Shown: piece by piece, positions 1 to 27,416 of the stretch | How positions within the stretch are numbered: position 1 is the first letter of the stretch | Layout of the letters: every line of letters starts with the position of its first letter | IMG/VR virus record: IMGVR_UViG_3300017766_000201 | Location: 1 to 27,416 of that record | Reading direction: 5' to 3' (one strand) | Source of the DNA: a virus | Lineage: Duplodnaviria; Caudoviricetes | DNA: 27,416 bases | Program-made: the position numbers and the translations under genes | Notes under the pieces: generated by a model | The model's input: the letters and a program-made list of their open reading frames with translations, nothing else | Told to the model about the DNA's origin: nothing | The model's database searches: none

Positions 1-72
1 GTACTTTCCAAACGAGTTGAAAGAACCTTTAGGGCATTTTAGTTCTGCCTGAACTTTTAGTAAACTTTTCAT
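1..72 (-). CDS. erf: ERF-family ssDNA annealing protein, N-terminal fragment (runs off window)
   Basis: Manual translation MKSLLKVQAELKCPKGSFNSFGKY resembles the ERF N-terminus (Q.ELK.PK...N.FGKY). Not in the ORF track. Confidence 0.75.
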   Translation of the reverse strand, partial: MKSLLKVQAELKCPKGSFNSFGKY

Positions 73-118
73 AGCGTTTATTATTGCGTGCGTTACGGAT
101 GCGCACCCCCCTGTTTAA

Positions 119-277
119 TTAATTTACAAAATATATGTGGTCACAATCTCCTTCACCACAATTCATCCACAACTCTTTACCTAATTCAGTTGCTTCCTCA
201 TCGTTTTGGCATTCGTATGCGTTCATCCATAACTCGTTGCCTTGTTCGTCTGCGTAAATAAAAAAGTAAGTTTTCAT
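119..277 (-). CDS. small acidic hypothetical early protein (52 aa)
   Basis: Manual translation MKTYFFIYADEQGNELWMNAYECQNDEEATELGKELWMNCGEGDCDHIYFVN. Directly downstream of a promoter, with AACGCTATG start context. Confidence 0.75.
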   Translation of the reverse strand: MKTYFFIYADEQGNELWMNAYECQNDEEATELGKELWMNCGEGDCDHIYFVN

Positions 278-301
278 AGCGTTTTATTTAAATGTTATAT
301 G

Positions 302-331
302 CAAATATAATACTTATTTTAATTCTGCAAA
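302..331 (-). promoter_or_regulatory. Bacteroidota housekeeping-sigma promoter (early)
   Basis: Minus strand reads TTTG-N18-TATATTTG, matching the -33 TTTG / -7 TAnnTTTG consensus. 287-309 is identical to 6613-6635. Confidence 0.75.
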
Positions 332-829
332 CTTTTTTTTATATTTTTTTATCAATTCTTTCAATTCGTCCTTGGTGAATTTCCTTGTAACTCTTGCTCT
401 TGCTTCAAGTTGATTGAATCTTTCAGCTCCGATTTTAGTTAGCAGGTTAGCTCTATACTCAATTAGATTACCTGATAAGAAACTATTGCACCTTTCGCAT
501 TGCAGGTGAACGTTATCCTCGTCAAAACGTACGTTCCAATGATTGTTAGCGTTGAAAAAATGTCCTGCGTTTACCTTTTTAGGTGTCTGCTTACAGGAAA
601 TGCATAGTTCGTCTTTATCACGCTCCCTGATGTATTTGTTGAATACCATTTGAGCTGCCTTTACGATGTCCTGCACAGTCTCTAAATCGGCTTTCATTTG
701 CTTTTTCTTCTTCTGCCAGTTCTTTACTTTCGCTTCTTGAACCCAAGCATCAACGCACATCTTATTCAAGCAGTATTTTTGATTAAACCGGATAGGCTCA
801 AACTTCTCTTTGCAATTCTTGCATCTCAT
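314..829 (-). CDS. ninG: NinG/Rap-like recombination endonuclease
   Basis: N-terminal CxxC..C..C, then FNKYIRERD, CISC, AGHF and NVHLQCERCN, typical of the lambda NinG family. Confidence 0.85.
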   Translation of the reverse strand: MRCKNCKEKFEPIRFNQKYCLNKMCVDAWVQEAKVKNWQKKKKQMKADLETVQDIVKAAQMVFNKYIRERDKDELCISCKQTPKKVNAGHFFNANNHWNVRFDEDNVHLQCERCNSFLSGNLIEYRANLLTKIGAERFNQLEARARVTRKFTKDELKELIKKYKKKFAELK

Positions 830-1899
830 AAAGGCAGTTGTTTTAAGATTTTGTAAAGTACATTAACTACGATTGAATTGCCTGCTTGCTTATATGCTTG
901 TGAGTCGCTCACGTTCCAAGTAAATGTATCAGGAAAGTCCATTAATCGAAAGCATTCTCTTGGAGTTAAACGTCTAATATAATTAGATTTAATTTTAGTT
1001 CCTTCTCCGTGTCCAAACCATAGCGTTGGACAAATTCCTTCTTCATCATATACACATCCATTCATTCCTATTCCTGATGGATTTGTATTACCTACTTTAA
1101 TCATTTTAGGTTGTTTGTAATCAGTTGCACTTAAACAACTCATTGCTTTAGAATTTAAATCATAAACCGAACCACGCTCCCCTCCTTTATTTAGATTTGC
1201 TATTTCTCCATTCGTTTTTTCCTGAAATGTAATTAACTCTAACATCTTCTCACTCAAAAAATACTTTTCATCTATATCACTATCCAGCACATCCTTCAAT
1301 CTCTTGGTCAAATGCTCTTCTCGTGGGAATTGAAATCGGTTGTCAGCATCATCACGGATACCAACCAAGAAAACTCGCTCACGATTCTGCGGAACTCCGT
1401 GATGCTTTGCATTAAGTACTTGCCAATATAAGTGATAAGGAACTGAATCATCATAAGGAAATAGCACTGGTACTCCGTTGACTGATTTTCCACCAAGCAT
1501 ATTTACCCACTCTTGAAACGTTCTTCCGTTGTCATCCGATAGTAAACCTTTAACATTCTCAAATATAAAAAATCGTGGTTTGTTTACCTGAATAAACTCG
1601 TGTGAGTTAAAAAACAAAATGCCTCTCTTATCGTCTTTTCCTAAACGCTTCCCTGCCAAACTGAATGCTTGACAAGGCGGTGATGTCATATAGATATCAA
1701 GTGATTCAGTCGGAATCTCTCGGTCATATACATTGGTTGGATAGTATTTAGGTTCACCATAGTTATGGATGAATGTATCTCGTGCATACTTATCCATATC
1801 ACAGGCAAACTCTTCTTCGTAATTTACTCCTAAACGCATTAGAGCTTGGTTGAATGCTCCTACACCTGAAAAGTCCGAACCTACTTTTAATTTTTTCAT
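826..1899 (-). CDS. DNA (cytosine-5) methyltransferase, orphan
   Basis: Motifs FSGVG (I), PPCQAFS (IV), ENVKGL (VI), QNRERVF (VIII), RRLTPRECFRLMDFP (IX), YKQAGNS (X). Confidence 0.95.
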   Translation of the reverse strand: MKKLKVGSDFSGVGAFNQALMRLGVNYEEEFACDMDKYARDTFIHNYGEPKYYPTNVYDREIPTESLDIYMTSPPCQAFSLAGKRLGKDDKRGILFFNSHEFIQVNKPRFFIFENVKGLLSDDNGRTFQEWVNMLGGKSVNGVPVLFPYDDSVPYHLYWQVLNAKHHGVPQNRERVFLVGIRDDADNRFQFPREEHLTKRLKDVLDSDIDEKYFLSEKMLELITFQEKTNGEIANLNKGGERGSVYDLNSKAMSCLSATDYKQPKMIKVGNTNPSGIGMNGCVYDEEGICPTLWFGHGEGTKIKSNYIRRLTPRECFRLMDFPDTFTWNVSDSQAYKQAGNSIVVNVLYKILKQLPL

Positions 1900-1910
1900 A
1901 GCGTGTTTTT

Positions 1911-2168
1911 TTAGTCTAATTCAATTACTTCTTCAATCCACTGGCGAAACAATATCTGCAACTGAATCTGCTCGTCAAATATCTTACCTGCGTTCTCTCC
2001 GTCTATTCGTAGAATGTCTCGGTCTACACGCTCAATTTCTTCTACAAGTATGTTTGCCTTACGCTTTAAGGATTGCTTAAATACATACTGATTGTTTAAA
2101 TCCTCAATGAAGTCTGCCAAGACAGGAAGGAAGGCGGTTAATGCTACTAATTTTTTTTCGATTTTCAT
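1911..2168 (-). CDS. hypothetical protein
   Basis: 85-aa ORF, start overlaps the stop of the upstream gene. Confidence 0.7.
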   Translation of the reverse strand: MKIEKKLVALTAFLPVLADFIEDLNNQYVFKQSLKRKANILVEEIERVDRDILRIDGENAGKIFDEQIQLQILFRQWIEEVIELD

Positions 2169-2461
2169 AATTCTACGTTTTTGTATTTGATTTCTTCTTG
2201 TAATTCTTGATAGGCTACTCGCAGTTGAGCGTTTCGTCTTGCCAGTTGGTTTAGCTCTCTGTTTAGATTTGTTATTTCGTCTTCAAGTAGGTTAATCACC
2301 TGAATAGTCTCAAGTAAATACTCCTCGCTTTCCTTACCTCCATTAATGTAGTCTTTGGCATCAGGCTTCTCCTTTTCAAGTTTCTCTCTTACGTTTTTAA
2401 TTCGTTCTTTAACCGTCCATACGGTTGTCTTTGCCCATAGTATTTTAAGTGATAAGTCCAT
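2165..2461 (-). CDS. coiled-coil hypothetical protein
   Basis: Start moved to MDLSLK (2461), which has an A-rich upstream region and does not overlap the previous gene. Heptad-rich C-terminus. Confidence 0.7.
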   Translation of the reverse strand: MDLSLKILWAKTTVWTVKERIKNVREKLEKEKPDAKDYINGGKESEEYLLETIQVINLLEDEITNLNRELNQLARRNAQLRVAYQELQEEIKYKNVEL

Positions 2462-2472
2462 TTTTCGTTTAT

Positions 2473-3321
2473 TTATAGTCCACAATATCCTGAATCGCAA
2501 TCGTTAAAGTCATCGTCAAATAAATCCAACTGCAATTTATGGTTTTTAATCTTTTCGTAAGTTACTCCGCTTTTAAATGTGCATCCGTTTTTTTGCTCCA
2601 TACGTACAAACCAATCAAACTGCTTCTCGTCTCGTTGGCTCATATGCTTTAAGAATATCTCGGAGCGATGAAAGCATCCAACACAATTATTTTTGTACGC
2701 AAAGCGCACAGGTTTATCTTGCCAGTAGTTCTCAACAGTATCCTTAAATATACCTGCTTCAATTAGCGGAAAGCGCGTCATTCTATACGGAAGCTCTTTC
2801 CATTTGTTACGTCCGTTTTTCTGTCCTACTTTAAACTTAAAGTTTTCTACTCCGTCAACGGCTCGCTCTATCATTGTTTTAGCGCGGCTCATTTCGTTGG
2901 CTCTGAATCCGATTCTCATCTCTACAGGAAGTTCCGTGTTTTCGTAGCACCATTGAGCAATAGGTTTAACTTTCATATCCGTAGTGCAAAAGCGTGTCAT
3001 TTGATTAGGCAAGTAATTCGTGCCATTAGCCATCTTGTATGATGCTATTACCTCATCAAATGTTTTGTCGCTTAACCAAATAATCTCCTGACCGATGTAC
3101 TGCTCAAGGTCAAGCATTGTGTAAATGATTGTGTCCTCTTCAAGTGTACCGATGAACTCCTTACCGATTCTGTCGCTTACAATTTGACGAATCTTTGCGT
3201 CAGGGAATAAGACCTTAACGTCATCAGTTCTAACCAATGAAAACACGTTGTAGTCAGCAGGATAGTTTGCTGCTATGTAACTTGAGGTTTTGCCTCCGCT
3301 TAATGAGTTAACTGTCTTCAT
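2473..3321 (-). CDS. PAPS-reductase-like / adenine nucleotide alpha-hydrolase family protein
   Basis: PP-loop SLSGGKTS, RFCT..MK, IGFRANE..R, FPLI, NNCVGCF, and C-terminal CDSGYCG. Confidence 0.8.
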   Translation of the reverse strand: MKTVNSLSGGKTSSYIAANYPADYNVFSLVRTDDVKVLFPDAKIRQIVSDRIGKEFIGTLEEDTIIYTMLDLEQYIGQEIIWLSDKTFDEVIASYKMANGTNYLPNQMTRFCTTDMKVKPIAQWCYENTELPVEMRIGFRANEMSRAKTMIERAVDGVENFKFKVGQKNGRNKWKELPYRMTRFPLIEAGIFKDTVENYWQDKPVRFAYKNNCVGCFHRSEIFLKHMSQRDEKQFDWFVRMEQKNGCTFKSGVTYEKIKNHKLQLDLFDDDFNDCDSGYCGL

Positions 3322-3322
3322 T

Positions 3323-4267
3323 TTAAAAAGGGTTTTGGTTTGCTAATCTACGGAGTTTATCCGATGTACTTTCTATTTGTCCGTCTTTTGGTATCGTCAT
3401 CTGCTTCTCGTTTGGTCTAAATGGCGTTAAAGGATCAACTCCGTTTATTTGGAAGCCAATGCCTGAATTGAAATCACATATAACAGGAAAATCCATCTCC
3501 GTATGTTTACCTCCAGTCTCCATATCCTTGACCTTTTCTACTTGAATCCAAGTTTTGTACTTATGTTCGGGGTGTTTAATCAATCGGTGAATGACTAACA
3601 TATCATCGCATCGGTTAGTAAAGCTCTTACCGCCTTCAATGTGGTCTTTAAGCGGTGCTTTTAAATGCCCTTTTAGCTCTCCTTCTGCATACAAGTTACC
3701 TCCTCTACCTGATTCGGAGTTAGGGTGCGTGTTTATGTAGATTGTCATTCCGTTTTGATTCACAAACTGACGTGCCTTATTCATAAATTCGTAGTTACCT
3801 GAAAAACTCATCTCTCGGTCAAGTCCTGTAAAAGGGTCTATAAGTCCTACATTAGCACCGCTCTTTTTAAATAGCTCAAGTATCTCATCAGGTTTGTACA
3901 ATTTTGAGTTGTCTATGAACGTAAAGAACTGCTCCAAGTACGCAAGATCACCGCTGATTTGATGGTGGCTTAATTTACTGAAGTGCTTGCCTCTATACAT
4001 CTGAATCATATCACGCAGGATTTGACCTTTTTGATTTTCGCCTGACCAAATGCAGAACGTTAGTCCGTGTTTTAGTGCAAGCGTAATAAAGTACCAGTTA
4101 ATCCAATACGTCTTGCCAACGTTGTCGTGACCTAAAATGATGTTTAGTTGTTTAGGCTTAAATCTCAAATGCTCGTCTAAAAAGCAGTCAAGACCAAGTC
4201 CTTGTTTGATTTTACCATCTCTAACATCGAGTAGGTATTGTAGTGAGTCTCCTTGTTTTAGTAGCAT
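3323..4267 (-). CDS. DnaB-like (SF4) replicative helicase
   Basis: Walker A GHDNVGKT, SGEN, Walker B LIDP, THP and D..LVIHR motifs. Follows the initiator gene. Confidence 0.8.
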   Translation of the reverse strand: MLLKQGDSLQYLLDVRDGKIKQGLGLDCFLDEHLRFKPKQLNIILGHDNVGKTYWINWYFITLALKHGLTFCIWSGENQKGQILRDMIQMYRGKHFSKLSHHQISGDLAYLEQFFTFIDNSKLYKPDEILELFKKSGANVGLIDPFTGLDREMSFSGNYEFMNKARQFVNQNGMTIYINTHPNSESGRGGNLYAEGELKGHLKAPLKDHIEGGKSFTNRCDDMLVIHRLIKHPEHKYKTWIQVEKVKDMETGGKHTEMDFPVICDFNSGIGFQINGVDPLTPFRPNEKQMTIPKDGQIESTSDKLRRLANQNPF

Positions 4268-4914
4268 CAGTTATTTTTTAGTGCGGTTAATAATCTATCG
4301 TTTTCCTTTTCAAGCCAATTAGCGTTAAATCCTTTCCAAGATCGCTCTACGCATTTTCTTAAAATATTGTTACGATCTCCTCCGTGTTTTTGTACTTGAG
4401 TAATAAATGAGTTAAACGCAGTTTCAGTATTTACGGCTTTTAATTGTTTACGAACTTCCATCCATTCAAGAGATAACTTTTCGTCAAATCCGTTTTCAAG
4501 TAGAGAAGCTAAAAAGCTATATTTATTATTCTTTTCATTCTTTTTATTCTTGTTAGTGGTCGTTTGTTGGTCGCTCGTTGGTCGCTCGTTGGTCGTTTCG
4601 TTGGTCTCTAATTGGTATTTATAGTAGTTAACTAACTGAATAATAGTGCCTTGAGAGCTTGTTTTGATGGTCACTTCGTTGGTCGATTTTAACTTATCTA
4701 AAGCAGTTCTGACTTGACGTACACTTAAGCCAGTTTCCATAGCTAAAATATCCCTTGAAGTAACAACACTGCCTTTGATTAATTCAAAACCTTTAAACCT
4801 CCTGTCTTTGTGATTAGCCTTTAACATTAGGTGTAAGAAAACACGAAACGTAGTTGGTTCGGAATACCATTCCCATTCTAAAATCTTTCTATGTAATTTA
4901 ATCCATCCGCTCAT
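4267..4914 (-). CDS. phage replication initiator / replisome organiser
   Basis: MSGWIKLHRKILEWEWY..FLHLMLKANH and HTH LAMETGLSVRQVRTALDKL. Internal iterons. ATG at 4914 preferred over TTG at 4923. Confidence 0.8.
   Translation of the reverse strand: MSGWIKLHRKILEWEWYSEPTTFRVFLHLMLKANHKDRRFKGFELIKGSVVTSRDILAMETGLSVRQVRTALDKLKSTNEVTIKTSSQGTIIQLVNYYKYQLETNETTNERPTSDQQTTTNKNKKNEKNNKYSFLASLLENGFDEKLSLEWMEVRKQLKAVNTETAFNSFITQVQKHGGDRNNILRKCVERSWKGFNANWLEKENDRLLTALKNN
4557..4608. repeat. iteron array, putative replication origin inside the initiator gene
   Basis: Five TGGTC-cored units at 11-12 bp period (TTGGTCGCTCG twice exactly), next to an AT-rich tract at 4511-4550. A further copy lies near 4677-4686. 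Confidence 0.75.
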
Positions 4915-4931
4915 CTGCAACAATTAGATAT

Positions 4932-4984
4932 AAAAAAAAGCCCATTAAGTTTCGTGGTTGCAGCACTACTCCTCAATGGACTTT
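4932..4984 (-). terminator. intrinsic terminator / attenuator in the initiator leader
   Basis: AAAGUCCAUUGAG pairs with CUUAAUGGGCUUU (13 bp, 2 GU pairs) around a 22-nt loop, ending in a U8 tract about 17 nt before the ATG. Confidence 0.7.
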
Positions 4985-5018
4985 CAATAATGTTTTTAAT
5001 GGGTCTGCAACACCCTTA

Positions 5019-5026
5019 CAAAGATA
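5019..5026 (-). promoter_or_regulatory. putative -7 promoter element for the initiator leader
   Basis: TATCTTTG fits TAnnTTTG. The nearest upstream TTTG is only 12 nt away, so the -33 element is doubtful. Confidence 0.5.
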
Positions 5027-5055
5027 ACGCATAACTATCAAAAAAGTTGCATCAG

Positions 5056-5448
5056 CTATAAACTTTTTTCGTATTTACCTAATTTTATATGTCGCTGAAT
5101 CTTCTTGAACTGCGTGTACGTTTTTGCCTTTAGAACGTCTTTTATTAAGTCAGGTGAATCATCGTAGTAAGGAAGCGTTGCACCATATAAGACCTCATCT
5201 ATTCGCCTTGTAGCTATCTTGTAGTCTTCGTATCCGAAACGATGTAAGTCTTCGTGTTGACGTAGTCCGTGAAGGACAGTAGCGTGGTGTTTACCACCAA
5301 ACATATTTCCAATTTCGGTTAACGTGTAGTCAATTTTGCGCAGTTCGTTGTAGAGGTAGTACCTGCGGTATATGTAATCTCTACTGCGGTTTTTTGATTT
5401 TAAGCCGTATTCATTGATCAGGCTTTCTATAAGTTCTAATTTTGTCAT
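5056..5448 (-). CDS. DnaA C-terminal (domain IV)-like HTH protein
   Basis: LTEIGNMFGGKHHATVLHGLR resembles the DnaA signature L.EIG..FGGRDHTTVLHA. Confidence 0.75.
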   Translation of the reverse strand: MTKLELIESLINEYGLKSKNRSRDYIYRRYYLYNELRKIDYTLTEIGNMFGGKHHATVLHGLRQHEDLHRFGYEDYKIATRRIDEVLYGATLPYYDDSPDLIKDVLKAKTYTQFKKIQRHIKLGKYEKSL

Positions 5449-5600
5449 TTCGGTTCGATTGGGGTTACTATAAATTTTCCGTCATTGTATCTGCCTGTCA
5501 CAAGTAAGTCGTGTTTCTTCCAATAGGCTAAAGACTGCGAGGTGAGTATCCATTCTTGAACTACTGCCAGTCCTATTTTGTATGTTAGTTTGTATCTCAT
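5445..5600 (-). CDS. hypothetical protein (51 aa)
   Basis: Start moved to MRYKLTYK at 5600, which gives an ATGA overlap with the upstream stop. Confidence 0.6.
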   Translation of the reverse strand: MRYKLTYKIGLAVVQEWILTSQSLAYWKKHDLLVTGRYNDGKFIVTPIEPK

Positions 5601-5797
5601 AGCTTTTCTAATTCGTGTTTTACTTCTTTCCAAAAATCTATTATTAGTCTATTTTGCCAATGATGCTCGTGTAAAGCCTCAATTACTTCATTAACTGCAA
5701 CCAGTGCGCACATAACTGAATCTTCATAGACTTCATCGTGCATCAACACGGATGAAAATTGCTCTACTAAATCTAATGCTTTTTCTTTCGGTGTCAT
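5597..5797 (-). CDS. hypothetical protein
   Basis: 66 aa, MTPKEKA..L...W.EVK.ELEKL. Translationally coupled on both sides. Confidence 0.7.
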   Translation of the reverse strand: MTPKEKALDLVEQFSSVLMHDEVYEDSVMCALVAVNEVIEALHEHHWQNRLIIDFWKEVKHELEKL

Positions 5798-5904
5798 ATC
5801 TCTTGCATTTTGATTTCACAAATTCGGTTGTAAAGATCGTGGTTAAATGATGTCCAAAATCGGTTTACCTGATAGTGGTTAAATGAACTAATTAAGCTCG
5901 TCAT
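5794..5904 (-). CDS. small hypothetical protein (36 aa)
   Basis: Likely start MTSLISS. Internal duplication SFNHYQVNR / SFNHDLYNR. Fills the gap between neighbours. Confidence 0.45.
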   Translation of the reverse strand: MTSLISSFNHYQVNRFWTSFNHDLYNRICEIKMQEI

Positions 5905-6193
5905 CGTGTTCGTTGTAGGATTCAACGTAGGCATCTTCAAACGTGTTGGATTCGTAAAGTCTTTCAAGGCAGTCATCGCATTCTCTTGTTTGTTTGATCG
6001 TAAGTTTTTCATCGTAGGTTTTTTTAGTTATTTTGTAATGAGCGTAAGCATCGTAAATTTTTATTTCGTATTCGGCAAGGATTTCTCCGTTAGTGTCCGT
6101 GTCTCCTTCATCCCATAGCGTGACCATCAGGTAAACAAAATTGAGTTCGCTTGGCGAGTAAACATCAAAATCTTTAAGTTCAGGTACAATCAT
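5888..6193 (-). CDS. acidic hypothetical protein
   Basis: Start moved to MIVPELK (6193), 1 nt after the upstream stop. Confidence 0.65.
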   Translation of the reverse strand: MIVPELKDFDVYSPSELNFVYLMVTLWDEGDTDTNGEILAEYEIKIYDAYAHYKITKKTYDEKLTIKQTRECDDCLERLYESNTFEDAYVESYNEHDDELN

Positions 6194-6194
6194 C

Positions 6195-6440
6195 TTATTT
6201 GAATTTATCGTTGTAAACGTGGTTAACATATTTGTCAAAAGACGGCTTGAGTTCGTACGTCTTCTTTTTGTAGGTCTGCGTGTCCGTTGTTTTGGCATCC
6301 AATACTGGGTAGCTATTTGTGCTTTGCAACCAAATCAAGAAAAACACGATTAAAACTGCGATAACTGCACCTGCTAAAGTTTCTCTCTCGTCTTGATTCA
6401 ATCCCTTGAACCAAACTACATACTGATTAATTGTTTTCAT
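6195..6440 (-). CDS. single-TM membrane protein
   Basis: Hydrophobic run LAGAVIAVLIVFFLIWL. Confidence 0.7.
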   Translation of the reverse strand: MKTINQYVVWFKGLNQDERETLAGAVIAVLIVFFLIWLQSTNSYPVLDAKTTDTQTYKKKTYELKPSFDKYVNHVYNDKFK

Positions 6441-6603
6441 TCTCTTCGATTTTATCTAAAATGTTTACTAATGCACCCCATTGCGCTTGGGTGTGTAGCG
6501 TACCTCTGTCATCATAGCCAAACCATCTACGTTGTTCCTGAAGCTCTGCGTAAAGCTCTCTTTCTTCGTTGAAGATTAGTTCTAAAATTTCTTCTTTTGT
6601 CAT
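6427..6603 (-). CDS. first early gene, hypothetical (58 aa)
   Basis: Start MTKEEIL at 6603 with AACGCTATG context, directly after a promoter. The longer track ORF overlaps that promoter. Confidence 0.7.
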   Translation of the reverse strand: MTKEEILELIFNEERELYAELQEQRRWFGYDDRGTLHTQAQWGALVNILDKIEENENN

Positions 6604-6627
6604 AGCGTTGTTTTTAAATGTTATATG

Positions 6628-6657
6628 CAAATATATAGATAAGGTTTCAATTATCAA
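6628..6657 (-). promoter_or_regulatory. Bacteroidota housekeeping-sigma promoter (main early)
   Basis: TTG-N19-TATATTTG. 6601-6635 matches 275-309 at 33 of 35 nt. Confidence 0.75.
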
Positions 6658-6727
6658 CAAACTTTTTTAACATTTTTTTAGATTTCCTTATTTTACAAGG
6701 GTTGTAGACGCAAACTTTTTTTTAAGT

Positions 6728-6936
6728 TTTAAGGCTTTACCCTTATATAAAGTCAGTTTTTATGCATTTTTTAAGCCTATAACCTTACGATTTGGGTACT
6801 TTGTTTAAGGCTATAACCTTTATTTTCTATACATAAGCCGCCCAACGTGTATAGATTTTGCGATTTTCTATACATAACGTACCCGAAAAGGTGTAAAAAT
6901 TCAACTATAAAGTGGGATTATACCCGATTAGGTATA
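6728..6936. repeat. non-coding cluster of short semi-palindromic repeats
   Basis: TTTAAG(G/C)CT(A/T)TA(A/C)CCTT at 6728, 6770 and 6804. ATTTTCTATACATAA at 6822 and 6863. TACCCGAnnAGGTrTA at 6880 and 6921. Confidence 0.7.
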
Positions 6937-6947
6937 CTATATTAAAC

Positions 6948-6973
6948 AAAAAAGCCCCCGATTAAGGAGGCTC
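6948..6973 (-). terminator. intrinsic terminator ending the late/lysis operon
   Basis: GAGCCUCC-UUAAUC-GGGGGCUU running into a U6 tract. Confidence 0.8.
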
Positions 6974-7000
6974 TTACGCTATGAATAGTGGCAGGTGTCA
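6948..7000 (-). ncRNA. candidate ~50-nt antisense sRNA
   Basis: TATATTTG element at 7001-7008, then UUCAUAGCGU (complement of early start regions), then the terminator. Confidence 0.45.
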
Positions 7001-7009
7001 CAAATATAA

Positions 7010-8041
7010 TCAGAATATGTGACTTAAACGTGCAATTTGTCCGTGTTTTTTATGATGCAGGAATCCTTCGATAGCTTTCGGAGCGTGCTGATAGCCTGAA
7101 CGGTGATGCCAGCTATCAGTTCCTGATGCCGAGCGCAATGATTCAACGGTTACTCCTTGATAGTCTTTGGATAGTTTGTGGTGAACGTGGTGCATATAAA
7201 CATACCTGTGCTTTGTCAAGCTCCAATCCATAGGAAACTCGGTAGCCAATAAAAGCGGAAGATCCTGCTGCTTCGCTCCATCTCCGTGAGTAGTTCCGAT
7301 TAGGTTCTCTCCGTATCGATAAGCCTTGCGATGTTGAAGAGAGCAGTCGAAAGTAATGTTTGCAGCTTGACGAAAATGTGTTTTGATACAATCAGCAAGA
7401 AAGAATCCGTGAGTGTAATCGTGGTTAGAAGGATTGAACACAAAATGCACATCAGCCAAAGCAATGAGTTTTTCAAGAATCTCAACATATAATTGTTTTG
7501 CGGTTAAAAAATTACGATACCACATCCCATCCGTGTCTTGTGGAGTGCCTGACGTGGTAGTTCGTCTCGGAGTATCTATGTGTAGAATGTCGTTTCCACC
7601 AACGAATAGAATCTTATCTATATGAAAGCCTGCCGACTTGTCTAAAATGCCTTGTACACCCTCTAAAACGCGTTGTACGGCTATTTGAGAGTTGTATTCT
7701 TCACCAGTTTCAAATGCATCGCATAGTTTTCCTATGTGGATGTCAGCAGGGTCTATGACTAACAAGTGTCCTTCTTCGCTTTGGGTTCGTGTTAACGTAG
7801 GATAAGACGGAGAATGCTCGGCAATGGAGTTGATTAGCTCATCTTTAAACTCGTTGAACTTGTCTTGTTGTCCGTTGAAGTTTGGATTTTTAAAGAATAG
7901 TGATGCCTCTTTGTTTTTTATCCATCCGTGTTTGACGTCCTTTTCGTCTAACCCGAGTGAGTTAGCTTCTTTTTTTATCGCTCTGTACTGATTGACTATT
8001 TCTACTTCGTCAGGTTTTAAGCGATAGCGTGTTTGTTTCAT
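7010..8041 (-). CDS. calcineurin-like metallophosphoesterase
   Basis: DIHIG, GNDILH, SNHD, HGD and HHVHH metal-binding motifs. Confidence 0.8.
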   Translation of the reverse strand: MKQTRYRLKPDEVEIVNQYRAIKKEANSLGLDEKDVKHGWIKNKEASLFFKNPNFNGQQDKFNEFKDELINSIAEHSPSYPTLTRTQSEEGHLLVIDPADIHIGKLCDAFETGEEYNSQIAVQRVLEGVQGILDKSAGFHIDKILFVGGNDILHIDTPRRTTTSGTPQDTDGMWYRNFLTAKQLYVEILEKLIALADVHFVFNPSNHDYTHGFFLADCIKTHFRQAANITFDCSLQHRKAYRYGENLIGTTHGDGAKQQDLPLLLATEFPMDWSLTKHRYVYMHHVHHKLSKDYQGVTVESLRSASGTDSWHHRSGYQHAPKAIEGFLHHKKHGQIARLSHIF

Positions 8042-8487
8042 AGTGGGTTTTTAAAGTTACGCAGTAGCCAGTTTGTTATCATTCCTACTACAAATCCTAA
8101 AACTAACAATAATATATTAGGTTTAGTATTTTTATGTTTCTCGGTTTTGTACTTAACTACCTCGACTTTTTCAATCATTTTCAATGTATCTCGCTTAAGT
8201 TTGTATTCAATACGCGTCTGAAATCTTGTTTTAGGCACGTAAGAACGCTTGTAACGCACTATTGTATCTTTTTGGACTAATACCTTCTCCCACATTATAG
8301 AGTCTCTTAAAACGTACGGAATTGAGTCAATAGAATTTATGACAAAAGTGTCAGCTACCTCCTCGCAACGATAACCCTTGTCAAAGGCTTTACGGACGTG
8401 GTAATTTACCGAGCAAGATGTCGCAAGTATAGTAGATATTAGCGACAAAATCAGTTTACTTCGCAATTTGAAAGTGCATCCAATCAT
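8038..8487 (-). CDS. putative unimolecular spanin (lipoprotein with C-terminal TM)
   Basis: Signal and lipobox KLILSLISTILATS-C, C-terminal TM ILLLVLGFVVGMITNWLL, follows the endolysin. Start uncertain (ATG 8487 or TTG 8466). Confidence 0.6.
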   Translation of the reverse strand: MIGCTFKLRSKLILSLISTILATSCSVNYHVRKAFDKGYRCEEVADTFVINSIDSIPYVLRDSIMWEKVLVQKDTIVRYKRSYVPKTRFQTRIEYKLKRDTLKMIEKVEVVKYKTEKHKNTKPNILLLVLGFVVGMITNWLLRNFKNPL

Positions 8488-8920
8488 AGTTCTTTTCTTT
8501 ACCGAGTGAAATAAATCCGTGTTTGTAGAAAATGTCAATCATTTCCTTGTATTCAGGACGAGCAAACCTTGCAGTCTTGCTTGTTTCTTTTAGCGTGTTT
8601 CTCGCAAGGTCTAAATCAATAGCAATTCCGAAAGCGTGAGTAGACCAAGACGTGCCACCTCGCATCTTGCGATAGTTAAAACATCCTCCGTAAAGGTCTA
8701 TTCCTAACTCTACAAGGCGATTGTACCCATACACGGATAAAAGCTCGTTAAACACCTTTAAAAAGGCATTTGCAACGTCCTTATGGCAGCGCATCTTTGT
8801 TACCATTGTTTTAGTATCCCAAGCAATGCGCATAGGATAAGGCAGTTTGATTGTAGTTAGATACGTTCCTGATTCGTTAGGTAGTCCGTATTTCGCTATG
8901 GCTTGTGCGGTTGTCAGCAT
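8456..8920 (-). CDS. endolysin, M15-family Zn peptidase
   Basis: R..RGG..WSTHAFGIAID and DWMHFQ motifs. Confidence 0.9.
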   Translation of the reverse strand: MLTTAQAIAKYGLPNESGTYLTTIKLPYPMRIAWDTKTMVTKMRCHKDVANAFLKVFNELLSVYGYNRLVELGIDLYGGCFNYRKMRGGTSWSTHAFGIAIDLDLARNTLKETSKTARFARPEYKEMIDIFYKHGFISLGKEKNYDWMHFQIAK

Positions 8921-8959
8921 TTGTCAAGTTTTTTGAGTTAATAAGTTGACATTAATAAA

Positions 8960-8983
8960 CCCCGACAACAGTATCATCGGGGG
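8960..8983 (-). terminator. stem-loop between holin and endolysin (weak terminator or processing site)
   Basis: CCCCGAUGA-UACUG-UUGUCGGGG followed by UUUAUU. Confidence 0.5.
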
Positions 8984-8994
8984 ATTCTCGGTGT

Positions 8995-9234
8995 TCAGTT
9001 ATCTTGAGCAGTCGAGTGGGGTGTTTTTATTTTCTTACTCCAAACGGTTAAACCTATCGCAGTAGCTGAATATGTCAGAAGCCCTACAAACACGAACTCG
9101 TGTACCTTAAACGGCTTTAATAACGGAAGCAGCGCATAAAATACTGCTATCCAAAAAGACGTAAAAGCAGACAGTCTTTTAATAGACCATTTGCCGCTAG
9201 GCTTTAGAGTTTCGTTTATTAGTTCTTTTATCAT
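8995..9234 (-). CDS. putative holin (2 TM)
   Basis: Start MIKELINE. GKWSIKRL, two hydrophobic segments and a basic tail. Upstream of the endolysin. Confidence 0.6.
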   Translation of the reverse strand: MIKELINETLKPSGKWSIKRLSAFTSFWIAVFYALLPLLKPFKVHEFVFVGLLTYSATAIGLTVWSKKIKTPHSTAQDN

Positions 9235-9424
9235 TTGGCAATATTGCGTATAACTTTTCAGATAGTTCAATTCGTGTATTTGTAGCCTTACGATAGCTCT
9301 GCTCTTTGTAACAATCATAGAGAGCAGCTTCTACTTTGTTAAGGCGGTTATCCGTATGCCACAACCAAAGAGCAAGCACACCAGTTACTCCGTACTTTTT
9401 AACTATTGTAACAAATTCCGTCAT
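9197..9424 (-). CDS. small membrane protein (holin/antiholin-like)
   Basis: N-terminal hydrophobic YGVTGVLALWLW, then a short coiled coil. Lies in the lysis cassette. Confidence 0.55.
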   Translation of the reverse strand: MTEFVTIVKKYGVTGVLALWLWHTDNRLNKVEAALYDCYKEQSYRKATNTRIELSEKLYAILPNDKRTNKRNSKA

Positions 9425-9618
9425 TCAGCAGGTGTATAGGTTATTTGTTCAAGTTCTAATAACTGCTCACGAATCTCGCTGAAGTTAGGGTCATTCAAGA
9501 CCTCAAGACCTACGATAAATCTACCGCTTCCATCTTGTACAAATAAAAGCTCGCTTGCGTTATTCTTATAGCCGTTTAAGGCATTGTATTGGTCTTCGTT
9601 TGGGTGTAGAACTATCAT
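9421..9618 (-). CDS. small protein after the fibre gene (possible fibre chaperone)
   Basis: 65 aa, coupled to 9615..10481. Function inferred from position only. Confidence 0.55.
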   Translation of the reverse strand: MIVLHPNEDQYNALNGYKNNASELLFVQDGSGRFIVGLEVLNDPNFSEIREQLLELEQITYTPAE

Positions 9619-10481
9619 AAACTATTTTTATAGGTGTTCCAATCTGCGATAAAATTAGCGTTCTCTGCAATCAATGATGCGCCCATTGCATACGCTGCGC
9701 AAGTGTGTCCTCCAAATAAACTTCCCGCTCTTAAAATAAATTGATTTGAATTACTTATTGCTGCTGATAGTTGAGTTGTTGAAACACCAGTTGTTTCATT
9801 ATATGCAGTTATATCAGTTGCAGACGTTCTATGTAATGATTTTGTGTTGACTGCGGCGGTAAAGTCTAAAGCTACAAGCGAGACGTTTGTCCCCGCATTA
9901 ATTCTTTGCGCATTACTTAAACTGCGCGCCATTGTATTTAGATTGCTTGACACAACACCATCAAACCTACCCGTACCAATTGCGTGAGTAAAGAAATAAC
10001 GAGATGCGTTGTTCAAAATGTAGTTAACACCTTGAGTAAGTGGGTTGAAGTTTGTGTCAATGTAGCTGCTCGAGCCGTTGCCCATCAAACCACCATTGCT
10101 GACAAACGTAGGAGCGTTGACGAGTGTTGACTGATTAGCGTTAGGGTTCTTCCAATTGAGCGTGCCAAAGTCTGCACCTCCATCTTGAGCGAACACATAG
10201 AATACATCAAGTTTTGCCCAAACGCCGTCAGCTTTCATAGATGTAAGTAAAGTGTTCTGCTTGAGTTTAACTGCATCACTTGGTAAAGTGTAGCCGAGAG
10301 TAGTAGCTCTATCTAAAATTGCTTGGTATTCATCTTCGTAGGCAAATCCTACAATATCAGTTAAACCTGCCCAAGATTCTTTATGGGAATCACCCCAAGA
10401 AATGGAGTTGTTAACTGCGCCTTGACCCCAACCAATTGTGTTGTTAGATGCGCCATCTCCCCATCCGTTGCTATTTGCCAT
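9615..10481 (-). CDS. putative tail fibre / receptor-binding structural protein
   Basis: G/N/S/T-rich, beta-like composition, N-terminal WG repeats, at the end of the structural block. Confidence 0.55.
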   Translation of the reverse strand: MANSNGWGDGASNNTIGWGQGAVNNSISWGDSHKESWAGLTDIVGFAYEDEYQAILDRATTLGYTLPSDAVKLKQNTLLTSMKADGVWAKLDVFYVFAQDGGADFGTLNWKNPNANQSTLVNAPTFVSNGGLMGNGSSSYIDTNFNPLTQGVNYILNNASRYFFTHAIGTGRFDGVVSSNLNTMARSLSNAQRINAGTNVSLVALDFTAAVNTKSLHRTSATDITAYNETTGVSTTQLSAAISNSNQFILRAGSLFGGHTCAAYAMGASLIAENANFIADWNTYKNSL

Positions 10482-10569
10482 TTTCTTGTTTGCTTAAATA
10501 GATTCGTAATTTTTCTACATTCGTGTTTTTAGGGCTATACTTCAAACCCTTTGGACGATTCTTTTTCAT
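10471..10569 (-). CDS. small basic protein (32 aa)
   Basis: Manual translation MKKNRPKGLKYSPKNTNVEKLRIYLSKQENGK. ATGA overlap with the upstream stop, and overlaps the next start. Confidence 0.55.
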   Translation of the reverse strand: MKKNRPKGLKYSPKNTNVEKLRIYLSKQENGK

Positions 10570-11066
10570 ATAAACCAACTGGTATAATTGTTCGTAGTGT
10601 CAGGGTACATATCTTGGTCAACGTTTTGATTGTATTCAGGGAATAAATCTTGGTTGAAACTCATATAACTGATGAAACGCTCCGTGTAGTGTTGAGCAAT
10701 TTGTCTCTCTTTCTCTAACAAAAAGTCTACTTCGTTTTTCTCTACGTTTTCAGCGTTCTCGGATGAGTGCTTGTAAACACCTTTGTTAGCGATTGTGTAA
10801 GCTGCGAAAGGTAAATATTCAACGAGACTCCAATGTATGAGCATTGGCTTAACGTATGTTTCTACAAGTGTCTCGTAGTTACCTGTAAGTGTGTTTGCAA
10901 TTATTAACGTTTGTAGCTTCTCAAGTAATTTTGTACCCAAGTAGGTTTGTATATGGATATCTTGAGCGATTTTGACAAAAGAAATGAACTTGTCAGTATC
11001 TACATTGCCGTTGACTGCGGTAAAACGAACTATATCGTCTCTTGTTATAAGTAGTGCCGTTGCCAT
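10566..11066 (-). CDS. putative head-tail adaptor/connector
   Basis: Helical 166-aa protein with I..AQD.HI...LGT.L pattern, directly after the portal. Confidence 0.6.
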   Translation of the reverse strand: MATALLITRDDIVRFTAVNGNVDTDKFISFVKIAQDIHIQTYLGTKLLEKLQTLIIANTLTGNYETLVETYVKPMLIHWSLVEYLPFAAYTIANKGVYKHSSENAENVEKNEVDFLLEKERQIAQHYTERFISYMSFNQDLFPEYNQNVDQDMYPDTTNNYTSWFI

Positions 11067-12853
11067 TATTTCTTGCCGTAAATAGGGTTAGTAGGTAAAA
11101 AGCCGTTGTAAGGCATATCAACAGGACGCACAAATACTTCTTGTGGATTCCTAACACGATATCCTGCCTTTTCTGCTTTGTTAGTGCTGATAGTTTTAGC
11201 GTTTGGACTGGTAGGATCTATTCCCATACCTTCCTCAAATGATACATAAGTTCTACGCAACCATTTATGATGGCAGTTGCCTCCACCTTTAAACTTAAAA
11301 ATGTCGTATGTAGAAGCTCCGTTTGCACCCCATCCTGCATTCACAGGTTGATTGCTCATTCTAACGATGTCTTCTTTGCGATAAACTTTGTTTGCGGCAG
11401 TCATCTTCTTGCAGAACTCACGAGATTTGGCAGATGTGTCACCTGAATAAACGTAGCGAGTGATGAATTTGAATCCGTCAATAACTTTATCTTGTTCGGA
11501 TTTGGCTTTAGGATTTGCAGTTCCTGTGCTTACAAAATTGTAAACTTTAGATAAAAGAGATGGCTTACGATTGCTTGCCATTTCAATTTCTGCGTCTATA
11601 GCATCTTCTTGCTCAAGGTCAACCTCAAACTCGTCAATCAATACCCACTTTTCATCAGGCATCTCTCCGCACTCAATAAGTGCATCTGCGATTTCGTTGT
11701 CAAGAGCTTCGTGTTTTGATAACTCCGTACCTGTCTCCTCTGCAACTTGCTCTTCAGTTACTGCATTTTCAAGGTCTACAAACTCAAGCGGCTTGAGAGT
11801 CTTGAAGAATAGGTTTAAGGAGATGTTGTTAAATGATAGAATCTTGTCAATGGCATCAATTATCTCCTCTTGGAAAGGCTTAATCACCATATTATTGAAC
11901 AAGATAAACGAGTTCTCAAGCTCATCAGCATTAGACGAGAATCCGTTAGACGATGCAACACCAAATAAAAGTGGTGACGTGACGTTGTGTCCGAGCATAA
12001 TCTTACGCAAACACTCTTCGCTTAAATATGTGTAGTGTTCAGGTGCGTCATTAAGTGGAATATCCTCAACCGTCGTACGAGTATCCATATTGTCATTGAA
12101 CGCTACGATTACTTTCTGACCTTTACTACCAGTCAACTTACCGAGAACCTTCGCAGAGATGATTTCTTGCTGCTCTAATGTAGGCACTCCGTTGTTGAAG
12201 TTAACTACTTTAGTTCCGCTGAATCCGTTTTGAACCTCGTTGATTAGATAGTCGGAAATTTCCTCTTCCAAAAGTGCGTATGGTACTGCACCTTGATAGT
12301 CAACGTAGGAATAGTATTTCATTCCGACTGAATAAGGCTTGCTGAATAGGATTTCTACCTTCTCGTTGGTAAATCCAAACGCAGGAAAGCGTTTAGGGAC
12401 GTATTTCTTGATGTCAGTCCAATCATCCGAGTAGTAGTAGCCTTCAATATCTCCGTCTTTATTGCATTTTTCAGCACGTAGTAAGTTTACAGGAATATGG
12501 TAAGCCTTGAGAATCTTATCGTGCTTATCGTTGTAGTGTACCTGAATAGCAAACTGCCCGAATAACTTGCGGTCAAAAACAATCTTTCTCAAACACTCTT
12601 TCGAAATCAAGGTCATCATTTGAGCGTACTCGTTAGGCTTGCGGTTAGCGTCAGTAGCTGACAATCCTTTGCCGTAGATAAGTCGTGAGATGTTATTTAT
12701 GATGGCATTATTGGTTGTAGAGTTCGTGTATCTATCAATCAAGAACTGAAAAGCGTTGTTATCCTCTCCGTAATCTACCCAAGCCTCACGCTTGCTCTCC
12801 TGAATTACAGGAGTAGTGTAAGCGGATAGATTTAAAACGTGTATGTTACTCAT
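11066..12853 (-). CDS. portal protein with C-terminal MuF-like extension
   Basis: WVDYGEDN, STTNNAII, I..GH.VTSP.LFG and VIKPFQEEI portal-like segments. C-terminal SREFC..GGGNCHHKW. Start MSNIH overlaps the upstream stop. Confidence 0.8.
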   Translation of the reverse strand: MSNIHVLNLSAYTTPVIQESKREAWVDYGEDNNAFQFLIDRYTNSTTNNAIINNISRLIYGKGLSATDANRKPNEYAQMMTLISKECLRKIVFDRKLFGQFAIQVHYNDKHDKILKAYHIPVNLLRAEKCNKDGDIEGYYYSDDWTDIKKYVPKRFPAFGFTNEKVEILFSKPYSVGMKYYSYVDYQGAVPYALLEEEISDYLINEVQNGFSGTKVVNFNNGVPTLEQQEIISAKVLGKLTGSKGQKVIVAFNDNMDTRTTVEDIPLNDAPEHYTYLSEECLRKIMLGHNVTSPLLFGVASSNGFSSNADELENSFILFNNMVIKPFQEEIIDAIDKILSFNNISLNLFFKTLKPLEFVDLENAVTEEQVAEETGTELSKHEALDNEIADALIECGEMPDEKWVLIDEFEVDLEQEDAIDAEIEMASNRKPSLLSKVYNFVSTGTANPKAKSEQDKVIDGFKFITRYVYSGDTSAKSREFCKKMTAANKVYRKEDIVRMSNQPVNAGWGANGASTYDIFKFKGGGNCHHKWLRRTYVSFEEGMGIDPTSPNAKTISTNKAEKAGYRVRNPQEVFVRPVDMPYNGFLPTNPIYGKK

Positions 12854-13175
12854 ATACGATGTATGTATTTGCGGTTGTGTTAGAAGTGTACTCACCTGAA
12901 TTTACCGAGAAGTTCACGATGTTTTGGTCAGTACAAAAAATTCGGTCTTTGTATACGATGTCAGTTCCTTGTTTTAGAACCAAGTCGTAGAAGTGTCCTT
13001 CTTTTAATGCGAAGGATGCAGTGATCGTGTTTACGTAGTCTCCTTGTGTTGAACTGGTGATTGTAATAGTTGCAGGTGTGTTTGTTTGGTCATCCGTTAG
13101 AATCATTGTATTGAATGAACCTCTCGGAATAAACGAAAACGTCTGCGCTGATGTAGATGTAGTTAATACTATCAT
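12846..13175 (-). CDS. virion-associated hypothetical protein
   Basis: 109-aa Thr-rich beta protein, first gene behind a late promoter. Confidence 0.6.
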   Translation of the reverse strand: MIVLTTSTSAQTFSFIPRGSFNTMILTDDQTNTPATITITSSTQGDYVNTITASFALKEGHFYDLVLKQGTDIVYKDRIFCTDQNIVNFSVNSGEYTSNTTANTYIVYE

Positions 13176-13181
13176 ACTATA

Positions 13182-13207
13182 ATAACGTTCAGAATTAGTT
13201 TTGTTTC
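13182..13207 (-). promoter_or_regulatory. late promoter (phage sigma)
   Basis: GAAACA-N12-AACGTTAT-N6-ATG. Confidence 0.75.
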
Positions 13208-13212
13208 CAAAT

Positions 13213-13237
13213 AAAAAAGGCAGACCGAAGCCTGCCC
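13213..13237 (-). terminator. intrinsic terminator after the tail tube gene
   Basis: GGCAGGC-UUCG-GUCUGCC then U6 (cUUCGg tetraloop). Confidence 0.9.
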
Positions 13238-13258
13238 TTTAACGCTATGAAAAAAAGA

Positions 13259-13816
13259 TTAAGAAGCAACGATGGTAGTAGTCGCACCAAATACGCTACC
13301 TGCACCAATTAGACCTGCTTCAGAAGTTGCATCAAGTAGATTGGCAAGGATTTTTTCAGTGCCTACAAACGTCAATGTATAACCAACCATATCGCCCATT
13401 GCAACACCATTTGACACGTTAGCAGTAGTCAACTCCATTCCGTGTTCTAAACCTGCAAGGAAGAATTGGTTGTTACGTGTTTTGATTACTACGTTAGGAC
13501 GTCCGTAAGACAATAACTTAACCGTCTTGTGAGTTGCAGCATCTTGTTTCTTTAAAGTAACTGACAAAGTCTGCTCTACAAATGAAGTTCCGTTCTCACG
13601 TGAAGTTGTGATAACTTGGTCAAAAGAGTTCGTTCCTTTAAGTTGGTATTTGTAAAGTGAAGTTACGTTAGCAATTGCATCAATTGTGTCAGTTGTAGAA
13701 ACGTAAGTTATGTCAGTTGCAGAGTTGTAGTCTCCGTAGTTAATAAAGTAGATAGCGTCAATACCGCCTACTACGTCCTTACATACTTCTAATCTGCCTG
13801 TTGTTATTTCGCACAT
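13259..13816 (-). CDS. major tail tube protein
   Basis: CKD.VGGI..IYF, SRENGT.F.EQTL...L and GYTLTF.G.E pattern. No sheath gene nearby. Confidence 0.7.
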   Translation of the reverse strand: MCEITTGRLEVCKDVVGGIDAIYFINYGDYNSATDITYVSTTDTIDAIANVTSLYKYQLKGTNSFDQVITTSRENGTSFVEQTLSVTLKKQDAATHKTVKLLSYGRPNVVIKTRNNQFFLAGLEHGMELTTANVSNGVAMGDMVGYTLTFVGTEKILANLLDATSEAGLIGAGSVFGATTTIVAS

Positions 13817-13839
13817 ATTTTTTAGATTTTAAATGTTAT

Positions 13840-13868
13840 AAAAAAGGGAGGAGCGAAAACCCCTCCCC
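13840..13868 (-). terminator. intrinsic terminator after the major capsid gene
   Basis: GGGAGGGG-UUUUCG-CUCCUCCC then U6. Confidence 0.85.
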
Positions 13869-13890
13869 GATTATTTGAAATCAGCTAATT

Positions 13891-14856
13891 TTAGTTAGCA
13901 GAGTTTGTGATTCCGTAAGTAACAACGTCAGAAGCAAAACCATATTTAGCATCAGCAGTAAAGCGCATAACTACACGTACGTTTTGTGAGCCATCGATAT
14001 CACCCATATCTAAAACCTTAACTTCGTTCATATCGTTCAACAAACCAGTTGCGAAGTACAAGTTAGATTTTTGTGCAAGCAATGCAGTGTTGTTAGCAAG
14101 ACCGTTAGCCATAAAGATACGAACACCATCAAAATACAAGTCGTTCAATACTTGGTTTGTACCTTTGTTATCGTAACCATTAGCACCTACACCTGAAGCA
14201 GCGAAACCACCCAATGCACGTACATAAGCACGATAGATGTTGTTAGATACATACAAAGTAAGGTCTTCTTTTCCGTAGATAGCAGCAGGACAAGCATCAA
14301 CGATAGAACCTAATTGAGCAATAACGTTAGAAGCATCTACTGTAGTACCTGCAATCTCTTGTGCAGCTGGCAAAGCAGCATCAGTAGTCAATTGTGTCAT
14401 TATACCTGCGAACTGACCTGCAGTTGCGTTAACACCTCTCCAAATCGAAGTCTCCATACCTGCAGCAACTTTCTCGGCAGCGTGTGCAATTAAGAAGTCA
14501 GCGAAAGATTTAGGAAGAACGTCAAATGCAGAGTAACCCATTTGAATGGCATCCCAATCTGAACGGAAGTCAGACTTACAAAGTTGCAAGTTAACTTGGA
14601 AAGATTCAGGTTGAAGGATACGTTCAGTCAAAGTAACTGAAGAGGTGGGATCAAAGTCACAAGTAGCGTTTTTGATGATGTCATCAGTAGCCACACGCTT
14701 GATAACTTGCTTATATTTGACGTTAGGCATAATAGTGATACCGCCTTTGTCAAGAGTTGGAGCAGACAATAAAGCTGCTGCGATGTACTTACCTGCAAAC
14801 TCACCAGCATATGTTGTGCTGATGCTTTGAGTAGTCGATAGATTAATTTTTTCCAT
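13891..14856 (-). CDS. major capsid protein
   Basis: 321 aa, TTYAGEFAGKYIAAALLSA start, biased codon use, downstream of the scaffold and followed by a strong terminator. Confidence 0.8.
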   Translation of the reverse strand: MEKINLSTTQSISTTYAGEFAGKYIAAALLSAPTLDKGGITIMPNVKYKQVIKRVATDDIIKNATCDFDPTSSVTLTERILQPESFQVNLQLCKSDFRSDWDAIQMGYSAFDVLPKSFADFLIAHAAEKVAAGMETSIWRGVNATAGQFAGIMTQLTTDAALPAAQEIAGTTVDASNVIAQLGSIVDACPAAIYGKEDLTLYVSNNIYRAYVRALGGFAASGVGANGYDNKGTNQVLNDLYFDGVRIFMANGLANNTALLAQKSNLYFATGLLNDMNEVKVLDMGDIDGSQNVRVVMRFTADAKYGFASDVVTYGITNSAN

Positions 14857-14879
14857 TTTATTTAATTATTTAAGTTCGT

Positions 14880-15302
14880 TTATACTACAGTTAATGTGAT
14901 TGCGCCTGCAGAAGTTCCCATACCTGATACATACCAGTTAGTACCATCACAATTCAATTCTACGAAGTCACCGATTGTGTCAGCAGAAGCAGAGAAAGTG
15001 ATCGTGTTTTCGTCAGCAGCAGGAACAAGTGTGCTATTGACAATAACACCACCTTGAATTTTGCTTGTAGCTGCTTTGATAGTCCAAGCAGTAGTTGCAA
15101 ATAAAGCACCTACAATAAAACGATAATCGTGTCCTGCAGCGTCAGCAACGGCAGGAAGTGTAATTTGTGCGCCTGCAGCAGCGTTAAGAATAAATACTTT
15201 ACCGCTATCTTCAGCAGTTAAAGTTGTTGCACCTGTCAATGTTTCAGTTACGCCTACTTGACGTAAAACATCGTTAGATACTGATGTAAATGTTGTACTC
15301 GT
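14880..15302 (-). CDS. putative capsid decoration / minor head protein (probable ACG start)
   Basis: TTLTA.DSGK.F.L..A.G..ITLP..GDFVEL.CDGTNWYV. The frame is open 21 codons upstream of the track's TTG, to ACG at 15302. Confidence 0.6.
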   Translation of the reverse strand, partial: TSTTFTSVSNDVLRQVGVTETLTGATTLTAEDSGKVFILNAAAGAQITLPAVADAAGHDYRFIVGALFATTAWTIKAATSKIQGGVIVNSTLVPAADENTITFSASADTIGDFVELNCDGTNWYVSGMGTSAGAITLTVV

Positions 15303-15321
15303 TTTTTTGGTTTTTTAGTTA

Positions 15322-15924
15322 TTAAATTTTATTGAATTTCTCAAGGATTGAATCCATTGTAGAACGACTGCGATTTTTAGCAAGGCGCATTACTTCTACT
15401 TTAGTTTCGTTTTCAGGGTTGAATGAAATAGGTTTAGGCTCTTCGCTCAATTCAACTGGTGCGACTTCTTCTGCAACTTCAGATGATAATACGAGTTTAG
15501 CTTTTAACTCTTCGTTTTCTTTTTTCAAGGCTTCGATTTCGCTAAAGAAAGATTCTTTAGTTACTGATTCGATGATCTTCTTTGCAGTAGGTGCAGCAGC
15601 CATTTCTTCTTCAGGCATCTTACCTGTTTCAACTTCAGCTTCAGGAGCTTCAACTTCTACCTCTACTTCTGCTTCAGCAGCTTCACGGATGTCAGCGATA
15701 ACACCTTCTTCGATAACTACCAAGATGCGACCATCTTCGAGTTCGTAGTCACCTACAGGAAGTGCGATACGTTGTTCGTCTTCAGTTAGGATAAACACAG
15801 GTTGACCTGCTTCGAATACTTCTGCTTCAAGCATAGATACACCATCAGTAAGGCGCATAGTTTCCAACTTCACTTCCATTCCAAGAAGTGTGCGGACTTT
15901 GTTTAAGATTGATTTTTCGTTCAT
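15322..15924 (-). CDS. capsid scaffolding protein
   Basis: Very acidic, LPVGDYELEDG, coiled coil, basic C-terminus, between protease and capsid. Confidence 0.7.
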   Translation of the reverse strand: MNEKSILNKVRTLLGMEVKLETMRLTDGVSMLEAEVFEAGQPVFILTEDEQRIALPVGDYELEDGRILVVIEEGVIADIREAAEAEVEVEVEAPEAEVETGKMPEEEMAAAPTAKKIIESVTKESFFSEIEALKKENEELKAKLVLSSEVAEEVAPVELSEEPKPISFNPENETKVEVMRLAKNRSRSTMDSILEKFNKI

Positions 15925-15933
15925 TTGTTTTTA

Positions 15934-16311
15934 TTAAAAATTAAAACCTTTAATTAGTTGTTCTACTTTTGCAATACCATCTTTAATTTGTTTTTCTTCA
16001 TCAAAAAGTCTTGTTTTAGCTGATTGATAATCCGATGGTAATTCAAGTCCTAATTGTTTTGCTTGGTCTTCGAGTTTCATTCCTACCGCAATAGTTCTAT
16101 CAATTGACGGCTTTGCCATATTATATTCTTTCAATGCCTGCTCTAAAATGGGTTTTGCCGATTTAGACTTATTGTAAGCATTAGCGTGTAGATTTTTAAC
16201 ATTTTCTAACGCTTTTTTAAAATCATCAATTGCATTTAATTCAACCTCATGGGAAGCCAATTGAGTTTCCTCTTTAAATAGCTTATTGTAAATAGATTTT
16301 TGTGTGTTCAT
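15934..16311 (-). CDS. helical protein, possible internal head protein
   Basis: 125 aa, has its own late promoter, shares LAxHEVEL with the protease. Confidence 0.6.
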   Translation of the reverse strand: MNTQKSIYNKLFKEETQLASHEVELNAIDDFKKALENVKNLHANAYNKSKSAKPILEQALKEYNMAKPSIDRTIAVGMKLEDQAKQLGLELPSDYQSAKTRLFDEEKQIKDGIAKVEQLIKGFNF

Positions 16312-16317
16312 ATGTAT

Positions 16318-16343
16318 ATAACGTTTTATAGATTACTTGTTGC
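16318..16343 (-). promoter_or_regulatory. late promoter (phage sigma)
   Basis: GCAACA-N12-AACGTTAT-N6-ATG. Confidence 0.75.
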
Positions 16344-16347
16344 CTTT

Positions 16348-16551
16348 TTATCCGTTTTGACGTACAATAGTTCTCACCCCGCTTACTTCAGTTCTTGTAA
16401 CGGTGTCTCCTGTGCCTTCCGTCTTTCCGATGCCTTGTGCCTCTAAACTTCCGTCACAACATTTGGTTGAGTATTTTCCGTTTGCGCATAGGCAGCCACG
16501 TCTTGCGCCTGCTCTTGGACTTGCCGTGCTTGGTGTTTTGAATTTGCTCAT
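16348..16551 (-). CDS. small Cys-rich protein (67 aa)
   Basis: Start MSKFKTPS 1 nt after the protease stop. RRGCLC..KYSTKCCDGSL.AQGIG. Confidence 0.65.
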   Translation of the reverse strand: MSKFKTPSTASPRAGARRGCLCANGKYSTKCCDGSLEAQGIGKTEGTGDTVTRTEVSGVRTIVRQNG

Positions 16552-16552
16552 C

Positions 16553-17128
16553 TTATTTAAGTAGGTCTTTAAGTTGGTTAATAATTTCATTTTTGCTCAT
16601 ATCTTGTCTTGGTGAATCAGGCATCTTGTCAGCAAAGTATCCCTCAATTGAGAATCCTTTTACCTTGCCGTCTTTAACGTCTTGCCATACCTCATCGTTG
16701 TCTACCTTCATAGAAATCATCCAAGTTCCTTTTGGTAGGTTGAATCCGTACAACTGGCTTTTGTCCATCTTTTCGTCTTCAATTAGCCACGATTCTACTA
16801 CGCTCATTCCTTTAATAGCGTCCTTGTGTTCGTAGGTAGCGTTGTTTTGATTGCCTTTCTTAAAGAATAACTCCATAGCTTGGCGCACGGTGTTCTCTGA
16901 AAAGTAGATATAGAACTCCTCCTCTTTGTTTCTGCGGTAAATCTTCTTGTTCGGGATAAGAGCAGCACCCATTAAGATACGTTTCTCGGTGTCAATTTCT
17001 TTGAGTTCTACTTCGTGTTTTGCTAACGCTACAAAGTTCTCTTCTATGGCAGGTGATTCGACTACTGAAACGGCATTGATACCGCCTTGTAGGTCTTTTT
17101 CGTCAATGATTAGCTCTAATACATTCAT
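16553..17128 (-). CDS. prohead (capsid maturation) protease, XkdF-like
   Basis: AVS.VE.PAIE, G.ALIPNK.IYR, TYEH, VESW, PKGTW and KGFSIEG.F motifs. Confidence 0.8.
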   Translation of the reverse strand: MNVLELIIDEKDLQGGINAVSVVESPAIEENFVALAKHEVELKEIDTEKRILMGAALIPNKKIYRRNKEEEFYIYFSENTVRQAMELFFKKGNQNNATYEHKDAIKGMSVVESWLIEDEKMDKSQLYGFNLPKGTWMISMKVDNDEVWQDVKDGKVKGFSIEGYFADKMPDSPRQDMSKNEIINQLKDLLK

Positions 17129-17134
17129 AATAAA

Positions 17135-17160
17135 ATAACGTTTTTAGGTTACAATGTTGC
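17135..17160 (-). promoter_or_regulatory. late promoter (phage sigma)
   Basis: GCAACA-N12-AACGTTAT-N6-ATG. Confidence 0.75.
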
Positions 17161-19077
17161 GTTTTTAATTCTATTGCGGTCAAGTGCTTGTGCAGATGTT
17201 ACCTCTCCGCTTACAACATACGCCTGAATTGGTTGCTGCTGAATTTGCGCGAGCTGGTTCATTCCTGAATTGCCTACGACATTGAATGACGGAGACATAA
17301 CACCACCACCGCTACCTGATGGAGAATTCAAAGAAGATTCACCGCCACCACTACCACCAAATTTAGCAGCAGCAATTTTAGCAATACCTGCCGCACCGAA
17401 AGCAGCAGTTAAACTCGCCTGAATAGCAGGATAAGCAGGCATCACCGCAGTAATAGGCGATTTTTGTGCAGTCTTCCAAGCCTCGATTGTACCTTCAATT
17501 GTTGCGATAGTAGATGAAGCAATCTTTGCAGCCTTGTCTATGTTAAAAGCAGCCTTTGCTTGACGCTCATTACGCTGACCGAACAATTCAGTAATGCTTG
17601 AAATTAAAGCTAACGAATCTTGTGCCAATGCAACCTTCTGCTCATTTACCGTCTTGATATCTTCGAGGTCTTTTTTGAGCATTTCATCGTCTTTGCGCTC
17701 TTGCTCTTTTCGCAATTGCTCCTCAAGTTGTGCTTGCTGAATGTCTAACGCTTGCTTTTGTTCGTTGTAAGCAATCTCTGCATCTAATCTTGCTTGAGTT
17801 CCTTCTTTATGGATGTCAATTTGCTCTTGTAATCTTGCCAGTTGCAATTCGCGTTCTTGCTTTGAGATATCAATGAGCTTTTGAATTTTCCTGTCCTCTT
17901 CTTTGATGAACTCTGCCTCTGCTTTTTGACGTTCTATGCTTAAAGTTACTTCGCTTTCAGTTCGTGCTTTAACAAGTTCGTCTGCCTCTCGTTGCAATGC
18001 AAGGTCATTTGCTAACTGCTCGGAGCGTAGTCCTTGAATCTGCGCTAAAACACCTTCTTTGTTGGCAAGTGCTTCAGTAAGTGCTACCTGATTCTCTACG
18101 GTCTTGCTCTTGTTGTATTCCATTTGAGCTGCCTGAATCTGCAAACCTGCTTGTGCAAGCATTGCCTTCTCTTGTTGGTCTAATACATCTTTTAGTTTGT
18201 TATTAGCAGCAATCCTTTCAGGTATAGAGTTACGTTCTTCGTCACGAATTTGACGTAGAGTTTCTGCTTGCCTATCATAAATCTCAACGAGTCTACCTTG
18301 TTGGGCAGCAGCCACCGCAGCGTTGTTGCGTGCGTCAACTAATGCAGATGCTTGTTCATAAGCAGCCGTCACCGAAATCTTGCTTAAGTTTTTAATTGCC
18401 TTACCGCCAAAGTCTACTATCTCCGTTGCAGCCTCATACAAGTTGTCCGTAATATCTTGACCTGATTTCAAGGCACTTTTACCTACCTCTACTAAATCTT
18501 TTTCAGTTGCCTTAATGTTCTTACGAAGTTCCTTGATTGTCTTCGGGTCTTTATCTCCGAAGAAAGATTTTTCCCAAGCAAGCTGCAAGTTTTGTATGGC
18601 TAATTTAATGGCAAAGAATCCACCTTTTAACGGAGTGAGTGCGATGTTTAAGATACCGCCCATTACTTTACCTAATGCATTGAAGCCACCAGTTGATTCA
18701 TAGGCAGCCTTCGCAGCGTTGACTAAAGCACCTATCGTTTGATTGAAAAGAATAGATAGGGTTTCCATAATCTTTTGGAATCCACTTGCCGTTTCACCGC
18801 TTGATTCAAATGCAGATTTTAAGCCTGCCAATGCTCCAATGATTAAACCGATACCTGCACCCTTGAGTGCAAGACCTACACCTTTAGCAGCAGAACCAAT
18901 TTTCTTGAATCCTTTAGATGCGCCATCAGCAGCATCGTCCGTCTTTTTGACCTCCTTGTTTAACCTCTTAACGCTATCGGTTGAGTCATCAATATTGTCA
19001 GCAACTTTCTTAAAGTCTTTTGCTGCTTCGTCTGCGTTAGACTCTACGTCAATCTTAATTTTTCTTGTCTCTGCCAT
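17149..19077 (-). CDS. tail tape measure protein
   Basis: 642 aa, Ala/Gly/Lys-rich helical with coiled coils. AGIGLIIGAL and C-terminal AYVVSGEVTSAQ. Confidence 0.8.
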   Translation of the reverse strand: MAETRKIKIDVESNADEAAKDFKKVADNIDDSTDSVKRLNKEVKKTDDAADGASKGFKKIGSAAKGVGLALKGAGIGLIIGALAGLKSAFESSGETASGFQKIMETLSILFNQTIGALVNAAKAAYESTGGFNALGKVMGGILNIALTPLKGGFFAIKLAIQNLQLAWEKSFFGDKDPKTIKELRKNIKATEKDLVEVGKSALKSGQDITDNLYEAATEIVDFGGKAIKNLSKISVTAAYEQASALVDARNNAAVAAAQQGRLVEIYDRQAETLRQIRDEERNSIPERIAANNKLKDVLDQQEKAMLAQAGLQIQAAQMEYNKSKTVENQVALTEALANKEGVLAQIQGLRSEQLANDLALQREADELVKARTESEVTLSIERQKAEAEFIKEEDRKIQKLIDISKQERELQLARLQEQIDIHKEGTQARLDAEIAYNEQKQALDIQQAQLEEQLRKEQERKDDEMLKKDLEDIKTVNEQKVALAQDSLALISSITELFGQRNERQAKAAFNIDKAAKIASSTIATIEGTIEAWKTAQKSPITAVMPAYPAIQASLTAAFGAAGIAKIAAAKFGGSGGGESSLNSPSGSGGGVMSPSFNVVGNSGMNQLAQIQQQPIQAYVVSGEVTSAQALDRNRIKNATL

Positions 19078-19219
19078 TGTATAGTTTTTTTCTTAATTCT
19101 TGTTTCCAGATCTTTTTTGTAGAGCTTGTCAGTTCGTGTTTTCCTTTGGCTATGTCAATCAACTCGGATTCTCCGTAGAAGTTGTCAAGTTGTAGCATTG
19201 AAATTATTTGTTTTATCAT
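19055..19219 (-). CDS. small hypothetical protein (54 aa)
   Basis: Manual translation MIKQIISMLQLDNFYGESELIDIAKGKHEL... ATGA overlap upstream, and overlaps the tape measure start. Confidence 0.65.
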   Translation of the reverse strand: MIKQIISMLQLDNFYGESELIDIAKGKHELTSSTKKIWKQELRKKLYNGRDKKN

Positions 19220-21486
19220 TGTATAATATAAAATGTTTCAGTTGTTGTGCTTCCGTCTAAATACGTATAGGTAACTACGATAGTGTAAACCGTACCTGCT
19301 GCGCCACTCGGTAAACCTATCGTCAATGAACCGCTCGCAGTCATCGGATTTGGTGAGAACGTTACGTCAGTATCCGAACAAGTAAAAGATGCTTGTACTG
19401 CGTTGTTTGGTAGGTTGATTAGGTACTTAACGCTTCCACCTTCAGTAGATACTTTCGGATTTGGGTTTGTAGAGTTTACAATCGGTCTAAAATCCAAGAT
19501 GAGTTGTAACTCTGCGTCTCCTGTGGTTAGGTTCGTTTTCATCTCGTTGATGATATACCTTCTATCTCTGATCACAAGTCTATCGTTTAGCTGCAATCCT
19601 GTTAGTAGGCTCACAGGTAGTCTTGCCTTTACGCTAATTAAACGCTGCTTTAAATTGTAAAGGTTGTATAGGTAGCTAAAATAGTAATTAGCAAAGAGCG
19701 TGTTTTGGATAGGGTAGTTAAGTAGCGTACTTGTTTCAGGCGCAAAGTTTAAAGTATAGTCCGTGTTATTGTAGAGCAAGTCCTGCCCAAATGGAGTATA
19801 GTCTACAACCGTGCTATGACTTCCACCATCGTTATGAAATTTAAAACTACAAGTTTTGTTCTTGTATTGATAGAGAAGAACTGGCTTTGGTATGTATGGT
19901 GCAAACTCTCCGTTAAGTGAGTATCCTACCTGTAAATCAGTGCCTGTAAATTTCTGCTGCAATAAGTTTTCAAATGGAAGCTCAACTACAAAATCACCTC
20001 CGTCATAGTTATACTGATACGTTGTATCTCCGTATTTACGGCTAAATGTTTGTGAGAAATTCTTGTTTAGGAAAGATTCGGAATCTTGATATTTGAAAGT
20101 AATGTTTTTGTAAAGAGGCATTCTTGCTTGTTCAATCGTGTTGACATCAACGTACTCGGAAACGTCTACAACCGCTCCTTTGCTATACCAGTCATCTAAC
20201 GGCTCAACCCAATATTCTCCGTCCGTGATTGAGTAGGTAGTCATATTGAAAGTCTTGAGGATTCCTGAAAAGAAATCAGCTATCTTCATTACAGGTGCAT
20301 TTGCAGAAAGGTCAATAGTTGAAATCATTGCTAATGATGCATAGCCTATCGTAAGGTAATCTATGATAACCACTCCTACTGTTGTGTTCACATAACTTAC
20401 TTCATAAACCCAATTTGATACAATCGTATTTGCGCCTGCGGTTCGTATTTTTATAGTATAGGTGGTATTTAAACCTACCGCTTGTGTAATTGTATCTATC
20501 ACATACGTTCCTGTTCCCGAACCTTGAATTGTATTATACAAGTTTCCGTTTTGGTAAATGTCAATGTAGTAATTTGCAGCGGTGCTTGCAGATGTTACGT
20601 TGTATTTTAAATTGTGCAAAAATACGCCTGCAATTTCCTGTACTTGTATTGTGTTGGTCGCTGAAGTATAGGTGTTCGTAAGGTCGTAAGTAACAAACGT
20701 AGGGGTTACTGAAGTAGAGCTTAAACTATAAGAGTTTGAATACTGTACCAAAGTTTCCTTGCCCTTGTACCATAAAAACAAATCCGTAAACCGCTCATCT
20801 TGTAAGAAAGCACCTTGAAATTTGATGCTATACTTGTTTTGTATTTCCTCAAATATTTTAGCTACTCTAAATGCAGGAAATAACTCGGTTTTAGTAATCG
20901 CTCCTGCGTTAGCGTGTATGTTATTATTTGTTAGCGTATTTACTAACCAGTTCGGTAGTGCAGCATTTGGTAAAATAGATTGATACTGCCAAATGCGATT
21001 AGAGGTGATTAGCGGATACTTGACATCGTAAGTGTTATTGGCATCCTCAATCCGTGTTAAAACCTCTGCAGCGGTAAAAGAGTGAGCGTATGCCGTATAG
21101 TCCAAATCCGAAAGCAAGTCCTCACCAAAGGTATCTTTAAGCGTTACTCCTTCTCCGTAAAATGTTAGTTTATAGGAACTCGGTTTGCCGTTGGTTAGCG
21201 TTGCTCCGTCTAATTGTACTTTCCCCTTGCGAAAGGTAGTTAGGTTGATTTCTATGTATGCGTCTTTTCGTAGGTTGTTGTCCGTTGTAAAGTCAATATC
21301 CGAATTATACCAATGCTCGAAGAATACGTTGTTGACATCAGATGCAGGCACGGTAAATCCTTGCGAGAAATCCGTAAACGTCTTTGAGATGTCCTGAACG
21401 TTTTGAATAGAGCTTGTTACCTGTATCTGCTCGTCATTGAATAGCTCAATGCGGTTACCTTCTATGTAGAGTTGTACCTTTCTCAT
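19216..21486 (-). CDS. large tail/baseplate hub protein
   Basis: 756 aa, N-terminal IELF.DE.I.VT.SIQ.V.DI....TDFSQ.FTVP pattern typical of tail-tip proteins. Confidence 0.65.
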   Translation of the reverse strand: MRKVQLYIEGNRIELFNDEQIQVTSSIQNVQDISKTFTDFSQGFTVPASDVNNVFFEHWYNSDIDFTTDNNLRKDAYIEINLTTFRKGKVQLDGATLTNGKPSSYKLTFYGEGVTLKDTFGEDLLSDLDYTAYAHSFTAAEVLTRIEDANNTYDVKYPLITSNRIWQYQSILPNAALPNWLVNTLTNNNIHANAGAITKTELFPAFRVAKIFEEIQNKYSIKFQGAFLQDERFTDLFLWYKGKETLVQYSNSYSLSSTSVTPTFVTYDLTNTYTSATNTIQVQEIAGVFLHNLKYNVTSASTAANYYIDIYQNGNLYNTIQGSGTGTYVIDTITQAVGLNTTYTIKIRTAGANTIVSNWVYEVSYVNTTVGVVIIDYLTIGYASLAMISTIDLSANAPVMKIADFFSGILKTFNMTTYSITDGEYWVEPLDDWYSKGAVVDVSEYVDVNTIEQARMPLYKNITFKYQDSESFLNKNFSQTFSRKYGDTTYQYNYDGGDFVVELPFENLLQQKFTGTDLQVGYSLNGEFAPYIPKPVLLYQYKNKTCSFKFHNDGGSHSTVVDYTPFGQDLLYNNTDYTLNFAPETSTLLNYPIQNTLFANYYFSYLYNLYNLKQRLISVKARLPVSLLTGLQLNDRLVIRDRRYIINEMKTNLTTGDAELQLILDFRPIVNSTNPNPKVSTEGGSVKYLINLPNNAVQASFTCSDTDVTFSPNPMTASGSLTIGLPSGAAGTVYTIVVTYTYLDGSTTTETFYIIQ

Positions 21487-22535
21487 TAGACTACTGAATT
21501 GATGACATCGTAAGCAAATTCAAACTCTAACTGATAATTAATCATATGAGTATTTATGCTCTTGAATAACTCCGTGTTTTTGGTGTTTAGTTTAGCAGGT
21601 TTCTTGTTGATCAGGATTCTTTCCGATAGCATCAACTGCTGAATCACCTCTTTGAAACTTTCGCTTACCCAATCAGTATTTACGCGAATCATCTTCTTTC
21701 CGTTGGCATTAAATACCGCTCTTTGACCTTCTAAAGTTGAGTAGTTAGGGTAGCGAGTTTGCATTAGATTATACTCCGTGTTTTCGATTCCCAAGCTATC
21801 GTTGCTCGCCTTAAAGAACCATTCACGCTGCCAAGCTCCAAACTTATTGACAAAGTCTAATTGAACTGGTGTGTACTTGCATTCGATTTTAGGCGCAAAC
21901 GTAGCCGTAAATAATACCGCTGCACTTCCGTCAATAATTTCTAACTTGTTCCCTACTGCGCCATAGGTTGAGTATACTCTTGGGATGTCTCGCCACACAT
22001 TGTTTGTAAGAGCTACGGTTTGGCTTGCTCCTGTGGATAGGTTCGTGTATTTAACCGAGTTTCCGCCGCCTGTGTATAGCGTTAGCCATCCATACTCACC
22101 GCTTAAATCATAGTTGTAGGTATATGTACCTGATGATAGTAGATAGTTTCCGAGCGCAGGGTTGTAACCTTCCTCATAGTATCCGTAGCCGTCAACACCA
22201 AAATGCGTTTGAGTAGAACCTACCTGAACAAAAGACGTACTGATTTTCTTGAATAACTTCAAGCCAACATTGCACCATTGCGCTGAAGGAGTAGCCGTGA
22301 AAATGTTTGTAATCGTTTGTAGTGTGTCGTGGTCTATGTACTCACGGATGTACGGCGAAACATCGTAGTAAGTCGCAGGATTGTTTGACGAAGGTATCTT
22401 CTTACTTAATGTGTAAGTAGGTGAAGCAGGCATTGAACCTGTGCCATTCCAAAGGAAGATTTGCAGCTTTGTCTCTATCTGCGATGTTTCGTTTATCGTA
22501 ACTATGTACGGATTCCGTGCGTTAATTGTTGCCAT
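21486..22535 (-). CDS. tail protein (distal-tail-like)
   Basis: 349 aa, F.NKFGAW, NT.WV.E and .LMLSE.I motifs, upstream of the hub gene. Confidence 0.55.
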   Translation of the reverse strand: MATINARNPYIVTINETSQIETKLQIFLWNGTGSMPASPTYTLSKKIPSSNNPATYYDVSPYIREYIDHDTLQTITNIFTATPSAQWCNVGLKLFKKISTSFVQVGSTQTHFGVDGYGYYEEGYNPALGNYLLSSGTYTYNYDLSGEYGWLTLYTGGGNSVKYTNLSTGASQTVALTNNVWRDIPRVYSTYGAVGNKLEIIDGSAAVLFTATFAPKIECKYTPVQLDFVNKFGAWQREWFFKASNDSLGIENTEYNLMQTRYPNYSTLEGQRAVFNANGKKMIRVNTDWVSESFKEVIQQLMLSERILINKKPAKLNTKNTELFKSINTHMINYQLEFEFAYDVINSVV

Positions 22536-23071
22536 TATTTCAGTATATTATCAATTTGTTGGTTGAATAGTTTTTCTGCATCCAATCCGAAAGATGCTAC
22601 CAGTTCGTCAGGTAGATTCCTGTAAGCAGCCTCAAATGGTTTGGTAAAAAACATACTCGGTTTCATTCCTTTGTTGTAGATTCCTCGTGTGATTAGAAAC
22701 GCAGTAGATTCATAGCTTAAGAACCTTCCTGATTTTCTATCCTTGAATTGAATCCGTCTTTTTTTAACCCAATTAAAGATGCCTTTTGTCAGCCCGCCTT
22801 TTTTACCTGTACCTGAACCAAACTTAAACGGAGATTTAGGTGCTTTCGATGAGCTTTTTTTACCCTTAACACCCAAGTCTTGATACGCTCCGTAATCATC
22901 CATAGAAAACTGAAGCGAGATAGAGTTAGGCATAGCCTTTACATCCCCTTTAATAGAGTTGTACAAGCTCTTGGATACGTTCTTTCGTTGGTTTGTTAAG
23001 TTGCGTTTAGATACGCTAATAACGTGGTTACGGAAACGCTCTAAAGATTTCTTTACCTCGCTTTGTTCCAT
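22535..23071 (-). CDS. tail completion / neck protein (HK97 gp10-like)
   Basis: Basic, S..LYNSI, YG.YQD.GVKG and I..KG.KP..FFT. Confidence 0.6.
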   Translation of the reverse strand: MEQSEVKKSLERFRNHVISVSKRNLTNQRKNVSKSLYNSIKGDVKAMPNSISLQFSMDDYGAYQDLGVKGKKSSSKAPKSPFKFGSGTGKKGGLTKGIFNWVKKRRIQFKDRKSGRFLSYESTAFLITRGIYNKGMKPSMFFTKPFEAAYRNLPDELVASFGLDAEKLFNQQIDNILK

Positions 23072-23526
23072 CAGCAGATTGTTACCTCGTTAGGAATCAA
23101 AACGTCAAATGTCATTGTCCACCCTGCAAGGTTGTTCTCGAATCGCTCTACAAATGGTTCACAGTTAGGGTTTCCGTCAACTACTACTTGTGAATCCCAC
23201 ATTGTGCCGTGTAGCATTTGTGCATAAGCTCGGTTTAGGATTTCTAATTGAGTGTTTAGTACATCTTGCTCATTCGTGTTTCCCCTGAATCCGTCAGTAG
23301 TTGCCTCTTTGGATATGTTGACGATGTCCATTGCAATCAGGCTAACATTGAATCTTACCACGTTGGTCTCGAAAGATGCGCTATTGATCATAACGTGTAC
23401 AAGCGGGAAGATAGTCTGCTTGTTTAAGTCTATCTCGAAGATGTCTCCTTCGGTTAAGGTGTTCACCAGTGCATCAGCATTGAAGTGAGTTTGTAGGGCT
23501 TGTGTTATTGTGTAAAATCCTTTCAT
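23071..23526 (-). CDS. putative tail terminator
   Basis: 151 aa acidic, FPLVHV and PF.ERFEN.LAGW...F.V. Confidence 0.55.
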   Translation of the reverse strand: MKGFYTITQALQTHFNADALVNTLTEGDIFEIDLNKQTIFPLVHVMINSASFETNVVRFNVSLIAMDIVNISKEATTDGFRGNTNEQDVLNTQLEILNRAYAQMLHGTMWDSQVVVDGNPNCEPFVERFENNLAGWTMTFDVLIPNEVTIC

Positions 23527-23807
23527 CGTCTCATTTGTCTTTGGAGTTGTCTTTGTTCAATTTCGTTTTTTTGCTTCTCGAAGGTGAGATAGGTGAGACA
23601 TTTAGTAAGTCGGAGCTTTGTAATCTCATCGAACTTCGTAACGTCTCCTTTAGCGAGTCCATATATTGACTGATACCATCCCCATCGTTTTGCAAATTGA
23701 GTTGTTTCGCTAAAGTCGCTGACAGGTTCTTGTCCTTCTTCATCTGCTTCTCCAAATAATTCAGGGTAGCCGTCAGTAACTCGTTTCCTAAATTGTAAAA
23801 AAAAACC
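23523..23807 (-). CDS. -1 frame extension of the tail assembly chaperone (gpGT-like)
   Basis: Entered at the T9 slippery run (23797-23805). Its stop TGA overlaps the next gene's ATG. Confidence 0.65.
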   Translation of the reverse strand, partial: GFFLQFRKRVTDGYPELFGEADEEGQEPVSDFSETTQFAKRWGWYQSIYGLAKGDVTKFDEITKLRLTKCLTYLTFEKQKNEIEQRQLQRQMRR

Positions 23808-24286
23808 GATGCTGCAATGCAAACATCAAGCGGAGCGAACTGCATCAGCTCTTGGTGGTCTTTACTTGGGACGTACTCGTGTAATTCGTACTTGTCTTTA
23901 ACTCGTGTTTTGATAGGACGGTACATAACCGCCATTGCCTTATTGTAAGTCTCCCAACTTTGCAAATGGCTCTCCAAATCTACGTACTCACCGAATGTAA
24001 TCTCTTCAAGGTTAGGAATAAAACCAAACTCAATATCTCCAACTCTAAAGGTCTGCTGAAATTTAGGCTTCTGACTAAACAATTCAACAAAGTGAGCTAC
24101 CATTTCATTCAGTGAGGTCATCTTAATTTTAGCAACGTCCGCTAAACGGATGCCGCAAAAAATCTCAATCATCTTTTGAGCTACAAATTCCTCATCGTTT
24201 GAATTTTCCTGCACTTTTAGGAAATCTACATAGTGCTTTAATGGGATTTCGTTTAGTGAGGTAGGTACTTTTACTTGGATTTCCAT
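23531..24286 (-). CDS. putative tail assembly chaperone (gpG-like)
   Basis: FGFIPNLEEITFGEYVDLE and MAVMYRP. Contains GTT TTT TTT at codons 161-163. Confidence 0.65.
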   Translation of the reverse strand: MEIQVKVPTSLNEIPLKHYVDFLKVQENSNDEEFVAQKMIEIFCGIRLADVAKIKMTSLNEMVAHFVELFSQKPKFQQTFRVGDIEFGFIPNLEEITFGEYVDLESHLQSWETYNKAMAVMYRPIKTRVKDKYELHEYVPSKDHQELMQFAPLDVCIAASVFFYNLGNELLTATLNYLEKQMKKDKNLSATLAKQLNLQNDGDGISQYMDSLKETLRSSMRLQSSDLLNVSPISPSRSKKTKLNKDNSKDK

Positions 24287-24292
24287 AATTAT

Positions 24293-24318
24293 ATAACGTT
24301 ATTAATCATTTTTGTATT
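24293..24318 (-). promoter_or_regulatory. late promoter (phage sigma)
   Basis: AATACA-N12-AACGTTAT-N6-ATG. Confidence 0.7.
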
Positions 24319-24484
24319 CTTGAGCAAGGACATACGAGTATGCTTGAGCTAACATTTGAGTGTGTTTGCGCATTGAGAACACATCGTCAAAGACAATATG
24401 AATCTTTCTGCCAGTTCGTTTGTAGATATATTCCTCTACAACTGCTTTCATTTTAGGCAGCTCATCGAATTGCGTATTGTCCAT
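24302..24484 (-). CDS. hypothetical protein
   Basis: 60 aa, start overlaps the end of the terminase gene. Confidence 0.6.
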   Translation of the reverse strand: MDNTQFDELPKMKAVVEEYIYKRTGRKIHIVFDDVFSMRKHTQMLAQAYSYVLAQEYKND

Positions 24485-25622
24485 AGTTTGAATTTAAGCC
24501 GAGATTCTCCATCTCGTGATAGCGAAGTGCATCTATAGCGTGGTCGTTGCCTCCTGCAGGCTTATTTAGCCTTACTCCGTGTTTATCTATATCCCAACAA
24601 TAGGAGCGAAGTTCTTTGATTAGGTTTGTGCTTTGCTTGGTAACCAAATACTCTTGTCTCTGCATTACATCAATTCCGTATATGATTGAATCCTTACCCT
24701 TTGTTACTCCTTTAATCGTCTTTCCGTAACGTCTAATCTCGTCAATAGATTTAGGCTCACTTGAATCAGCGTAGATAGTAACGGCAGACGGAAGTATTCT
24801 TGCAATGTCGGAGTTCAGCATCCCTGTGCGGTAAACAAGTTCGTTTACTATTCGTTTTCCGTTCCAATTATACACCTCAATTGCAGAGGTAGGATCATTC
24901 GTGTATCCAAAGTCCAACCCTATGCCTATGAGTCGTGCGTCATCAGGTAGCTTGTCTATCTCTTTCCAATTGCCAAACACAACACCCTCAAGCATACCTA
25001 CCTCACCGAGTCCGTAAACTCTCCACCAGTTAGCCCAATAGTTAGACGTGACCGCTTTATCACGGTTCTTCTCTATCTGCCTTACTATGCTCTCATCGAG
25101 TGCCTCATTGTCTTTGTATGTAAGGATAATAAAGTCTGCGTCAGGTTCGTCTTTTAGTTCGGTGTGTACCCAAAATTCATTAGCAGGGTTGAAGTCAAGG
25201 TAAATCTCTTTCTTTGTACGGATGGAAAGCTCAAGGTAAGCGTCAAAGGTTACGTTGTTGCACTCGTTGATGTACAGGACGTCTCTCCTCGCTCCTCGAA
25301 GTTTAGATGCGTTATCAGCAGAGAAGAACTCCATCGTGCTTCCGTTAGCAAATTCGTATCTTAATAGGGTTGCATTGAATCTATCCTCAACAAACCTACC
25401 AGTCCACCTCATAATCTTGAGAAAGTCTTTCAGCGCACCTCTGCGAAGGTGTGGGATAGTCTCGGCAACTACTGATACCTCTAAACCTTTTTCACGAGCG
25501 CACTTATCTATCAGCACAGGCAAGATCCCAAATGTCTTACCTGCTGATGTGCCTCCCTGAATTATCTTAACTCTCTTTTCGAGTTCGTAGATTTTACGAA
25601 TTGCCGTTGTTACCTGAAACAT
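24462..25622 (-). CDS. terL: terminase large subunit (PBSX-type)
   Basis: QGGTSAGKT Walker A, LYINE Walker B, DFNP, GLDFGYTNDP and DHAIDALRY nuclease motifs. Confidence 0.95.
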   Translation of the reverse strand: MFQVTTAIRKIYELEKRVKIIQGGTSAGKTFGILPVLIDKCAREKGLEVSVVAETIPHLRRGALKDFLKIMRWTGRFVEDRFNATLLRYEFANGSTMEFFSADNASKLRGARRDVLYINECNNVTFDAYLELSIRTKKEIYLDFNPANEFWVHTELKDEPDADFIILTYKDNEALDESIVRQIEKNRDKAVTSNYWANWWRVYGLGEVGMLEGVVFGNWKEIDKLPDDARLIGIGLDFGYTNDPTSAIEVYNWNGKRIVNELVYRTGMLNSDIARILPSAVTIYADSSEPKSIDEIRRYGKTIKGVTKGKDSIIYGIDVMQRQEYLVTKQSTNLIKELRSYCWDIDKHGVRLNKPAGGNDHAIDALRYHEMENLGLNSNYGQYAIR

Positions 25623-26031
25623 TAAAGTTGAATAGTGGTTGCTCGGTGACGATAGTGTTCTCGGTCTTCTCCGTGAGTCCGTTTAAACGTGCAGTTAAGT
25701 TAGCGTTGTACTGCCCTACCAAGCCTCCGTTGATTTGGTCTTGACGGATTTCTCGCTTTATATGTGTAGAGATAGCATAAAATTCGTCGTACGCTTTGTT
25801 TTGATTCTGAATGTAGTTCGATACAGTCAGCTCAAACTTATTAAAGCAGTAGACTTCGAAGCCTTCCATTGTGAGAGGACATTCGAGTGGTTCTGCAACC
25901 ATATCACCAGTTCTTTGGTTTAGGGTGTATTTGTATCTTGGGTTTTCTTTTACCCATAGTTTGTAGCTTTTGAATAGCTCTAAAAGATGTTCGGGGCTAT
26001 CTATCTTTCTTGGTCTTCCTACTTTTGCCAT
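25594..26031 (-). CDS. terS: terminase small subunit (P22 gp3-like)
   Basis: GRPRKI.SPE.L, PLT.EGF and G.YNAN.TARLNGL.EK, upstream of terL. Confidence 0.8.
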   Translation of the reverse strand: MAKVGRPRKIDSPEHLLELFKSYKLWVKENPRYKYTLNQRTGDMVAEPLECPLTMEGFEVYCFNKFELTVSNYIQNQNKAYDEFYAISTHIKREIRQDQINGGLVGQYNANLTARLNGLTEKTENTIVTEQPLFNFNVSGNNGNS

Positions 26032-26179
26032 TATTTATTTCGTGTTTTGTTAGTTTTATCATACATTGTGAGTGCCTTACTCCTAAATCAGGGAACTCTT
26101 TTACCATTGAGTCATCTGCTATGCATCTTTGCAGAAATTCTATTGGTTGTTCTTTAGGTAGTGGAGTTATTGTAGGCAT
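25997..26179 (-). CDS. small conserved phage protein
   Basis: P.P.E...EF.QRC..D..M..EFPD...R...C pattern. Confidence 0.65.
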   Translation of the reverse strand: MPTITPLPKEQPIEFLQRCIADDSMVKEFPDLGVRHSQCMIKLTKHEINNGKSRKTKKDR

Positions 26180-26357
26180 CTTCTACCTTCTTAAAGTGGT
26201 CTAAAAATTCGTCTTCGCTTATCTCTTCTAAACACATTAGTCCATCTGCATCGGTAAAGTATTCGATGATATGGTGTCCGTCTTTTCGTAGCCTTGCTGA
26301 CATTTCGTGAGCGTACTCGATGACGTTTCTGCCGTAGTCTAAAAGATAGTATCTCAT
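26154..26357 (-). CDS. hypothetical protein
   Basis: Start MRYYLLD at 26357 with an ATGA overlap. Confidence 0.6.
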   Translation of the reverse strand: MRYYLLDYGRNVIEYAHEMSARLRKDGHHIIEYFTDADGLMCLEEISEDEFLDHFKKVEDAYNNSTT

Positions 26358-26710
26358 TTGTATTCTGCGTAAACCTTTTTCATTTTGTCGATAATCTCCA
26401 TCCAACAAGTAGCACAAGAAGTAGGCTCTCTGCTGATTCCAAAGATACGGTTGTAAATCTTTAGGATTGCGTCTTGCTCACTTGGTTTTAAAGTGTCCTT
26501 GTACAATACATTGGTTTCGCTTAAATAGTTGTATTCGTCTTCGAGTAGGCACTTTGGGTTGCGGTAAGGGAATAACTCATTGAGCTTCTTCTTACGTTCT
26601 TCGCATCCGCAGTCTTCTCCTGCTACAAACTCCACTAACTTTTTGATTCCTGTGGCTTCCGTGATTTGTTCGATTGTATCACCTAAACCTGTTGCTTTTC
26701 TTTTTGCCAT
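26354..26710 (-). CDS. hypothetical protein, probable Zn-binding
   Basis: GLGDTIE..T.ATGIK..DCGC.ERK..LN and TSCATC. Confidence 0.7.
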   Translation of the reverse strand: MAKRKATGLGDTIEQITEATGIKKLVEFVAGEDCGCEERKKKLNELFPYRNPKCLLEDEYNYLSETNVLYKDTLKPSEQDAILKIYNRIFGISREPTSCATCWMEIIDKMKKVYAEYK

Positions 26711-26711
26711 A

Positions 26712-27236
26712 TTAAATTAATTCATATTGTTCGTTTAAAAAGTCGGTATAATCATCGCCTACCGATTGACGTATTTTTTCTTTGCAAGATTTTATAGTTA
26801 GGAAAATAGACTTTAAGCTGATACCTGTTTCATCTGCTATTTGACGCATTGGTTTTCTTTCGTCTTTATATATCTTCCATAGCTTTTGGTCGTACCAGTT
26901 CCAACCTTTAATCTCCCATTCAATCCTATCGTAGATTTTCTCTAATGATTCGTGTTTTGCTATGACTGGTTCTTCATAAGATAAATCATAAACATCGTTT
27001 AAATCTAACCTATCCATCTTCTGCTTTCTGATGTGGTCAATGTAAACACTTCGCAACGTCAACCACATATGCCCTCTATTAATATCATCTCCTACAATCT
27101 TGTCTATATGATTTAAACGTAAAATGCGTAGGTATGTTTCCTGTACGATGTCTTCAGCAAGGAACTCGTCACCAAATGTACGGACTACTGATAGCCATTC
27201 TTTGTGGTGTTTTGCTAATGTAGTTATCTTGTCCAT
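26712..27236 (-). CDS. ECF-like RNA polymerase sigma factor
   Basis: Region 2 AEDIVQETYLRI and region 4 HTH MRQIADETGISLKSIF, 174 aa. Confidence 0.85.
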   Translation of the reverse strand: MDKITTLAKHHKEWLSVVRTFGDEFLAEDIVQETYLRILRLNHIDKIVGDDINRGHMWLTLRSVYIDHIRKQKMDRLDLNDVYDLSYEEPVIAKHESLEKIYDRIEWEIKGWNWYDQKLWKIYKDERKPMRQIADETGISLKSIFLTIKSCKEKIRQSVGDDYTDFLNEQYELI

Positions 27237-27251
27237 TGGTTAAATTCTAAA

Positions 27252-27281
27252 CAAATATAAGACTATATTTTAATCAAACAA
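27252..27281 (-). promoter_or_regulatory. host-sigma promoter for the phage sigma operon
   Basis: TTG-N19-TATATTTG, directly after a terminator. Confidence 0.7.
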
Positions 27282-27290
27282 GTTGCACGC

Positions 27291-27317
27291 AAAAAAAGCC
27301 ACCTGTTAAAGTGGCTC
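27291..27317 (-). terminator. intrinsic terminator
   Basis: AGCCACUU-UAAC-AGGUGGCU running into a U7 tract. Confidence 0.8.
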
Positions 27318-27416
27318 TAATCCGTTTAAATATACCTCTCGGCTAACGTAGTTATCTAACTTGTGAAGTGTTGATAAGGTGACGTCTTTGCCTTTGAGGA
27401 AGTTGTTTACTTGGAA
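27306..27416 (-). CDS. C-terminal fragment of an XRE/Cro-like HTH protein
   Basis: Manual translation FQVNNFLKGKDVTLSTLHKLDNYVSREVYLNGLEPL*. Confidence 0.5.
   Translation of the reverse strand, partial: FQVNNFLKGKDVTLSTLHKLDNYVSREVYLNGLEPL

Follow-up and report, generated by a model that had tools for sequence, protein, structure and literature searches.

A candidate small antisense RNA complementary to tagged early gene starts in a Flavobacteria-type phage

The CI RNA of phage P4 is grouped with the C4 antisense RNA of phages P1 and P7. C4 represses an antirepressor, thereby keeping lysogeny and immunity, and is made from a precursor by RNase P. It is encoded apart from its target sites and blocks the translation of a phage gene (PMC12197685); it has three stem-loops with a′ and b′ loops, is about 77 nt long, and differs in its specificity sequence among related phages (PMC5320573). 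Lambda OOP, P22 Sar and lambda aQ are short, promoter-driven phage antisense RNAs that damp one phage gene each (cII, ant and Q, respectively), and the phage sRNAs covered in the accessible part of the same review come from proteobacterial phages and mostly have a single phage gene, or host genes, as their target (PMC12197685). GibS and FopS of Bacteroides thetaiotaomicron, about 65–70 nt in length, place a single-stranded 5′ seed on the start regions of several mRNAs and repress by binding there, in a phylum without Shine–Dalgarno sequences (PMC7366714, PMC11697453). FopS RNAs have canonical sigmaA promoters, occur in several copies with one 3′-UTR-derived member, and often target the first gene of an operon (PMC11697453). 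The −7 box of Bacteroidota sigmaA has the consensus TAnnTTTG (PMC9723704, PMC7366714) and lies at −12 to −5 (PMC9723704). 

Here we analyse a non-coding unit at positions 6948–7008 of a 27,416-nt window. The window spans an entire viral contig (27.4 kb), whose genes lie on the minus strand. Judged from its sequence and that of its relatives, the unit is a real, selected element and probably a small antisense RNA gene. We found no earlier description of this RNA in the open-access literature, and the accessible part of the preprint 10.64898/2026.09.22.753630 contains nothing on this element. If the reading proposed below is true, an RNA of 37–62 nt would use a start-codon tag to reach an entire class of genes of the phage itself, a compact, testable expression timer for a setting that lacks Shine–Dalgarno sequences and Hfq. 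Such an RNA would, in addition, offer a scaffold for translational knock-down in Flavobacteria, for which the natural seed/tag pairs are built-in swap controls.

Genomic context

Read along the minus strand, the contig encodes a sigma-like factor, terminase, structural genes, an endolysin and a nuclease, followed by small genes, a replication initiator, a helicase, a C5 methyltransferase and NinG. The part missing from the window is supplied by a relative (L033), which carries ERF, exonuclease and SSB genes. The nuclease, termed a metallophosphoesterase in the first-pass annotation, matches phrog_704 (DNA repair exonuclease) and no Pfam family. We infer a flavobacterial host from the phage matches of the nuclease (28 of the best 30 are Flavobacterium phages, the top two Synechococcus phage S-CBS2), from a 321-aa protein whose only matches are Nonlabens phages, and from the TAnnTTTG boxes that precede early-type genes. 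Relatives of this phage are present in freshwater metatranscriptome assemblies. None of the 48 proteins considered (42 from the window and 6 from L033) matched an integrase, repressor or antirepressor family; many are without any family, and a remote one is possible. The earlier suggestion of an immunity or carrier-state RNA thus finds no support among these proteins.

Architecture of the RNA unit

Behind the nuclease stop codon, the minus strand carries a box, a spacer with a C-rich block, a seed and a terminator-like hairpin that also ends the lysis–nuclease operon (Table 1). The predicted RNA folds into a single hairpin (−14.5 kcal/mol, z −2.1) with 21 nt free at the 5′ end. We found no target for the C-rich block, the complement of which has a similar frequency in cognate and other loci.

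Table 1 Features of the RNA unit, the second seed copy and the predicted targets
Feature	Position	Strand	Basis or remark
Box TATATTTG, predicted sRNA promoter, Bacteroidota sigmaA −7 box (TAnnTTTG)	7001–7008	−	Sequence, conservation and literature consensus
Spacer TGACACCTGCCACTA	7000–6986	−	Sequence
C-rich 5′ block, dispensable	6986–6996	−	Missing from short variants L027, L033 and L074
Seed UUCAUAGCGU (DNA TTCATAGCGT), complement of ACGCU-AUG-AA	6976–6985	−	10-mer matches, alignment
Intrinsic-terminator-like hairpin and U tract	6948–6975 (stem 6975–6950, T tract to 6948)	−	Sequence, fold
Predicted 49-nt RNA	6948–6996	−	Boundaries deduced; start 6996 if box at −12 to −5, 6995–6999 possible
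Upstream gene, phrog_704 nuclease family	7010–8041	−	Final gene of lysis operon
Seed copy (13242–13251) in 3′ UTR of late gene, before unrelated hairpin, without promoter box	13213–13258	−
Late gene, presumed tail or head protein, phrog_19091	13259–13816
Predicted target: box (6635–6628), leader and ACGCT-ATG start (6603) of first presumed early gene, 58 aa	6599–6635	−	9-nt pairing, −13.6 kcal/mol
Predicted target: start (1899) of C5 DNA methyltransferase, PF00145	1895–1904	−	10-nt pairing
Predicted target: box (309–302), leader and start (277) of 52-aa gene	273–309	−	10-nt pairing
Predicted target: start (72) of ERF-family annealing protein, truncated by contig end	68–77	−	10-nt pairing

The exact 10-mer TTCATAGCGT occurs five times in the window, at 68, 273 and 1895 on the plus strand and at 6976 and 13242 on the minus strand. 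The three plus-strand copies are the starts of ORFs 72, 277 and 1899, a further site at 6599 (start 6603) matches in 9 of 10 positions, and both antisense copies directly precede terminator-like hairpins. The sequence thus bears out what the first-pass annotation had reported, namely an antisense seed ahead of a terminator, matching three starts over 10 nt and a fourth over 9 nt. Its expected frequency of 0.05 for a 10-mer is close to the mean of 0.09 in 100 dinucleotide shuffles, none of which reached five copies, and the hairpins behind the two seed copies are indeed unrelated to each other. Its placement of the seed 2–3 nt before the stem holds for the G/C core, which begins 2–4 nt after the seed, but not once A–U pairs are included, as the stems then begin 0–1 nt after it. 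Nor is this closeness a shared trait, given that the seed core lies 12–20 nt before the stem in 28 of 66 distinct predicted RNAs.

With 21 TAnnTTTG matches on the window's minus strand, the box alone carries little weight; what matters is its conservation. A host-sigma promoter of its own, as proposed earlier, is made likely by the retention of a non-coding box and by a minimum box–seed spacing, whereas no conserved −33 element is visible. According to the accessible text, a −33 element could not be identified in Flavobacterium johnsoniae either (PMC7366714).

Conservation among relatives

Relatives were collected with the nuclease and the late gene as queries. The ingroup comprises 90 distinct 3′ ends with nucleases more than 70.5% identical, plus L167 (70% identity), which was assigned by hand in agreement with the tree; 32 more distant ends form the outgroup. 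Loci without the nuclease C terminus, with short downstream DNA or duplicated were left out of the counts, the downstream cut-off being <5 kb for the shuffle control, the reciprocal pairing and the tag and ERF counts.

The first-pass annotation had held that absence from related phages would speak against the RNA. A TAnnTTTG box followed by a CATAG seed lies behind the nuclease in 87 of the 90 relatives' 3′ ends and in 0 of the 32 outgroup ends, in many of which the nuclease stop is directly followed by a promoter-like box and the next gene. The same architecture is observed across the relatives. The box reads TATATTTG in 78 loci, TACATTTG in 5, TAAATTTG in 2 and TATATTTA in 2, the changes falling mainly at the two 'n' positions. 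Box-to-seed distances are bimodal (5–7 or 16–20 nt) and never below 5 nt, a limit that follows if the box is placed at −12 to −5; with this placement, the shortest forms would start exactly at UCAUAG. In a 24-sequence alignment, CATAGCG is invariant while its neighbours carry indels. The 66 distinct predicted RNAs measure 37–62 nt (median 51), and in 63 of them CATAG has a mean unpaired probability of at least 0.7. In other relatives unrelated hairpins replace the terminator, with the length range and the free seed retained. A purine is present at +3 to +5 after the box in 60 of 66, which is about chance level for three positions.

The unit of box, seed and hairpin is also kept behind inserted genes for Endonuclease VII (L024) and GIY-YIG (L040 and L079) proteins. 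These insertions between the nuclease stop and the unit span L024:7822–8232, L040:11059–11715 and L079:1231–1890; L164, which lies outside the domain scan that identified the endonuclease genes, also has one. About 12–20 nt resembling the nuclease 3′ end are repeated behind the inserted endonuclease genes.

A purely late mode of action, in which the seed has no promoter of its own and works solely as part of the 3′ end of the late lysis transcript, either intact or after processing, seems unlikely to us. Such a reading would suit the second copy, which is without a box in 92 of 92 relatives, the terminating role of the hairpin in the operon, the unconserved −33 element and the 3′-UTR origin of one FopS member (PMC11697453). 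It leaves unexplained a non-coding TA..TTTG box that 87 of 90 relatives retain, always at least 5 nt from the seed and still together with it where genes have been inserted. In the four RNA runs analysed out of 12 listed, all with contigs of relatives, the contigs end at about 6990–7001 in three and one continues in the fourth, although contigs cannot show RNA ends.

The plus strand of the unit is itself start-like, with ACGCT-ATG opening a 13-codon frame in the window, and could be thought to encode a small antisense ORF. This is scarcely credible, and we rejected it: across 57 distinct loci the frame ranges from 1 to 120 codons and falls in all three phases (28, 18 and 11).

Among viral contigs, 69 of 71 motif matches have the same nuclease gene upstream, one lies at a contig edge and one looks like a chance match. 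We found no host copy among 301 Flavobacteriaceae genomes; the pattern of box plus seed matched in two of them, where no terminator follows and the site seems to lie opposite a coding sequence. CATAG is lost at its usual place in three relatives. In L107 and L178, where it is absent there, the terminator hairpin has TCATAGCGTT in its loop, possibly a relocated seed; L066 and L169 have a variant of this type of terminator loop.

A second seed copy in a late 3′ UTR

The copy at 13242 is less strictly kept, with CATAG present in 58 of 92 relatives and absent in 34, and TAnnTTTG in 0 of 92. Given this looser conservation and the constant absence of a box, it is, on sequence grounds, best read as a late 3′-UTR seed. 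It pairs with the targets over 13–14 nt.

Covariation of seed type and start-codon tag

Among the 87 seeds, 51 are CAUAGCG, 26 CAUAGUU, 7 CAUAGCU and 3 rarer forms, and seed type matches start context across the relatives. The share of CGCT-ATG starts is 82/523 for CG-type, 13/254 for CAUAGU-type and 7/66 for CAUAGCU-type loci, against 1/165 where the unit is missing. The ERF start reads ACGCT-ATG in 22/22 CAUAGCG-type loci, 0/11 CAUAGU-type loci (one has TCGCT) and 0/8 in a third locus group. Because the seed classes follow clades in our quick tree, this covariation rests on about two or three independent switches and its p value of 1.6e-6 overstates it. Moreover, the base 5′ of CAU varies (U, C or A) without a matching change in the fourth target base, so the shared helix may be only 8 bp. 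Reciprocal pairing gave −13.5 (CG loci) versus −11.9 (T loci) for CG RNAs, and −15.1 (T loci) versus −14.2 (CG loci) for T RNAs. Being U-rich, T-type seeds would find a partner in any A-rich leader. T-type ERF leaders tend towards pairing with their own U-rich seeds, and for the RNAs of L065 and L169 the ERF leader of the same locus is the best partner. Within the clade, loci with a non-CG seed here and a CG late copy have 9 tagged starts out of 83 versus 5 out of 207 in other loci, a comparison that is a hint only, as the latter set contains the outgroup locus L208 and three contigs counted twice.

Orientation was counted in 33 CG-type loci. The antisense motif CATAGCGT precedes a terminator-like stretch in 49 of 52 cases. 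The sense motif ACGCTATG occurs 105 times, 79 of these being starts by rule; the remaining 26 were judged by reading as 19 starts, 5 non-starts and 2 ambiguous cases. At least one tagged start is present in 35 of 241 protein clusters.

These counts bear on the idea that ACGCTATG is a DNA-level site, for protein binding, nicking or a recombination cassette, with the inverted copies being further such sites or relics of inverted leader duplication. We give this a slim chance. In its favour, one promoter–leader cassette stands in near-duplicate at 277 and 6603, and the two box–seed spacing modes differ by about one helical turn. Orientation nevertheless follows an RNA logic, sense at starts and antisense ahead of terminators; T-type loci have another sequence that still pairs, with G–U pairs; the motif stays invariant amid neighbouring indels; and only 1 of 350 motif matches falls within 25 nt of a locus end. 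A nick or contig-end site was rejected on this last count, which is a loose test, many locus ends being flank cuts.

Predicted targets and pairing

The ERF assignment of ORF 72 comes from its 24 aa, which match the N terminus of an L028 protein (PF04404). Among 48 window starts, the four tagged ones rank 1, 3, 4 and 5 for pairing with the copy at 6976 and 1–4 with that at 13242. When the RNA upstream of five window hairpins was compared, only the two seed-bearing ones paired with the four starts (−12.9 to −19.2 kcal/mol, versus −0.9 to −8.4 kcal/mol for the others). The seed duplex itself is modest: its −13.6 to −14.6 kcal/mol does not yet include the costs of opening the seed (0.75) and the targets (0.7–3.7). 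Since patchy duplexes in coding regions score equally well or better (genome-wide 1st percentile −18.4), energy alone does not pick out the tagged starts. In a shuffled-RNA control, which excludes six loci, the window among them, at most 2 of 100 shuffles paired as well in 39 of 45 loci.

An RNA that is real but has another main job, such as acting on host mRNAs, protecting or activating tagged mRNAs, or excluding superinfection in a carrier state, appears improbable to us. The complementarity of T-type seeds to generic A-rich leaders would fit a role of this kind, as would the resemblance of the clade-specific seed types to C4 specificity loops (PMC5320573). On the other side, the Flavobacteriaceae genomes sampled seldom contain the CG tag (10 matches versus 5 controls across 41 genomes), so that ACGCT-ATG is not a general host start motif. 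Integrase and repressor families were not found among the 48 proteins, and pairing at start codons repressed translation in the Bacteroides cases, as described in the accessible text (PMC7366714, PMC11697453).

Near-identical promoter–leader cassettes stand ahead of unrelated small genes at 270–310 and 6596–6636, and relatives have many one-off genes behind similar leaders, which suggests that cassettes are exchanged. The ACGCT-ATG tag is also found on a 312-aa gene of L045 and L048, with an N terminus like that of the window helicase, and on the nuclease start of L009, L017, L018 and L020, where the target of the predicted RNA would include the very gene that has the RNA unit at its 3′ end.

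Comparison with known RNAs

Rfam 15, a comparison already suggested in the first-pass annotation, yielded no match in the window and none at gathering score in four relatives; the C4 model in particular gave no match at E≤1 in the window and none at gathering score in the four relatives. The unit has the features of a trans-acting base-pairing sRNA: it is non-coding, and its predicted structure has an accessible, conserved seed and an intrinsic terminator. The seed is complementary to distant initiation regions and changes with them, through few independent switches.

The unit shares with FopS and GibS the expression system of the same phylum and, in prediction, a single-stranded 5′ seed on several start regions, and with FopS an upstream TAnnTTTG box, here a predicted promoter (87/90). 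It differs in being phage-encoded, in having the phage's own genes as predicted targets, in its shorter length (37–62 nt) and in that these targets share an AUG tag that shifts with the seed. Judged by Rfam 15, which yielded no match, it is not a member of the FopS/GibS family.

Like C4, it would be a phage antisense RNA located apart from its target sites, with a specificity sequence that differs among related phages. However, it has a single hairpin and a free 5′ seed strand in a predicted 37–62 nt, gives no sequence-level sign of processing by RNase P, and matches several unrelated gene starts instead of the ant mRNA; a lysogeny module was not found, the relevant families being absent among the 48 proteins. 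The unit is thus not a C4 member, given the lack of an Rfam match, its different fold and size, and the antirepressor not found. Unlike OOP, Sar and aQ, its 8–10-nt seed would act in trans on at least four starts up to 7 kb away. By analogy, binding likely works as in FopS and GibS, and regulation of the phage's own genes by a clade-specific seed as in C4.

Proposed mechanism

Our favoured reading, which we hold to be reasonably likely, is that the unit encodes an sRNA of about 50 nt, made by the host sigma factor, that blocks the translation of the tagged early genes and is backed by the late 3′-UTR copy. The layout of the unit, its conservation, its complementarity and the match of seed to start context are seen in the sequences, whereas promoter use, intracellular pairing, repression and timing are inferred as follows. 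Host sigmaA would start transcription at about 6996, and the free seed of the predicted RNA would pair across the ACGCU-AUG starts of the four presumed early genes; pairing over the AUG would likely block ribosome loading. The RNA and two of its four targets (277 and 6603) would be switched on together, given their common box. The stable, hairpin-ended RNA would accumulate and, once a first pulse of expression has passed, damp the early proteins (the first early gene product, the ERF recombinase and the methyltransferase). More seed would then come from late transcripts that stop at the terminators at about 6950 and about 13215–13240, completing the shut-off.

More speculatively, and in our view rather doubtfully, a lytic Flavobacteria-type phage may time its early–late switch by RNA alone. 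A five-letter code before the AUG of unrelated, swappable early genes would be read by the timer seed of a host-sigma minigene and by a seed at late mRNA ends, a sister U-rich seed would also act on the host's Shine–Dalgarno-free starts, and the arrangement might be a general 'start-codon tag regulon' of Bacteroidota phages.

Other elements in the window

AACGTT lies 8–9 nt ahead of the ATG at the starts 13175, 16311, 17128 and 24286, with GCAAC or GAAAC farther upstream in three of the four; these sites are probably late promoters, recognised by the sigma-like protein of the phage (26712–27236). The spacer that separates the terminator from the first early promoter has short direct repeats (3 × 17 nt and 2 × 15 nt) at 6728–6877. 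The spacer is variable, with similar repeats in relatives, and is possibly an origin or packaging region. Finally, the minus strand at 4930–5026 carries, just before the replication initiator, a TATCTTTG box, GTTGCAG, its complement CTGCAAC, a hairpin and a U8 tract, and GTTGCAG is repeated in the start region of the initiator. This leader, which looks like an attenuator or an antisense-controlled leader, is nearly identical in L045 and L073, and 3 of 66 loci have the strict pattern.

Follow-up and report, generated by a model that had tools for sequence, protein, structure and literature searches.

The phage represented by the DNA analysed here (27,416 nt, an 88%-complete virus record; the whole stretch is referred to as the window) appears to carry a FopS-like antisense repressor of its own tagged early genes, supplied chiefly as a stand-alone RNA with the ends of late mRNAs adding to it, a reading that we favour with modest confidence. 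Copies of UUCAUAG(CGU) ending before predicted terminators would give RNAs that pair across CUAUGA start codons and block early translation. The argument is built on the sequences themselves and on their polarity, conservation, enrichment and covariation.

All window genes lie on the minus strand and, by PHROG comparison, follow the order sigma-like, terminase, structural, portal, endolysin, exonuclease-like, small early genes, replication initiator, helicase, methyltransferase and NinG. Since the starts lack Shine-Dalgarno sequences and TAnnTTTG elements precede genes, we infer a Bacteroidota host. The only cultured matches to the capsid-like protein were the Nonlabens phages P12024L and P12024S, at 30% identity. 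Three gene labels used in an earlier, preliminary description of this DNA fared differently. The C5 methyltransferase at ATG 1899 was backed by a PHROG match. The ERF label at ATG 72 is positional; only 24 residues lie inside the window, and they match a relative's ERF at E 0.09. The tail tube label is a lead only: the PHROG is of unknown function, the nearest named Atlas clusters are tail tubes (0.85 and 0.83) and the gene follows a capsid-like gene; the single-sequence structure model of the protein reached a pLDDT of 32, and there was no sequence match in PDB.

The motif ACGCTATGA has six matches in the window, compared with a mean of 0.19 in shuffled sequence (maximum 1 in 100 shuffles). 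Four copies lie in sense orientation at early ATGs. The other two, at 13242-13250 and 6976-6984, are antisense, and each adjoins a predicted terminator on its 5' side (Table 1). Both antisense units are on the coding strand, 0.4 to 13 kb away from their targets. The preliminary description had proposed that the 3'UTR of the tail tube gene silences early genes by pairing with four of their start regions. The sequence between the tube stop (13261-13259) and the C(UUCG)G hairpin reads as it said, and recomputing the perfect complements returned 13 nt at ATG 72, 13 nt at 277, 14 nt at 1899 and 10 nt at 6603. It included the tube UTR copy and overlooked the second antisense copy at 6976-6984, and its target list omitted the shorter tagged start at ATG 5600. 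The promoter-plus-leader cassettes at 6635-6597 and 309-271 are near-identical, each standing ahead of an early gene.

Table 1. Features of the window that bear on the predicted antisense system (all on the minus strand).
Position	Strand	Feature	Basis
13259..13816	-	Putative tail tube gene, 185 aa; label a lead only	PHROG 19091 (unknown function); 36% identity to gp03 of Nonlabens phage P12024L
13213..13258	-	Putative tail tube 3'UTR with a U-rich stretch, the seed and the terminator	Sequence and fold prediction
13241..13256	-	UTR seed, complementary to four long early tags over 10-14 nt	Sequence complementarity
13213..13240 (stem 13240-13215)	-	Predicted intrinsic terminator, C(UUCG)G loop	Fold z -3.4
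7010..8041	-	Exonuclease/metallophosphoesterase-like gene, last before the stand-alone unit; own start short-tagged	PHROG 704
7001..7008	-	TATATTTG, fitting the Bacteroidota -7 element TAnnTTTG, right after the exonuclease-like stop	Consensus in the available text of PMC7366714
6946..6996	-	Predicted stand-alone small RNA of ~50 nt (putative start): seed 6985-6976, stem 6975-6950, U tract	Sequence and fold
6597..6635	-	First early promoter TATATTTG 6635-6628, 24-nt leader, tagged ATG 6603	Sequence match
5597..5603	-	Short tag GCTATGA at ATG 5600, overlapping the previous stop	Start-context scan
1891..1904	-	Tagged start, C5 DNA methyltransferase, ATG 1899	ACGCTATGA copy and PHROG label
271..309	-	Second early promoter TATATTTG 309-302, leader, tagged ATG 277	Sequence almost identical to 6635-6597
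66..78, ATG 72	-	Tagged start, ERF by position; ORF leaves the window	ACGCTATGA copy

Burial of the seed in structure, named beforehand as something that would count against pairing, is predicted in part only: the UTR seed is open in the terminated UTR (unpaired probability 0.89-1.0) and becomes partly paired once 150 nt of tube coding sequence is attached (0.16-0.88). Predicted duplexes of the UTR copy with the four long tags reach -17.2 to -19.7 kcal/mol, as compared with -10.2 for the best late start, and when all window start regions are ranked by this energy the top five are early (-19.7 to -11.9 kcal/mol). No host-type TAnnTTTG promoter lies beside the UTR copy. Six freshwater metatranscriptomes, covered as assembled contigs only, contain 6-11% of the words. 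In two of them the scaffold-capsid-tube contig of a relative ends at 13247 and 13248; its depth is 222 and 58, against 48 and 20 for the contig that follows downstream. One of the two has an 8-letter loose end, and two further runs lack cover there. These contig ends are at most a weak hint in support of the tube terminator, and contigs cannot show a small RNA.

The second antisense copy reads as a stand-alone RNA gene of ~50 nt (6946-6996), because a predicted terminator follows its seed immediately and TATATTTG (7008-7001) stands ~16 nt ahead of the seed; it would also serve as a 3' end for late transcripts crossing the exonuclease gene. According to PMC7366714, TAnnTTTG is the -7 promoter element for the primary sigma factor in Bacteroidota. 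Searching for promoters by sequence, we found TAnnTTTG upstream of the stand-alone copy and a predicted terminator after both seeds, and scans for sigma-70 promoters gave chance level only. The stand-alone seed is predicted to be unpaired in an RNA ending at the U tract, and three of its bases to pair with the tail when the RNA extends past that point.

The stand-alone copy was better conserved than the UTR copy. In a set of 21 genomes, made up of the window and 20 whole records, the stand-alone unit was present in 20, or in 16 of 17 once G017-G020, which had been picked through the seed pattern, were dropped; a TAnnTTTG match at this copy was likewise found in 20 of the 21. The exception is G005, where TCATAGCGT falls within a terminator hairpin at the same place, after the exonuclease gene (~6460 nt past the tube gene). 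Relatives keep the promoter and the seed of the unit and vary in spacer length and hairpin sequence, and the unit is retained down to 60-66% exonuclease identity. When we looked for CATAG within 32 nt of a terminator stem, it occurred at 20/21 stand-alone, 16/21 tube, 0/17 capsid and 4/27 other terminators. A wider survey covered 80 tube loci found through the tube protein, a redundant set with 25 distinct UTR starts among the 49 loci that are intact: TCATAG was present in the UTR in these 49, was formed by the last codon plus stop only in 12, had one mismatch in 16 and was absent in 3.

The tube UTR copy is probably the lesser of the two, and the stand-alone RNA may even regulate alone, with the UTR copy either left over from duplication of a seed-terminator cassette or contributing only weakly; we consider this unlikely, while giving it a real chance. 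It would account for the UTR seed being intact in just the 49 of 80 loci, for its predicted partial burial in the full mRNA, and for UTR extensions that by eye mismatch the local tags in G009 and G010. Against it, the final codon and the stop together spell TCATAG in 12 of the 31 loci that lack an intact UTR seed (also in 24 of the 49 that have one), the neighbouring capsid terminator is never seeded, and in the window the UTR copy matches its targets over a longer stretch (10-14 nt) than the stand-alone copy does (9-10 nt).

Pattern scans of viral sequences added context. The first mostly caught unrelated reverse complements of Shine-Dalgarno plus ATG sequences, and from it we retained the rows with the family hairpin. 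The second preselects TCATAG and informs on context, not on prevalence: 77 of its 120 loci lay right behind an exonuclease homologue, 75 of these 77 with a terminator. Promoter-seed-terminator units were also seen in L243, L289 and L347, viral contigs without a detected exonuclease homologue, and may represent other positions or families. The cultured relative P12024L has neither seed-terminator unit, and CTATGA occurs at 2 of its 58 starts. At the portal start of many relatives (e.g. G002, G005 and G013), TCATAG lies 8 nt before the ATG, within the end of the previous gene; this copy, which the window lacks, could fold back on the start codon or may reflect a coding constraint only.

Early genes are enriched in the tag, and late genes are at background. 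With starts called by a simple motif-blind rule (earliest ATG, limited overlap; some starts missed), early starts carried CTATGA in 101 of 496 cases and late starts in 11 of 582; for GCTATG the numbers were 60 and 3. These counts are pooled over 21 related genomes and so overstate independence. The direction for CTATGA was the same in 21/21 genomes, and leaving out the motif-chosen G017-G020 gave 77/407 early versus 8/465 late. Counting protein families instead, tagged starts amounted to 32/107 early versus 5/56 late (p 0.003). As background, CTATGA occurred at 9/1102 and 27/2320 internal in-frame ATGs (~1%), at 13/288 starts across 400 kb of host DNA sampled in five Bacteroidota genomes (from 0/45 up to 8/80), and at 4/214 starts around FopS-like loci. 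The early/late split itself is supported by the host-type promoters, which stand just ahead of 45 early genes and 1 late gene; the first gene behind such a promoter was tagged in 27/45 cases, with the tag 21-37 nt behind the promoter. The first early gene was tagged in 17 of the 21 genomes, and the other most-tagged families were the gene after ERF (13/20; YqaJ-like by position and our reading of the sequence), the next gene (11/20) and ERF (9/19).

The preliminary description had limited the tag to genes that are not translationally coupled. This did not hold up: among the 101 early starts with the tag, 53 share an ATGA overlap with the stop before them, and it is only the long form, ACGCTATG, that sits at uncoupled starts (27 of 28 cases). 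At ATGA overlaps the last codon was CTA or TTA in 100/140 early versus 12/57 late cases, and judging by base pairing both forms can pair with the seed, TTA through G-U.

A favoured start context, together with copied promoter-leader cassettes, could in principle produce such tags by chance or as a by-product, with the antisense copies being reversed remnants of gene starts. The near-duplicate leaders of 6603 and 277, and the fact that half of the short tags fall at Leu-stop/ATG overlaps, are what such an origin would predict. We nonetheless find it barely credible, given that two independent terminators carry the seed, that several unrelated hairpin sequences stand behind the same seed, and that few late starts, internal ATGs or host starts bear the tag; moreover, the favoured -3 base in Bacteroidota is A, not G, in the available text of PMC7366714. 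Terminator specificity and the polarity counts that follow largely refute it.

Throughout the 21 genomes, all 31 sense copies of ACGCTATGA were at the ATG of an ORF (27 called starts and 4 short or cut-off ORFs), and 16 of the 17 antisense copies were at the tube UTR or the stand-alone unit. This strict polarity argues against the motif being an operator, bound as DNA by a phage protein (the DnaA-like helix-turn-helix protein encoded at 5056-5448, for instance), an explanation that we regard as very improbable. The presence of that gene, the distance of 21-37 nt between early promoters and tags (27 of 45 cases) and the position of the stand-alone copy just behind a promoter are compatible with an operator; the motif, however, is not palindromic, its sense copies are always in the ATG register, the antisense copies stand almost only before two terminators, and its variation follows G-U pairing, as in the (C/T)TATGA excess at early ATGA overlaps.

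Covariation with the early starts, which the preliminary description had set as a check for the terminator-proximal copy, was seen for the stand-alone seed. Where the stand-alone seed extension is CG, positions -4/-3 of the tag were (C/T)G in 27 and purine-purine in 9 cases (n=46); where it is UU, they were purine-purine in 29 and (C/T)G in 5 (n=53). At the level of clades, some of whose loci are the same contigs as in the 21 genomes, the -3 base was A in 43/45 tags of a distant UU clade and G in 44/54 at CG loci, and was mixed in a near UU clade (20 A, 15 G), a pattern open to G-U pairs. Because CG lineages lie between two UU groups on the exonuclease tree, at least two changes of the seed extension are needed; on trees of the 21 genomes the extension forms one split. 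The covariation is real but thin, with about two events, and a pooled p-value is not independent evidence. When seeds were swapped between genomes, CG seeds beat UU seeds by 3.3 kcal/mol on targets from CG genomes. On targets from UU genomes the CG advantage was 0.2 kcal/mol, and the UU seeds failed to win on their own targets (-8.6 versus -8.9 kcal/mol). Outside the CG clade the perfect match is frequently just 6-8 nt.

The closest known counterparts are FopS (RF04319) and GibS of B. thetaiotaomicron, which pair at start regions (PMC11697453, PMC7366714, available parts). As described in PMC11697453, FopS is transcribed from a sigma-ABfr promoter, exposes its seed at the 5' end and finishes in a terminator; compensatory mutations back its pairing at translation starts, it is bound by RbpB, and it represses SusC mRNAs; one member, FopS-14, is 3'UTR-derived, and a FopS sequence occurs in one Caudovirales phage. 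The T7 primers listed there for GibS and FopS-10 reveal a 5' core, TTTTTCATAG (PMC11697453). This core is full in the UTR copy and reads TTCATAG in the stand-alone copy, and is predicted to be unpaired in the terminated RNAs. The phage units thus share with FopS and GibS the core in a single-stranded 5' part, the TAnnTTTG promoter, the terminator hairpin and pairing, predicted in the phage, over the starts of operon-first genes. They differ in that the FopS core is followed by TATTAG... (R1'), whereas the phage copies continue CGT, TT or CT; in that FopS has 12-15 chromosomal copies and the phage genome two; and in that FopS and GibS target host glycan transporters, whereas the predicted targets of the phage RNAs are their own early genes, with a co-varying tag. 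The RF04319 covariance model gave no window match at E 10, and its best phage score was 15.3 bits (stand-alone unit of G008) against a cut-off of 56 bits, a cut-off that the B. thetaiotaomicron control set exceeded in 1 of 14 genomes. On sequence grounds, the phage units resemble FopS in layout and are not members of RF04319. The preliminary description knew of no account of this mechanism in such phages; the seed itself has a precedent, as its core is already in GibS and FopS. For the two-unit system, our literature search, which left subscription papers and bioRxiv supplements outside, returned no report of such an antisense tag system in these phages.

A scan of bacterial genomes for the promoter-seed-terminator pattern yielded an estimated 1,900 or so loci, of which 121 were sampled: 52 FopS, 5 FopS-like, 35 of a distinct type from mostly Chitinophagaceae-titled records and 29 others, mostly without a hairpin. 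In Chitinophagaceae-titled genomes (L362, L363, L379, L403, L479 and others), a conserved FopS-like unit has the core followed by GATATTGG or GATATGG; one Ferruginibacter contig bears three tandem copies, and the RF04319 cut-off was not reached in that genome. The available text of PMC11697453 describes the FopS family only for Bacteroidaceae.

The same layout in host chromosomes, and the repression of SusC mRNAs by FopS, make it conceivable that the phage RNAs imitate FopS and act chiefly on mRNAs of the host (e.g. outer-membrane transporters, possible receptors), with the early tags being secondary. About 2-5% of the sampled host starts bear CTATGA. We judge this improbable: it leaves unexplained both the 4 to 10 times higher tag rate of phage early starts over host and late ones and the way in which the tag follows the seed extension, and the pattern in 61 Flavobacteriaceae genomes was not above control (4 versus 2).

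Other classes of regulatory RNA are less similar. P4 CI RNA is a phage RNA grouped with c4 as a blocker of translation near the ribosome binding site, and c4-type immunity RNAs lie on the same strand as the region that they control, directly upstream of it. P22 Sar is a phage antisense RNA that blocks translation and is transcribed opposite its one target, whereas the units described here are on the same strand as several targets, far away, and are not cis-antisense. In 3'UTR-derived bacterial sRNAs the seed lies between the stop codon and an intrinsic terminator, as the tube UTR seed does before its predicted terminator; the tube unit differs in being on a phage late mRNA and in having a promoter-driven twin elsewhere in the genome. 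According to PMC12197685, the c4 RNA of P1/P7 prevents translation of the phage's own mRNA by pairing close to the ribosome binding site. It is a functional analogue in the sense of a phage RNA acting against its own mRNA start, a pairing that is predicted here. It differs in controlling one operon, for antirepressor synthesis, in a temperate phage and probably via loops (PMC12197685, in part), whereas the linear seed of the present phages matches 3-9 starts per genome and has no Rfam match. With the C4 model included, Rfam searches at E 1 yielded 0 hits, both for the window and for four stretches of 14-16 kb taken from three relatives. An immunity role for the RNAs is not indicated, because a Pfam scan detected no integrase, CI-type repressor or antirepressor family; the scan took in two records with terminal repeats and covered 69 of their 116 ORFs, chiefly non-structural ones, many ORFs matching no family; a role in a carrier state or in superinfection control is possible.

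Pairing might also be real and act on termination or RNA stability, by attenuation before the early operon or by activation, instead of on ribosome access. The stand-alone unit is on the same strand and directly upstream of the early region, like c4-type immunity RNAs, and in G005 the seed lies inside the terminator hairpin. We consider such a mode of action very unlikely, as the tag always covers the AUG, and FopS and GibS, which have the same core, repress at translation starts (PMC11697453, PMC7366714, available parts).

Two further elements came to light. At ~5026-4930 on the minus strand of the window, before the replication initiator, lies a candidate second RNA with a TATCTTTG promoter, in which a 5' segment of 6-9 nt could pair with a complementary one located in a terminator-like hairpin. 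Both segments vary from genome to genome and yet remain complementary (e.g. GGCTCGAC/GTCGAGCC, CATCCGAC/GTCGGATG and GGTCTCAC/GTGAGACC), and the element occurs in 17 of the 21 genomes, in two forms, with no Rfam hit. From its sequence it looks like a pseudoknotted RNA of ~95 nt or an attenuator. Separately, a (C/A)GTT...AT motif stands directly before 45 of 582 late and 1 of 496 early ATGs, for example at window ATGs 13175, 16311, 17128 and 24286 and at L240 gp01, gp05, gp08, gp42 and gp45. This motif is a candidate promoter for the phage sigma-like protein (gene at 26712-27236), which would give nearly leaderless late mRNAs.

Returning to the antisense repressor of tagged early genes, we infer promoter and terminator activity, the small RNA, its pairing, the repression and its timing from sequence. 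The main regulator is probably the ~50-nt RNA transcribed from the host-type promoter at 7008. As this promoter looks like the early promoters, the RNA would be made from the start of infection and accumulate, acting as negative feedback, a brake or a timer. The brake would fall on the recombination module of ERF/YqaJ type and on whichever genes come first in the early transcripts. Later, the dose of seed would be raised by late transcripts ending at the stand-alone terminator, together with the capsid-tube transcript ending at the 13240 terminator. Pairing most likely spans about -5 to +9 across the AUG and would exclude the ribosome; the pairing of start codons would matter because Shine-Dalgarno pairing is absent in this phylum. 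The core of the preliminary description, an antisense RNA directed against a shared tag at early starts, is supported by conservation, early enrichment, polarity, the predicted open seed and clade-level covariation that tolerates G-U pairs, and its choice of the tube UTR as the chief source is not. Neither is a purely late-to-early switch, as the constant unit is the stand-alone one, behind a host-type promoter and expected to be on early too.

More broadly, and as a tentative proposal that we think somewhat less probable than its contrary, apparently non-integrating Bacteroidota phages may time infection by RNA and not by a repressor protein: a promoter-driven RNA and late-mRNA seeds would silence an early regulon bar-coded at its start codons, and would form the phage branch of a phylum-wide anti-start-codon superfamily with FopS, GibS and the Chitinophagaceae family. 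In the CG and UU seed-tag pairs, nature already offers a set of compensatory variants. The antisense RNAs known from phages mostly act on a single operon, in temperate phages. If the proposal is true, a phage could order its gene expression compactly and without a protein, by means of a short seed directed at a tagged class among its own genes, in hosts without Shine-Dalgarno sequences and with the start codon as the handle, and FopS/GibS would be widened from a family of gut Bacteroidaceae to a seed design common to phages and Chitinophagaceae chromosomes.
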